Positions 1 through 64,000 of a stretch of 64,000 nt of DNA are shown piece by piece. A program made the position numbers and the translations under genes. The stretch is taken from assembly GCA_963769935.1 (NCBI GenBank), contig CAVYNY010000015.1, positions 64,001 to 128,000 on the forward strand, read 5' to 3'. The stretch's first letter is position 1; each line of letters starts with the position of its first letter. The notes under the pieces were generated by a model. The model was not told where the DNA came from, made no database searches, and saw only the letters and a list, made by a program, of their open reading frames with translations. The stretch comes from an uncultured delta proteobacterium (lineage in GTDB: Bacteria > Desulfobacterota > Desulfobacteria > Desulfobacterales > JAFDCJ01).

Positions 1-747
1 TCTCAGGTAATTGAAATAAATGCCCAGGGAGTAAAAAATCTTCACCCTTTTCCTGCCGAACAATACCGCAAAGGCACCCATCAGACCGGCAATGGCGCCG
101 GAGGCCCCCACCAGCGGTACGGTACTGTTCATATAAATCAGCCAAAAGACCCAAACTGCAAACAATCCTCCGATTATGTAAAGACCGGAATATCGCAGCC
201 GCCCCAGCCCCATTTCGAGCATACAGCCGACAATCCACAAAAAAACCATGTTGCCGAACAAATGGCCCGTACTGGCGTGCATAAACATGTAGGTCAAGGA
301 GGTCAGAAAAGATTTTTTCGCCGGTATAAATCCGTAGTTGAGGGAGGTGAGTTGAGAGCGCTTAGACTCGTAAACGGATCTAAGGTCCTTCCATTCGGCA
401 TACACCGGATCGGAGGGTGTAATGATTTCATCTTTTTCGAGTTTTTTAAGAAAAAGATCATCCTGCTGCATCTCAAGATAAAATTGAACCAGGGTTTCCT
501 GGTCAAGCTGCTCAGGAGCAGCAGCATCGGCAAATTCCTCAAGACGGTCTTCGCGGTAGGCCATGTAGCGGGAGACTTCGATATCCGCCAGACCGGAGTT
601 AAAATAAAATTCGGAAACTCGGTATTGTTTTTCGGTATCGCCGTGCTGGAAAACGAACCACACCAGACAATTTAGCAAAATAATTGCTATGGTCACAACA
701 GGCGGATTCCGCCAGCTTAGTTTTCCGGTCAGTGGGATGATGAACAT
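1..747 (-). CDS. Rhomboid family intramembrane serine protease (runs off window start)
   Basis: Manual translation from ATG at 747 (MFIIPLTGKLSWRNPPVVTIAII...) is open; contains HASTGHLFGNM and catalytic VPLVGASGAIAG (GxSG) motifs. Not in the ORF track because it lacks a stop in the window. Confidence 0.9.
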   Translation of the reverse strand, partial: MFIIPLTGKLSWRNPPVVTIAIILLNCLVWFVFQHGDTEKQYRVSEFYFNSGLADIEVSRYMAYREDRLEEFADAAAPEQLDQETLVQFYLEMQQDDLFLKKLEKDEIITPSDPVYAEWKDLRSVYESKRSQLTSLNYGFIPAKKSFLTSLTYMFMHASTGHLFGNMVFLWIVGCMLEMGLGRLRYSGLYIIGGLFAVWVFWLIYMNSTVPLVGASGAIAGLMGAFAVLFGRKRVKIFYSLGIYFNYLR

Positions 748-756
748 AACAAAGTC

Positions 757-967
757 AATGCCTAAAATGCGCTAAAATGCCTGAGATGCCTAAAATGCAA
801 TGGATTGCTGGTTCATAAGTCCTTTGCCAGTGATGGTTGGTTACGAATATATATCGGTCCTGTGCAAAGCAAACTTAAGAAATTTTCGTTTGAATTCTTT
901 CATTATTTAATGGATAACATGCCGTAATTTTGATAATTTTAGGCAATTTAGGCAATTTAGGCATTTT
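757..967. repeat. Intergenic element bounded by inverted arrays of ~9-bp units (ATGCCTAAA / TTTAGGCAA)
   Basis: aatgcctaaaatgcgctaaaatgcctgagatgcctaaaatgc at 757-798; complementary ttttaggcaatttaggcaatttaggcatttt at ~937-967. Confidence 0.75.
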
Positions 968-1039
968 CCATTTTTGCCCCCCAATGCTGTCCGGAGATGC
1001 TCACTTTTTAGACGCACAGGATTGAAATATACGCAATAT

Positions 1040-2317
1040 CTACCGTTTCCAAATAGGTACATATTGGGTTTCGCGGGGCCCCACGTAAATTTGACGCGGC
1101 CGGCAAAGTTTCCACAGCGGATCGTCAATGCTTTCCTTCCATTGGGCAATCCATCCCGGCAACCGGCCGATGGCGAACATGACGGTAAACATATTGGTTG
1201 GAATACCGATGGCGCGCAGGACGATTCCGGCGTAAAAATCGACATTCGGATAGAGATTGTGCTCGGTGAAATAATCGTCGTTTAAGGCAATTTCCTCCAG
1301 CTCTTTGGCAACTTCAAGCAGCGGATCGGAAATCTTTAATTTATTCAGCAACGTATCGCACATCTTTTTCATGATTTTCATGCGCGGGTCAAAGGTTTTG
1401 TATATACGATGACCAAACCCCATCAATCGGAACGGGTCCTTTTTATCTTTCGCCCGTTCGACGACCTGTTTCATATTTTTATTTTTCGCAATATGGGTCA
1501 ACATTTCGATGACGGCCTGGTTGGCTCCGCCGTGCAGGGGTCCCCAGAGGGCGGCGATGCCGGCCGAAATTGCGGCATACAACGACACCCGGGCACTTCC
1601 TACCATTCGAACCGCAGAGGTCGAGCAGTTCTGCTCATGGTCGGCATGCAAGATCCAAAACGCATTCAGGGCTTTGACCACGTCTTCGTCGATCTCATAC
1701 GGTTTAACCGGAGAATCGAACATCATGTTCAAAAAATTGGCGCAGTAGGCCAGATCCGGCCGTGGGTAGACCACTTTATGCCCGCGCGAAATTTTATACG
1801 ACATCGCCGCCATGGTCCGTACTTTGGACAGCAATCGCGTGACGGTGATATTTATTTCTTCTTCCATGTTCTGCAACTCCGGATAGAAGCCTCGCAGGGC
1901 ATTGACCATGGATGAAAGAATCCCCATGGGATGGGAAGAACGGGGATAGTTTTCAAAAAATGCGCGCATGTCTTCGTGCACCAGTGAATGATCATTGAGC
2001 ATTACCGAAAACTCGGTCAACTCCTTTTGCGTAGGCAGTTTCCCGTTGATAAGAAGATAGGCGGTCTCTTTAAACGTCGACTGCTCTGCCAACTGTTCGA
2101 CGGGAAGGCCGCGGTACCGCAAAATCCCTCTCTCACCATCCATGTAGGTAATGTTGCTGGTACAGCTGCCGGTATTGGCATAACCGGTATCGAGAGTGAT
2201 CAATCCGGTTTCCTGCCGGAGCTGCGAAATGTCGATGGCTTTTTCTCCCTCCGTTCCGGTCACCAGCGGAAGCAGATATTCTTTGTCACCGTAAATTATT
2301 TTTACAAATTCAGTCAT
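1040..2317 (-). CDS. gltA: Citrate synthase
   Basis: 425 aa; LHADHEQNCST, GPLHGGAN, LMGFGHRIY, YPNVDFY motifs. Confidence 0.97.
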   Translation of the reverse strand: MTEFVKIIYGDKEYLLPLVTGTEGEKAIDISQLRQETGLITLDTGYANTGSCTSNITYMDGERGILRYRGLPVEQLAEQSTFKETAYLLINGKLPTQKELTEFSVMLNDHSLVHEDMRAFFENYPRSSHPMGILSSMVNALRGFYPELQNMEEEINITVTRLLSKVRTMAAMSYKISRGHKVVYPRPDLAYCANFLNMMFDSPVKPYEIDEDVVKALNAFWILHADHEQNCSTSAVRMVGSARVSLYAAISAGIAALWGPLHGGANQAVIEMLTHIAKNKNMKQVVERAKDKKDPFRLMGFGHRIYKTFDPRMKIMKKMCDTLLNKLKISDPLLEVAKELEEIALNDDYFTEHNLYPNVDFYAGIVLRAIGIPTNMFTVMFAIGRLPGWIAQWKESIDDPLWKLCRPRQIYVGPRETQYVPIWKR

Positions 2318-2587
2318 AGTACACCCCCCCTATCGTTCAGTGCCGACGCTGATATCCCATAAACCCTGCCGATCTTAACCGGCCATCATTATAATAATAA
2401 CCGGCCAAGGTCAAGCGACTCTGTCTCACAGCAACATCAAGGTAAAATTTAAATCGACGTCTTCCTAAAGACCGCCTGACAGTTTACTTGTAAAGGACTC
2501 TATGATAGTTATTTTGAGTCAATCAGGGAGAGATAGGATCCTGGCCCAAAGGACCAGGTTTTCAATGTCAGACTAAAGGAGGGCCCG

Positions 2588-3382
2588 ATGTCTTTCAAGG
2601 AAAATCTTTTAAAGAAAATCCGGATCAAACAATTAGCCCACGAGGTTCTGGCATCTATCGGTCCGGCAGAAAGCGGCCGAAAAATCGACAAAGACGCCAT
2701 GCGCAGCCTGCTGGAAATGAGTCCCTACCAATATCAGCAGGCACGCGACCTTGATCTTTACATTAAAAAAGGCGACGGCGAGCCGGACCGCATCCTGGTG
2801 CTGGATAACGAGCTGCCGGTTTATAAAACTACAGTGGAAGATGTGCTTATTCGCAAAAGCCCCTATATCAAAGAGATGACGAGGATCGGCAACATCATCA
2901 AAATTCTGAAAGACTCCGATGTGAAAGTGAGCCGAAAAGAAGAATCGGTCAAAACTGTGGAAAAAGAGTGCATTGACCGGCTGGACCTCTCGTTCAACGC
3001 GGCCGACATCAAAGAAATGGCCTCAGAAGGTCTTACGGCCCTTGAAAATGGATATGCCGAGGGGGTTAAAGAAAGCCTGGCCTTGTTCGCGGAGCTTTTG
3101 GGATATCAACCGGCACCCCAAGCCTTTCTGGTCCGCCATCATGAAATTTTTGGCGCTCTTACGGAAAAGCCGGCCGGTGAACTTATTTATGGACCGATCG
3201 TCATTTTCAGCCTGGTCGACAACTCTATGCGGCTGGTTTCGGATCGGATCAGCAGCCTTGATAAACAGCGGGTTGAATACTTTCAGCAGCTGGCCCAGGG
3301 AAAAGAGAAAGCTTCCGTCGAAGGCAGCGCAGTTTTCGAATATCTTGCGAAGGAAGTTTTAGCGCCAAAGGATAAGGGATAA
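2588..3382 (+). CDS. Hypothetical protein
   Basis: 264 aa ORF with AAGGAGGG RBS; no motif recognised. Confidence 0.8.
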   Translation: MSFKENLLKKIRIKQLAHEVLASIGPAESGRKIDKDAMRSLLEMSPYQYQQARDLDLYIKKGDGEPDRILVLDNELPVYKTTVEDVLIRKSPYIKEMTRIGNIIKILKDSDVKVSRKEESVKTVEKECIDRLDLSFNAADIKEMASEGLTALENGYAEGVKESLALFAELLGYQPAPQAFLVRHHEIFGALTEKPAGELIYGPIVIFSLVDNSMRLVSDRISSLDKQRVEYFQQLAQGKEKASVEGSAVFEYLAKEVLAPKDKG

Positions 3383-3736
3383 TCGATATTCCCGTGAGGG
3401 AATTTTCCTCTGCTTATCTTCCTGCTGCTTCTTTTATACTTCTGCAATGTCCATAACTGTTTGCTGCCGGCACCGCCAGGCCCCGGGGCTAAAACCAAAG
3501 AAAATTCAGTGTTTAGGGTTTGGAGCATTGCAGGATTTTGATCGGACCGTTAATTTTCGCTTTCAGGCCCCAATCTTTAATCTGCCTGTGATTTCTCTAA
3601 TATCCATCGCTTTTTTAACAAACTGTAAAAAAAACTGACACCTGAGACCCTGCCGGCGATCAACTTTATAGCCTGCCGGTTCCTTCAAAAGTTGATTGTT
3701 ACGTAAATTAAGATACATACCTGAAGTCACCGATTC

Positions 3737-3752
3737 TGGCACAACGTTTGCT
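3737..3752 (+). promoter_or_regulatory. Sigma54 (-24/-12) promoter
   Basis: TGGCACAACGTTTGCT = GG-N10-GC consensus, ~200 bp upstream of the CBS/SLC13 pair. Confidence 0.75.
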
Positions 3753-3950
3753 CAAAAGCATGCTGATCCGGCAGGATTCAGTATTAAATTTTCATTTGCC
3801 GGAAAGAAGAAAACAGCCAATGACTACTCCGCAGGTAATGTTAGTCGACAAGGAAAGTTGCAGTCACATACCATCGGGACAATAGCAGAATTATATACAT
3901 AAACTTCAAATTATGATAGGGGTCTCTAACTTTTTACAGGGATCAAGGAG

Positions 3951-4514
3951 GTGCCTATGAAATCTTATAAAGTAAGCGAGTTAATGGTGCCGCTTTCAGA
4001 GTATGCTACCGTATCCGAGGATGCCAATCTGTTTGAAGCCGTCCTGGCGCTGGAAAAAGCCCAGGAAAAGTTCGAAGAGAAGCATACCCGTTATCGCCAC
4101 CGGGCGATTCTGATACTCGATAGAGACCAAAAGGTGGTCGGCAAACTCAGCCAGCTGGATGTGCTCAAGGCCCTGGAACCGAAATACCGGGATATGCTTC
4201 AAGGGAAGGGATCGCACCGGTTTGGATTCAGCAAAAAATTCATGCAATCCATGCTGCAGGAATATAAACTCTTCGCCAATCCCCTGGAAGATATCTGCCG
4301 CAAAGCCGGGGAGAAAAACGTCAAGGAATTTATGTATGCGCCTGAAGAAGGCGAATACGTGGAAGAGGATGCGTCGCTGGACCGGGCTATTCATCAGTTG
4401 GTGATGGGACACCACCAGTCCCTGCTGGTCACCCGGAATGAAAAAATCGTCGGCGTCCTGCGGCTGACCGATGTGTTCGCTGCAGTTTTCCATAAGATGA
4501 AGGAGTGCTTTTAG
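3951..4514 (+). CDS. CBS domain-containing protein
   Basis: Paired CBS repeats (VSELMVP..TVSEDANL; IVGVLRLTDVF); the start may be the ATG at 3957. Confidence 0.88.
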   Translation: MPMKSYKVSELMVPLSEYATVSEDANLFEAVLALEKAQEKFEEKHTRYRHRAILILDRDQKVVGKLSQLDVLKALEPKYRDMLQGKGSHRFGFSKKFMQSMLQEYKLFANPLEDICRKAGEKNVKEFMYAPEEGEYVEEDASLDRAIHQLVMGHHQSLLVTRNEKIVGVLRLTDVFAAVFHKMKECF

Positions 4515-4591
4515 TAAAAGGCGCTGCCTGGCGGCGCGGCTGCCTGGTATTACGAAGCGAGGGTTTCACAGGAAGGAGGAGGAGAGTGGCG

Positions 4592-6061
4592 ATGAGTGAC
4601 CATACTGCTGAAACGAAGAATTTCGACCTGAAAAAAATGGGGTTTCTTTTCCTTGGAATTGCGATTTTCGCCGTGGTTTACTGGTCGCCTGCCTGGTCCG
4701 ATGCCGTGGATCCCATGGGCAAACATTTTGCGTTGACCCGGGAGGCCAAAGGGGCCCTGGCCGTGTTTCTGCTGGCCGGGACCTGGTGGGTTTTCGAGGT
4801 GGTGCCCATCGGGATCACCAGCCTGGCCATCGGCGTCCTGCAGGCGCTTTTTTTAATCCGTTCAGCTCAGGACGCCTTTACGGACTTCATGGTGCCCTCG
4901 GTCATGTTTATCTTTGCCTCGATCGTGATCGGCCTTGTGTTCACCAAAACCGGTCTGACCCGGCGTTTGGCTTATCGGATGCTGGTGATTGTCGGTGAAA
5001 AAACCAGCATGATCTATCTGGGATGCTTCGTGGTCACCGGCCTTTTAACTCACATCATGGCCCACACCGCGGTGGCGGCGACCATTTACCCCCTGATGGT
5101 GTCAATTTACGGCCTTTACGGCGAGGGCGATAAAAAGACCAAATTCGGCAAGGGGCTTTTTATCGGTATGGCCTATGTCGCCGGGGCCGGCAGTATCATC
5201 ACCCTGTTGGGAGCCGCCCGCGGCGCCGTTGCTATAGGCTTTTTCAAGGAGATAATGGGCAAGGAAATTACCTTTTTCCAGCTGACCTACTATATGTTTC
5301 CCATCGGCTGGATCATGATATTCGCCCTCTGGGGATTTTTTATGATACTTTGCAAGCCCGAAAAAGCTACGATTCCGGGACTGCGCGAAAGGGCCCGGCG
5401 ATTGAACGCCGACATGGGTCCCCTGACCCGCAACGAGATCAGGGCTGCGGTCATCGTCGGGGCATGTATATTGACCATGGCGCTGCGTTCATTCATCCCG
5501 GCCTTAAAACCCATTGACAAAACCGCTGTCATCCTGGTTTCAACCATCCTGTTTTTTATAACGGGCATCCTGGATCTGGACGATTTGGAATCCATCCCCT
5601 GGAATATCATTCTGCTGTTTTCCGGCGCCATGAGCATCGGCAACTGCCTGTGGCAAACCGGGGCCGCCAACTGGCTGGCGGTCAACTGGCTGCTCATGTT
5701 CCAGAATGCCCACTGGTTCGTGTTTGTAATGAGCATCGCCTTTTTCGTGATGATCATGACCAACTTTATCATGAACGTGGCGGCCATCGCGATTTCCCTG
5801 CCGGTGGCCCTCGTCATTGCCCCATACCTGGGAGTAGCCGGCGAGGTTATACTGTTTGCGGCCCTGATCACCGCCGGGATGCCGTTTTTATTGCTGGTGG
5901 GCGCCGCCCCCAACGCGATCGCCTATGACTCCAACCAATTTACCGCCGGTGAATTTTTTCTATACGGTATACCGGCCAGCATCCTGCTGATGATTGTCAC
6001 GGGCTTTGCCATATTTGTCCTCTGGCCCCTGATGGGCATGCCGGTGACGCTGGGGGGCTGA
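4592..6061 (+). CDS. SLC13/DASS family anion (dicarboxylate/sulfate) transporter
   Basis: Multi-TM; AHTAVAA, TLLGAARG, VGAAPNAIAY motifs; ATG at 4592 after GGAGGAG. Confidence 0.9.
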   Translation: MSDHTAETKNFDLKKMGFLFLGIAIFAVVYWSPAWSDAVDPMGKHFALTREAKGALAVFLLAGTWWVFEVVPIGITSLAIGVLQALFLIRSAQDAFTDFMVPSVMFIFASIVIGLVFTKTGLTRRLAYRMLVIVGEKTSMIYLGCFVVTGLLTHIMAHTAVAATIYPLMVSIYGLYGEGDKKTKFGKGLFIGMAYVAGAGSIITLLGAARGAVAIGFFKEIMGKEITFFQLTYYMFPIGWIMIFALWGFFMILCKPEKATIPGLRERARRLNADMGPLTRNEIRAAVIVGACILTMALRSFIPALKPIDKTAVILVSTILFFITGILDLDDLESIPWNIILLFSGAMSIGNCLWQTGAANWLAVNWLLMFQNAHWFVFVMSIAFFVMIMTNFIMNVAAIAISLPVALVIAPYLGVAGEVILFAALITAGMPFLLLVGAAPNAIAYDSNQFTAGEFFLYGIPASILLMIVTGFAIFVLWPLMGMPVTLGG

Positions 6062-6069
6062 CCAGATAG

Positions 6070-6378
6070 AATGTCGAACATCGAACGTCGAGCATCGAAC
6101 GTCCAATATTGCGGCGCTGCGCTTTATCTATTTTAAAACTGGCCAACTGCAGAATCCACCAAAGGCGGACAATCTTCGAATGGTCGATGAGCTCGTGCAG
6201 CACACACGCCGCGTACTGTTTGGTATTTTTTAAATGGACAGAATTCAATATTCGATGTTGGACGTTCAATGTTCGATGTTCACTATTTTCCTTTCCTATC
6301 AAACTGACCGCTTTGCAGCCAGCAACTGGGCTGACACCTGAACGCTGAACCCTGAACCCCTGAACCTATGAACCCCTA
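6070..6378. repeat. Composite intergenic repeat element (inverted TCGAACA/TGTTCGA heptamer arrays, dispersed motif, CCTGAAC array)
   Basis: gtcgaacatcgaacgtcgagcatcgaacgtc ... ttcgatgttggacgttcaatgttcgatgttc, then cctgaacgctgaaccctgaacccctgaacc. Confidence 0.8.
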
Positions 6379-6388
6379 ATCTATATTT

Positions 6389-7810
6389 TCAAGGTTGAAT
6401 CAGGATGGTCGGAAACAACCCTTCCAGGTCCCCGTCGGTATAAGGCTGAATCGTATTAAAAGAAATTTTCTGGTTCTTTTGGGCATGTCCCGTATTGGCC
6501 GCACCGTTAAAATAAGCGCCGTTGGCCTCCAGGATGTGTTGAATGCGGTCGCGGAAGGCGGAAACAAAGCCGGCGCCATGGCCCTCGAAAGACAGCTTGC
6601 CTTTGACCAACCCTCCATCGATTTTAGAGAAATCCTCGAGCGCCATGCTGTTGAGCTCCAGGTCGGCCGGATCTGTGATCAGGCCCCAGACCAGATGGCC
6701 CGGCGGTATGGTTAGGGGGTTTTTAACATCGATGATGGTATGGGGCATGATGATGCTTTCTTGACCGATGGTCAATCGGCTCTTCGAATCTCCCCGCAAA
6801 AAGCTGTTGAACCCGACGAATACGTTTTTTCCCAGATCGGCCTCGATGATTTTTGCCCCGTGAGCGGTCACATCGAAACCTTCCAGCCGGGAGTTGATAA
6901 TATAGCAATTTTCCTGGGCATTGGCGCCCTTGCCCAGCCATGCATTTTGAAGGTAGGCGCGCTGTGCGACCAGGACATTCTCGCTGATGCAAATTTTGGG
7001 TCTGATCACGGCAAACCGGTCCAGCGAAGCGTTGGAAGGCACCAGGACGGGCGGCTCGAGTTTGACGACGTCAAAGATGCGCTGAAAGTCTTCTTTGCGG
7101 TCCTTCATAAAATCAATGAACACCCCCTGCGGGGGCCTGCCCGCCGCAAAATTGACATAACGGTTCAATTTGTCCAGCGGATAGCGGTATAGAAAATTGA
7201 ACACGCCGGGATTGCGGATCCACACGGTACCGGGGGCGACATTAAGATGACCGATTTCGCCGGCCTGGACGTATGAAAAGGTTCCGATAACGCAATCGCG
7301 CATGGTGGTCAGGTCAACGGTGGCAAACGGTCCGAGGAAACACCCGTCCGACGGCGACCCGTGGATATTGGCGTAATGCGTGGCTACGGTATCCTTGATG
7401 AAGAATTCTTCTAAAGATTCCGGGTCATGGGAATAATTGTGGACCAGGGTTTTGACAAGCAAACTGTCTTCGATGTCGATGCCCTCGTCCCGGCTGAGCG
7501 GGATTTCAAACTTTTGATAACGAAATATATCCCCCCGATGTTTGAGTTCGTCGCCCCGGATATCGCTTTTGTAAAGGATCGAGTTGGCCGTGCGGATCTT
7601 GCCCAGAAAATAGCTGCCGGCCAGACTGGAATGCCTGAATTCAAAGCTCGGCGGATGGTGCGGGGTGATGCCGTAGAATGCATAGAATTCGACCATCTTG
7701 TTCAGGGCAACCAGATTTTGGATGAAGGGGGAGACATCGTAGTCGAGTTCCCGCAGATTGATATTGATCCGCTGCACGATCCGGTCCAGGAGTTTTTGAA
7801 GTTCTTTCAT
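6389..7810 (-). CDS. Left-handed beta-helix (hexapeptide repeat) transferase-like protein
   Basis: Hexapeptide-like repeats (LGKGANAQENCYIINS, TAHGAKII, LGKNVFVGFNS, IGQESIIMPH). Confidence 0.7.
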   Translation of the reverse strand: MKELQKLLDRIVQRININLRELDYDVSPFIQNLVALNKMVEFYAFYGITPHHPPSFEFRHSSLAGSYFLGKIRTANSILYKSDIRGDELKHRGDIFRYQKFEIPLSRDEGIDIEDSLLVKTLVHNYSHDPESLEEFFIKDTVATHYANIHGSPSDGCFLGPFATVDLTTMRDCVIGTFSYVQAGEIGHLNVAPGTVWIRNPGVFNFLYRYPLDKLNRYVNFAAGRPPQGVFIDFMKDRKEDFQRIFDVVKLEPPVLVPSNASLDRFAVIRPKICISENVLVAQRAYLQNAWLGKGANAQENCYIINSRLEGFDVTAHGAKIIEADLGKNVFVGFNSFLRGDSKSRLTIGQESIIMPHTIIDVKNPLTIPPGHLVWGLITDPADLELNSMALEDFSKIDGGLVKGKLSFEGHGAGFVSAFRDRIQHILEANGAYFNGAANTGHAQKNQKISFNTIQPYTDGDLEGLFPTILIQP

Positions 7811-8055
7811 CGGCGATCCTTGTTTCAGATATACAAAATCAGGTGATTCCAGGGTCGAGGCGGCTACCTTAAATTAAGATTGTTTTAAACTCAAGCTGTT
7901 TTCGGGAATTTAGCCTTGCAGACGGCTATTTGAAGCCGATTCCCATATTTTCCTTGACATGCGAGCGGCATCACATATATCTACCTTAAGAATTATCGCC
8001 TCATTTAAGAAGTAAATTCTATTCAGCATAAACACTAACAAAAGGAGGTTAAAAG

Positions 8056-9081
8056 ATGAAAAAGCTAGGCGTACTTTTTGTCTGGGGATTGGTCGGTGTC
8101 TTTCTTCTTTGCGGCATCGCCGCAGCGAAGGAAACCGTAGTAGTTTATACCTCGCTGGAAAATGAAGAAGTAGTCGAATATCTGAAATTGGCCGAAAAAG
8201 AGCTGCCCGATCTGGATGTCCAGGCCATCCGCCTGTCAACCGGGGAACTCGGGGCGCGCATGCTGGCCGAAAAGGACAACCCCCAGACCGACTGCATCTG
8301 GGGCTGGGCCGTTACGAATATGTCGGAATTTGTTCCCAAGGGTATGCTGATGCCCTATAAACCGAAGACCTGGGATATGATCCCGGCGCACTTTAAAGAG
8401 CCTATGGGATACTGGACGGCAATGGATTTATACGCCGCCGCGCTGATCCCCAACACGAAAGTCTTGGCGGAAAAAAACCTGCCGATGCCCAAAGGCTGGC
8501 ACGACCTCTTGAATCCGGGCTTCAAGGGCCAGCTGATCATGCCCAATCCGGCAAGTTCCGGCACCGGTTTTTTGCAGGTGGCCAGCCTGCTGGTTCTGCT
8601 GGACCCGGACTATAAGAGCAAGCCGGTTGAACAGAATAAAGGCTGGGATTTTCTTAAAAAATTGGACAAGAATATGGGGCAGTACATTAAATCGGGTTCC
8701 AAACCTGCCAAATTGACGGCTTCCGGCGAATATGCAGTCGGCTGCTCGTTTGCGTTCGTATATTCATCATTGAAAAAGAAGGGCTTCCCGGTGGCGCTGG
8801 TCATGCCTGATGAAGGTGCCGGCTATGAGCTCGAAGCCAATGCCCTGCTGAAAGGTGCCAAGCATGAAGCCGCCGCCAAGCAATTTCTGGATTGGGCCAT
8901 CAGCAAGAGCGCCATGCAGGAATATGCCAAATTCAAGCTCGGTGTAACCTATCCCGGTATTCCCGGGCCCCCGGATCTACCGGCTTTGTCATCCATTAAA
9001 CTGGCGCCGATGGATTTCCCCTGGCAGTCTGAAAATCGCGCCAAGATACTGGAATACTGGCAGAGTCTTTTCCTGAAATAA
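8056..9081 (+). CDS. ABC transporter substrate-binding protein (PhnS/Fe3+-type; possibly 2-aminoethylphosphonate)
   Basis: Signal peptide; VYTSLE, RLSTGEL, MPNPASSGTG, YIKSGSKPA. Confidence 0.85.
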   Translation: MKKLGVLFVWGLVGVFLLCGIAAAKETVVVYTSLENEEVVEYLKLAEKELPDLDVQAIRLSTGELGARMLAEKDNPQTDCIWGWAVTNMSEFVPKGMLMPYKPKTWDMIPAHFKEPMGYWTAMDLYAAALIPNTKVLAEKNLPMPKGWHDLLNPGFKGQLIMPNPASSGTGFLQVASLLVLLDPDYKSKPVEQNKGWDFLKKLDKNMGQYIKSGSKPAKLTASGEYAVGCSFAFVYSSLKKKGFPVALVMPDEGAGYELEANALLKGAKHEAAAKQFLDWAISKSAMQEYAKFKLGVTYPGIPGPPDLPALSSIKLAPMDFPWQSENRAKILEYWQSLFLK

Positions 9082-9179
9082 AGGTTGGTCGATCAAGCCT
9101 TTTAAAAAACTTCATAGATCCTGCACGCGGGATCTATGAAGTTTTGTCTTTCTGAGCCTGGCGCTAAGAGGAACTTTTT

Positions 9180-10277
9180 ATGGAAACCACCTCCAAACAG
9201 CTCGTTTTGGAAAACATCTGCAAAAACTTCGGTCCGTTGGTAGCAGTTCAGGATGTTAATCTTGCTATCGAACCCGGTGAATTTATTTGCTTTCTGGGCC
9301 CGAGCGGATGCGGCAAAACCACCCTTTTGAGAATCATCACCGGATTTGAGCAGGCCACATCGGGCCAAATCAGGTATGACGGCAAAATTATCAATGACGT
9401 CATTCCGCAAAAGAGAGACTTTGGCATTGTTTTTCAATCCTACGCCCTGTTTCCGAACATGACGGTGCAGGAGAATGTCGCCTTTGGTCTGAAAATGCGC
9501 CGGATGCCTCAAAAACTGATCGATGAAAGGGTCGCTGAAATTTTGCAGCTCGTAGGCCTGACCGAATGGTCCCGCCACTATCCTTCGCAGTTGAGCGGCG
9601 GGCAGCAGCAGCGGGTGGCACTGGGCAGAGCGCTGGCCATCAAACCGAGGGTGCTGCTGCTGGATGAACCGTTGAGTGCGCTGGATGCCAAGATCCGGGT
9701 GCGCCTGAGAATCGTCATCAAAAAGCTGCAGGAAGAACTGGGAATTACGATGATTTATGTCACCCATGACCAGGAGGAGGCGCTGGCCCTGGCCGATCGC
9801 GTTGCCGTCATGCGCAACGGTGAAATCAGGCAGATCGGCACACCGTGGGAAATCTACAAAGAACCCCAATCAAGCTTTATTGCGGAATTTGTGGGCACCT
9901 CTAATTTTATCGCCGGACAAAAGAAAAACGGCAAAGTCCGATTCGGCCGGCTGGAGCTGACGGTTGCCGACTTGGACGCTGTCGACAGCGAAACAGTATA
10001 TCTGGCGATACGACCCGAAAATATTGAGCTGCTGGATGAGACCATGTCGAGCGCCCACCATGGGTCATCAAATATCGTCGAAGTAGAAGCGGAAGTAATC
10101 AATTTTCTCGGCGCGGTCGTGCGTGTTACCTTCAGTCTGGAAGGTGAAGAAATAATCGTGGATATTTCGGAAAAAGAGTTTGAAAGAATCAACTTGAAAA
10201 GAAAGGATAAATTCAAGCTCTATTTCCCGCCCGATGCATTTCATGTGTATTCGGAAATGTTTCGAAAACTTATCTAG
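9180..10277 (+). CDS. ABC transporter ATP-binding protein (PotA/FbpC/PhnT-like)
   Basis: GPSGCGKT, LSGGQQQR, LLLDEP; C-terminal TOBE-like region. Confidence 0.95.
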   Translation: METTSKQLVLENICKNFGPLVAVQDVNLAIEPGEFICFLGPSGCGKTTLLRIITGFEQATSGQIRYDGKIINDVIPQKRDFGIVFQSYALFPNMTVQENVAFGLKMRRMPQKLIDERVAEILQLVGLTEWSRHYPSQLSGGQQQRVALGRALAIKPRVLLLDEPLSALDAKIRVRLRIVIKKLQEELGITMIYVTHDQEEALALADRVAVMRNGEIRQIGTPWEIYKEPQSSFIAEFVGTSNFIAGQKKNGKVRFGRLELTVADLDAVDSETVYLAIRPENIELLDETMSSAHHGSSNIVEVEAEVINFLGAVVRVTFSLEGEEIIVDISEKEFERINLKRKDKFKLYFPPDAFHVYSEMFRKLI

Positions 10278-10327
10278 TGCCGGAATTTGGCACTCCGATC
10301 TCGTGTGAAATTTCAATGAAGGTCTGT

Positions 10328-10671
10328 GGAATGGATTCGATTTTTATTTTTATTTAGACAGGATTATCAGGATTATCAGGAATTTTTTCGCCTGCGGCGA
10401 GGAATCTTTCGGCCGAAGGCCGCCATATCCTAACGATCCTGTTGATCCTGTCCAATTATTTTCTTTAAAATAAGAATCCATTCCTTTTTTTACTTCCAAT
10501 TGAAAAGTTTTTTATCTGATCAGACTGAACGCTTGCGGCCAGCGGCCGAGTTCATATCTAACGGACCAAGTCGCTTTTAAGAATAACTGGGGAATTTAAG
10601 GATTCAGGGATTCAATATGGAAACGTCTTCCTATTTAAATCCGAAATCCACATTCCGCATTCCGAAATCAA
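10328..10671. repeat. Nested inverted-repeat intergenic element inside the ABC operon
   Basis: GGAATGGATTC (10328) / GAATCCATTCC (10474) enclose CAGGATTAT arrays and the complementary ATCCTG arrays; dispersed motif at 10518-10548; ATTCCGC/AATCCGA heptamers at 10637-10671. Confidence 0.75.
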
Positions 10672-10678
10672 ATGAATT

Positions 10679-12394
10679 ATGAATACTTCGTCGCGCGCAG
10701 ATGAAATGACCACCTCGTACCAGGTCCCGGCCGGCCGGATGGAAATAGACCGGTTTATGGTTCCCGCCGTCACTATTTTTATCGGACTGCTGCTTTGTTT
10801 CTTTATGCTGTTTCCCCTGACGGCCATTCTCAAGTTGAGTTTTTTCAAAGGCGGCGAGTTCGCCCTGGCCAATTTCACCCTGGCGAATTTTCAAAAATAC
10901 TTCACCACTTCATATACTTTGAATGCGCTCTGGCATAGCCTCTATGTTTCAATTGTCACTACGATTATCGTATCCGTCGTCGTTTTCTTTTATGCCTATG
11001 CCATGACCCGCACCACCATGGCCGGCAAAACCTTTTTCCGCAATGTCATCATGATGCCGCTGGTGGCACCTTCCATCATTCAAGCCCTGGCCCTGATTTA
11101 TTTGTTCGGCCGCAACGGACTGATTACCGCCCATCTTTTGAAGACGGATTGGAATATTTACGGGTCCACCGGAATTATTATCTCCGAGGTTCTCTATTGC
11201 CTGCCCCATGCGTTTGTGATCTTGTATACGACCCTCTCGGCGGTGGATATTCGCCTGGATGAAGCAGCGGAAAGCCTGGGCGCAACGCCTTTCAAGGTGT
11301 TTACCCGCATCACGCTGCCGTCCGCCAAGTATGGCATTTTCAGCGCCGCCGCCTTGACCTTTAATCTGACCATCACCGATTTCGGCAACCCGGTGGTCAT
11401 CGGCGCAAATTATAATGTACTGGCCACAGAAATTTATGCCCAGGTAACCAATCTTTACCGTTTCGATCTGGGGGCCACCATCAGCATCGTTTTGCTGGTG
11501 CCGTCGCTGATGGCCTTCATGTTAAATTACTATATTTCCCGCAAGACCTTTGCGATGATCAGCGGGGCTGCCAAACCGATCATTCCGCCGTCCCGGCCCT
11601 TGAAAAAGTTCTCCTTTACGGCTTATTGCAGTCTGGTAACTTCGGCCATTTTTTTGGTCTTTGCCACCGTCATCATCGGCTCTTTTGTTAAAATCTGGCC
11701 CTATGACTGGACGCTGACCCTGCAGCACTATCATTTCCCATCCATCGGCGGGTATTCCGCCATCTGGACCAGCGTGTGGGTTTCTGTAATCGTAGGAATT
11801 GCCGGCGCATACCTGACCCTGGTGGCCGCCTATGTCATGGAAACGCGCCGCCCTTTCTTCAAGCAGGGTATTTATCTGTTGTCGGTGATGCCGGCGGCCA
11901 TTCCCGGCCTGGTAATGGGGCTGGGTTATATTCTGGCGTTTAACAAACCGTATTATATCTTCTATGGAACCCCCTGGATAATTGTCATCAACATCATCAT
12001 CTGCAACTTTACCCTGGGAATATTGTCCAGCATATCCAACCTGAGAAATATCGATCCATCCATTGAGGAAGCCTCCATTAGTCTCGGCGGTGATACGCTC
12101 CGGACTTTTTTTAAGATAATTTTCCCGCTTTCCAAAGTTGCCTTCTTCCAGAACTTCCTTTACTTTTTCATGCGCTCGATGACCACCATCAGTGCCGTTA
12201 TTTTCCTGGTCTCCGCCACCGTTCATCTGGCGGCCATCGAAATCATCATGCTGGACAACGACGGCTGGACCGCAAGCGCCAATGCCATGTGCACCTGCAT
12301 CATCGTAATTGTGATGATTATGCTGGGGATTTTACAGATTACGGCCAAAAAGACGGGCACCCGGCCTGGAGGGATGGCGGGGGTTCAGGGCTAA
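10679..12394 (+). CDS. ABC transporter permease with two BPD_transp_1 domains (FbpB/PhnU-like)
   Basis: Two EAA loops (LDEAAESLGA, IEEASISLGG); multi-TM. Confidence 0.93.
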   Translation: MNTSSRADEMTTSYQVPAGRMEIDRFMVPAVTIFIGLLLCFFMLFPLTAILKLSFFKGGEFALANFTLANFQKYFTTSYTLNALWHSLYVSIVTTIIVSVVVFFYAYAMTRTTMAGKTFFRNVIMMPLVAPSIIQALALIYLFGRNGLITAHLLKTDWNIYGSTGIIISEVLYCLPHAFVILYTTLSAVDIRLDEAAESLGATPFKVFTRITLPSAKYGIFSAAALTFNLTITDFGNPVVIGANYNVLATEIYAQVTNLYRFDLGATISIVLLVPSLMAFMLNYYISRKTFAMISGAAKPIIPPSRPLKKFSFTAYCSLVTSAIFLVFATVIIGSFVKIWPYDWTLTLQHYHFPSIGGYSAIWTSVWVSVIVGIAGAYLTLVAAYVMETRRPFFKQGIYLLSVMPAAIPGLVMGLGYILAFNKPYYIFYGTPWIIVINIIICNFTLGILSSISNLRNIDPSIEEASISLGGDTLRTFFKIIFPLSKVAFFQNFLYFFMRSMTTISAVIFLVSATVHLAAIEIIMLDNDGWTASANAMCTCIIVIVMIMLGILQITAKKTGTRPGGMAGVQG

Positions 12395-12772
12395 AGAATT
12401 GAGGTTTCAGGTGTCAGCGCCGCCGCCGGCAGCCGAAGATTACATTTATCGTCGATACCGCCGGCCGGGAAAAAGCCCTGAATCATGGGTAATCTACCTA
12501 AAAAAATAAGCTGATGCACCTATGGACATCAATGAAGCGGCCATATAAATATGCTTGCAATCAAACATTTTTTTTCCGCGCAGGGGAGGCTACATTTCAT
12601 TGCGCGGCTCAAGGGTGGTCCTTCTGAGAAAGGGCTACCCTTCGACGTTCCTGGCCAACCCAATTCTCTATTAGACAATCCCTCTTACAATGGCCCCTAT
12701 ATCCCAAGCTTCCAACATACCCGATAAATTCTTTCCTGTTACTCATCATCAATTTGCAAAGGAGATTACCGT

Positions 12773-13003
12773 ATGAAAGATCTGGTTGCTCACATTGCCC
12801 GCGAGTTGGTCGACAAACCCGAAGAAGTGTCAGTTGTGGAGGTCGAAGGGAATCATACCGCGGTCCTGGAATTGAAGGTGGCAAAGGATGACCTGGGAAA
12901 AGTCATCGGCAAAAAGGGTCGTATTGCTCAGGCCATACGCACTATCGTAAGCTCGGTGGCCGCTAAAGAAAAAAAACGTACTGTTCTGGAAATCGTGGAT
13001 TGA
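12773..13003 (+). CDS. khpA: KH domain RNA-binding protein (UPF0109/KhpA)
   Basis: 76 aa; LVDKPEEV, DLGKVIGKKGRIAQAIRTIV (GxxG). Confidence 0.9.
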   Translation: MKDLVAHIARELVDKPEEVSVVEVEGNHTAVLELKVAKDDLGKVIGKKGRIAQAIRTIVSSVAAKEKKRTVLEIVD

Positions 13004-13088
13004 TCCGGAGATTACATAATGGTAAAATTTCGGCCGTTAAGATACGAAGGCCTGAGCGAGGATTATAAAGCCGGAAGGGGGTTGCACG

Positions 13089-15163
13089 ATGGCCGGAAAA
13101 TCCATCTACGAAAATTTGAACGCCCGGAACTATGAATCCAGGATCTATCGCTTCAGGTCCACCGAGGCGCAAGAACTGGAACGCGAGGAACGTAAACTGG
13201 CCATTAAACTGCTTCGCCGGCGCGATGAAATATTGAAAGCGGTCCATCTGTTCACGGAAAGATTTCTGAGAATGCCGCTTACGGAAAGCAGTATCGAGCC
13301 CATATTGGAGACATTGGGCCATGCCACTGAAGTCAGCCGGGTGTATATTTTTGAAAACCATGCCCAGCCGGACGGCATCCGGGTAACCAGCCAGCGCTAT
13401 GAATGGGTTGCCCCGGGGATTGTTTCCCAGCATAACAACCCCGAACTGCAGCAACTGCCATGGCTGGCGGCGGGCTTTGAGCGCTGGGTGAATACCCTCA
13501 GTCGCCGCGAGCTCATCTATGGACATGTGAGCGAGTTTCCCGAATCGGAGCGGCAAATTCTTTCCGCGCAGGATATAATTTCAATTTTGGTTGCCCCTAT
13601 TTTTGTCGGTGAGAGCTGGTGGGGACTTATAGGGTTTGATGACTGCCGCACCGCTCGCGAGTGGTCTCCGGTGGAAATCGAGGCCCTGAAAACCGCCGCC
13701 AATGTCATCGGTGCCGCTATCCAGCGCAAAAAGGCCGAAGATGCCTTGATGGAATCCGAGAAAAAATATCGCCTGGTTGTCGATCATGCCAACGAGGGCA
13801 TCGTCATTACCCAGGACGGCTTGCTCAAGTTTGTTAATCCCCGGATTTCTGAATTTACCGGGTTGGCAGATCAGGCCTTGCAGGAAGGATCATTTCTGGA
13901 TTATATCCATCCGGACGACAGGCAAATGGTCATCGAGCACCACCGCAAACGTCTGGCCGGTGAAGAAGTACCCAACTCCTATTCCTTCAGGATGATCGAT
14001 AAAGAGGGTGATCTCAGATGGATCCGGAACAACGGCGTCATCGTCGAATGGGAAGGCCGACCCGCCACCTTGAACTTTCTGATGGACTATACCGAACGCA
14101 AAAAAGCGGCGAACGCCCTGGCGGAAAGTGAAGAAAAATATCGGCAGCTTTTTGAGAGCGAGTCCGATGCCGTGATGATAGTTGATGCCCAAACCCATCA
14201 ATTCGAGGATGCCAACCCGGCAACATTGAATCTGTTCGGCTATTCGAAAGAAGAATTCCTGGCGTTGAAAGTGGAAGATATTTCGGCCGAAAAAGATCAG
14301 ACCCGCAAATCGGTCGAAAAGGTAATCGCCGACGACGCACCCAACGCGCAGGTTCCCCTGCGCAAGTTTATCAGAAAGGACGGTTCGGCATTTCCCGGTG
14401 AAATCTCGGCCGGGAAATTTTTTGCCGGCCGCCGCAAAAAAATTATCGGCGCGATACGCAACATAACCGCAAGACTTCAGGCCGAAGAAAAAATCCGGGC
14501 TCTGACCCAGCAGCTCATCAAGGTCCAGGAAAATGAGCGCAACCGCATCGCCGGCTATTTGCATGATAATGTGGCGCAGGATCTCTCAAGTCTTAAAATC
14601 GGCCTGGAAACTCTTTATGACCGCGGGCAGGAAACACCTCCGGAGATAAAAACAAAAATCGGCGAATTGTCGAAAATACTGCAGGAATCGATTACCGCCG
14701 TGCGTGATCTTTCCTATGATTTGCGCCCGTCGGGCATGGACCAGTTGGGTCTGGTACGGACGGTTTATCAATACTGCGAGGACTTCTCCGAGAAAAATAA
14801 CGTGGACGTTGATCTCTATAGCGCCGGGATGAAAGATTTAAGGCTGGATTATGACACGGAAATCAATCTGTATCGTATGATTCAGGAAGGTCTCAACAAT
14901 ATTAAAAAACACGCGGAAGCCGGCAAGGTCGTCATCCGGCTGGTGGCATCATCCCGAACATCATTTTACGGATCGAAGACAACGGCAAGGGTTTTGACGT
15001 CAAACACCGCCTGGCCAGATCTTTAAAGGAGAAGCGCATGGGACTTTCCAGCATGGAAGAAAGAGTCAGCATGCTGGGAGGGTTGATGAAAATCAGGTCC
15101 CGGCCGTCCAAGGGTACCAAAATCTTTATTGAAGTCCCTTGCGGGGTGAGAAAGGATGCCTGA
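13089..15163 (+). CDS. GAF-PAS-PAS sensor histidine kinase (HisKA_3), one-base frameshift near 14953
   Basis: ERNRIAGYLHD H-box; the HATPase tail PNIILRIEDNGKGFD...GLSSMEERV...GTKIFIEVP continues in another frame to TGA 15161-15163, overlapping the regulator start. Confidence 0.88.
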
Positions 15164-15830
15164 AAAAATATCAATTTTGATTGTCGATGATCATCCTCTG
15201 TTTCGTGAAGGTCTTAAGACGATTATCGGGCGCAGCCGACTTTATGAAGTGGTCGGCGAGGCCGGCAGCGGACAGCGGGGCCTGGAGATGGCCCGCAAAA
15301 TCAAACCGAACCTGATGATGATCGACTTGTCGCTGCCGGATATGAACGGCATGCAATTGACCCGCAAAATTCGCGCCGAGCTGCCTGAAACAACGATCAT
15401 CATTGTCACCATGCATGCCAAAGTCGACTACATCGCCGAAGCATATCAGGCCGGCGCCACCGGATACGTGATCAAGGAGTCTGCAGCCGAAGGCCTTTTA
15501 AAAGGGATTGAGACCGTGTTGAAAGGCGAGTACTTTCTGGACAGCGCCGTCTCCTCGCAGGTGGTTCAAACCTTGATGAAACTGCCGCGCAAAGAGGCAA
15601 AAATCACTGATGCGCAGTACGGCTCCCTGACTGCCAGAGAACAGGAAATTTTAAGACTGCTGGCCGAAGGGTTGTCGTCACGAAATATTGCGGAAAGGCT
15701 TTTCATCAGCCCCAAGACCGTGGAGAATCACCGTGCCAACATCATGAATAAACTGGACCTGCACAGCACCATCGAGCTGGTCCGCTATGCCGCCAAACTC
15801 GGCCTGATCGACACGGATCTTTGGACGTGA
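15156..15830 (+). CDS. NarL/LuxR family response regulator
   Basis: LIVDDHP receiver; LTAREQEIL..ISPKTVENHRANIMNKL HTH. Confidence 0.96.
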   Translation: MPEKISILIVDDHPLFREGLKTIIGRSRLYEVVGEAGSGQRGLEMARKIKPNLMMIDLSLPDMNGMQLTRKIRAELPETTIIIVTMHAKVDYIAEAYQAGATGYVIKESAAEGLLKGIETVLKGEYFLDSAVSSQVVQTLMKLPRKEAKITDAQYGSLTAREQEILRLLAEGLSSRNIAERLFISPKTVENHRANIMNKLDLHSTIELVRYAAKLGLIDTDLWT

Positions 15831-15863
15831 AATATGCGTTGCGGGGTGACGCACTGGCGCGCC

Positions 15864-16063
15864 AGCTCATAGCTCATAGTTGATAGGAAAAAGGAGAAAT
15901 AGGCAGGGCAGAGGGTGGATGAGAAATTGGTGCTTACGAACTTAAGAACTTACGAGCTCCGCAGCGTCCCAGCCTCTTACCTTCTGTTCTTCTCATCTTC
16001 TGAGCTTCTCAATTCCATCTGCTGCCCGCTGTCATCTATTCTCTGTCTTCTGTCATCTGTCTT
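15864..16063. repeat. Intergenic short-period repeats (AGCTCAT, CTTCTnA, TCTGTCA)
   Basis: agctcatagctcatag (also at ~32629); cttctgttcttctcatcttctgagcttctc; tctgtcttctgtcatctgtc. Confidence 0.65.
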
Positions 16064-16301
16064 CAAATGCGCAGCATAAACTAATTAATCAGCCGGACCT
16101 TCGATCTTGATATATTCTTCAGTTATCAAGGAGCAAACTACAACCCTGAATATGCCGTTTCTCAGGGTGGATTAATATTTACACGTTGTAAAATAATCCG
16201 ACAGAGCCGGTGCGCATCCGGGCCGGCGCTAATTTGTCGGATCGCCTTTCTTTATAAATGATTCCAAAAAGTTAGAAACATACGCCCTGCCCCGCTAATT
16301 G

Positions 16302-16317
16302 TGGCATACCTGTTGCT
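16302..16317 (+). promoter_or_regulatory. Sigma54 promoter upstream of the regulator/hydrogenase operon
   Basis: TGGCATACCTGTTGCT (GG-N10-GC); dyads ACCCTGA..TCAGGGT (16143-16168) and TTTACA-N3-TGTAAA (16178-16192) lie upstream. Confidence 0.75.
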
Positions 16318-16408
16318 TTTAAAATTGGTGAAAGACCGGAATATGTGGGTTGTCAGGTAAAAATGTATTGGAAATGATGGTCAACCCCATGGCAGAGGAG
16401 ATAATCCT

Positions 16409-16675
16409 ATGCTGGTCAGGAACTGGATGTGCCGCCCCCCCGTCACTGTCAAGGCAGACGCCCCCCTTCAAACCGCTGTTGAGCTTTTGACCGGCCACCA
16501 TATTCATGTATACATCCGCGCCTATGGCCTGGATTTGCCGAATCGGCTTCGGGTCAAAGAGGCGATCAGAGCTAAAGCTGAATTACTGTATGCAGTGGAC
16601 CATGAAGAGAATACACGGGAAATCTATCAGAATGCAACCATAGGCAACCCTACAGCACCGGAGGGCACGCAATGA
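16409..16675 (+). pseudogene. Internally deleted AcuB-like (CBS+ACT) gene
   Basis: N-terminus MLVRNWMCRPPVTV..HHIH resembles the start of a CBS pair and joins in frame to VYIRAYG..LLYAVDHEENTREIY, which resembles the ACT C-terminus; only 88 aa. Confidence 0.65.
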
Positions 16676-17079
16676 AAGAAAAAGCCGCAATTTTGGTGGT
16701 GGATGATGATCCGGACATCAGAGACTCAATCGCCATCATCTTAACCAGCCACAACTACACTGTCCATACAGCCTCAAACGGCAAAGAAGCCGTCCAAGCA
16801 CTGGAGGAGAAAAAACCGGATCTCATGATTCTTGACATCATGATGGCCACCGACACTGAAGGGTTCGACCTCGCCTATGACCTGAGGGAAAGACCCGAAT
16901 TTAAAAGCCTTCCGATCATCATGCTGACCAGTTTTCTCGCGAAGGTCCGGGAAGAAGGTCCCGGCGATTTCGCCTATATCCTGGGCGAGCAGTGGCCGGC
17001 TCAATGGTTGCTGGAAAAACCTCTGGACACAAAGAAGCTGCTGGACAAAATCGAAGATATTTTAAAGGAACGCGCCTAA
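16672..17079 (+). CDS. Single-domain response regulator (receiver)
   Basis: ILVVDDD, LMILDIMM, LEKP. Confidence 0.92.
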   Translation: MKEKAAILVVDDDPDIRDSIAIILTSHNYTVHTASNGKEAVQALEEKKPDLMILDIMMATDTEGFDLAYDLRERPEFKSLPIIMLTSFLAKVREEGPGDFAYILGEQWPAQWLLEKPLDTKKLLDKIEDILKERA

Positions 17080-17104
17080 TCTGAAGACGGGGAGCCGGAG
17101 ACTC

Positions 17105-19018
17105 ATGGAAGTCATGGGAAATTTCATTCGGCAGGAGGATATCCGGATTCACCGGCAGTCCGTCCTGGAGGAATCCCAGCAGATCCAAAGGCTGATCAAA
17201 ATGCGCTGGTGGGTCCCCGCCCTGATTGCCGCCGCCGTTGGACTGAGTGTACTGGCCGGCTTCGACGACCGGTTCCTGCTGCTGCTTTGGGCGGCCGGCT
17301 ACATTCTGGGGTACAATCTGCTGTGCTACCGGATGAGCCTGAAGCCGGCATCGGCCCCCGAGGCCATGCGCAACGAATGGCGGCGTTCCGTCTACTGGCA
17401 GTCGGCTCTGGATTGCAGTGCCGTATGCTTGCTGGCCTTTCTCACCGGCGGAATCTCCAGTCCGGTGGCTTTTCTCTTAGTAATTCCCATTTTCGTGGTC
17501 GCCACCCGTTTAGCCCCCCGCCCGGCCTTAGTGTTTACGGCCTGCGTATTGATCGGCGTCACGCTGTTTGCCGGGTTGGAGCAGGCCGCCTGGCTGCCGC
17601 GCCGTTTTATGATCCTGCAGCCCCAAACAGCAGCCACCACACGGTCTCTCGATCAGTTTCTCCTCGGCCTTTTGACGATCTACCTTACGGTGGCGACGAT
17701 CGCCTTGCTGGGTGTGTCGATGTCCAATGCGGTCCGCCGAAAAACTCGCCTGCGGGAAGATCACTGTGAATCGCTGACGCGCCTCAATCAAAAATTCCGG
17801 CGGTTGTTTTCCATGATCCAAACCATCGGATCAACGCCCAACCTCAATCAGGTCTTAAATATCGTCAGTTCGCAAACCGCCGCCGTAATGAATGTGAAAG
17901 GCATCACCATCAAACTGCTCAGTGAGGATGGCAAATATCTACGGTATGCCGCCGCCCATGGGCTGCCGGATGCCTTCGTCAGGGAAAAGTTGGTGGAAGT
18001 CGGGAAAAGCCCGTTGAACAAGCGCATCATTGAAGGTGAGCCGTTTATTACCGGCAATGTATCGGCCGGGGAAATGTTTCAATTCGGGGAAGTCCTGGCC
18101 GAAGCCCGGATCAAATCCGTCCTGTTTTTGCCGCTGCGCCTCGCGGGCAAGGTCATCGGCATCCTGGGAGCCTATTGCATTCTCCCCGATCGCTTTACGG
18201 ATGAAGATGTGGATTTCTTCCGCCTGGTTGCCGAACTGGTCGCTATCGCCCTCGAAAATGCCCGGGCCTATGAAGCGGTGGAGAAACTCGTCCGGGAAAG
18301 ATCCTGGTATATGCTGCGTGTGGCGCATAATCTGCGCGCTCCCCTGGCAGGCATGCTGAGCATTCTGGAGGTCGTTCGCGGAGGGTATCTCGGGGGCTTG
18401 AATGACGAGCAGCAGGAATACCTGCGCCGTCTCGACCGCCGCTCCCGCACGATGCTCATGCTGGTCAACGAGCTGATGACCCTGGCCAAAAGCAGGGAAG
18501 AAAAGAAAACCGGCGAAACCAAATCCACCGAACCGGAACTGGTGGCTCGGCGCATCCGTCGAACGTTTCAGGATAGATCGGCTGAAAAAAAAATCAACTT
18601 CAGTGTAACGGCCGCCGCCGATTTGCCGCCCATTCAGGGAGATCTGGAAATGGTGGAGCAAATTCTTGAAAATCTTGTCTCCAACGCCATCAAATACACG
18701 CTGGCCGAGGGAACGGTTTCCGTCAGGTTCTCCCGGGCCGCCGGTATGGTTCGAATGGAAGTCATCGATTCGGGCATTGGCATTTCAAAGACCGACAGAT
18801 CCAGGCTGTTTACGGAATTCTTTCGGGCCGAGAATGCGCGCAATGTGGAGAAAACCGGCACCGGCCTGGGACTGGCAATCGTCAAGGAATTTGTCGACAA
18901 ACTCGGTGGACGGATTCTGGTGGAAAGCGAAGAAGGAATGGGTACGATCTTCGTAGTCGATCTGCCCACTGCAACGCATGGAAAAGGAGGTCAGCATGAC
19001 AGCGTCGCAATCACTTGA
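17105..19018 (+). CDS. Membrane-bound GAF sensor histidine kinase
   Basis: N-terminal TM helices, GAF domain, VAHNLRAPL H-box, NLVSNAIKY, DSGIGI, GTGLGL. Confidence 0.93.
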   Translation: MEVMGNFIRQEDIRIHRQSVLEESQQIQRLIKMRWWVPALIAAAVGLSVLAGFDDRFLLLLWAAGYILGYNLLCYRMSLKPASAPEAMRNEWRRSVYWQSALDCSAVCLLAFLTGGISSPVAFLLVIPIFVVATRLAPRPALVFTACVLIGVTLFAGLEQAAWLPRRFMILQPQTAATTRSLDQFLLGLLTIYLTVATIALLGVSMSNAVRRKTRLREDHCESLTRLNQKFRRLFSMIQTIGSTPNLNQVLNIVSSQTAAVMNVKGITIKLLSEDGKYLRYAAAHGLPDAFVREKLVEVGKSPLNKRIIEGEPFITGNVSAGEMFQFGEVLAEARIKSVLFLPLRLAGKVIGILGAYCILPDRFTDEDVDFFRLVAELVAIALENARAYEAVEKLVRERSWYMLRVAHNLRAPLAGMLSILEVVRGGYLGGLNDEQQEYLRRLDRRSRTMLMLVNELMTLAKSREEKKTGETKSTEPELVARRIRRTFQDRSAEKKINFSVTAAADLPPIQGDLEMVEQILENLVSNAIKYTLAEGTVSVRFSRAAGMVRMEVIDSGIGISKTDRSRLFTEFFRAENARNVEKTGTGLGLAIVKEFVDKLGGRILVESEEGMGTIFVVDLPTATHGKGGQHDSVAIT

Positions 19019-19466
19019 AATGGAGCAGCTGGAGGAAATTCTGCAGGCCTATCGAGGGCAGAAGGGAGCGGTCATTCCCGTGCTGCAAAAAGCCCAGAAG
19101 ATCCACGGCTATTTGCCGGAAGAGGTCTTGCAGCGGATTGCGCGCGGATTGCGGGTTCCGATCAGTCGCATTTACGGCGTGGCGACGTTTTATTCTCAAT
19201 TTTATCTGACCCGCCGGGGCCGCCACGTTGTTCGCCAATGTGACGGGACCGCCTGCCATGTGCGCGGGTCGGGTCAAATAGTTGAAAAAATCGAAAAGGA
19301 ATTGGGCATCCAGGCCGGCGGCACCACCCCGGATTATAAGGTCACCTACGAGGTGGTATATTGTCTCGGATCCTGCGGCCTGGCTCCGGTGGCAACCGTC
19401 GATGGTGCGGCGGTCGGCAAGCTGGCTCCGGAGCGGATGGCCGTCCTGGTTCAACAGTTGGACTAG
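18996..19466 (+). CDS. NuoE/HydC/HoxE-like [2Fe-2S] subunit
   Basis: VATFYSQF, CDGTAC, CLGSC; AAGGAGG RBS before ATG 18996. Confidence 0.93.
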   Translation: MTASQSLEMEQLEEILQAYRGQKGAVIPVLQKAQKIHGYLPEEVLQRIARGLRVPISRIYGVATFYSQFYLTRRGRHVVRQCDGTACHVRGSGQIVEKIEKELGIQAGGTTPDYKVTYEVVYCLGSCGLAPVATVDGAAVGKLAPERMAVLVQQLD

Positions 19467-19559
19467 ATTATTGTCGGGCAGCCGTTTTCCGAGTCATGGC
19501 GGGGAGTTGAGATCCACCTGCAGCGGCCGCCGTGCGGTAAAAGGAGGGAGAGGTGCAAT

Positions 19560-19967
19560 ATGCCAAAAATCATGACGATAGACGATTTCAAGAAGCTTCG
19601 CCAAGACGCCCGGCGGGATATCCGGGTACGCTCGCAGACCGGCACTAAAATCATTATCGGCATGGGCACCTGCGGCATTGCCGCCGGCGCCCGGGAGACC
19701 ATGCGCGCCATACTGGAAGAGCTGAACAAACGGCACATCGACGCTCACGTCACCACCATCGGCTGTATCGGCAGGTGTGCGTTTGAGCCGCTGGTGGACG
19801 TGGAGCAGGCCGGCGGCTCCCGCATCACCTACGGCAATATCCATCCGGACATGGTGCCCCGTCTGATTGAAGAGCACCTGATTCAGGGTCGGGTCGTTGA
19901 TGACTGGGTGGTGGCGCGCCTGCCGCAGACCGCTCGCGAATCGAAGGAGGAAATGCCAAATGTCTGA
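19560..19967 (+). CDS. Thioredoxin-like (2Fe-2S) ferredoxin subunit (HndB/HydD-like)
   Basis: GMGTCGIAAGA, GCIGRC..EPLVDV. Confidence 0.88.
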   Translation: MPKIMTIDDFKKLRQDARRDIRVRSQTGTKIIIGMGTCGIAAGARETMRAILEELNKRHIDAHVTTIGCIGRCAFEPLVDVEQAGGSRITYGNIHPDMVPRLIEEHLIQGRVVDDWVVARLPQTARESKEEMPNV

Positions 19968-22900
19968 ATCATTATATCGTGCCAACGTGCTCATCTGTCA
20001 CGGAACCGGATGCACGGCATCACAGGCGGAGGGTGTCCACGAAGTGTTGCAGAAAGAACTTGTGCGGCAGGGACTGGAAAACGAGATTCAGGTTATCCAG
20101 ACCGGCTGCCGCGGCTTCTGCGCCATGGGTCCGATTCTGATGATCTATCCCGAAGGCATCTTCTACTGCCAGGTCGCCCCCGCCGACGTGGCCCATCTGG
20201 TGGAAGAAACCCTGCTGAAAGGCCGTCTGGTCGAGCGCCTGCTTTACCGCGAACCGCTGGAACATAAAGCCGTTCCATACTACCAGCAAATCCCGTTTTA
20301 CACGAAGCAAAAACGAATCGCCCTGCGCAACTGCGGCCTGATCGATCCGGAAAGCATTGAAGAATACATCGCCCAGGACGGCTATGCCGCGCTGATCAAA
20401 GTGCTTTCCGGGATGACGCCCCAGATGGTGCTCGACGAAGTCAAAGCTTCGGGCCTCCGGGGGCGCGGCGGCGCCGGTTTCCCGGCCGGTCTGAAGTGGG
20501 AGTTCACCCGCCGCGCAGCCGGAGAACCCAAATATGTCATCTGCAACGCGGATGAAGGTGATCCCGGCGCTTTCATGGATCGCAGCATCATCGAGGGCGA
20601 CCCCCACAGTCTGATTGAAGGCATGACCATTGCCGCCTATGCCATCGGCGCCGCGGAGGGATATGTCTATTGCCGGGCCGAATACCCCCTGGCCATCCGG
20701 CGGCTTCAGGTGGCCATTGAGCAGGCCGAGGCGTATGGACTGATCGGCGGCAACATTATGGGCACCGACTTTGGTTTTCAGCTGCATATTAAGGAAGGCG
20801 CCGGGGCATTCGTTTGCGGAGAGGAGACGGCGCTGATCGCTTCGATCGAGGGCCGGCGGGGCGAACCCCGCCCGCGTCCGCCATTTCCGGCGGTTGCCGG
20901 TCTCTGGGGTATGCCGACCAACATCAACAATGTCAAAAGCTACGCCGTCGTGCCCCGGATCATATCGCAAGGCGCCGAGTGGTTTGCCGGCATCGGTTCG
21001 AAAAGCAGCCCGGGAACCGCTATCTTTGCGCTAACCGGCAAAGTCAAGAACACGGGCCTGGTTGAAGTGCCCATGGGCATCACCCTGGGGGAGATTATCT
21101 TCGACATCGGCGGCGGCATCCTCAAGGACAAGCAGTTCAAGGCCGTGCAGACCGGCGGACCTCTGGGGGGCTGCATCCCGCCGCAGCATCTCAATGTCAA
21201 GGTTGATTTTGACTCCCTCAAAGAAGTCGGGGCGGTAATGGGCTCCGGCGGCATGATCGTGGTGGATGAAGACACCTGCATGGTGGAATTTGCCAGGTTC
21301 TTCTTGACCTTTGCCACCGCGGAAAGCTGCGGCAAGTGCATCCCCTGTCGATCCGGCGGCAAACGCATGCTGGAGATTTTAAACCGCATCTGCCGGGGGC
21401 AGGGCCAACGGCAGGACCTCGACAAAATCCGCGCGTTGGCAGCCGGCATGGAATCAAGCTCCCTTTGCGCGTTGGGGCAGTTGACGCCCGGTCCCGTGAT
21501 GGCGGCCCTGCGCTATTTCGAGGATGAATTTGTGGCCCATATAGAGGATCGGCGCTGTCCGGCCGGATCCTGCAAAGAGTTGGTGCCGGCGCGCTGCTTG
21601 AATGCCTGCCCGGCAGGCGTGGATGTGCCGGCTTACATCAGCCTCGCGGCCCAGGGACGGTATGCCGAAGCCCTGGAGATTCACCGTGAACGCAATCCCT
21701 TCGCCATGGTCTGCGGACGTGTCTGTCCGGCATTCTGCGAGCAGCGCTGCCGCCGCAGCGATATTGACGAGCCGGTGGCGATTCGTGCCGTCAAACGCTT
21801 CATGGCCGATCACGAAGCCGGCCATCCCTGGACGCCGCCCAAAGCAGGCCCCGGACGGCCTGAAAAGATCGCCGTCATCGGCGCGGGTCCCGGCGGTCTG
21901 ACCGCGGCGCTGCGCCTGGCGCAAAAGGGGTATCCGGTGACGGTTTACGAGGCCCTGCCCGTTCCCGGCGGCATGCTGGCGGTAGGGATCCCGGCGTATC
22001 GGCTGCCGCGGGCGATTCTCAATCAGGAGATCGAAAGCATCAAGCGCGCCGGGGTCGACATCGTCTGCAACCGGACCCTCGGCCGCGACTTTGAGCCTGG
22101 ACGATCTTTTCGATCGCATGGGATACGCATCCGTGGTTTTGGCCATCGGTGCACATAAGGGTTTGCGGATGGGAATTAAAGGCGAAAACCTGCCGGGGGT
22201 CTATGACGGGGTCGAGTACCTGCGAAACTGCGCCCTGGGAAAGGCACCTGAGTTCAGCGCCCAAAAAGTGGCCGTCGTCGGCGGCGGCAACGTCGCCATT
22301 GATGCCGCACGCACCGCCTGGCGCCAGGGCGCCGCCCAGGTGGATGTCATTTACCGCCGCACCCGCCGGGACATGCCCGCCTATCGCGAGGAAATCGAAG
22401 CCGCCGAGCAGGAAGGCATCATATTTCATTATCTGGCGGCGCCGATTCGCGTTTTAGGTGACGAGCGCGTTGCGGGCCTCGAAATACAGAACCAACAGCT
22501 GTCGGAGTTTGACGCCAGCGGCCGGCGGCGCCCGATACCGATTGAGGCCTCCACCTTCACTCTGAAAATCGAAGCGCTCATCCAGGCGATCGGACAGCAG
22601 CCGGATCTGCAAGGCATCGCGGAAGCAGCGCTGGAAACCAACCGCAACGCCACAATTCGGGTGGGCCAAGATCTGGCAACCTCCCGCCGCGGCGTTTTCG
22701 CCGTCGGGGACGCGGTTTCCGGCCCGGCTTCAGTGATTGAAGCCGTGGCCCATGGCAACCGGGCGGCAGAGGCGGTCGATCATTTCCTGCGTACCGGAAC
22801 GACGGCAAAATTGGACGCTGCATTAGATGTGCATCTTCCCGAGCTCACCTGGAACATGCAGGACTACAGTCACGCGGCCCGCATCCAGCCCGGCCAATTG

Positions 22901-23056
22901 GCCCTGTCCGAGCGAAGCGGCAGCTTCCGCGAAGTAGAGCTGCCGGTTGCGGAAGAAAAAATTTGCGAAGAGGCCAAACGCTGTTTGCGCTGCGATCTGG
23001 AATGGCAGGCCGGCCGGGCCGGTGTAGCCGAAGAGAAAGGCGTCCGAGCGGCTTAG
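19960..23056 (+). CDS. NuoF/HydB-like NADH/FMN subunit fused to a GltD-like FAD/NADPH oxidoreductase domain (one-base frameshift near 22091)
   Basis: GLRGRGGAGFP, NADEGDPGAFMDR, SCGKCIPCR; then CLNACPAG, CGRVCPAFCEQRC, GAGPGG; second frame GGGNVAIDAAR, IYRRT, FAVGDAVSGP, EAKRCLRC. Confidence 0.88.
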
Positions 23057-23130
23057 CGTCAAATGCTGTATTCCTTAAATTGGTTAAAAAAAGTGAAAGC
23101 GGACAACTAAACTATATGTGAGTCTTGGAA

Positions 23131-23365
23131 AAAAATTACAAGCACCAAACAACAAATAACAAACAATATTTAAATTCCAAACTCCAATGACCCAAACGGG
23201 TTTTTACGTGCGGCAAAGTAATTCCTTTGGTCTCGACTCAGGCAAAAGGAAGCTAATCAGAAATGGTCGAATCGACCTGATTAGCCTATGTTTAGGATTT
23301 CTTTCGAATTTGAAGTTTGTGATCTGAGATTTATTTGGAATTTGGAATTTGAGATTTGGAATTTT
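23131..23365. repeat. Inverted heptamer-array element inside the hydrogenase operon
   Basis: aaattacaagcaccaaacaacaaataacaaac..aaattccaaactccaa versus ttgtgatctgagatttatttggaatttggaatttgagatttggaattt. Confidence 0.75.
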
Positions 23366-23442
23366 CTGGCGAACATACAGGATGCGCGTCAAGACCTAAA
23401 GAGCAAACGACATCAACACACGGAAAGCACAGGAGGATAGCC

Positions 23443-25251
23443 ATGTCGTCCCTCAACATTACCATCAACGGCCAGGAAATTACCGCCGTCGGCGGCCAGA
23501 CGGTGCTTGAAGCGGCAACCGCTGCTGGAATCGAGATCCCTACCCTTTGCCACCATCCCGCACTGAAGCCCGTCGGGGCATGCCGGGTATGCCTGGTGGA
23601 GGTGAAAGGTCAACGAGGTCTGCAACCGGCCTGCACATTTCCAATCGCACCGCGCATGATCATTGAAACTGAAACGCCGAAAGTGGTTGAAGCCAGAAAG
23701 TTTGTATTGCAACTCATCTTCTCCGAGCGCAATCATTTCTGTATGTTCTGTGAAATGAGCGGCGACTGTGAACTCCAGCAATTGGGATACCGCTACGGGC
23801 TGGATCACTGGATGTATCCGACCTACACCCAGAAGTTCCCGGTCGATGCCTCCCTGCCTGACTTTTTGCTGGATCATAACCGCTGTGTCCTCTGCCGCAG
23901 GTGCATCCGGGCCTGCAGCGAACTGGCGGCCAACCACACGCTGGATCTGCGTCAGCGCGGCGCCCTTACCATGCTCACAGCGGATATGAATGACTGCCTG
24001 GCGCAATCTTCCTGCATCTCCTGCGGCGTCTGTTTGGATGTGTGTCCGACCGGAGCTCTGGTCGACAAGCGCAGCGCCTTCGCCGGTCGGGATTGCAATA
24101 GCGAACATATTGCCGGCATCTGCAGCCAGTGCAGTCTCGGCTGCGGCCTGGAGATGGTTGTCCGGGCCGGCAATATCCTGCGTATCGGCGGGCGGTGGGA
24201 CGCGCCCGTCAACGGGGGGGTGCTTTGCAGGAAAGGCCGTTTCCAGGCGCTCGACGAAAGCCGCCCGCGAATTCTTTCTCCGTTAAAGCGCTCAAACGGC
24301 CAACAGCTGCCGATTGACTGGGAAAGCGGCCTGCAGCTGGCGGCCGAGCGCATCGCCGCGGTCGCGCCGCAGCATCTGGGCCTGTTGACCACCACCCGGA
24401 CGACCAATGAAGCGCTGAATCTTTTAAGTAATTTATTCAGCCGTCGACTGAAGACCCGGCAGTCGAACCTCTTGAACCCGGTTGTCCCAAGCTTCCCGTC
24501 CCTGGCGCAAGGATCCCTGGCCGATCTGTCGCGCAGCGACTGCATTCTGCTGACCGGAACCGATCCGGCCGTTTCCCATCCGGTGGCCGCAATGCTGATC
24601 AAGCGTGCCGTGGATCGCGGCTGCCGACTCATCGCGATCGAAGATCAGGAGACCGGCCTGGATGCGCATGCCGATCAGGTTTTGAAGACCGGCGAAGTGA
24701 ATCAGGCGGTCCGTTGGGCCCGTCGCGCGCAATTTCCGGCGGTGGTATATGGAGACAGCGTCTTAAAGAAAACTCTCAGAATGCTTCAGCAGCTGGACAA
24801 CGCCGTGTTTATTGCCCTGCAGCCCGGGGTCAACACCTATGCGGCCGTATCGCTCGGTTTGAACCAGCGCGTCGATTTTACCGACCTGGCGGTGCTTTAC
24901 GTACTGGCCGGCGAGCAGGACGAAGGGCTGGATGAGGTCGCCGCTAAAATTTCCGCTGAGACCTTTGTGGTGGTCCAGACCTGTTACGCTTCGGTGCTGA
25001 CCGAACGGGCGGATGTGGTTCTGCCCATGGCCGCCTGGCCGGAGAGATCCGGAAGCCTGACCACCACCGAGGGGACAGTCCAGAAAACTCTCGCGGCCCG
25101 AACCCCGCGCGGAGACTCCAAACCGGACTGGGAAATTCTGCAGCTGCTGGCCGAAAAATTGGGCACGCAACCGCAGGTTTCAATCGATGACATGGCGTCC
25201 TTTACGGAGCGAACATTTTTGAGAAAGGAGAATCCAACATGGCCAAGGTAA
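23443..25251 (+). CDS. NuoG/HoxU/HydA-like Fe-S subunit with molybdopterin-oxidoreductase-like domain
   Basis: IPTLC..GACRVC, RNHFCMFC, CVLCRRCIRAC, CISCGVCLDVCP, CSQCSLGC..C; ADVVLP..PERSGS; no H-cluster motifs. Confidence 0.9.
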   Translation: MSSLNITINGQEITAVGGQTVLEAATAAGIEIPTLCHHPALKPVGACRVCLVEVKGQRGLQPACTFPIAPRMIIETETPKVVEARKFVLQLIFSERNHFCMFCEMSGDCELQQLGYRYGLDHWMYPTYTQKFPVDASLPDFLLDHNRCVLCRRCIRACSELAANHTLDLRQRGALTMLTADMNDCLAQSSCISCGVCLDVCPTGALVDKRSAFAGRDCNSEHIAGICSQCSLGCGLEMVVRAGNILRIGGRWDAPVNGGVLCRKGRFQALDESRPRILSPLKRSNGQQLPIDWESGLQLAAERIAAVAPQHLGLLTTTRTTNEALNLLSNLFSRRLKTRQSNLLNPVVPSFPSLAQGSLADLSRSDCILLTGTDPAVSHPVAAMLIKRAVDRGCRLIAIEDQETGLDAHADQVLKTGEVNQAVRWARRAQFPAVVYGDSVLKKTLRMLQQLDNAVFIALQPGVNTYAAVSLGLNQRVDFTDLAVLYVLAGEQDEGLDEVAAKISAETFVVVQTCYASVLTERADVVLPMAAWPERSGSLTTTEGTVQKTLAARTPRGDSKPDWEILQLLAEKLGTQPQVSIDDMASFTERTFLRKENPTWPR

Positions 25252-25784
25252 CCATTGCAACCGACTGGCTGGCCGCCTGCGCGGGCTGCCACATGTCCCT
25301 GCTGGACATCGATGAACGCATCGTGCCCCTGCTGGAAGCGGTGGAGTTCACCTCCAGCCCGTTGACCGACCTGAAACACCCGCCGGCCGGCGGTGTTACG
25401 GTGGGAATTCTGACCGGCGCCATCAGCAATACGCACAACGTCGAGGTTGCCCATCGAATGCGTGATCGGTGCAAGATTCTTGTCGCTGTGGGCGATTGCG
25501 CCACCTTCGGCGGCATTGTCGCCTGCCGCAACCTGGTGGGGACCGAAGCTGCGTTGCAGCGGGCTTACCTGGAAACAGAAAGCACCGTGGACGGAATAAT
25601 TCCCGATTCTCCGGAGCTCGGTACGCCGCTGCCGCTTGTGACCGGCATTGCCGATACGGTGGCCGTCGATGTCTTTGTGCCGGGCTGCCCGCCCCGGGCC
25701 GACGACCTGTATTTCGTCATCGACGAACTGCTGGCCGGACGTGTTCCGGTGGTATTGCCGGCGCAACATCTCAAGTACGACTGA
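25239..25784 (+). CDS. hoxY: [NiFe]-hydrogenase small subunit (HoxY/HydS-like, single 4Fe-4S)
   Basis: WLAACAGCHMS, AVGDCA, VPGCPP. Confidence 0.9.
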   Translation: MAKVTIATDWLAACAGCHMSLLDIDERIVPLLEAVEFTSSPLTDLKHPPAGGVTVGILTGAISNTHNVEVAHRMRDRCKILVAVGDCATFGGIVACRNLVGTEAALQRAYLETESTVDGIIPDSPELGTPLPLVTGIADTVAVDVFVPGCPPRADDLYFVIDELLAGRVPVVLPAQHLKYD

Positions 25785-25800
25785 TGCAAGGAGAACAGCT

Positions 25801-27228
25801 ATGAATGCGCGCAAAATTACGATTGAGCCTGTTACACGGATTGAAGGTCATGCGCGGGTCACCATCCATTTGAACCCGGAAGGCGGAGTTGATCGGACCT
25901 ATTTCCACGTGGATGAGTTCCGCGGCCTCGAGAAATTCAGCGAAGGCCGGCCGTATTTCGAAATGCCCCAGATCACCCAGCGCATCTGCGGCATTTGTCC
26001 GGTCAGCCACCACCTGGCTTCGGTCAAGGCCTGCGATGCCATTCTAGGCGCTGAACCGCCGCGGCCGGCCAGGCTTCTGCGGGAGTTGATGCATATGGCC
26101 CAGTTCGTTCAGTCCCACGGCATGCACTTCTTCCATCTGGCGGCCCCGGACCTGCTGTTGGGGTTTGATGCCGATCCGGCGGAGCGCAATGTGTTCGGCA
26201 TCATCAAGGCCAATCCGCAACTGGCCCTGAAGGCGGTCCACCTCAGACGCTTCGGCCAGCAAATCATTGAAATTCTCGGCGGCAAGCGCGTCCATCCGAA
26301 TTTTGCAGTTCCCGGCGGCGTCAATGCACCGCTGGCACTCAAGGATCGCGACACTATCGCCGCGGAACGTGATCAGCAACTCGCTTTTGCGAGGGAAGCC
26401 GTGGACCTCATCAAACATTGGCTCCACGGGCACAACGAACTGGCCTTAAGCTTTGCCGCCTTTCCCTCCAACTACATGGGGCTGGTGGATGCGCAGGGAG
26501 CACTGCAGCTGTACGACGGCCGGATCCGCATCCGGGATGCCCGCGGTGATCTGCTGACTCAATTCGCACCGCCGGCCTACCTGGAAAATATTGCCGAACA
26601 CGTGGAACCGTGGTCTTTTCTGAAGTTCCCCTACTACCGCAAGCAGGGATGGCCTCAGGGCGCATATCGCGTCGGTCCGCTGGGACGTCTGAACGCCGTG
26701 GATAAAATGGGCACCCCTCTGGCCGACGAGGAACTGGTCGAGTTCAGGCGGTCGGCGGTCGGCCAACCGGTCGAAGGCTCCCTTTTTTACCACTATGCCC
26801 GCATGATCGAATTGCTCTTTGCCCTGGAAACCATGGGCCGCCTGCTGGATGACCGTGACATTTTGTCAACCGAAATCCGGACGTCCGGATCACGACAGCT
26901 GAATCCAAGAGGAATCGGAGTTATCGAGGCACCCCGCGGAACCCTGATTCACGATTACACGGTCGATGAAAACGGCCTGCTTGCCCGCGTCAACCTTATT
27001 GTGGCCACCGGCCACAACAACTGGGCCATGAATCAGGCCGTGGCAACCGTGGCAAAAGCCTATATCAACGGCAGCCAACCAACCGAAGGGATCCTGAACC
27101 GGGTGGAAGCCTCGATCCGGTGCTATGACCCCTGTTTATCGTGTTCAACCCATGCCATCGGCCGGATGCCGCTCGAGGTGGTGGTGATGGGAACCGACGG
27201 AACCATTTTGCGGCAAATGGCCCGCTGA
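25801..27228 (+). CDS. hoxH: [NiFe]-hydrogenase large subunit (group 3, HoxH/HydL-like)
   Basis: [17 protein letters not shown] (L1), [17 protein letters not shown] (L2) plus a cleavable C-terminal extension. Confidence 0.94.
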
Positions 27229-27236
27229 CCGATGAG

Positions 27237-27803
27237 ATGAAAACCATGGTCCACAATCTGGTCATCGGCTACGGAAATTTGGAACGGCAGGACGACGGGG
27301 TCGGCTTTCACGTCGTCAACCGGCTGCGGCGGCACCTGGCGCAAAAGCCCCTGGCTTGGGACGATGACGGAATGTCCCGGCTCGGCGGCGGCACGGATTC
27401 CGTCTTTATCCGGCAATTGGTGCCGGAGTTGATCGAGACGATTGTCCACTATGACCGGGTGATTTTCGTAGATGCGCATGTACCGGCCGACAGGCCGAAT
27501 CTGGTGTGCACGCGCCTTTATCCGGGGGATGGCCTGGCGCTTTTCAGCCACCACATGCATCCGGCAATGCTGCTTGGGATCCTGCAGGCCGTATGGGATC
27601 GGGAACCGGTCGGCCATCTGCTCTCGATTCAGGGGTCTCGGTTCGACTTGGGCCGAAGGCTCTCCGCCGGGACTGCAGCCCTTGTGGCGCCGGCAACCGC
27701 AATGATTTTAGAAATGTTCGACACGCTGCCGGACCCCGGCCGTCGGCAGCCGGTCGAAAATCAGCGCATCCCAAAACCGGCTGAGTACAGAACCCCGTCA
27801 TAG
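27237..27803 (+). CDS. Hydrogenase maturation endopeptidase
   Basis: VIGYGNLERQDDGVG, QLVPEL, VIFVDA, SHH. Confidence 0.9.
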   Translation: MKTMVHNLVIGYGNLERQDDGVGFHVVNRLRRHLAQKPLAWDDDGMSRLGGGTDSVFIRQLVPELIETIVHYDRVIFVDAHVPADRPNLVCTRLYPGDGLALFSHHMHPAMLLGILQAVWDREPVGHLLSIQGSRFDLGRRLSAGTAALVAPATAMILEMFDTLPDPGRRQPVENQRIPKPAEYRTPS

Positions 27804-27877
27804 AGGCTGAAGCTTTGACTTCACCCCTCAGGAGAGGTCTTTGCCGGAAGATAAACCATGGAATAAAGGAGGATACC

Positions 27878-28630
27878 ATGCAAGTCAGTGTCCAGCAAAC
27901 CACCTATGTGCCGGGCACCTATGCCCGCAAACGTCCCGGCGCCGCCCAGACGGCCCAGCAATATATCCGGGAGTGGGAGCAAAAACGACTCAAAGCCGGC
28001 GAACCCAAGGCCGTTCCGGCCGAAATTCCACCGGCCATTTGTTTCTCGCGCAAAATCGGCGTCGGAGCCCTGGAAGTGGCCGATATTCTGGCGCAAAAAA
28101 TTAAATTCCGGGTTGCGGACCGGGAAATACTGGAAACCATCGCCACCGATAATAAGCTGGCCGCCAAAACCGTGGCATTTTTCGATGAGCGCTATCCCGG
28201 AAAAATGGTTGAATTAACCACCATGCTTTTCGGTGAAAAATCTTTTATCATGAGCGACTACATCCGCAAAATTATAAGCGCGGTCTTTGCCATGGCCGAA
28301 ACGGGTTCAACCATATTCGTCGGAAGGGGTGTGCATCTTTTGCTGCCGCGTGAGCGGGTTCTGGCAGTTCGATTTATCAGTTCAGACGACCACCGGATAG
28401 ACCGTCTGTCCCGGGTCCTGGGCATCGACCCCCAAGCGGCGGCCGGCGTGCTTAAAAAATCGGACAAGGAACAAAAGGAGTTTTTCAAAAAGGCCTTCGG
28501 CCGCAAAGAGGCCACCCCTTATGAATTCGATCTGCTCATCAACTTCGATTACCTCAAAAAGCCGGCGTCTGCTGCCGCGGTTGTCGCTGCCGCCTTCAGA
28601 GAAAAATTTAAAAGTCGGTCCGGGGGTTAA
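27878..28630 (+). CDS. Cytidylate kinase-like family protein
   Basis: ICFSRKIGVGA, IFVGRG, FDLLIN; AAGGAGG RBS. Confidence 0.85.
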   Translation: MQVSVQQTTYVPGTYARKRPGAAQTAQQYIREWEQKRLKAGEPKAVPAEIPPAICFSRKIGVGALEVADILAQKIKFRVADREILETIATDNKLAAKTVAFFDERYPGKMVELTTMLFGEKSFIMSDYIRKIISAVFAMAETGSTIFVGRGVHLLLPRERVLAVRFISSDDHRIDRLSRVLGIDPQAAAGVLKKSDKEQKEFFKKAFGRKEATPYEFDLLINFDYLKKPASAAAVVAAAFREKFKSRSGG

Positions 28631-28664
28631 AAACTTGAATGGCGAACAACAATTGGATTAAACG

Positions 28665-29687
28665 CTAGGACGCCCCGCTGCCGATATATTTCTGGACCAG
28701 ATTTTTCCAGGGCCAGCCATTGGCCTGATAAAAGTTTATCACCATCACCAGAATAAGTATCAGGCCCCAGATAAACTTTTTGACAAACGGGTTATAGCCG
28801 AGAATATTCAGTCCGCTTTGCAGAACCTGCAGGATAACGATGGCCATAAACATTCCCAGGACACTGCCGCGACCGCCATCCGGGTTGGTGCCGCCCAGGA
28901 TGGCGATTAAAACCCCTAGCAGCAGATACGCATATCCATACCCCGGTCTCATCGAGTTTACGCGCGAAATAATGATAATGGCCGAGACTCCGGCCAAAAG
29001 GCCCGATAAAAGATAGGTCTTGATCAGCACCATATTGTTATTGATTCCGGAAAATCGGGTAACCAGGGGGCTGGATCCCAACATGTACATTTTAAAGCCC
29101 TGCGAACTCTTCCTCAGCATGAGGGCTACGAGAACGGCGACAACGATGAAAATAATCAAGGGCATCGGCATTTTCAGAATTACCCCGCTGCCGATGAATA
29201 GAAACTCTTCCGGGAACCCTCGAAGGCCGTGTCCTTCGGTAAATATAATGGCAAGTCCAATAAACAGGCCGTTGGTGCCCAGGGTGGCGATGATGGCCGG
29301 CACACCGAGTGCCGTTATGACAACTCCATTTATTAAACCGCAAATCAGGGAAACCGCCAGGGCCAAAAGGATTGCAAGAAAAATTATGGCTATCGGCGAA
29401 ATTCCAAAGGCCTGCGCTTTGACATGACTTGCCAGAACCATGGCCCCCGCCACGCCGCTCAGATTGGCAATTGACACAACTGAAAGATCGATGCCGCCGG
29501 TAATCATGGACAGCATGACCCCCAAAGCAAGCAGTCCATACTCCGGAAATTGGCTCGCCATGGATTGAAAGTTGACGATCGTCAAAAACTTATCCGGTAA
29601 AAATATCGACATGGCAAAAATCGTGGCAATCATGATCACAAGCAGGGTCAGGTTATCCGACTTGCCAATTTTGAATTTTCCAGTCAA
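28665..29687 (-). CDS. Sugar ABC transporter permease (RbsC family)
   Basis: GGIDLSV, IIATLGT, AILGG. Confidence 0.92.
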   Translation of the reverse strand: MTGKFKIGKSDNLTLLVIMIATIFAMSIFLPDKFLTIVNFQSMASQFPEYGLLALGVMLSMITGGIDLSVVSIANLSGVAGAMVLASHVKAQAFGISPIAIIFLAILLALAVSLICGLINGVVITALGVPAIIATLGTNGLFIGLAIIFTEGHGLRGFPEEFLFIGSGVILKMPMPLIIFIVVAVLVALMLRKSSQGFKMYMLGSSPLVTRFSGINNNMVLIKTYLLSGLLAGVSAIIIISRVNSMRPGYGYAYLLLGVLIAILGGTNPDGGRGSVLGMFMAIVILQVLQSGLNILGYNPFVKKFIWGLILILVMVINFYQANGWPWKNLVQKYIGSGAS

Positions 29688-29764
29688 CGCTCGCTCCCAC
29701 CCCGATCAGGTTAACGATCAATCGGGAAATTAAAAATAAGAAGGACAGCTTTCACCTCAAGCTA

Positions 29765-30772
29765 CTAGTCGGCAAAGGAAAGGCTTCTTTTTCCCTGCAG
29801 CTTGCTTTGATAATGGGTGATGCCGACGCCGAGTACAATAATCAATCCCGTGAAAAACTCGTGCCAGTACGAAGACAGACCGATCAGGACAAGATTTTTC
29901 TCCAGAATAACCATCATGATGACGCCCAGCAGGGTACCGATCAGTGTACCGCTACCGCCGGTAATCCTGGAGCCGCCGATCACGACCGCGGCGATGACTT
30001 TCAAAAGTTCGGTATCGACGATATAATTTGGATTGCTGTAACGGATTAATGAAAGATGCATTACGCCCATAATCCCGGAGAGAAATCCGATATAGCTGTA
30101 AACGAAAAACTGCGTTCGGTTGATATGGATTCCCGCTCGCTTGGATGACTCATAGCTTCCGCCGATGGCGTAAATCGACTTGCCCAGCAGGGTGTGATTG
30201 AGTATCAGCCAGGTCATTAAAAAGGCGCAGGCCAGCAAAACAGCAAATATCGACAAACCGTAAGTGGTCCCGTCGGCCCGCGCCAGGGTGAGCACCTGCA
30301 AGTGGCCGAAGGCTTTGAAACAATCGGGCAGCTGGCCTGTATTGATTGCCCTGGTGCCGACAAAGACCAGCAGGGCACCGTGAAAAATATTGGCGGTACC
30401 CAGGGTTACAATCAGGGCCGGCATTCTGAACTTGCTGATAAAGAAGGCGTTGATGGCACCCATGGCGGTCCCGACAGCACAAGAGATCAGAAAAGCCAGC
30501 AGCAGATTGTCTATCCCCAGTGCGATGAGGGAGTTAACGGCGATGTACTGCCCTGAAATTGCAATCGCGGGAAAGGATATGTCGATGCCGCCCGCCAGCA
30601 GCCCCACAAAAAACGCAATCGCCAGGATCGCCATCCCCGAACTGCTTCTTATCAGATCGAACATGTTCTCCACGGTGAGAAATGTAGGATTGAACATGGT
30701 GACAAAAAAACTGAAGGCCATGATGACGAAAAATAGGTAGGTTTCATTTCTTTTTAACAGCTTTGCGAACAT
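29765..30772 (-). CDS. Sugar ABC transporter permease (RbsC family)
   Basis: GGIDISF, IVTLGT, IAAVVIGG. Confidence 0.92.
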   Translation of the reverse strand: MFAKLLKRNETYLFFVIMAFSFFVTMFNPTFLTVENMFDLIRSSSGMAILAIAFFVGLLAGGIDISFPAIAISGQYIAVNSLIALGIDNLLLAFLISCAVGTAMGAINAFFISKFRMPALIVTLGTANIFHGALLVFVGTRAINTGQLPDCFKAFGHLQVLTLARADGTTYGLSIFAVLLACAFLMTWLILNHTLLGKSIYAIGGSYESSKRAGIHINRTQFFVYSYIGFLSGIMGVMHLSLIRYSNPNYIVDTELLKVIAAVVIGGSRITGGSGTLIGTLLGVIMMVILEKNLVLIGLSSYWHEFFTGLIIVLGVGITHYQSKLQGKRSLSFAD

Positions 30773-30898
30773 TTAACTCACCGATTCCATTTTCATAGGA
30801 CCTGTCCTTAAATTTCCCGCCGCCCCAGGCCCTATTCCGCCGAATCCTTTCTGCCGGCGCCGGTCATTTGGAGGCCGGCCCAAGGATTAAGTTTTTCG

Positions 30899-32404
30899 TC
30901 ACTGGGAAGCCCGAGCCGTCGCAAGTTCGTAAATATGGCCTGCAGAGACATTTTGCATGTCATCGATTTCCGCCACGATCTTTCCTTCCCGCATAACCAG
31001 CAGTCGATTGCAGTGCTGCAGCACCTCCGGAATCTCGTCGGAGATCATAATGATTCCCACCCCCTTGAGCGCGAAATTGCGGATGATATCATGGATGTCG
31101 TTTTTCGAGGCAATATCGATCCCGATGGTGGGGCCGTCAAGGATAAACAACTTCAGTTTGGTTGCCAGCCATTTTGCCAGCACGACTCTTTGCTGGTTTC
31201 CTCCGGACAGGCTGCTGGCCGGCATCTCGGCGGACGGCGTCTTAATCTTCAAGTCCTGAATCCACTTGTCTTCGACATTTCTCCTTTTTTCACGGGAAAT
31301 CAGCTTCAGCCGATTCAACAGTTTTTCAACCACCGTCACGACAATGTTGCTGCCGATTGATTTCTCAGTATAGAGACCCAGAACCAGCCGGTCCTCGGGC
31401 AGGTACCCCACGCCCAATTGCATGGCATCCTCAGCTGATTTTATCTCAACGGTCTGGCCCTCCAAAATGATCTGCCCGGAATCCGGCGGGTTCAAGCCGA
31501 ACAGGGAGAGCGCCAACTCGGTTCTGCCGGAACCGATCAGGCCGGTTATTCCAAGAATGTCACCGCGTTTGACGGACAAATTGACGTTCTGGTAATGGCC
31601 TTTGCGGCATAGATTTTTCAATTCGAGCAGATTGGCACTTGAAAAATGTTCCGGGTCGCGCCGGTAGGGGGTGGATTCAATTTTCCGGCCGGTCATTAAA
31701 AAGGATAATTTTTCGTTATCCAACTCGCCCGCAGGGTAATCGCCGACTTTAATGCCGTCGCGAATGATCGTTACATTTTCGGCAACTTCAAATACTTCTC
31801 CCAGCTTATGGCTGACAAACAACGTCGCAATGCCCTTGTCTTTCAAGCGCATGATGACTGAAAACAAATGATCGACCTCGGCCTTGGTTATGGCGGACGT
31901 CGGTTCATCCATGATGATCAGGCGGGCATTCTGGGTCAGGGCTCTGGATATGGCTACGATCTGTCTTTTAGACATGGACAGGTTTTCTACTTTTTCATAA
32001 AGATCACATTCCTCGTCGATCTCCTGCAAGGCCTTTTCAGCGGTTTGAATTACGTGTTTATTGTTGATAAAATTTTTGCCCTGTTCGATGAGCTGGTTCA
32101 AGGAAATATTTTCCGCCGCCGACAAATTTGGAAAAAGCGACAGATCCTGATAAATTATCTGAATCCCCTTTCGAATCGAGTCGATCGCTCGGCCGGGTGC
32201 AAATAATTTTCCGCCGATTCTGATCTCGCCCTTGTCGGGTTTTAAAATACCGCCGATGATTTTAATCAGCGTTGACTTGCCCGAGCCGTTCTCGCCCACC
32301 AGACAGTGAATCTCTCCGGCATTAATGGAAATACTGACGTCCTCCAAAGCTTGGACACCAGAAAAAGCCTTGCTGATATTATTGGCTTCCAGGAATGATG
32401 CCAA
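30899..32404 (-). CDS. Sugar ABC transporter ATP-binding protein (two NBDs)
   Basis: GENGSGKST, MDEPTS, LSGGNQQR. Confidence 0.95.
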   Translation of the reverse strand: MASFLEANNISKAFSGVQALEDVSISINAGEIHCLVGENGSGKSTLIKIIGGILKPDKGEIRIGGKLFAPGRAIDSIRKGIQIIYQDLSLFPNLSAAENISLNQLIEQGKNFINNKHVIQTAEKALQEIDEECDLYEKVENLSMSKRQIVAISRALTQNARLIIMDEPTSAITKAEVDHLFSVIMRLKDKGIATLFVSHKLGEVFEVAENVTIIRDGIKVGDYPAGELDNEKLSFLMTGRKIESTPYRRDPEHFSSANLLELKNLCRKGHYQNVNLSVKRGDILGITGLIGSGRTELALSLFGLNPPDSGQIILEGQTVEIKSAEDAMQLGVGYLPEDRLVLGLYTEKSIGSNIVVTVVEKLLNRLKLISREKRRNVEDKWIQDLKIKTPSAEMPASSLSGGNQQRVVLAKWLATKLKLFILDGPTIGIDIASKNDIHDIIRNFALKGVGIIMISDEIPEVLQHCNRLLVMREGKIVAEIDDMQNVSAGHIYELATARASQ

Positions 32405-32427
32405 AAGGTCCTCCCCACCTCACAAAG

Positions 32428-32840
32428 GTTTCAGGTTTCGGCCCCGTAAGCGGGTTTCAGGTTTCAGCCCGGCCGTTAACCGAGGAGCGGCCAGTTTGAT
32501 CGAAAAAAAACTTATGAACATTGAACATTCGAAGTTGGACGTTCGATGTTCAACGTTTAATCGGTTCACTGTTCCAACCTCGTGAAGTTTCATGCGAGGT
32601 GTCAGGCGGTCAGAGGACAAATAAACAAGCTCATAGCTCATAGTCAGAAGGCTAAGGACCGGTGGTGAGAGGGTAGGAAGGTGAGACGGGGTTTCCACGC
32701 CGTCCAGCCATTTCCTTTGACCTTTGTCCTTTAACCTTATACCCTATACTTTCCACCGTCTACCCTCTGCCTTATACAATGAACCGCTGAACCTCAAGCC
32801 CCTGAACCCAGAACCTTTGAACCCTAAACCCTGAACCCCT
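32428..32840. repeat. Composite intergenic repeat element (same family as 6070-6378, opposite orientation)
   Basis: GGTTTCA arrays, gcggccagtttgatcgaa motif, TGAACAT/TTCGATG arrays, AGCTCAT, CCTTTGA and CCTGAAC arrays. Confidence 0.8.
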
Positions 32841-33460
32841 GCGACAAAATAAATCCTTTAATTAAAATAACGCCGGCGGCAGCACCCGGATCTTCAAGCC
32901 CTTTGGACTGCTCCTTGTAATAGGCAATCCGGCCGTGCTGTGCAATCATGTTTTTGGTGGATTCGAGGCCGTTTTCGGCCGCTGAAAGCGCCGCCGACAA
33001 GGCCTGGGCAGGGTCTTCGGCGCTTAAGCGGGCCAGGGTGTCGGCGGCCGGTTTCAAAGCGTCAATGATCGTCTTTTCTCCCGGTCGGGCTTTGCCTCTT
33101 TCCATAATACCCGCCACGAAAGCCTGAAAAAAAGCAGCCAGGTCGGCTGTGGTCAACTCAGCCTTTTCCTGCAACGGCTTTGCCGCCGCGCATAAACCCG
33201 GTCCCCATCAGGGTGCCCATCGTCGAGGGCGCGGCTTTGGCCATCTGCATGCCGGCCTTCATGAATATTTTTCCGATATCGGTTTCGGCCGTATCCATCA
33301 GCGCATCACAGGCGGCCGCGAAGGCCTTGGACATGGTGAGGCCCAGATCGCCGTCCCCCATCCTGCCATCCAGTTCAACCAGAAAATCCTTGCGGTCGTT
33401 AAAAAGCGCTTTGAGGTTTTGCAGGATTTTTAGAATGTCATCTTTGCCGAGCGAACCCAT
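32824..33460 (-). CDS. dhaL: Dihydroxyacetone/erythrulose kinase L subunit (one-base frameshift near 33165)
   Basis: LDGRMGDGDLGLTM, STMGTL; second frame RGKARPGEKTIIDAL, HGRIAY, DPGA. Confidence 0.88.
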
Positions 33461-33532
33461 CGTAATTCTTCTCCTAATCCACCGGCCTGCTTCGGGCGTA
33501 TATCATACCTTAATTGATCGAAAGTTGAGGGT

Positions 33533-33607
33533 GCCCCAGCTTCAAGGCGTCCAAGGGTGAAGCTGTAGTTGCCTACCGCAATCCCTTGGCAACGCAGAAG
33601 ATGGGGC
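33533..33607. repeat. REP-like imperfect palindrome (~75 bp)
   Basis: GCCCCAGCTTC..GCGT-CCAAGGG..GTAG-TTGC-CTAC..CCCTTGG-CAACGC..GAAGATGGGGC. Confidence 0.7.
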
Positions 33608-33764
33608 GGAATTGGCTTTCCCAAAGGGTAAACATAATGGGATTTAAAAATGGACTTTTACATCTCACCTATAGGAGAGTCAAAAACTGCGACCAAATTA
33701 TGAACAATTATCATAACATCAGTTGGTTAAAAAACTGTCCCATTTTGTTTGCGATCATTTAAGG

Positions 33765-34787
33765 TCATACTTTCAGCTGACATTGCTCGAAAAAAGGCGT
33801 CCTGGCCGGTTTGGCCAACAGCTGCTTCAATTCATCATCCAGCTTTAACAGCGAGATCGAAAACCCGGCCATCTCCATCGAGGTGGCAAATTCGCCCACA
33901 TACACATGGAAAACCGAAATATTTTTTTCCTTCAATATCCGGTCGATGCGGCGATAAACGATATACATCTCCTCTTTGGGCGTGGCGCCGAGTCCGTTGA
34001 TCAGCACCGCTATTTCGTCAGTCTTTTGAAAGGGGAGATCCTCCAGAATTGCCGCCATCATCGTGTCCACCACCTCGTCGGCCGGTTGGAGCTTGCCGCG
34101 GTGGATACCCGGCTCACCGTGAATTCCCATGCCGATTTCCATTTCGTCGTCACCGAGAGTGAAACCCGGCTTCCCCACTTCCGGCACGATACACGGCGTC
34201 AGCGCCACACCCATCGTCCTGACGTTGGCAACGGCCTTGTCGGCAACCCTCTTGACTTCCGCAATGGGTGCCAGTTCGTCGGCTTTGGCACCGGCGACTT
34301 TGTATACAAAGAATATGCCGGCGACACCTCGGCGCTTGTTTTCTTCTCCTTTAGAGGCCGAGGCGACGTCGTCCATGCCGACCAGCGACATTACTTTTAT
34401 ATCTTCCACTTCGGCCATTTCAGCGGCCATATCAAAATTTAAGATATCACCGCCGTAATTGCCATAGATATACAGAACACCCGCCCCGGCGTCGATGGCC
34501 TTGGTGACGTTGAGCATCTGTTCGGCGCTGGGGGATTGAAACACGCCGCCGACGGAACAACCGTCCAACATGCCTTCGCCCACATAGCCCAGGAACAATG
34601 GCAGGTGCCCCGAACCGCCGCCGGTGGCCAACCCGACCTTGCCCTGCTTTTTTTCGCCGGCTTTAACGATACAGCGCAGATCATTTCCAACATAGGCGAG
34701 CTGATCGGGGTGAGCGGCAATAATGCCTTCGATCATTTCGTCTACAAAATTTTCAGGCTTATTCAAGAACTTTTTCATTTTCATCAC
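33765..34787 (-). CDS. dhaK: Dihydroxyacetone/erythrulose kinase K subunit
   Basis: GGGSGHLP, NYGGDILNF, GMGIHGEPG, NGLGAT. Confidence 0.92.
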   Translation of the reverse strand: MMKMKKFLNKPENFVDEMIEGIIAAHPDQLAYVGNDLRCIVKAGEKKQGKVGLATGGGSGHLPLFLGYVGEGMLDGCSVGGVFQSPSAEQMLNVTKAIDAGAGVLYIYGNYGGDILNFDMAAEMAEVEDIKVMSLVGMDDVASASKGEENKRRGVAGIFFVYKVAGAKADELAPIAEVKRVADKAVANVRTMGVALTPCIVPEVGKPGFTLGDDEMEIGMGIHGEPGIHRGKLQPADEVVDTMMAAILEDLPFQKTDEIAVLINGLGATPKEEMYIVYRRIDRILKEKNISVFHVYVGEFATSMEMAGFSISLLKLDDELKQLLAKPARTPFFEQCQLKV

Positions 34788-34972
34788 CCTTTTTAGTGTT
34801 TATGGCAGTTCCTTTTACCCTGCAGCCGTTAAATTATCCGAATCCCAAAAAAATGGCGCATGCTCTTACAGACGACTGCTAGGTTTGGCTGTAAAATGCG
34901 CCAAAAATCTTGGATGCTTGCAACAATTATTGGAAGTTGATTGGAGAAAATTCTCCAATCAACTTCGGTCAA

Positions 34973-35992
34973 TTAGAGCTTATAATCACCGTTGGGTTTT
35001 TTCCAGTCCTTCAAATTATCTTTGTTGACATCCATCCAGGCCTGGCCGTAAATCACCGGCACACCGTCCTTGTTCTTTTTGATAATAATGCTCTCATAAC
35101 CGGGTCTTCCGAGATTCGTTCCATCTGTGATCTGTTCACCCTTGAGCAGTTTGTAGGCCGCCATGGCCGTGACATAGCCGGCATCGGCCGGTACCCAGAA
35201 ATGAATAGATTTTGCCGCGCCGCTTTCCAGATAATCACCGGCGACCGAGGGCAGGCAGGTGCCGAATGCCGCGACTTTTCCGATCATGCCCTTTTCTTCG
35301 ATGGCCTGAGCTGCTCCGGGTACGGTGCTCATGGCACTGCCCATGATTGCTTTTAATTCCGGATAAGTTTTAAGCAGCTCAAGTGATTTTTCGTAGGCGA
35401 TCTGCTGATTTTCCTTTTCCTCGATTCGGTCGGTGGCGCGCCTCAAATCTGGATACTTTTCTTTAGCCTCCATCTCTTCGCCATCCACCCATTCGTTATG
35501 GGTCGTCGAAGTAAGATGTCCCACAAAAGGCTGCCATTCCCCTTTTTTGCCCATCCATTCCGCCATGATGTCCATCATGTGCCGGCCGTAGGCAATGTTA
35601 TCAAACGCCTCGATATCAAAGCTGACCTGCTTTTGATTGGAAGCCTCATGGGTAAAGGTAAGGATGCCGGCTTTGTTGGCTTTTTCAAAAACCGGCACCA
35701 GAGATTCAGGATCGTTGGGAACGACCAGGATAGCGTCAACGCCCTTGGCAATCAGATCCTCGACCAGGGCGACCTGGGCGGCCGGATCCGCAGTGTCGGC
35801 ACCGATTTGGTAGGCATCGACATCGGGATGATCTTTAGCAAACTGTTCAATACCCAAACGCATGTTGTCAAACCAGGCAACCCCTTCAAGTTTGACGACC
35901 ATTACAATTTGGTACTTATCCTTAGCACCGGCGAAACCCGCCAAGCCCAACGAAAGCACCAAAACGAGCCCCAAGATGGATAACTTTTTCAT
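34973..35992 (-). CDS. Sugar ABC substrate-binding protein (LsrB/RhaS-like)
   Basis: Signal peptide; VVKLEGVAWF, DLIAKGVDAI. Confidence 0.88.
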   Translation of the reverse strand: MKKLSILGLVLVLSLGLAGFAGAKDKYQIVMVVKLEGVAWFDNMRLGIEQFAKDHPDVDAYQIGADTADPAAQVALVEDLIAKGVDAILVVPNDPESLVPVFEKANKAGILTFTHEASNQKQVSFDIEAFDNIAYGRHMMDIMAEWMGKKGEWQPFVGHLTSTTHNEWVDGEEMEAKEKYPDLRRATDRIEEKENQQIAYEKSLELLKTYPELKAIMGSAMSTVPGAAQAIEEKGMIGKVAAFGTCLPSVAGDYLESGAAKSIHFWVPADAGYVTAMAAYKLLKGEQITDGTNLGRPGYESIIIKKNKDGVPVIYGQAWMDVNKDNLKDWKKPNGDYKL

Positions 35993-36545
35993 TTTTACTC
36001 TCCTTTCGAACTCGCATTAAAAGATTATCAAGCCTTGACCCTTGCCCTCCTTCAACGTTGCGCAAAGTATTGCGAATATTGGGAGGCACCCTACCCGTGT
36101 AGCAACCGATTCAAACTCGGAAAATTTCAAACATAAAGGATGAATAATACTTATGATCAGCTAAGCTTCCAAATTGAGCCGCAAGTATTACCCCCGCTGG
36201 TTGCAAATGGAATTGAGAAAGTGATATAACAAAATAAAATAATTTGTTATTAATTTCAGTGGATTGGATTTTGAAACAACAGACAGCTGTTTCATAATAA
36301 TTCGAATCACTTTTAGCTTTTGTATGCTATTTGTCAAGAAAAATAAATTGTTGATGAGAAATTCATCCTTGTGCTCGATTCGGCCTTTGCCGGTGCCTTG
36401 CAGAATCGCAAAGACCCTGTCGATCCTTGCCTGGGTGAATTTGAAATTTGCGGCCGGAAAAATTTCAACTGCTTGACCCGGGCGGCTTCGTTGGAGTATT
36501 ATCCTGCCGATTCGATCACTGCATAAATTTAGGGGGCTCAAGAAA

Positions 36546-37613
36546 GTGGATAAACGGTGGCAGCAGTTGGGGGATTTGCTGGTAAATTATTCACTGGCAG
36601 TCAAACCGGGGGAAAAAGTGATGATTGCCATGACGGAAGTAGAGACTTATCCTTTAGCGCTGGCGGTCTATGAAGCCTGCATCAAATCCGAGGCCTACCC
36701 GCAGGTACAGTTTTTGTCCGAAGAATTCAACCGCCTGTTGCTGAAATTCGGCAGCCGGGAGCAGATTGATTGGGTGCCTGAAATCGAGGCCTACGGCATG
36801 CAATGGGCGGATGTTTATCTGGGATTGCGCGGCGCCCACAACCTGGCCGCATTGTGGGATGTTCCGGACGGTAAGTTATCCGCGCTCAGACGCGCCATGG
36901 GCACGATTTCCACGATGCGCTGGGAAAAGACACGCTGGTGCCTGGTGCGTGCACCCAATGCCGCCTTGGCGCATCAAGCCGGGGTCGACGAGCAGACCAT
37001 TACCGACATGTTCTTCGACGCCTCTCTTCAGGACTGGCCGGCCCTGAGTAAAAAATGGCAGAAATGGGCGGATATTCTTGGGCAGGGCCGGCACGTGCGA
37101 GTCGTCGGTCGGGATACCGATTTGAGTTTTTCGGTCGCAGGCCGATCCTGGGAAGTGTTTGATGGAAAATTGAATATGCCGGACGGTGAGATTGCGACCT
37201 CGCCGGTTGAAACAACTGTTGACGGCCAAATTTATTTTGAATTCCCGGGGGTGATGGGCGGGCGGCTGGTGGACGATATCCGCCTGCGCTGGGAAAACGG
37301 CAGGCTGGCAGAAGCGTTGTCATCTTCCAACCAGGACTTCCTTCAGGCGGTGGTCGGCAGCGATCCCGGCGCCAGTAAGATCGGCGAGTTTGCCTTCGGC
37401 ACCAACCCGGCGGTCAAGCACTTTTGTCGCGATATTCTGCTGGATGAAAAAATCGGCGGTACCGTCCATATTGCCCTGGGACGCGCCTATGCCAGTACCG
37501 GCGGAACCAACCAATCGGCCATCCACTGGGACATCGTCAAAGACGTCCGGGAGGAAGGTCGGGTGTATCTGGACGACCGACTGATATTCGAAAACGGCAG
37601 CATACTGCTCTGA
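36546..37613 (+). CDS. M29 family aminopeptidase (AmpS/PepS-like)
   Basis: NMPDGEI, GEFAFG, LLDEKIGGTVHIALG, SAIHWD. Confidence 0.9.
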   Translation: MDKRWQQLGDLLVNYSLAVKPGEKVMIAMTEVETYPLALAVYEACIKSEAYPQVQFLSEEFNRLLLKFGSREQIDWVPEIEAYGMQWADVYLGLRGAHNLAALWDVPDGKLSALRRAMGTISTMRWEKTRWCLVRAPNAALAHQAGVDEQTITDMFFDASLQDWPALSKKWQKWADILGQGRHVRVVGRDTDLSFSVAGRSWEVFDGKLNMPDGEIATSPVETTVDGQIYFEFPGVMGGRLVDDIRLRWENGRLAEALSSSNQDFLQAVVGSDPGASKIGEFAFGTNPAVKHFCRDILLDEKIGGTVHIALGRAYASTGGTNQSAIHWDIVKDVREEGRVYLDDRLIFENGSILL

Positions 37614-37620
37614 GGAAACC

Positions 37621-39171
37621 ATGATGAGGCCTGAATATTTACTGGGTGTTGACGTCGGCACCTATTCCTCAAAGGGTGTCCTGGTGAGTATCGACGGGGA
37701 AGTGGCTGCCGACCAGGTCATCCCGCACGGCATGCGCATGCCCCAGCCCGGTTTCTTTGAACATGACGCCGACGGGGTCTGGTGGCATGACTTTGTTGAG
37801 ATTGTCCGCCGCCTTTTGGCAAAATCCAGAATCGATCCCGCACAAATTCTTGCCATCGGTACCAGCGCCATCGGCCCGTGCGTTCTGCCGGTCAGCGCCG
37901 AAGGCAAGCCGTTGCGGCCGGGAATTCTCTACGGCATCGACACGCGGTCCACTGCCGAGGTCGCGCATCTGGAGCAGGTGCTGGGCAAGCAAAACATCTT
38001 CCTAAAGAGTGCAACAAATTTGGACGTCCAGTCCGCCGGTCCTAAAATCCTGTGGATCCGCAACAACGAGCCGGAAATCTATGCCAGGACGAGGTGGTTT
38101 CTGACCAGCCAGGCCTATCTGGTTTACAAACTGACCGGTGTGCCCAGCATCGACATTTATTCGGCCTGCTGCTATGCGCCCCTTTTTGACATTTACAATT
38201 TCGGCTGGTATCCGGATATGGCCGATTATATTACCCCCGCCGACCGCTTGCCGCAAGCGCACTGGAGCTGTGACATCGTCGGTGAAGTCACCGACGCCGC
38301 CGCGGCCGAGACAGGCCTGGCACCCGGTACACCGGTCATTACCGGTACCATTGACGCGGCGGCCGAGGCCGTCAGTGCCGGAGTGGCCCGGTTCGGCGAC
38401 ATGATGCTGATGTTTGGCAGCAGCATCTTTTTTATCATGAAAACCGCCGAGCTGTTCAAAACCCGACATTTCTGGAGTGCCAATTTTCTCGAACAAAATA
38501 CATTCGCCTTCATGGGGGGCATGTCCACATCCGGCAGTCTGACCACCTGGTTTCGTGACCAGTTTGCGCAAACTGAAGTTGCATGCGAGAAATCCGGCGG
38601 ACAGAATGCCTATGCCGTGCTGGCCGGCGAAGCCGCCGCATCCCCGGCCGGTGCCGACGGGTTGATTGTTCTGCCTTACTTTGAAGGCGAGCGCACGCCG
38701 TTGCACGATCCCAAAGCCAAAGGCGTTGTGTTTGGTCTCAGTCTCAAACACACCCGCGGCGACGTTTATCGGGCCATCCTGGAAAGCGTGGGGTTCGGCA
38801 TTCGCCACAACGTGACGGTGATGCGCGAAGAGGGGTTAAACCCGGAACGAATCATCGCAGTCGGCGGAGGCACCCAAAACGATTTATGGATGCAGCTTGT
38901 TGCCGATATTGCCGATATCGAGCTCATCATCCCGCAGCAGTTGATCGGCGCGAGCTATGGCGATGCGTTTATGGCGGCGGTGGGCGTCGGCCGGTTCAAA
39001 GATTTGACCCAAATTACCCACTGGGTCAAAAGCAAAAAGGTTGTCTGCCCCAATTTGGCAACCCACAAACAGTATACACTCAATTATAAAATTTTCCGCG
39101 CGCTGTATGAGTCCAATCGTTCGCTCATGCATGAGCTGACGGATTCAATTCCGTTAAAAAGGAGAATGTGA
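37621..39171 (+). CDS. FGGY family carbohydrate kinase
   Basis: LGVDVGT, LPYFEGERTP, AVGGG. Confidence 0.93.
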   Translation: MMRPEYLLGVDVGTYSSKGVLVSIDGEVAADQVIPHGMRMPQPGFFEHDADGVWWHDFVEIVRRLLAKSRIDPAQILAIGTSAIGPCVLPVSAEGKPLRPGILYGIDTRSTAEVAHLEQVLGKQNIFLKSATNLDVQSAGPKILWIRNNEPEIYARTRWFLTSQAYLVYKLTGVPSIDIYSACCYAPLFDIYNFGWYPDMADYITPADRLPQAHWSCDIVGEVTDAAAAETGLAPGTPVITGTIDAAAEAVSAGVARFGDMMLMFGSSIFFIMKTAELFKTRHFWSANFLEQNTFAFMGGMSTSGSLTTWFRDQFAQTEVACEKSGGQNAYAVLAGEAAASPAGADGLIVLPYFEGERTPLHDPKAKGVVFGLSLKHTRGDVYRAILESVGFGIRHNVTVMREEGLNPERIIAVGGGTQNDLWMQLVADIADIELIIPQQLIGASYGDAFMAAVGVGRFKDLTQITHWVKSKKVVCPNLATHKQYTLNYKIFRALYESNRSLMHELTDSIPLKRRM

Positions 39172-39989
39172 TGACAAAACGCTGGATAGAAGAAGTTTTT
39201 GGCTGCCGCAAACCGATTATCGGCATGTGCCACTTGAATGCACTGCCCGGCGACCCTTCCTTCGACGGGCAGGGCGGCATGCAGGAAGTAATCAAATGGG
39301 CCCGACGGGATCTGCTGGCCCTGCAAAACGGCGGTATTGACGCCGTCATGTTCTCCAATGAGTTCAGTCTGCCGTATCTGACCCGCGTTGAAACGGTCAC
39401 CGTGGCCGCCATGGCTCGCATCATCGGCGAATTGATGCCTGATATCGGCGTGGCCTTTGGGGTGAATGTACTCTGGGACCCGGCGGCCTCGCTGGATTTG
39501 GCCGTGTCCACCGGCGCCCGGTTTGTGCGTGAAATCTTTTCCGGCGTGTATGCCAGCGACTTCGGCCTCTGGAACACCGACTGCGGTGCTGTGGTGCGGC
39601 ACCAGCATGCCATTGGGGCGCAGGATGTCAGGCTGCTGTTTAATATCGTCCCTGAAGCGGCGCAATACCTGGCTGCCCGGGACATGGCGGATATTGCCCG
39701 ATCAACGGTTTTCAACCATCGGCCCGATGCCCTGTGCGTCTCGGGCCTGACGGCGGGCCGCCAGGCCGACACGCAGGTTCTTAAGAACGTCAGGGACGCG
39801 GTTGCCGGCACACCGGTCTTCGCCAACACCGGCGTTCGACTGGAAAATGTGTCCGAACAGCTCGCGATTGCCGATGGGGCGGTGGTCGGCACCACTTTCA
39901 AAATCGACGGGGTATTTGAAAACCATGTCGATCAAAGCCGGGTGCAGGCCTTCATGGACCAGGTCAAAGCGATCCGAAACGTCAGTTAA
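39168..39989 (+). CDS. BtpA/SgcQ family protein
   Basis: IIGMCHLNALPGDP, FSNEFSLPY, GVNVLWD, ADGAVVGT. Confidence 0.9.
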   Translation: MMTKRWIEEVFGCRKPIIGMCHLNALPGDPSFDGQGGMQEVIKWARRDLLALQNGGIDAVMFSNEFSLPYLTRVETVTVAAMARIIGELMPDIGVAFGVNVLWDPAASLDLAVSTGARFVREIFSGVYASDFGLWNTDCGAVVRHQHAIGAQDVRLLFNIVPEAAQYLAARDMADIARSTVFNHRPDALCVSGLTAGRQADTQVLKNVRDAVAGTPVFANTGVRLENVSEQLAIADGAVVGTTFKIDGVFENHVDQSRVQAFMDQVKAIRNVS

Positions 39990-40839
39990 AGAGCATCTGC
40001 ATCCGCATCCGCTCAACTGTCTGGCGCATGTCCTGCTCTGAGGGACGCTGCTCAAAGCCGGCGGCGGCTTTCAGAACCTTGGGCAGCTCCTGCAAATCGC
40101 CGACCGTGTTCAAAAATATATCGGGAATGCCCAATACCCAGTGGACACAATGGGCAATGGCGCCTTCATCGGTCAGCGGCTCATACCAGGTGCTGCGGCT
40201 CCATTTTTTATCGCCCCAATATCCCCGCGCGATGGCCTTTATGGTCTGGACGGCGATTTGGTGCTCACGACAGTAGGCAATGAGCTTTTCAAAATCAGCG
40301 GCATAGGTCTGATCCTGCATCAGAAGGTAGTTGCAGGGCAGAAGCACGGTATCAAAAGGGTAGCGCTTGAGGGTCTGAAGGTGAAATTTCGGCGTGTGCA
40401 GCCCATGCCCGGTAATACCGATAAACTTCGTCAATCCCTTTTCTTTGGCCTCAATCAGAAATTCCAGGGCGCCGCCGGGGCCCATAATAATCTCCCGTTC
40501 CACCACATCCGTTAAATTATGAAACTGAAGCAGATCAACGCTGTCCACCTGCAGCCGGTCCAAAGATCGCTGAAACTGCTCTTTCGCATCCTGATAGGTT
40601 CGCTCATTGGTTTTGGTGGCCAGGAAAAATTGATCGCGGTACTTCTTCATCCAGGGTCCGACGCGCAGTTCGGCTTCGCCGTATTTGGGCGCCGTATCAA
40701 TATGATTGACCCCATACTCCCATAGAAGGTCCAGCGCCCGATCAGCTTCAGACTGGCTGACTCTGCCGAGACTTACCGAACCGAATATAGTTCTGGAACT
40801 CTGATGGCCGGTTTTTCCGAAAGAAATTTTTTTAATCAT
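39982..40839 (-). CDS. Aldo/keto reductase
   Basis: GVNHIDTAPKYG, FLATK, DLLQFH, IGITGH; ATG 40839 after AGGAGG. Confidence 0.92.
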   Translation of the reverse strand: MIKKISFGKTGHQSSRTIFGSVSLGRVSQSEADRALDLLWEYGVNHIDTAPKYGEAELRVGPWMKKYRDQFFLATKTNERTYQDAKEQFQRSLDRLQVDSVDLLQFHNLTDVVEREIIMGPGGALEFLIEAKEKGLTKFIGITGHGLHTPKFHLQTLKRYPFDTVLLPCNYLLMQDQTYAADFEKLIAYCREHQIAVQTIKAIARGYWGDKKWSRSTWYEPLTDEGAIAHCVHWVLGIPDIFLNTVGDLQELPKVLKAAAGFEQRPSEQDMRQTVERMRMQMLFN

Positions 40840-40894
40840 CTGACTGCCTCCTGCTTTCAATTGTCCTCTGTTAGGCGATGAAATCCATAGCCCC

Positions 40895-41236
40895 TTAAGA
40901 CCCTTGGTCCGCGTCATGCTTTCCTTTTCTGACGACGTACCAATTATTCTGAATGTCGTGTGGTATTTGATTCGTTTCAATGGAACGGAAACCAACCGTC
41001 TGAAGGTACTGACGCGCTTTCTCTTCTCCCCACATCGCCCCCAGTCCCTCTCCGCCCTGGGCCAGTGACACGGTCATACAATGCATGGTGGAGATGGTGT
41101 ATAGAAACGCGCCAAGGGGGTGCCCAATGGATGTCATCAAACAGAGAGCCCCTTCATTAAGGGCCGTCAATAATCGTCCCGCGAACGCCTCTGCCTTTTC
41201 CGAGTCGACCTCCAGGTGTTTTTTATTTTTTTTCAT
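40895..41236 (-). pseudogene. Internally deleted Rv2258c-like SAM-methyltransferase/regulator gene
   Basis: N-terminal AEAFAGRLLTALNEGALCLMTSIGH joined directly to C-terminal PLGAFLYTISTMHCMTVSLAQGGEGLGAMWG; the SAM-binding core is absent. Confidence 0.75.
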
Positions 41237-41319
41237 TGCCTTTGCCTCCGAGGAAGAATGTCACCCAACCCTTGAACCGCTCAGTCACCTTCTTCCAAGA
41301 CCTAACCGGGCGAAAAATT

Positions 41320-41589
41320 TTATGCAACATCAATTTCCATCAGATATTTATTGTGCAATTTCGTAAGCAGGATAAGCGCAGCAATCGATGCCTATCAGGC
41401 ACAAAAACATATCGGCTAAATTGCTTAACGGAAACTCAATATGTAGCAGGATAACCGGTAAAGCAATGATAAACGGGAGGGTTTCCAATACCCAGGTAAG
41501 GCGAGTATCATGCGGCTCAATTCCCGACCAAACAAAAAGGCCAATACTCCTGTCAGTAATGCGATCGGATAGCTTCTATATGACTTCAC
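41320..41589 (-). pseudogene. DUF2238/YjdF-like membrane protein remnant (internal deletion, frameshifts)
   Basis: Manual translation: VWSGIEPHDTRLTWVLETLPF..FPLSNLA joined to DMFLCLIG..LLTKLHNKYL. Confidence 0.65.
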
Positions 41590-41636
41590 AACCTCGTCCG
41601 GATGGATTAGAAGTAGCTAAGCCGATTCGCCATCCA

Positions 41637-41700
41637 TATTGAACGCTTAGATACGATAAACCGACGAAATTTTTCCGGTCAGGTTCAGCGATGGGCTATT
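41637..41700 (-). mobile_element. Degenerate attC-like site
   Basis: Minus strand AATAGCCCATCGCTGAACCTGACCGG...AAGC-GTTCAAT. Confidence 0.4.
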
Positions 41701-41770
41701 CTATCTCTGGGATTATTTGGTTAGCGGCTCTGTCTTCAATAGCCTTGTTCGCCAACGTTTCGAACTTCGT

Positions 41771-41880
41771 GCTATGCGCCATTTGGTGCACGTGCTCTTG
41801 TCGGGTTTGTGCAAACAAATTAGCGCTGCTGATCAGGACAAAAATACCGACGACGAATTGTGCCAAATAGTTAAGATTTC
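41771..41880 (-). repeat. ~110-bp near-identical copy of the 5' part of the gene at 44104-44598
   Basis: Matches 44473-44582 with three substitutions by eye. Confidence 0.9.
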
Positions 41881-41913
41881 TAATAATACAAAAAATCTCC
41901 CTGGTTCATTTCC

Positions 41914-43088
41914 TCATTTGCAATATCCGAATACGATCTCGCACAGCGCTTTTACGCCGACAACAAGTATTTCGTCGTTAAAAACATAATTGGGTGCGTG
42001 TATCGGTATCGAGGTCGCATCCTTCCTTATCATTTCCGATAAAGAGAAAAAGCCCGGGAATCTGCTCTTGAAATAAAGAAAACTCTTCACAACCCATTGA
42101 CGGCATGAAGTCATCCGTTACCATACCGGATTTAAATACAGTATTTAAGATTCCGGAAATATTGCTTGTCAGTTGAATATCGTTGTTGACAGGCGGCATA
42201 ATTCGATCATAGATTAATTCATATGTCGCGCGGGCGGCCTGTGTACAGCCTTTAGCAATTTCTTCTATTCGGGTTTGGATAAAATTGCGAACATCAGGAT
42301 CAAGCGTGCGAACAGTACCTTCCAAAGTGACGACACTTGGGATGATATTTACTGCCGTACCACCATAAATCTTTCCAATAGTAATTGCCGCTGCTTTGAG
42401 AGGATCGACTTCGCGACTGATAATACTTTGCAGTTTGGAAACGATATCTGCAGCGACAACAATCGGATCAACCGCCAAATGCGGCCATGCGCCATGTCCA
42501 GGCGTCCCAATTATTTTTAGCTTGAATATATCACTGGAAGCCAGAACGGGGCCTGCTTTGACAACTAAAACACTTTGCCTAAGTCCATGCCAATTATGCG
42601 GTGTGATGATCGCATCTACATCGGGGTCTTTTAGCCCGCCGGCCTTGATGATCTCGGCTGCACCTCCCGTGTTTTCCTCTGATGGCTGGAAAATAAATTT
42701 CACATTTCCATTGAAGTTGATCCTTATATTGCGACAGTATCTTGGCAGCTCCTAAAACGATGGTCATGTTGCCATCATGTCCGCATGCATGCATTACACC
42801 GCTGTTTTCAGAAGAATAGGAAACGCCGGATTGTTCTTCAATGGCCAAGGCATCCAGGCAAGCTCGTAATGCAATTGTTGATCCGGCATTTTTCCCGTGC
42901 AAAATGCCAATGACACCGGTTCCGCCTATGCCGGTCGTCACCTCAAGTCCCAGATTCTTCATATAGCCTGATACTTTCGAGGCCGTTTGAAACTCTTGGA
43001 AGCCGAGCTCCGGTTTTCGGTGAAAATCTTTCCTGATATTTATTAGTTCATCTTTAATTGAACCTAGTTTTTCATCAACCTTTTTCAT
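41914..43088 (-). pseudogene. M20D amidohydrolase with two +1 frameshifts (~42715, ~42022)
   Basis: HRKPELGFQE, MHACGHD, FQPSEE, GHGAWPH, MGCEEFS, IHAPNY spread over three frames. Confidence 0.85.
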
Positions 43089-43200
43089 ACGATACCCTCA
43101 GGATTAATGTTAGACCGCCTTACGAGAGCCATACTTCAAAATATAATTTCATTATCAAAGATGTATAGGATGATCCTTCACTGTACTTGGGTCTTTCTAA

Positions 43201-43263
43201 GCGCAACGGCAAGTTTCACTGGGCGCGGCGTTTATCAGCGATCCAGGGCAACTTTTGTTGGGT
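43201..43263 (-). mobile_element. Integron attC site
   Basis: Minus strand ACCCAAC-AAAAGTTGCCCTGGATCGC..GCGCCCAGTGAAACTTGCC-GTTGCGC; imperfect palindrome starting 4 nt after a stop codon. Confidence 0.75.
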
Positions 43264-43267
43264 GCTA

Positions 43268-44056
43268 TCATTGTGATATTTGCCCTTTGGCTGCCCAGGC
43301 ACGTGCCACCATGGAGATAGAGCCATCCAGCTGGGTGGGAAGGCGCGCTTTCAGTTCATTTCGCAGTTTAATTTTTTCATCTTCATCCAGAGACAGTACG
43401 AAGCTGGGTGCCGGTCCTTGACCACCAAGAAATGGTTTCCAATAGTCGTCAAAGTCTCGAAAATGAGTGGTTATCTCGATGGAGGTGGTTTCAATATCCA
43501 CGAAGCCGGCGTTTTCAAATAACCTTTTCAGCGCTTGGGCATTGGAATCCGGAAAACGCCTACTTTCATGCAAATTCAATGCTTCGGGTTTGATCTCGAC
43601 TGCGGCGTCCCAAAAATGCCTGAGAAAGTCCATCCTTCCAGCATAATCCCAGAGATATACAGCAACCGTACCTCCCGCGTCAGTGACTCGCCGCATTTCG
43701 GATAGGGCCTTTTCCGGTTCCGGAATGAAATTCAAGACAAGCCCCGATACGGCGATGTTTACCGAAGAGTTATCCAATGGCAATAACAGCGCATTACCAA
43801 CTCTGCAATGTGCCCGGCTGCCGAGTCGTTTCTGCGCTGTTTTTACAAAGTCTTCAGATTGATCAATGGCGGTGAGCGCTGCGGGTGTGTGATTGTTGAT
43901 AATCACCTCACTCAATGCGCCTGAACCGCAGCCAATATCCAGCCAGTTCAATCCCGAAGATGGGGATAGCCAATCGACGAATGATTCTGCTACGAGACGG
44001 CTCCATCGCCCCATATAATATTCATAAGGATCGCCTGATTCCCAGGAGTCTTTCAT
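43268..44056 (-). CDS. Class I SAM-dependent methyltransferase (gene cassette)
   Basis: WLDIGCGSG; bounded by GTTGGGC (44087-44081) and the attC at 43201-43263. Confidence 0.9.
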   Translation of the reverse strand: MKDSWESGDPYEYYMGRWSRLVAESFVDWLSPSSGLNWLDIGCGSGALSEVIINNHTPAALTAIDQSEDFVKTAQKRLGSRAHCRVGNALLLPLDNSSVNIAVSGLVLNFIPEPEKALSEMRRVTDAGGTVAVYLWDYAGRMDFLRHFWDAAVEIKPEALNLHESRRFPDSNAQALKRLFENAGFVDIETTSIEITTHFRDFDDYWKPFLGGQGPAPSFVLSLDEDEKIKLRNELKARLPTQLDGSISMVARAWAAKGQISQ

Positions 44057-44103
44057 TGTCGGCTCCACCCGCTTTTTCACGCCCAACGATTTGGCATTAT
44101 GAC

Positions 44104-44598
44104 TCACTCTGACCTGGCGTCGGCACCATGCTCAGACAGCTGAGCCCCAAACCATCGATGCAGTGCAGTTAACAAGTGGAGATCTTTCGTTTCAAACGTA
44201 ATTTCAGCCCCGGAAGGAAGAGCTGCATACGAAACTTTTATACGCGACGCTCCGGCTTGAAGGTCCTTGAGCCCCGGCATGTCCGCACCGTGCAGTTTTG
44301 CCGGGTCTGAATAATCGCCCTGTTGAAACCTTTCGGCTTCGTGCTGGAGATGCTGTTGAATGAGGGCAATCTGATCAGTTGCGCCTGGATCTTTCGTGAT
44401 GACTTTTTGCACACCTCCAGATTCGGTCATCTTGAAGATGTGTACGGTCTTTGACATGTCAAAGGGCATTACGCTATGCGCCATTTGGTGCACGTGCTCT
44501 TGTCGGGTTTGTGCAAACAAATTAGCGCTACTAATCAGTACAAAAATACCGACGACGAATTGTGCCAAATAGTTAAGATTTCGCAAATGTTTTTTCAT
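44104..44598 (-). CDS. Exported hypothetical protein (cassette-like)
   Basis: Signal peptide-like start; VMPFD, HGADMPGL, LHRWFGAQLSEHG; GGGAGG RBS; GTTGGGG at 44638-44632. Confidence 0.8.
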   Translation of the reverse strand: MKKHLRNLNYLAQFVVGIFVLISSANLFAQTRQEHVHQMAHSVMPFDMSKTVHIFKMTESGGVQKVITKDPGATDQIALIQQHLQHEAERFQQGDYSDPAKLHGADMPGLKDLQAGASRIKVSYAALPSGAEITFETKDLHLLTALHRWFGAQLSEHGADARSE

Positions 44599-44837
44599 AT
44601 GCCTCCCTTGGTAGGTTGCCCACGTATTGTGCCCCAACGATTGAGCTTTACGGTGATGGAACCGAGTCCGTCACCATCAATATAGCCTGTTCCTCTTCTC
44701 CCGATTTCATAATTCCATATTCAATTCGATTTTTAATTTCTTCCAATCTTTGTCGGGCAGTTAACGCTCGAGATCGGCCGGGCTGGGGCTTCCGGGGTCG
44801 CCCATTACGCCATAGCGATTTCCTTATCCATAGTTAC

Positions 44838-44897
44838 ACCCAACGTCGCGGATCAGGCGCGAGCTATAGCGAGTCGCCTGCATTCGGCTTGTTCAAC
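44838..44897 (-). mobile_element. Integron attC site
   Basis: Minus strand GTTGAAC-AAGCCGAATGCAGGCGACTCGC-TATA-GCTCGCGCCTGATCCGCGAC-GTTGGGT (60 bp); the upstream gene's stop lies inside it. Confidence 0.8.
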
Positions 44898-45763
44898 AGC
44901 GCCTTGATCCTGAAGTGGTTCAAGTCCACCGTGCTCTTCCATAGGGGCAACCGCTCCGCCGGCCCTTCGATCCGCACAAGCGGGGGCGTGCGATCCGCCA
45001 GGGCGTTGATCTTTGCCCACAATGTGGTGTCTCCCCAATATTGCGGAGGCGTATCAGCCGCTGCCACGGCTGAAAAGATCTCGCCTGGCGTCTCGCAGCC
45101 GCCACGGATAGCTTCCAATGCAAGGCTCTCAAGTCGTCCCAATCCGGTTGCCGGGTTCGGCTGTTCCTGAAGCCATCGCGTCACGGCAGCGGGAATCCAT
45201 GGCAAGGGCGCGTTAGACTTCGTGACAATTCGTCGAGCAGTGTTGGATCCTGAGAAGCAAATGCCATGTCCACGAGCTTGGCAAATTGGAACTGGTCATC
45301 CGGTGACCGGACGACGTTGGTCATACAGTGAAGCCAGTTGACTCGGCTGAAGCTGGCCCAGCCCGTTGAACGGCACAATCCCGGGAAAGGCCTCAACACA
45401 GAGCAGCTCCGCGTTCACAATCCCCCGGTGAAGCAAGCACGCAAGAATGTGGGCGAGCATGGACTGATCGAACAGGCAAGCATCGAACCACAGGACAATG
45501 CACTCATAGTCTGCTGCGGCTGCAAGTTTTCGATACTGGCTCTTGAGCGTGCCTAGATAAGCTGCTTTTGTGACAGTGCTCCGCCGGTTACCTGTTCAAG
45601 GAACTGAGCACGAGCGTCGAGAGTGCCTACATCAGGCCATCCGGGATCCCGGGGGCCATCGTACAGTATGTCGTGCCAAACAAGCACCTCCCCGGGAATG
45701 GTAGACTTGAGCAAGACTATCCCCTGCGCAGTCGCCGCTGGTAACATGAAGTGTGCCGCTCAT
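44864..45763 (-). pseudogene. DUF1835-like cassette gene, fragmented
   Basis: MSGTLHVTSGD..GEVLVWHDILYDGP..LWFDACLFDQSML..WGDTTLW across several frames with an internal stop. Confidence 0.7.
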
Positions 45764-46044
45764 GAATCTCTCTCATAGCCAAACGTTTGGGGTGGTACTA
45801 AGGGTCCAAAGAAATTGGTAGTTTGCTCGACAAAATACAGATATTCGTCCAAATTGATGGCTGGGGCTAAAGGAAGGGATCGGAGCAAATTCAGAATCTC
45901 GGTGCGATTACCAATATTACCGCCCGCAGGCTCCCCAATAATAAAAGAGTGACAGGCAACTTCCGCATCTATAAGAAGCTTCGCGAGATGAGGCTCTCCA
46001 CGCCGAAAATGATTGACCCAGACGGATGTATCAATGAGCACCAT
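45760..46044 (-). pseudogene. VapC/PIN toxin, C-terminally truncated
   Basis: MVLIDTSVWVNH..HSFIIGE; similarity stops after YFVEQ and the frame runs into an attC 3' remnant (GTTTGGC). Confidence 0.75.
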
Positions 46045-46046
46045 GT

Positions 46047-46250
46047 TTATGAGTCCTTTGGTCGGCGACGCGGAATTGGGCGCAGATTCCTTTCCGAACC
46101 ACCCAATTGGGCTAACCGCTTGCTGCTTTCCCGTGCAATCAGAGCTTCCAGACCGAGTCGAACAAGGGCCGTCTTTTCATTGATTCCCGTCAATTGGGAT
46201 GCTTTTTCCCGTATTTGGTTATCTATGTTTAATGTCGTTCTCGTGTGCAA
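46047..46250 (-). CDS. VapB-type antitoxin
   Basis: RTTLNID..TGINEKTALVRLGLEALIARESSKRLAQLGGSE; directly upstream of the PIN gene. Confidence 0.8.
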   Translation of the reverse strand: MHTRTTLNIDNQIREKASQLTGINEKTALVRLGLEALIARESSKRLAQLGGSERNLRPIPRRRPKDS

Positions 46251-46251
46251 T

Positions 46252-46280
46252 ATTATGCATCAATCATGCATATATGTCAA
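46252..46280 (-). promoter_or_regulatory. Sigma70 promoter and operator of the vapBC cassette
   Basis: Minus strand TTGACA-17 bp-CATAAT containing the dyad ATGCAT-N5-ATGCAT. Confidence 0.7.
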
Positions 46281-46292
46281 GGATATTGTTTC

Positions 46293-46411
46293 CACCAAGC
46301 TGTGGATCACCTGCAGGCAATTAAGACTTTAGAACTTGTGCTTGTGATAGCCTCGACAAAGACCCCGCGCAGTTTTTCCTTTCAGGTGCATCCGTATTAG
46401 GCAAGTTATAT
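46293..46411 (-). mobile_element. Degenerate long attC-like site
   Basis: Minus strand ATATAAC..GGATGCACCTGA...GCAGGTGATCCACAG-CTTGGTG. Confidence 0.5.
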
Positions 46412-46602
46412 GATCTCATTTTGAAACACATATGAAAACATTTCAAAATCGGAAAAGTTTTGCGCACCGCAGCTCGACCGTCGAACCGTAAAACAGACAT
46501 TTTCTATCTTGCATAATTTAACTGTGTGGATTAAATTTTCTAATCAATCTTCATGTAGGAGTATGGTTCAGGCAATACAAACGGATTCCATTAGGGTGTG
46601 TC

Positions 46603-48885
46603 GTGGCCAGACGATCTGAAATTCCGGGAGATCCGAATAACAAAGGGTGGTTCCAGCGCATTGGCGTGCAAACCGGGCTTATTTTTCTGCTGCTTCTGGT
46701 GCTGGTGCCGGTCCTTGCCGTTCAGGTTGTTGTGCGCTACCGAGAATTTCGCGGGGAGCGCCGGCAGGAACTTCAGGCCAACCTGGAAATCGCTCGAGCC
46801 GTGGCCGAAACATTTGATGCACTTGTAGATGATGTTTTGCACCAGGAGCTTGCGATCGGACTGTCGATTACGTCTCTGCCGCCGATTCCTTCAGAGCGCG
46901 TTCACTCCCTCCTGGACGCCAGCCAGGCAGAGTATTCCGCAGTGAGCAATATTTCCTGGGTGACCCCTCAGGGTCGAATCACCGCCTCCAGCCTGGAAAG
47001 TGCCGTCGGGGTGAATATCGGCGACAGGCCCTATTTTCAGGCAATTGCCGGCGGAAGAGACTGGGTGGTGAGCGATCTCGTTGTTTCGCGCGTCACCAAA
47101 GAGCCGGTATTCACCATAAGCCGCGGCATCCACGGCGCCAAAGGCACCCTGCTGGGTATTGTGGTAGCGGTGATGGCCCCAGATCGGCTGGGCAAAATAT
47201 TGGGAGTCGAACGCGGTCACGAGGGAGCAGTTGCCGTCATCGACCGCGAGGGAAAGCTGGTCTACCGCCATCCGGAGATCAAATGGACGTGGAAAAAACG
47301 CGATTGGCTCCGGCAATACCCGTTTTTGAAAACGGTCCTGGACGGCCACGAACTCAAGACCACCATTGATTCCGACCTCAACGGGCAAAAACGCATCATC
47401 GGACTGACGACCGTCCCCTTGATCGGTTGGGTGGTGGGCGCCGGCCGCCCGGAAGCCGAGGTCATGAGGCCGCTGATATCCGGTTTTTTGCTTAACCTGG
47501 CCGTGCTTTTCGTGGCCGGCTTGGCAGCGCTTCTGATTGCACTCGGGCTCTCACGTACCATCGCAGCGCCGTTGCAAAATCTGCAGGCCCATGCGCTGGC
47601 GCTGGGACGCGGGGAAGAGAGGAAAGATTTTGAAGTTAGCGGTTTTTTAGAGTTAAGGGATCTGGCAAGAACCTTTAATGTCATGGCCGGGGAAATCCGG
47701 AAACGCGAGGAAAAACTGCGCGAAGCTCACGATGAACTTGAAAGGCGGGTGCAGGAACGAACCTTTGCGCTGGCCAAAGCCAACGAATCGTTGCAGACTG
47801 AAATCAACGAGCGCAAGAGCGCCGAACAGAGCCTGGCTGAGAAAAATGAACTGCTCGAAAGCATGTTTTCCAGCATCCACCTTCTTGTGGCTTACATGGA
47901 TCCCGACTTTAATTTCCTCCGGGTAAACCGCGTATACGCTGAAGCCGATGGGCATACCCCGGAGTTCTTTATCGGCAAAAATCACTTTCAACTCTACCCC
48001 AACGAGGAGAATGAAACGATTTTCCGAAAGGTGGTGGAAACAGGCGTCCCCTATTTTGTTTTTGAAAAACCCTTCGAATATGCCGGCCATCCGGAGCGCG
48101 GAACCTCCTACTGGGACTGGAGTCTGTATCCCGTCAGAAATCCGAAGGGCGAAGTCAGTGGAATCGTCTTGAGTTTGGTGGATGTGACCGAGCGCAGGCA
48201 TGCCCAAGACGAACTGCGAAAATCGGAGCAACAACTCCGAGTTCTCTCTTCCCAACTTATGAATGCTCAAGAAAAAGAGAGGAGCTATGTCGCCCAGGAA
48301 CTCCATGACAGCATTGCATCGAACTTGGCCGCCATCAAAATTACTTTGGAAAACAAGCTGTTCCAGATGGGTAAGGGCCCCGTTCCTCCGGGCATATCAC
48401 TGGAGGACATCATTTCCTTCGTTAAAGCCACGATTAACGACCTTAGAAGAATCATGACGGACCTGAGGCCGGCCATGCTGGATGATTTGGGCATCCTGCC
48501 GACCATCCAGTGGCACTGCAAAGAATTTCAAAAGATATACCCGAATATTCGCATTGAAACATTTCTTTGCGCTCCGGGAGAGAGACTCGCGGAGCCTCTG
48601 GAGATCACAATTTTCAGAATTCTGCAGGAGGCTATGCACAACGCTGCAAAACATAGCAACGCAGACCTCATCCGCATTTCTTTGAGAAGCGAAAAGGACC
48701 TTCATTTGACCATCGAAGACAATGGGTCGGGCTTTGATTTGGAGGAGGTGAGGGCAAGGAAAAGCAGCCGCAATGGCCTGGGTCTTTCCAGCATGAAAGA
48801 ACGAGCCGAACTGGCAGGCGGAAAACTTTGCATCGAGTCTACCAGGGGAGTAGGAACGACGATTCGGGCCTTGTGGCCGGTTTGA
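46603..48885 (+). CDS. Cache-HAMP-PAS sensor histidine kinase (HisKA_3), orphan
   Basis: Two TMs, DRPYF, ERSYVAQELHD, IEDNGSGFD, GLGLSSMKER. Confidence 0.93.
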   Translation: MARRSEIPGDPNNKGWFQRIGVQTGLIFLLLLVLVPVLAVQVVVRYREFRGERRQELQANLEIARAVAETFDALVDDVLHQELAIGLSITSLPPIPSERVHSLLDASQAEYSAVSNISWVTPQGRITASSLESAVGVNIGDRPYFQAIAGGRDWVVSDLVVSRVTKEPVFTISRGIHGAKGTLLGIVVAVMAPDRLGKILGVERGHEGAVAVIDREGKLVYRHPEIKWTWKKRDWLRQYPFLKTVLDGHELKTTIDSDLNGQKRIIGLTTVPLIGWVVGAGRPEAEVMRPLISGFLLNLAVLFVAGLAALLIALGLSRTIAAPLQNLQAHALALGRGEERKDFEVSGFLELRDLARTFNVMAGEIRKREEKLREAHDELERRVQERTFALAKANESLQTEINERKSAEQSLAEKNELLESMFSSIHLLVAYMDPDFNFLRVNRVYAEADGHTPEFFIGKNHFQLYPNEENETIFRKVVETGVPYFVFEKPFEYAGHPERGTSYWDWSLYPVRNPKGEVSGIVLSLVDVTERRHAQDELRKSEQQLRVLSSQLMNAQEKERSYVAQELHDSIASNLAAIKITLENKLFQMGKGPVPPGISLEDIISFVKATINDLRRIMTDLRPAMLDDLGILPTIQWHCKEFQKIYPNIRIETFLCAPGERLAEPLEITIFRILQEAMHNAAKHSNADLIRISLRSEKDLHLTIEDNGSGFDLEEVRARKSSRNGLGLSSMKERAELAGGKLCIESTRGVGTTIRALWPV

Positions 48886-49098
48886 TACCATTTTACGAAC
48901 CAGGGTGTTGCGATGTGAGCATGCAAGCCCGTATTTTCCCGCCGCCCTACCCTCTATTTTAAATAAGGTTTCAACGAAATGAATGCGGCTGCTAAGAAAA
49001 AAGCAGAGGAAGACTGACCCTGGCAGGTCATGGTGCGGCTGGAGCTGCACGCTCGTAGTCAATTATTTCGTGAATTTAAATCAAGGTGAAAATATGGA

Positions 49099-49416
49099 TC
49101 AGGAGAATCGAAAAAGAATTTCTTCAAAATTTTTTACTCTTTCTCCGTAAAACTCGATCCCTTCGTCTTTAAGCATTTTTATTTTTTCCTGAATAGCGGC
49201 TCCCGATGTCTTCCCCTTAAATCCCCCAATCCGACCGGATGTGGCAACAACCCGGTGTCAGGGAACCTCGGGCGCATAGGGGTTTCTTTTCATAGCCTGA
49301 CCGACCCCCCGATAGGCTCTGGTCCCCAGAGCATGGGCAATCTCTTTATAGGTCGTTACCCGCCCTTTAGGCACCTTCCTTAAAAAATCGTACACTTTAT
49401 CGGAAAAGGTTTTCAT
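49099..49416 (-). CDS. ogt: O6-alkylguanine-DNA alkyltransferase (MGMT/Ogt C-terminal domain), predicted selenoprotein (Sec53)
   Basis: MKTFSDKVYDFLRKVPKGRVTTYKEIAHALGTRAYRGVGQAMKRNPYAPEVP-U(TGA 49260-49258)-HRVVATSGRIGGF...LKDEGI...RFS*; GAGGAGG/GGGAG RBS; SECIS-like hairpin. Confidence 0.85.
49226..49244 (-). promoter_or_regulatory. Bacterial SECIS-like hairpin
   Basis: CCA-C-ATCC-GGTC-GGAT-TGG; G-led apical loop begins 22 nt after the UGA. Confidence 0.7.
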
Positions 49417-49496
49417 TTCTCCCTGCCTCCTCGGTATGTTTATAATAAATTAAAATATTTCGTCTTTCCGCTCTATTGATTCCCGCTCCTTTTGAT

Positions 49497-49560
49497 TAAG
49501 ACCGTTTCAAAGCCGTTTTTAAGGCATTTCATACGCAATGTCAATTACTTACCGCGACCC
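49497..49560 (+). repeat. ~64-bp dispersed repeat, copy 1 (copy 2 at 53048-53111)
   Basis: TAAGACCGTTTCAAAGCCGTTTTTAAGGCATTT..GCAATGTCAATTACTTACCGCGACCC. Confidence 0.8.
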
Positions 49561-49714
49561 CAGCCCCCGCAGTCCCCGGAAAATAACTTCATACCACAAG
49601 CCTACTAAAGTCTTCGCTTAAAGGCGAGGGATTTTCTCCCATTCTCCGCATGGGACATTAAATTACGCTTCCAGCCTGCGATCAAGGGGAACCGATCCTG
49701 AACGACGCTTTTTC

Positions 49715-49745
49715 TTGACAAGCATATATCGAAATGATATATACT
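49715..49745 (+). promoter_or_regulatory. Sigma70 promoter with overlapping palindromic operator (likely PadR autoregulation)
   Basis: TTGACA-17-TATATA; ATATATC-N5-GATATAT at 49724-49742. Confidence 0.7.
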
Positions 49746-49773
49746 GATAAATCATATACCGAGGAGATATTAA

Positions 49774-50412
49774 ATGGATGTAAAATTCATGCTATTGGGG
49801 TTTCTCATGCAGAGCAATATGACGGGCTATGAAATCAAAAAGAGGTTTTCCCTCTCCTTCTCGTTTTTCTCCGGGCTGAGCTACGGCTCCATTTACCCCG
49901 CCTTGAAAAAAATGGAGCAGGAGGGCTTGATCACCTTGCAAGTGCAGATTCAAGACGGAGCGCCCAATCGCAAGATATACACCATCACGGATTCCGGCAA
50001 AAAGGTGTTTCTGGAGGCCCTGCGGGCGCCTTTCGACTTGGATCGACCGAAATATGCATTTCTGGCGCGACTCTTTTTCTTTGCCCACCTCTCTCCCGCA
50101 GAACGTCTTGCCGCCGCCAAGATGCATCTGGAATCCGTCCAAGACTTCCAGCAATACCTCCAAGCCGCAGGACCTGAGATCAAAGATCGTGCAGACAAAT
50201 ATCAATACCTTGGTTACCGCTTTGGGGTCCAATTCTTTGAAGACTTCGTGCGCAATGCCTCGCGGATCGTTGAGGAGTTGGAAAAGGAGGAGGCCGATGG
50301 AAAGTCCCGTTCTCGGAAGGTCTTGACCCCTTCCGCAGAAAGAGTGCCCGGCGACTCCAACGGGGAGTCACTCCTCGGCGTCAAGCCGACGACAAAAGAC
50401 GTAAGACAATAG
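49774..50412 (+). CDS. PadR family transcriptional regulator
   Basis: MTGYEIKK, SYGSIYPALKKMEQEGLI, RKIYTIT. Confidence 0.93.
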   Translation: MDVKFMLLGFLMQSNMTGYEIKKRFSLSFSFFSGLSYGSIYPALKKMEQEGLITLQVQIQDGAPNRKIYTITDSGKKVFLEALRAPFDLDRPKYAFLARLFFFAHLSPAERLAAAKMHLESVQDFQQYLQAAGPEIKDRADKYQYLGYRFGVQFFEDFVRNASRIVEELEKEEADGKSRSRKVLTPSAERVPGDSNGESLLGVKPTTKDVRQ

Positions 50413-50436
50413 TTTACTTGCAGAAAGGAGAATGCT

Positions 50437-51510
50437 ATGAAGGTCCTCGCCCTTAATTCAAGCCCTCGCGACGGAGACCAGAGCAAAACAGGACTCATGC
50501 TCGATCATCTTGTTGAAGGCATGCGGGAAGCCGGTGCCGAGGTGGAGGTCGTGCAGCTCCGCAAGAAGAAAGTCAAGAACTGCATCGGCTGTTACACCTG
50601 CTGGACAAAGACACCGGGTGTCTGCATCCACAAGGATGACATGACCCACGAGCTTTTCCCGAAATTTATTGAATCCGATCTTGTGGTCTATGGCACGCCG
50701 CTTTACCATTTTACGCTGAATGCCACCATGAAGACATTTATCGAGCGCACGCTTCCCATACTAGAACCTTTTTTTAAGCAGGAAAATGGGAAAACCCATC
50801 ACCCGCATCGCTATGAGTTCCCCAAGGCGGTGCTCCTTTCAGTCGCCGGCTTTCCGGAAATGTCTGTTTTTGAGCAGCTCTCCTCCTGGGTGCAATTCAT
50901 TTTCGGCAGGTCGGGGAAGCTGGTGGCCGAGATCTACCGGCCGGCGGCAGAGGTCCTGACCGTGCCTTTTTTCAAAGACAAGGTCGAGGACATTCTTGAA
51001 GCCACCAAACAGGCGGGCAGGGAGATCGCTCAATCCTTGAAAGTTTCGCAAGAGACCTTAGCCCGCGTCACCCAGAATCTTAGCGAGAACAAGGAAATAT
51101 TCCACAAAATGGCAAATCTCTTTTGGAAGAGCTGCATTGCAGAGGAGGTTGCACCCAGGGAATTTGCTGAAAGAGGGCTCATCCCTCGACCTGATTCTAT
51201 CGAGACGTTCATGCTGATTCTCCCGATGGGATTCAATCCTGACGGCGCGAGCGACACCCAGGCCGTCCTTCAGTTTAACTTCTCCGGTGAGAGCGAAGGG
51301 TCATGCCATTTCCGGATCGAGAATCGACAAATCAAGGCGCTCCCCGGTCCAGCGGAAAAACCGGATCTTACCATCGACAGCCCTTTTGAGGTGTGGATGG
51401 ACATCATGACCGGCAAGGCAGACGGCCAGCAGATGTTTATGGCTCAGAAGTACAAGGTGAGCGGCGATTTCAACTTGCTGATTCCCATCAGGCAGATCTT
51501 TGGGAAGTAA
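50437..51510 (+). CDS. Iron-sulfur flavodoxin-like (FMN reductase) protein with C-terminal SCP2 sterol-carrier domain
   Basis: LNSSPR, CIGCYTCW..C.HKDDM, TPLY; C-terminal LQFNFSG..PDLTI..MFMAQKYKVSGD. Confidence 0.88.
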   Translation: MKVLALNSSPRDGDQSKTGLMLDHLVEGMREAGAEVEVVQLRKKKVKNCIGCYTCWTKTPGVCIHKDDMTHELFPKFIESDLVVYGTPLYHFTLNATMKTFIERTLPILEPFFKQENGKTHHPHRYEFPKAVLLSVAGFPEMSVFEQLSSWVQFIFGRSGKLVAEIYRPAAEVLTVPFFKDKVEDILEATKQAGREIAQSLKVSQETLARVTQNLSENKEIFHKMANLFWKSCIAEEVAPREFAERGLIPRPDSIETFMLILPMGFNPDGASDTQAVLQFNFSGESEGSCHFRIENRQIKALPGPAEKPDLTIDSPFEVWMDIMTGKADGQQMFMAQKYKVSGDFNLLIPIRQIFGK

Positions 51511-51558
51511 ACAAATCAGCCGCGAATTTACGAGGCGGCTGAATTTGTCAGGTTGGGC
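51507..51558 (-). mobile_element. attC-like site lacking a clean R' end
   Basis: Minus strand GCCCAAC-CTGACAAATTCAGCCGC..GCGGCTGATTTG, just after the lysA stop. Confidence 0.6.
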
Positions 51559-51585
51559 AAAAGTTCGAGAAGATCACGGCAATTC

Positions 51586-52863
51586 TTATCGCCCTTCGCT
51601 ATATGCCTCCAGTTCCCGCTGCATCATATCATTCAACGTTTCACGTCGCTCGATGACTTTTACTGATTTGTCAGGAGAAACAAGGATTGAAGCCGGCAAA
51701 TTCATTGAGTTGTACTCACTTTTCATCGCGTGTGAATAAGCCCCGACGCAACCCATAACCATCAAATCGCCAACACTTAGCTCCGGGAATTCACGAGGTT
51801 CGAGTATGCCTGAACCATCGGATTTAACCGTGAATACATCTCCGGATTCGCACAGATAACCTGCCACGACATAAGGGTGTTTTTCGGTCCCGGCAGAAGG
51901 GTTGCGTCTGACAAACCGAATGGGATGAAATGAACCATACATCGATGGTCGAATATTGTGATTCAAACCTGTATTAACGATCACAAACCGATAATCCGGT
52001 GTTGACTTAACAGCCTGGATTTCCGCGAGGAGTGTTCCGCTGTGCGCGACAATATAACGGCCGGGTTCGATTTGAAGAGAAATTTCGCGGCCCATTTTTT
52101 TAGAAAATGCAGCCATGCTCTCTGAAAGGGCCTTTCCCCAAGCTTTCACATCCATGGGCTTCTGCTTCGCTTCATTGTATACGACCGGCAGCCCCCCGCC
52201 AAAATTTACAAATTGCAGGTCAGGAAATGTGCTTGCGTTTGAGAGCATAAGATCCTTAATACGGAGCCAGGGTTCGATATCGTGCCCGCCGGACCCGATA
52301 TGCGCATGAACTCCGATAATTCGCAGCCCCAGCTTTTTAGCTATGGATTTCGCTTCGTCAATTTGATCGAAATAGATACCGTGTTTGCTGCTTGGGCCGC
52401 CGGTGTTGGTTTTGTTGGTCTCGCCGTTTCCTTCCCCCGGGTTTACGCGTATCGAGCAGGCCGTGCAGCCAGGGATTTTTCCCAGCAATCGAATTTGGTC
52501 TATCGAAGTGCAGTTGATGAGCACACCCCGTTGTACAAGCTCTTCGTACACCGTTAAAGTCGCACCCTCGCCTGTGTAATATATCTCCTGGGGCAGGAAC
52601 CCGGCGCGTTGTGCTCGCAGCACTTCATTCAAAGACGAGGCATCAATCCATAGCCCTTCTTCACGAATAATTTTCAAGATCGCCTGTAAGGTTAGCGCCT
52701 TGCAGGCATACCGAATTTTGGTTCGGGGGTACGATATAGCCGTCTTTAGTTCCCGGCATTTACTTCGAATGACGGCTTCTTCAAAAATATAAAGTGGCGT
52801 GTGGTATGTTTCGGCAATTTCAGCAATTCTTTCGTCTGAGATTTGGGTCATAATTGTGTCCAT
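51586..52863 (-). CDS. lysA: Diaminopimelate decarboxylase
   Basis: YACKA (PLP Lys), HAHIGS, EPGRYIV, CESGD, GAYS..SEYNS. Confidence 0.88.
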   Translation of the reverse strand: MDTIMTQISDERIAEIAETYHTPLYIFEEAVIRSKCRELKTAISYPRTKIRYACKALTLQAILKIIREEGLWIDASSLNEVLRAQRAGFLPQEIYYTGEGATLTVYEELVQRGVLINCTSIDQIRLLGKIPGCTACSIRVNPGEGNGETNKTNTGGPSSKHGIYFDQIDEAKSIAKKLGLRIIGVHAHIGSGGHDIEPWLRIKDLMLSNASTFPDLQFVNFGGGLPVVYNEAKQKPMDVKAWGKALSESMAAFSKKMGREISLQIEPGRYIVAHSGTLLAEIQAVKSTPDYRFVIVNTGLNHNIRPSMYGSFHPIRFVRRNPSAGTEKHPYVVAGYLCESGDVFTVKSDGSGILEPREFPELSVGDLMVMGCVGAYSHAMKSEYNSMNLPASILVSPDKSVKVIERRETLNDMMQRELEAYSEGR

Positions 52864-52896
52864 AGGGGGTTCCTCCAGTTGCGCGATAGCAGACAG

Positions 52897-52978
52897 GCAT
52901 AATCGCCACGGATCAGCAGCAATCCGAGCGGCAAGCTTGCTTGCTGGTGGTATTGACTGTTGAATCCGCTGGTTGTGA
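52897..52978 (-). mobile_element. attC-like site
   Basis: Minus strand TCACAAC-CAGCGGATTCAACAG...CTGCTGATCCGTGGC-GATTATGC. Confidence 0.65.
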
Positions 52979-53047
52979 GGCGCAGCGCTCCGAGCAGCAA
53001 ATGGCGGCCTGGGGTCGCCACAGTAACATCTTGAAAAACCGGTAGAC

Positions 53048-53111
53048 TAAGACCATTTCAAAGACGTTTTTAAGACATTTTATCGGCAATGTCAATTACT
53101 TAGCGTGGCCC
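53048..53111 (+). repeat. ~64-bp dispersed repeat, copy 2
   Basis: TAAGACCATTTCAAAGACGTTTTTAAGACATTT..GCAATGTCAATTACTTAGCGTGGCCC. Confidence 0.8.
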
Positions 53112-53129
53112 GCCCCCCGGCTCACCCAC

Positions 53130-53891
53130 TCAGTGAGCGAGCACCAGCTTTATGGCCATCACCACAAGGGCGACGTAGAGAATCCATCGAATCAAACCCT
53201 CGCCTCTCTTCAGTGCCAGGCGGGTCGCAATCCAGCCGCCGAGGGCATTGCCGACGGCGAGCACAAGCCCGGCGGACCACAGAACCTGGCCTTTGCTTGC
53301 AAAAATGAGCAGCGCCGCCAGGGTGTAAACACCCACGATGAAGACCTTGTGCATGTTGACCCTCACAAGATCGAGGCCGAGGACACCGTGGAGCACTGCC
53401 ATCAGGATAAAGCCCACGCCGGCCTGTATAAATCCGCCGTAAAACCCAGTGGCTACCATCAATAGGTGCGCCGGAACGACTCGCCGCCATCGGTTTTGGC
53501 CGCTCTTCTCGTGCCCGGGGTCCTCTGAACGTTTTTTTTTGTGCGCCATCTGCAATAAAACCAGAAGCATGACGCCCGCCAGAATTCGATTGAACCAGAC
53601 GCCTCCGATCCTGGTACCCACATAGGCACCCAGAATCGCTCCGGGAAGAGCACATAGGCCCAGTGACAAACTCAATTTGAAATCCGACAGTCCCCGCTCG
53701 GCGAAACCTGCAGTGGCAACAAGATTCTGAATCAGGATCGCAACCCGGTTTGTGCCGTTGGCGACTGTTCCATCCTCGCCCATAAACACCAGAATCGGCA
53801 TCGTGATCAACGAACCGCCGCCGGCCATGACGTTCAGGAAACCGGCGATACAGCCGGCCAGGCTCAACACGATACCCTGCCAGAGTTCCAA
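53130..53891 (-). CDS. Sulfite exporter TauE/SafE family protein
   Basis: AGFLNVMAGGGSLI, ANGTNR, GFYGGFIQAGVG. Confidence 0.92.
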   Translation of the reverse strand: MELWQGIVLSLAGCIAGFLNVMAGGGSLITMPILVFMGEDGTVANGTNRVAILIQNLVATAGFAERGLSDFKLSLSLGLCALPGAILGAYVGTRIGGVWFNRILAGVMLLVLLQMAHKKKRSEDPGHEKSGQNRWRRVVPAHLLMVATGFYGGFIQAGVGFILMAVLHGVLGLDLVRVNMHKVFIVGVYTLAALLIFASKGQVLWSAGLVLAVGNALGGWIATRLALKRGEGLIRWILYVALVVMAIKLVLAH

Positions 53892-54039
53892 TATTTCTCT
53901 CCTTTATGTTCAGAACCTGGGCGGTTCGAATAAAAACGACAGCCTGAATCCAACTCAAAAAGAGCCCGGTTCGAAGCGCTTTTAATACCGAAAACTACAC
54001 CAGTACGTCAAGTGCATGTTCCTAATAATCTATACAGGA

Positions 54040-54225
54040 ACCGCACAACCACCAATTGCCTTGAAAACCTCGGTACATTTATATCCCAATTTTCGCACTG
54101 CAATATAACAAAGCACTCGGCGCGCTTCTGTGACGGGTCGCTCTTTGCCGGCTGACTTCAAATTCTCAGGTTCGCTTTTTCAGCAGTGCGCCACTTTGTC
54201 GATGAGCGCCGGCAAGCTGATAACA
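54040..54225 (-). pseudogene. RAYT-type transposase C-terminal HTH remnant
   Basis: LIDKVAHC*KSEPENLKSAGKERPVTEARRVLCYIAVRKLGYKCTEV. Confidence 0.55.
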
Positions 54226-54285
54226 CTCACCTGCAAAATGATATGGCATATCCCGTCAGCAACCGCCGCATGACTGTAACGATCG

Positions 54286-54708
54286 GTGCCAAACCGGTTC
54301 AATATAAAAGCTCCTTTCAACGCCATGGGAGGACTGTCACTGCTGGTAATGGGATTGATGCTTTTCCTCGTGCCGGAAAGTCCCGCCTTCAAGAGCCGTG
54401 ACAAGAAAAGGGCTTCTTTCTTCAGGTCCCTTCTTTCGGTCTACAAAGACAAACCCATGATCGGCATCATGGTTTACATGGCTACGAGGGGATTTTACAG
54501 GTGGGGATTCAATACATTCTTTCCGCTGATTGCCGTAAGAACAGAAAAGATGAGCCCTGCCGATATCGGTCTGGTTTTTTCCGTCTACATGCTCTTTGGA
54601 AGCATAATGCAGTATCCGTTTGGATTGCTGGCGGATAAATTTCCATCCCAGAAGGTTAATCTCATTTTGATAGGAGGCATCTGCAGATCGCTTTCCTTGG
54701 CCACATAG
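54286..54708 (+). pseudogene. MFS transporter fragment
   Basis: LFLVPES, FNTFFPL, QYPFGLLADKF; no N- or C-terminal half. Confidence 0.65.
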
Positions 54709-54895
54709 CCGGCCAACCCAAAAAAGCCACCATATGAAACGAGTAAATGAATTTATACTGCAAAGCCGCGGTCGCATTGTGCAAATACATCACCCGTTCG
54801 ATAAAATGACCGTAAAAGACCAGGGCCATGGCGTAAAACCGTGCAATATCCAAGGTCAGGATTCTAGACGACGTTAATTCACGCTGCAAAGCCAC
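54662..54895 (-). pseudogene. Acyltransferase family 3 N-terminal fragment
   Basis: RILTLDIARFYAMALVFYGH..IYSFHM. Confidence 0.65.
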
Positions 54896-55124
54896 TTCCT
54901 TCTTTTAAAGTGTTGTAGTGGCATATCTTCACTCCTTCCGTATTTGACCAACTGGTCTTTACCGTACCTTGGGCGAATCCTTCTTACGATTCTAATCGCA
55001 ACGGGGTGCGGTTCCCGTATCAATAGCTATCAAATGTATCCCGGAATAAATTGTCGTTTTGCTCTATAAGTATCAGAGAAAAAAAGTTTTGTGCAGATTA
55101 CGGCGAATGCGAGCAAGTTGTCGA

Positions 55125-56063
55125 TCAGGAATGACTCATACGTGGATCAGCTTTTCGCTCCAAGGCGCTGCGGTCCCACCCGGCGAGATCAGCTTCGGCT
55201 TCATAGGTACTCTGCAAGAAATTCAACAGCACGGTATCGGGTTCGCCAGCCGTTCGCACGACCTCGTAAGGCAGTATGAATTCCCTAAGTTCCTTATGGT
55301 AGTAGGCCGCTTCCGGTTGAACAATGTACTCGCTGAAGCCGTCCGGCTCCGGATAGGCATATGCATAGAAGGCGGCCTCGCCCAACCCTGCGCCCGGCCA
55401 GAAACCGGCGCTTGATACCTCATGGGAATACGCTTCTTCCATCACCCAATCAGCACAATTAGGCACACCGCCTGGGTGTCTTGGTGCAGTCCGCCCCGAA
55501 AAGCGAGTCACAGCCAGATCAAATGCGCCCCAGAAAAAATGTACAGGGCTCACCTTACCAATGAAGCGAGCCCGGAAATCAGTGAAGACGCGTTGCACTT
55601 GCAGCAAGGCTTGATACCATCGTCCGACCGCCTCAGGGTCGTACGATGCGTTACCCTCGATTTCAGGAAAGGGCCTTACGAGATTAGGGATCTCAACGGG
55701 CATTGGCCAGATGTGCGTTTCGATGTCCAGTTCGCCGAGAATCCTCATAATTTTCCGATAGAAGTCTGCAACCGATATCGGCTTCAAGCCAAAGGAGCGG
55801 CGCTCCCTTTCGGACGTAGTAACATGTAGTCGGTGGTCATTAAAATCAAAGTCAATTTCGAAGCCGCGAGTACCATAAGGGATCAGGGAGGTTGTCAGCC
55901 CCCGCGAGGTGATATAAAATGGGACGTGCCACGAGTGATTTATCCAGGGCATATGCGAAAGACGGATTTTTCCTACAATTTGGCTCCAAAGGTGGAGTGT
56001 TTCGTAGGTCTCTTGCCACGGCAATAGTGGCAACTTCGGCCAACGCTCGTTTTGTATGGTCAT
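55125..56063 (-). CDS. DUF5996-like protein (cassette-like)
   Basis: TLHLWSQIVGKIRL, NHSWHV, VHFFWGAFDLA, SAGFWPG, FYAYAYPEP. Confidence 0.85.
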   Translation of the reverse strand: MTIQNERWPKLPLLPWQETYETLHLWSQIVGKIRLSHMPWINHSWHVPFYITSRGLTTSLIPYGTRGFEIDFDFNDHRLHVTTSERERRSFGLKPISVADFYRKIMRILGELDIETHIWPMPVEIPNLVRPFPEIEGNASYDPEAVGRWYQALLQVQRVFTDFRARFIGKVSPVHFFWGAFDLAVTRFSGRTAPRHPGGVPNCADWVMEEAYSHEVSSAGFWPGAGLGEAAFYAYAYPEPDGFSEYIVQPEAAYYHKELREFILPYEVVRTAGEPDTVLLNFLQSTYEAEADLAGWDRSALERKADPRMSHS

Positions 56064-56068
56064 GACGA

Positions 56069-57187
56069 TTACCCTCCTTTTCTGTGCTGCCCAACGTTGC
56101 AGGTAACCTGGATGTTCAAACCTGCAATGCGCTTCGAAAACCTTAGCCCCGCCTCCAATGCTCCCTCAAGCAGACCACCATTGCTAAAAGATGTTTCCGT
56201 TGAGATGAATTCGAGCTTCCCATCCCATGCACTGCCCAATTGAAGATTTAGCCCATACTGTGGATGATGGGTTTGTGGATTGCGATCGGCGTCATTAGCG
56301 GTAAATCTTTCCGTACTCCAATCCTGGAAATGAACCGCTTTAGGCCGATTCGCTTTATTCCCAAACAACGTCGCGAGTTGGGCCGTTGCTTGTCTGATAA
56401 ATTCAGACCGCCCCATACTTGCCCGACTATTTGCATCCAGCCCGGAAAAGCCAAACAAACAGAAAGTGCTTCCAGAATTTGGCGAAGCATCGTGAATCTC
56501 TGCCAATGGTCCATGTTGGCTGATGGCAGTCCCACACAGACCTTTCTTCCGCCAAAATGGCTCATCATAGATCGCGAAAAACTTGGCATGCCCCGCCATC
56601 CAGGTAGGGATTGCAGCCAGAGTTCGAGTCGTTTTGGGAGGCAACTCAGGCATAAATTTCAGCTCAGCCGCCAATCGGGGTGGTATTGCCACGGCAACCT
56701 GCTTTGTTTGTATCTGTATCTTTCCCGACGGCCCCATTACATCGACAGCAATAACGTCTCTGTTAATTGAGAGTCCTGTAACCACATGCTCCAAAAGGCG
56801 ATGGGGGGCATCAATTCTATTGACTATCGCGTCAGAGAGGCGGTTGATGCCGCCCTGAATGCGCCGCGCCCCTGCCATTGGTGATAAGGCTGTGGTTCTG
56901 TCAATACGACCGTCAATCTCTTGAAGCAATACATCGCCATCAGCAAATTGTTCGTAAGATGGAATATTGAAATGGTTCAATAAACTGGCCACAAGTGGTT
57001 GACCAGGCCAAAACCAAGATGGGCCAAGATCACAATCAGCACCCTCGTCGCCCCTCATTGTTAGAATTCGACCACCGAATCGTGTTCGGGCTTCCATCAC
57101 ACTTGCGTTTTTACCTGCATCTCGCAGTTGCCATGTTGCGAAAAGTCCACTAAGTCCACCGCCAATAATCAAGATGTCTGTTTGCAT
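56069..57187 (-). CDS. Flavin monoamine oxidase family FAD-dependent oxidoreductase
   Basis: IIGGGLSG, EARTRFGGRI, DLGPSW, GLLEGA; reads through a truncated attC. Confidence 0.88.
   Translation of the reverse strand: MQTDILIIGGGLSGLFATWQLRDAGKNASVMEARTRFGGRILTMRGDEGADCDLGPSWFWPGQPLVASLLNHFNIPSYEQFADGDVLLQEIDGRIDRTTALSPMAGARRIQGGINRLSDAIVNRIDAPHRLLEHVVTGLSINRDVIAVDVMGPSGKIQIQTKQVAVAIPPRLAAELKFMPELPPKTTRTLAAIPTWMAGHAKFFAIYDEPFWRKKGLCGTAISQHGPLAEIHDASPNSGSTFCLFGFSGLDANSRASMGRSEFIRQATAQLATLFGNKANRPKAVHFQDWSTERFTANDADRNPQTHHPQYGLNLQLGSAWDGKLEFISTETSFSNGGLLEGALEAGLRFSKRIAGLNIQVTCNVGQHRKGG
56089..56120 (-). mobile_element. Internally deleted attC-like site
   Basis: Minus strand TTTGAAC-ATCCAGGTTACCTGCAAC-GTTGGGC (32 bp). 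Confidence 0.5.
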
Positions 57188-57342
57188 AAGATGCCCGTTT
57201 TGAGTCCTTATTTTCGGTACTCAAAATATACTTCTAAGGTCAAATATTCCCCCTAATTTACAACCTTTTTGCCATGAATACAAAGCCTTGCGGTGGTCAG
57301 GCCCAATCGGAAACGGCTTCGTCAACAGTAACTGGGTGTTTC

Positions 57343-57522
57343 TTATTTTTTTTCATTGCTCAGGTAATTGGCTTGAACCTGCTGAAGTTTGGTAAAGAAT
57401 TCCTTCTCGGTGAAGAAACCTTTTTCAATGAGCAGTTTGATAGCTGTGTCCACCTGAATCGAGCATGCGATCAGCAACTCTTTGATACTGGCAAGTTCAT
57501 CGGAATCGATTTTTTGAGCCAC
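57343..57522 (-). CDS. Small hypothetical protein (59 aa)
   Basis: GTG after AAGGAG: MAQKIDSDELASIKELLIACSIQVDTAIKLLIEKGFFTEKEFFTKLQQVQANYLSNEKK. Confidence 0.65.
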   Translation of the reverse strand: MAQKIDSDELASIKELLIACSIQVDTAIKLLIEKGFFTEKEFFTKLQQVQANYLSNEKK

Positions 57523-57563
57523 CGGGGAACTCCTTTTGATTGCAGGATAAATTTTATGGGTTG

Positions 57564-57968
57564 TTAATCCAACGCTGTGGTTGGCTTCTCGATTGGTGTT
57601 TTTTTCGGTGTTGGAGTTTCGGACGGTTTTCGACCCAAATCCACATATGCATCGAAATAAGCGCCCTGTTCGACAGAAATGCCTTTGCTTTTGATGTTTC
57701 CGGAAAAATTTGCCTCTTTGGCAATCTCAACCTTTCCTGATGCGATGATATCCCCTTTCATATGACCCCTGATTCTCACGTTTTGCGCCCGTGCTTCACC
57801 CTCCAATCTACCACCGGGGCCTAAAAAGAGGTTGTAATCTTCAATGTCCACATTACCTTTTATCCTGCCATTTATGATCAGGTGTTCTTTAGCTTTAATA
57901 TTGCCATCAATTGTGGTGGAATTATTTATCGTGGTTTTCTCTTCTTTTACGATGCCATCAGATTCCAT
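57564..57968 (-). CDS. Bactofilin (polymer-forming cytoskeletal protein)
   Basis: TTIDGNI..INGRIKGNV..IRGHMKGDI..ISVEQGAYF. Confidence 0.88.
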   Translation of the reverse strand: MESDGIVKEEKTTINNSTTIDGNIKAKEHLIINGRIKGNVDIEDYNLFLGPGGRLEGEARAQNVRIRGHMKGDIIASGKVEIAKEANFSGNIKSKGISVEQGAYFDAYVDLGRKPSETPTPKKTPIEKPTTALD

Positions 57969-58320
57969 GGGATATCCCTCCTCTAATTGGATGGTTGGCA
58001 ATTATGGTTGGTCACGCAGTGTCATATGAAAAATTGCTGATGGTGTCAATGGGTACCTCCTGACTTTGGGGTTGATGTTTGCTAAACCCAATTGTTTTAA
58101 GAGCCCCAGATGGTTTTTCAATTATTATTTTCTATGTCGCGCAAAATCGAGGTATTAGTTTAAAAACGCTGGACAGTACAGTCGTTCAGCATTACTCTAT
58201 CATTGAAAGTTGCGTGGGCCACGTCCGATGTTTCCTGAAATATCTGGGACGATTGTGCGCCGCCGACGCAGCGCAAGTCCGTTTCGTCATGGTCGTTACG
58301 ACGCCAGAGAGGAGGGCCAG

Positions 58321-58713
58321 ATGGCAAAAACGCTTAAAAGTACGCTCTCGGGAGTGTGGCTCATGCAGACCGTCAAGATGAGTGTCCCGGTGCCCTGCAA
58401 GATTGAGTACACAGTGCGCCACAAGGGCGATGGCAACAACAAGCTCAGAGTTCGGTATGGAAGCTTTTTTCACCTCATCTGGGCCAAGGTCCACGATTTC
58501 GAGATCGAGCCAGGCAAGTCGAAGTCCCGGAGCACGGAGGAAAAGAGCGACAATTCAGGGACGGAGGACAACTGGCAGGACGTCCGCTGGAGGCTCTCGC
58601 GCACGGCGCTGACCAAGGCGATTGACTGGGAGCTGACATACACCGTCACTCGCCTCAAGGACGAGACCGACGCGACCTCACAGTGCAGCTCCACGGTCAC
58701 CTCCGATGAATGA
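58321..58713 (+). CDS. Hypothetical protein
   Basis: 130 aa after GGAGGG; regular GC3-rich codon usage. Confidence 0.6.
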   Translation: MAKTLKSTLSGVWLMQTVKMSVPVPCKIEYTVRHKGDGNNKLRVRYGSFFHLIWAKVHDFEIEPGKSKSRSTEEKSDNSGTEDNWQDVRWRLSRTALTKAIDWELTYTVTRLKDETDATSQCSSTVTSDE

Positions 58714-58984
58714 CCTGTCGCACGGCGTGAGGAGGCGGTCGCGCAGATGATGGGTTTATATGTTTACACCACCCGCATTTTAAGCATATTTTGTCGCCGG
58801 AAACAAATCCGTCGGCGCCTCTGCCGGGTCGCTACGCCAAGCGATTGATGATTCAACTTTATTGTCCCGAAAACGAGTGTTTTATAGGCCCATATCCTCA
58901 TTTTCAGCTTAGAAAAGAGAATATTGGGAACGGGTATTGGTATATTGGCAGATGTCATCGCCTTAGCTGGACTGGAGTCCCTTT

Positions 58985-59303
58985 TCTCTGATAATCTTTT
59001 CGCTCCGTTTTACCGATTGGCTGGCCGTGGGTTTTGAAATGCCAAGCCTTTTGGAAAGCTCCAAGGTAGCTGATACCAAGTTCCCGTGCGGCCCAGTGGC
59101 AGAGCACGCTGCGGGCTTTAACCGTAGCCGGGTACCTCCCCCGCCGCGTTACGATTTCCGGGTCTAAACTCAAAAGGGTTGCCACTTGACCCACCAGCCA
59201 ATCAAAATCACAGCCCTGCGAAAGATATTGGTAGCGCCGCTCCAACTGCTGCCGGCAACTTTCTAAAACCGCTTTCACGAAATTGCCGTCACCCAGGATC
59301 CGT
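58985..59303 (-). pseudogene. RAYT-type transposase C-terminal remnant
   Basis: RILGDGNFVKAVL..ARSVLCHWAARELGIS, then a frameshift; no HUH domain. Confidence 0.65.
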
Positions 59304-59367
59304 TTTGATGCTATTGATTTAATACTTTTTGAATTATTTTATCTTGGAATGAAGTCATTTTTCCGAT

Positions 59368-59425
59368 GTCTAACTCTCAGGTAACGCGCGAGCGGCAGCG
59401 AGTCGGGTTCACTCGGTTGTTCGGC
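59368..59425 (-). mobile_element. Integron attC site
   Basis: Minus strand GCCGAAC-AACCGAGTGAACCCGACTCGC..GCTCGCGCGTTACCTGAGA-GTTAGAC (58 bp). Confidence 0.8.
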
Positions 59426-59457
59426 ATTCATCTTCAGTGCTGCGATTCTTTTTCTCT

Positions 59458-60117
59458 TCATTCAAATTCCAGCACACCAAATGATCGGGGAAGATGAAAA
59501 TTCGGTTTTGGGTAATCAACCGGCGACCAGGTCAGCCAGTGCGGATGTGAACTGCTGTCGGCACACTTGTAGAAATTTGCTCGCCACAAAACATGTGGCT
59601 TCGGCGTGCTCACCGAACAGTATCTTCTCAGCAGGGCTATTGGTATCGAGTATTCAACGGTCCATGTGACAGATTCCTGGATTTCCGGATCTACAATGCT
59701 TGGCAGCGAATGCGTGGCTATTATCTTGTCACAGTCACTTGCAGGGATCTCAATCCTCCCTTTCTTTAACCCCGAGTTGAAATGGAACAGGATGATACCT
59801 CCACAATTCATTTCAAAGTTAAAGTAGCCTTTGAGCACATCGTAACCTGGTGTGAAGAAGAACTCAACACAACTATCCCCACAGACACTATTTTGATGCT
59901 TTGTGGCTATTGAGCGAACATATCTGTCTTCGACTCGGAACATCACGAGTATAGCCATGTCGTCGTAGGCGATCTTCACTTCCGTCTTGGGGAAATGGTC
60001 GGGTTTCTTTCCCATGTAGTTCCGGATCAATTCGGACGGAATATCTTGCCATGGCGGGTTGTTCCAAACTGTACCAGCCTTCGGAGAGCTTGCCAGTCTT
60101 TTTACTGTAGCAATCAT
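59458..60117 (-). CDS. Carbohydrate-binding family 9-like (DOMON-like) protein
   Basis: DSCVEFF, YFNFEMN, WRANFYKCAD, PNFHLP. Confidence 0.85.
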   Translation of the reverse strand: MIATVKRLASSPKAGTVWNNPPWQDIPSELIRNYMGKKPDHFPKTEVKIAYDDMAILVMFRVEDRYVRSIATKHQNSVCGDSCVEFFFTPGYDVLKGYFNFEMNCGGIILFHFNSGLKKGRIEIPASDCDKIIATHSLPSIVDPEIQESVTWTVEYSIPIALLRRYCSVSTPKPHVLWRANFYKCADSSSHPHWLTWSPVDYPKPNFHLPRSFGVLEFE

Positions 60118-60257
60118 GTTCTGCTTTCTTTGCCGAGCGCCTTGAACTTACTTGCCGACAACTTGAATTCCGACCCATGTATCAGGAAATTGCCGCAAAA
60201 TAAAAAATTCCCCATAAAAAAAATTATTTTATGTAATCGCTTCATTGTTTGCTTGAC

Positions 60258-60314
60258 GTAGAACCAAAGTTCACCGGCGCCCGTCAGGGCGTCCAGTGCA
60301 CCGTATAATTATAG
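60258..60314 (-). mobile_element. Degenerate attC site
   Basis: Minus strand CTATAAT-TATACGGTGCACTGGACGCCC-TGAC-GGGCGCCGGTGAACTTTG-GTTCTAC; contains the stop of the upstream gene. Confidence 0.65.
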
Positions 60315-61880
60315 CCTGTCAGCGTGGCCCGTCCCCAAATTTTCCAGCGCCTCTGCCGCCATGCGCTTCAGAGTCACGCGGTCCACCTTGCCCGTCGCAT
60401 TCAGCGGCATCTCGTCGAGGAAGATGACCTCTTCCGGCGCCTTGTAGCCGACGCGCGCGCGGGCGAATTGGATGAGATCCTGCATCGTGGGCCGCGGTCT
60501 CCCCCCGTCCAGCGTGACATAGGCGCGCACGTTTTCGCCGTGCCAGGGGCTTTGCACGCCAACGACGCCTGCAATGGCCACGGCGTCGTGTTCCAGCAGC
60601 GCGGCTTCCACCTCTTGCGGGCAAATGTTCGAGCCGTCGTGGATGATGATCTGCTTCTGGCGGCCTTGGAACCAAAGATAGCCGTCCTCGTCCGCGCTCA
60701 TCACGTCGCCGGTATCCAGCCAGCCATCGACGATCGTCTCGGCGGTCACCGCCGGATTGTTCCAATAGGCGACCATACTGCCGGGAAACTTGATCCAAAG
60801 ACGCCCGGGCGCGCCGTTCGGCTCCTCGCAGCCGTCCTTGCCGCGCAATGAGGCCTGGTAGCCGGGCGCGATGCGCCCGACAGAGCCGATCCTGGGCGAT
60901 TTTAGCGGATTGACGGCCGGAACGCCGATCTCGGTCATACCGTAGTCCTCGTCGATCGCGATGCCGGCAAGCGCGGCGAACTCCGCCTCAAGGGCCGCGG
61001 AAACCTTGTCGCCGCCCGAATAACACGCCTTGACCGAGGTGAAATCCGCGTGGCGGGCGCCGTGATCTTGAACCAGTGCATAGAGCGCTGAGGGAAGCAT
61101 CCACAGCTTGGTCGGCCGTTCGTTGCGCAGCAGCGGCAAGATCTCGTCGCCATCGAAGGTGCGCGCCATCACGACCCTGCCACCCGCAGCAAACGTCATC
61201 ATGGACAAGTGGTGCCCGCCGACATGTGATGCCGACCCGCCGGGCAGCATGACGTCGTCGGGACCCATCTCGAAGCTCCTGACGGCGCTCGCGATGATCC
61301 AGCCCAGCGTCTCGAAGCTGTGGCAGACCCCCTTTGGCTTGCCGGTGCTGCCCGACGTGAAGAAGATAATCGCTGGGTCTTCCAGCGTGGGCGGGGCGAA
61401 GTCGCGGGTCGGCTCGCCGTCGGTTAGCGATCTGAACGTTAAGCCGTCGCGTCCGCCATCGTCGTCATAGCTGATGCGGCCGAGTGGCAGTTTACCCGCA
61501 AGCTTGCTCGCGGCCAGGTCTTCGCGGCGCTCGTCATGGGCGAGCAGAATTCTCGCGCCGCAGACCTCGAGCGCATGGTCGATTTCCGGCGCCATGTACC
61601 GGTAGTTCAGTGGCACCGCGACAAGCCCGCACTTCATGCAGGCGAGATAATGGACCATAAGCTCCGTGCGATTCGGCATGAGCGATGCGATCCGATCGCC
61701 CGGCGATAGAAGGTCCAGGTAATTGCCGGCCAGACGGGTGGAAGCGGAATCGAGCATCCGCCAGGTCCAGCGGCGCCGGCGCGAAACGAGCGCGTCGGCA
61801 TCAGGTTTTGTGGCGAGCCCCTGCTTCAGTATCTCCGCGAGATTGAGAGGCCTGTCCAGCGGCGGTCCGACAATCGGCAT
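60309..61880 (-). CDS. AMP-binding acyl-CoA synthetase/ligase
   Basis: FTSGSTGKPKG, YGMTE, DTGD, NATGKV; visibly GC-richer than its flanks. Confidence 0.92.
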   Translation of the reverse strand: MPIVGPPLDRPLNLAEILKQGLATKPDADALVSRRRRWTWRMLDSASTRLAGNYLDLLSPGDRIASLMPNRTELMVHYLACMKCGLVAVPLNYRYMAPEIDHALEVCGARILLAHDERREDLAASKLAGKLPLGRISYDDDGGRDGLTFRSLTDGEPTRDFAPPTLEDPAIIFFTSGSTGKPKGVCHSFETLGWIIASAVRSFEMGPDDVMLPGGSASHVGGHHLSMMTFAAGGRVVMARTFDGDEILPLLRNERPTKLWMLPSALYALVQDHGARHADFTSVKACYSGGDKVSAALEAEFAALAGIAIDEDYGMTEIGVPAVNPLKSPRIGSVGRIAPGYQASLRGKDGCEEPNGAPGRLWIKFPGSMVAYWNNPAVTAETIVDGWLDTGDVMSADEDGYLWFQGRQKQIIIHDGSNICPQEVEAALLEHDAVAIAGVVGVQSPWHGENVRAYVTLDGGRPRPTMQDLIQFARARVGYKAPEEVIFLDEMPLNATGKVDRVTLKRMAAEALENLGTGHADRL

Positions 61881-61945
61881 GGTGATCCCTCCTGACAGAG
61901 TTGGTTACGAACGCATCGTGCTCCTCACAGTATCGAATAGAGTAT

Positions 61946-62151
61946 TAGGGTACGTTCCTCGAATTCTCGGATTTGTCCTCTTCCAAATTCTCCTGGGCGG
62001 CTTTTAGCTTTTAATACGTTCTCGACGAAAGCCCCCTCACAATGATATGATGCAGCACTCCAGGAGCGTCTACACAGGCTTTTCGAGGCATATCGAGCAG
62101 CTATCAAATAATTCGCACTTTATAAACCGTAAATCCGAGGAACGTCCCCTA
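61946..62151. mobile_element. MITE-like element with 20-bp terminal inverted repeats
   Basis: TAGGGTACGTTCCTCGAATT vs reverse complement TAGGGGACGTTCCTCGGATT (18/20); the interior weakly resembles a RAYT transposase. Confidence 0.7.
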
Positions 62152-62246
62152 TAGCTCCCTCCAATGTCGAATTTCATCCCGCGTAGCGGGAGTCCCATCG
62201 ACTTGAGTTTGACTCGGCCCGACATCCGCCTGGTTGGGCACCTTAC

Positions 62247-62410
62247 TTAAGGATTAGCATTATTGCCCTGTGAAATACTTGAGGAACTCCTTTCCAAAGC
62301 AATTTGTCTTGCAAGATATATCTTGGCTAAACTCTGGTAAGGAACATCTTTCTTATTTGATAGAATCTTCAGTTCTGCCAACATATCCTCGGGCAAAAAG
62401 ATCACTGAAA
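62247..62410 (-). pseudogene. CopG/BrnA-like antitoxin remnant
   Basis: LPEDMLAELKILSNKKDVPYQSLAKIYLA; followed by GCCCAAC (attC 5' end). Confidence 0.65.
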
Positions 62411-62486
62411 GAGTCCGATTTGCATCAGTTTTGCCAACTGCAGCCCCACATATGGCCCGCAGGACGGGAAATCGTGGCATGTCCGC

Positions 62487-64000
62487 TCAGCGCGACCAGA
62501 GATGACGCATGAAGGTCCGCGCTTCCGACAGCCCCAGGGCCCGTGCGATTGCGAAGTAGGCCAGCCCGAAAGGCACCAGCACAACGATCGCCGTCAGCAC
62601 CGGTGTGTGGAGCCCGAACCAGCGGTGCACCAGCCAGGCAATCCCGGCGGCGGAAAAAGCGGCCGTCCCGACTCTGGCCAGGTAGCCCCCGGCCAGGTAG
62701 ACGCGGCAGATCAGGAATCGGCGCAGCAGGTAAAACTCGACCCAGGAGGCAATCCCGGCCGAAACGGTCAAGCCGGCAGCACCCCAGCGCGGCGCGATAC
62801 CCAGAGCTGCGGGCAGGTGCAGGGCGAAAACGTAGCCAAGGATGCTGGTCAGCGCCACCCGCACGACGGCGAAGCGCAGCGGGGTGCGTGTATCGCGCAG
62901 GGCATAGTAGGCCGAAGCGTATAACCGGCCGCAGGTCGAGGCCAGCAGGCCGACCGTCGCACCGGCCAGGATGCTCCACACGTAGAGCACATCGGCGCGC
63001 GTAAATTGGCCGGTCTGATAAATGGCGGCCACGATAACATCGCCCAGCACCAGGAAAGCAGCCACCGAAGGCATCACGAAAAAGGCGATGCGGCGCAGGC
63101 CGGCATCGAGGCGTGCGCGTAGGGCGGCGATCACTTGCGTTTCGTCGCCCAGTTCTGCCGACATCAGGGGCAGTTCGGCCGCCGAAACCGACATGCCGAA
63201 CAGGCTGACCGGCAGGGTGTAAAGCGTTTGTGCGTATGCAAACGCGGCGACGGCCCCTGTGGGCAGCAGGCTGGCCAGCAGAGCGTCCACGTAGGCGCTG
63301 ATCTGGACCACTCCCCGTCCAACGAAAACGGGAAAGAAGTTGCGGATCACCGTCTTGACATGGTCCGCATGATAATCCAGGGACAGGTGCAGGCGGCGCA
63401 GCAGTTTGAGCACGACCGGCCATTGCACCCCCACCTGCAGCGCGCTGCCCGCAACCGAACCCCAGGCCAGGATCCGGGCCAGGGGAAACTGGGACCGGCC
63501 GCTGCCAAATATGAGTAAGGTGGCGATCATGGCCGCATTCCACACCACCGGCGCCGTGTAGGAGAGGAAAAAGCGGCGATGGCTGTTGAGGATCCCCAGG
63601 CACCAGGCCGAAAGGACCAACAGCCCAGCGCCGGGAAACAGGATGCGCACCAGACGGATGGTCAGTTCGCGCTTGGCGCCTGAAAAGCCCGGCGCGATCG
63701 CGTCGATCAGCAGCGGTGTGGCCAACACCCCGCTCAGTACCAAAATCGAGGTGGTCAGTGCCAACAAAGCCGCAATGGCGCCGGCCGTGCGGCGGGCATC
63801 TTCATCATTTCCACTGGCCAGCAGGCGGGCATAGACCGGGATGAAGGACGCCGACAGGACACCTTCGCCGAACAGATTCTGCAGGAAATTGGGAATGCGG
63901 AACGCGGCTTTGAACGCATCGGCCGCATCGGAGCTGCCGAAGTAATGGGCAAAGACCCGATCACGGATGAGCCCGGTGACGCGGCTTAAAAAAATACCGG
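62487..64000 (-). CDS. murJ: Lipid II flippase MurJ (5' end outside window)
   Basis: Open to the window edge: LSRVTGLIRD, AFRIPNFLQNLFGEG, YYALRDTRTP. Confidence 0.93.
   Translation of the reverse strand, partial: GIFLSRVTGLIRDRVFAHYFGSSDAADAFKAAFRIPNFLQNLFGEGVLSASFIPVYARLLASGNDEDARRTAGAIAALLALTTSILVLSGVLATPLLIDAIAPGFSGAKRELTIRLVRILFPGAGLLVLSAWCLGILNSHRRFFLSYTAPVVWNAAMIATLLIFGSGRSQFPLARILAWGSVAGSALQVGVQWPVVLKLLRRLHLSLDYHADHVKTVIRNFFPVFVGRGVVQISAYVDALLASLLPTGAVAAFAYAQTLYTLPVSLFGMSVSAAELPLMSAELGDETQVIAALRARLDAGLRRIAFFVMPSVAAFLVLGDVIVAAIYQTGQFTRADVLYVWSILAGATVGLLASTCGRLYASAYYALRDTRTPLRFAVVRVALTSILGYVFALHLPAALGIAPRWGAAGLTVSAGIASWVEFYLLRRFLICRVYLAGGYLARVGTAAFSAAGIAWLVHRWFGLHTPVLTAIVVLVPFGLAYFAIARALGLSEARTFMRHLWSR

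Follow-up and report, generated by a model that had tools for sequence, protein, structure and literature searches.

A short alkyltransferase gene with an in-frame TGA

The window, that is, the whole 64,000-nt stretch analysed here, carries on its minus strand an open reading frame of 105 codons (49416–49099, −) that begins with ATG and is preceded at a distance of 9 nt by a Shine-Dalgarno-like AGGAGG (49431–49426, −), as the first-pass annotation had described. Purine-rich stretches lie 5′ of the ATG in most related loci according to our neighbourhood comparison. The frame contains a single internal stop, a TGA at codon 53 (49260–49258, −) in the context V-P-*-H-R-V-V, which is the position of the catalytic Cys in aligned homologues and agrees with the earlier claim of a sole interruption at this residue. 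The terminal stop codon is likewise TGA (49101–49099, −), for which recoding is not expected; a second copy of the gene in the host genome has TAA at the same codon.

When read through, the product matches PF01035 with an E-value of 3.7e-27 over positions 2–81 of the 81-position profile, and TIGR00589 (ogt) with 74 bits against a cut-off of 46.4. Profile, PDB and fold matches assign it to the O6-alkylguanine-DNA alkyltransferase (AGT) family, with PF01035 as its only domain. The MGMT/Ogt domain had initially been called complete. This is correct for the C-terminal catalytic and DNA-binding domain, whereas the N-terminal domain is absent: the frame begins three residues before the PF01035 match, with an in-frame stop and the Shine-Dalgarno-like sequence upstream, the close relatives are mostly 104–107 amino acids long, and two-domain AGTs among the PDB and fold matches align through their C-terminal halves only. 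It had been overlooked that the protein stands alone as a single domain of the size of an ATL.

The TGA is no assembly error, because contigs from two of four independent runs (X1 and X3) span it and agree with TGA, without any difference at that site, and because it recurs in the second genome copy. Promoter, terminator and Rfam scans at the gene remained at chance level. A metatranscriptome contig covers the gene together with its flanks and is therefore no proof of expression.

Upstream of the gene, a repeat of ~70 bp at 49494–49568 has six other copies in the host genome, and a hairpin-containing stretch at 49606–49661 has one; we take the latter to resemble an IS200/IS605 end. Independent contigs contain both in other surroundings as well, and neither matched an Rfam family. 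Elsewhere in the window, an amidohydrolase-like gene (41978–43088, −) is split over two frames, possibly by an assembly indel. No conserved operon partner emerged, the largest true neighbour cluster comprising 6 of 66 loci. Three genes with a Cys codon at the active site (L046, L051, L077) are arranged divergently from a polA-like gene.

The TGA is shared by related genes and followed by selected sequence

Our genome scan confirmed 101 relatives, the best 80 of which were used for site counts. Among these 80 loci the active-site codon is TGA in 57 and Cys in 22, the motif is deleted in one, and TGG does not occur. The 57 TGA loci represent 56 genomes besides the host genome. Together with seven of the Cys loci, all TGA loci form one close group, labelled mostly as Desulfobacterales, Desulfatiglandales or deltaproteobacteria; one TGA locus on a 1.8-kb contig labelled Bathyarchaeota (L035) is probably misbinned. 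Searching metagenomes with a pattern that left third codon positions free added at least 119 loci. Among the 119 matches listed, 116 have TGA, three Cys and none TGG, a ratio that does not stand for a family-wide frequency because the search pattern favours this clade. Homologues with the same TGA, proposed earlier as a check, are thus found in both collections, and TGG alleles in 0 of 199 loci (best 80 of the 101 genome relatives plus the 119 metagenome matches listed).

For estimates of selection we used 56 TGA genes and six Cys genes, all colinear, having dropped four sequences with Ns (L082), an upstream stop (L085), short length (L088) or a frameshift (L089). In the TGA genes, dN/dS is 0.07 for codons 2–52 and 0.19 for codons 67–103, compared to 0.14 in the six Cys genes. 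The coding sequence past the TGA is under purifying selection; the downstream half, which had been called intact, is functional. The frame stays open for at least 48 further codons in 91 of the 94 metagenome TGA genes with enough sequence, again among the matches listed.

The gene is patchily distributed. It was found in 9 of 301 genomes of the class, the host genome included, from six families, with TGA in 10 of 10 matches; five genomes of the same genus yielded no TGA-bearing PF01035 match. The natural Cys alleles show 77–87% identity, and the six Cys genes fall into three groups among the TGA genes in the tree. Repeated reversion from Sec to Cys is not claimed, as the AU test did not reject the alternative of one Cys clade (p-AU 0.122). 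The search for viral copies returned only two weak matches of 22 amino acids.

In two genomes we came across a 3′ fragment of a different alkyltransferase with P-TGA-H-R (L272:404–523 and L273), located directly 3′ of a radical-SAM-like gene. It could be the remnant of a second Sec lineage, of which a 40-aa query run with no positive control found 0 instances in 251 genomes of the order.

A predicted SECIS hairpin with an invariant core

The hairpin CCA-C-ATCC-[GGTC]-GGAT-TGG lies at 49244–49226 (−), exactly where it had been proposed: a 21-nt spacer separates the UGA from the loop GGUC, the first G of which is the 22nd base after the UGA, and the upper stem has 4 bp. The core ATCC-GGTC-GGAT occupies 49240–49229, with the loop at 49236–49233. 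According to the published model of bacterial SECIS elements, the spacing is 16–37 nt, the loop has 3–9 nt with a G in its first two positions, the upper stem has at least 4 bp and the energy limit is −7.5 kcal/mol (PMC13188914). The present hairpin lies within these values for its spacer, the length of its loop, the position of the G and the upper stem (PMC13188914). Its energy is −5.2 kcal/mol for the 19 nt alone and −7.4 when constrained, just short of the model's −7.5; the mean local MFE over 56 TGA genes is −8.0. Folding z values of 0.03 to 1.42 in four folds are no better than chance, and the unconstrained MFE of stretches of 81 and 101 nt corresponds to another structure. We therefore discarded folding energy as proof of a SECIS, since it is not significant.

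The evidence for the hairpin is instead conservation at synonymous sites. All 56 TGA genes have the same codons 60–62 (TCC GGT CGG), which take the first three places when the 44 degenerate sites are ranked by conservation. For codons 58–64, pS is 0.106 in TGA genes versus 0.444 in Cys genes. The 12-base core is present in all 57 TGA loci, in four of the seven Cys loci within the clade and in none of 12 outgroup Cys loci, and among the distinct metagenome sequences in the matches listed it is found in 99 of 100 with TGA versus 0 of 3 with Cys. Conservation of the hairpin, which had been put forward as a further check, was thereby borne out. Because the core is invariant, it offers no covariation in the form of compensatory changes; the outer pairs are partly kept, and in 7 of 56 TGA genes the outer A-U pair is no longer a standard one. 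Across the whole genome, GGUN hairpins were not enriched after TGA relative to TAA and TAG controls.

The host encodes selenocysteine machinery

In the host genome we identified selB as a frame of 636 amino acids, a tRNA-Sec gene and two selD genes with in-frame TGA. The selA gene scored over the cut-off but carries three single-base insertions, so that of the four components the earlier check had named, selB, selC and selD were found directly and selA in frameshifted form. Of 34 host genes tested, two were frameshifted, namely selA and its neighbour. The frameshifts on contig C22 lie at 678–681 kb, 721–722 kb and 736–738 kb and affect selA, the adjacent dTDP-glucose dehydratase-like gene and both EF-Tu genes. 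Since the neighbour and both EF-Tu genes are broken on the same contig, and selA is intact in all five genomes of the same genus, the selA frameshifts are likely assembly errors, the contig apparently containing indels.

Across the relatives, selA is over the cut-off for 50 of 57 TGA loci, the other seven lying in assemblies without detected selA, for all seven Cys loci within the clade and for 0 of 15 outgroup loci; the outgroup is mostly archaeal, where bacterial selA is the wrong marker, so that this comparison is no independent contrast. Loss of the Sec machinery as the cause of the Cys alleles was rejected, given selA in seven of seven. In three related genomes (L060, L061 and L063, also recorded as L139–L141), ~2.7 kb separate the gene from selA, with rfbB- and pyrF-like genes in between. 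We rejected a functional link to selA, as the adjacency is confined to these three.

The first-pass annotation had named three outcomes that would speak against a selenoprotein: reads with TGC or TGT, a genome lacking selABCD, or homologues sharing neither the TGA nor the hairpin. None of these occurred; TGA, hairpin and Sec machinery hold, with the reservation that selA is frameshifted in this assembly.

An ATL-shaped protein with AGT catalytic residues

Alignment A1 comprised 94 of 121 proteins, leaving out 22 in which the TGA position was read as W and five that were near-duplicate, truncated or odd. A structure model derived from A1 has a mean pLDDT of 87. Its best whole-chain match is Atl1 (Z 14.8, rmsd 2.4 Å, 99 aligned residues), and the tighter core match is human AGT (Z 13.4, rmsd 1.4 Å over 84 residues). 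All 56 TGA genes have Y23, N45, H54, R55, F66, K78 and E85, and likewise P-U-H-R together with E85, given Sec read-through; R36 is kept in 51 of 56 and replaced by Gln in five. From the alignments and the human residue numbering, we take the human equivalents of Y23, R36, N45, H54, R55, K78 and E85 to be Y114, R128, N137, H146, R147, K165 and E172. Particular to the clade are a Tyr35 that never varies and a loop after GG-F that is longer. Judged from sequence and model, the protein is ATL-shaped, yet equipped with the catalytic residues of an AGT.

We masked the active site and built a tree of 46 rows, in which the clade forms a single branch (99/98). It stands among short Cys genes from assemblies assigned to Woesearchaeota, Pacearchaeota, Aenigmatarchaeota, Methanosarcinales and Campylobacterota, and it is placed apart from the long Ogt and Ada of the host (100/100). 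The short genes in this tree were picked by similarity to the query and the bootstrap is unsettled; no donor is claimed.

Further alkyltransferase genes in the host genomes

The second copy in the host genome (C10:5580–5897, +; recorded as L108 and L270) is 94% identical, has the same TGA and hairpin, and sits in an unrelated neighbourhood. It is either a second gene or bin contamination (5.4%), which are indistinguishable. The host genome also encodes a Cys-containing Ogt and a Cys-containing Ada-type gene. Six of seven genomes with a Cys allele have no PF01035 match besides the short gene, versus 8 of 56 TGA genomes, and the Fisher p of 3e-4 for this difference overstates it, because five of the seven are Desulfatiglandales, assemblies are incomplete and some of the other matches are fragments.

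Relation to known alkyltransferases

A Sec-containing alkyltransferase family had been mentioned in the first-pass annotation as predicted from deltaproteobacterial metagenomes, and it has indeed been listed since 2005 (PMC1287953, PMC1976440, PMC13188914). CHY0809 was predicted as a Sec alkyltransferase in that year (PMC1287953), the Olavius symbiont metagenome contributed two listed sequences (PMC1976440) and GOS one (PMC2398784), and a 2016 survey reported the family in three organisms (PMC5029168, supplement). It is also named in algae (PMC7539508) and tabulated in PMC9312934 and PMC13188914, the latter calling it "predicted with high confidence". As described in print, the CHY0809 and Olavius sequences likewise have a predicted Sec in place of the catalytic Cys of PCHR, followed by a stem-loop. 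Since one locus of our clade (L084) belongs to an Olavius Delta 1 assembly, it may be this clade that was observed in 2007. Against the three organisms of 2016, we count 57 TGA loci in 56 genomes besides the host (best 80 of 101), which extends the family to at least 56 further genomes.

With E. coli Ogt and Ada-C, human AGT and archaeal OGT the protein shares the C-terminal fold, the Tyr, the Arg finger, the Asn hinge, P-x-H-R, the Lys and the Glu; it differs from them in lacking the N-terminal domain, in the predicted Sec for Cys and in a Phe for the tyrosine of GG-Y. With S. pombe Atl1 and the Vibrio and E. coli ATLs it has in common the single domain of ~105 amino acids with a C-terminal extension, but it carries Sec or Cys, not Trp, and retains the Asn hinge. 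ATLs are described as without N-terminal domain, active-site Cys and Asn hinge, E. coli ATL is reported not to be activated by a W-to-C exchange, and from AGT fusion proteins the N-terminal domain is considered "not strictly required" (PMC10779285).

Also overlooked at first was an engineered human Sec AGT that is active in E. coli (PMC4150793). This hAGT U145, which has the same alkyl-accepting Sec nucleophile, protects an E. coli ada ogt strain from MNNG and tolerates N137A, an exchange that inactivates the Cys form; it differs from the present protein in being artificial, two-domain and made by UAG suppression without a SECIS (PMC4150793). Our literature search, with few subscription journals in scope, yielded neither biochemistry on a natural Sec AGT nor a study testing a single-domain AGT that occurs naturally on its own. 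As both the predicted family and the Sec chemistry of an engineered AGT are published, the gene is no new kind of system; new here are the single-domain architecture, the breadth, the ancestry apart from the host Ogt and an annotation artefact.

A putative selenocysteine-dependent single-domain alkyltransferase

The pairing of TGA with Cys, the selection downstream, the invariant hairpin core and the Sec machinery of the hosts together support reading the TGA as Sec, and we consider insertion of Sec at position 53 very likely. SelB would read the conserved G-loop hairpin 21 nt past the UGA and Sec would enter at residue 53. The helix-turn-helix and the Arg finger would flip O6-alkylguanine out of the DNA, and the selenolate would take over the alkyl group irreversibly, so that the protein is spent, one per lesion, with Se-methylselenocysteine as the presumed product. 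From sequence and model, such a single-turnover alkyl transfer by a domain without its N-terminal partner is probable, if less certain than for a two-domain Ogt because of the stand-alone, ATL-sized architecture. A Sec-containing single-domain DNA alkyltransferase is overall the best explanation, and we hold it with good confidence. One likely advantage is that a selenolate requires less activation than a cysteine thiol, and the gene might serve as an accessory repair gene beside Cys-type Ogt or Ada.

That translation simply ends at codon 53, so that the gene is a nonsense pseudogene or yields an HTH fragment of 52 aa, is extremely improbable. The weak hairpin, the frameshifted selA of this assembly and a few decayed copies (L085, L089, L090, L271) would fit it, but the same TGA stands in 57 loci from several host families, followed by sequence under purifying selection with a hairpin invariant at synonymous sites, and the broken EF-Tu genes and selA neighbour point to assembly errors, selA being intact in five of five genomes of the genus. 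We give equally little credence to a reading of UGA as Trp, which would yield an ATL with a PWHRV motif. This motif does appear in 22 of 121 proteins (120 database matches plus the query); however, all three W proteins that could be matched to DNA have TGA there, the other 19 being unmatched, two other proteins run through a W at their usual end as expected of code-4 gene calling, TGG is absent from all 199 loci (best 80 of 101 plus the metagenome matches listed), and TGA is the commonest stop of the host genome, ending 652 of 1696 long ORFs. The PWHRV proteins in the databases (P0002, P0040, P0052 and 19 others) thus look like code-4 misreadings of TGA. Genes truncated at codon 52 or misread as PWHRV will resemble ATLs, which makes this an annotation trap.

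Other readings accept the selenoprotein and concern its task. It may act like an ATL, binding O6-alkylguanine and flagging it for UvrABC excision repair with the Sec or Cys in a minor or regulatory role, or in both modes. We regard this as unlikely, although the single domain has ATL size, the top fold matches Atl1 and Vibrio ATL cover residues 1–104 including the C-terminal extension, Atl1 is the second-best PDB sequence match, and W-to-C leaves E. coli ATL inactive (PMC10779285). Against it, every motif-bearing DNA locus has C or TGA and never TGG at the site (best 80 of 101 and matches listed), the Asn hinge as well as the GG-F motif follow the AGT pattern, the core is closer to human AGT (1.4 versus 2.4 Å), a true ATL with TGG exists as a separate gene in one carrier genome (L278), and no uvr gene is prominent among the recurrent neighbours, as judged from translations. 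Less probable still is that the selenolate mainly targets an electrophile other than O6-methylguanine, such as larger or carboxymethyl adducts, O4-alkylthymine, or methyl and metal species of anoxic sediments. Most TGA carriers do have another PF01035 gene, the short one being the sole match in 8 of 56 genomes, and the clade's own Tyr35 and longer loop after GG-F might bear on substrate; yet the base-flipping and catalytic residues are all standard, and its standing as sole match in six of seven Cys-allele genomes fits ordinary alkyltransferase duty.

A more speculative reading, which we rate as improbable, would make the protein a natural bridge between AGTs and ATLs. An ATL-shaped domain from a short archaeal-type Cys family would have gained Se in place of the aid of the N-terminal domain, with small adducts Se-alkylated, bulky ones held for excision repair, and Sec used only where a Cys enzyme serves as back-up. 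The last element derives from the sole-match counts in Cys-allele and TGA genomes (6/7 versus 8/56).

At 105 amino acids and with natural Cys alleles, the protein provides a natural system for the role of selenium in a non-redox, single-turnover reaction, and a way to test if the catalytic domain of an AGT repairs DNA on its own. The host belongs to a sulfate-reducer lineage of sediments, and the TGA is conserved in dozens of related genomes.

Other TGA-containing genes of the host

A self-BLAST of the host genome gave 45 TGA/Cys pairs, ~18 of which were judged real by eye; most of these ~18 have G-loop hairpins at 16–27 nt. From their motifs, we take the pairs judged real to include HdrA, MvhD, FdhA, Prx, MsrA, rhodanese, RnfB and hydrogenase. 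The RnfB-like Fe-S protein (C9, −; index 86173) has TGA at the Cys of an ANCGGCG motif. In a [NiFe] hydrogenase large subunit (C20:530763 onward, +; L281/L287), the N-terminal RSCGVx motif has TGA at its second Cys, with a strong 8-bp hairpin 23 nt past the TGA, and the C-terminal motif is all Cys. By hand count, 59 of 111 matches to this hydrogenase in 201 genomes of the order have one TGA in that region, and the position was confirmed in nine of ten loci, the tenth having Cys.
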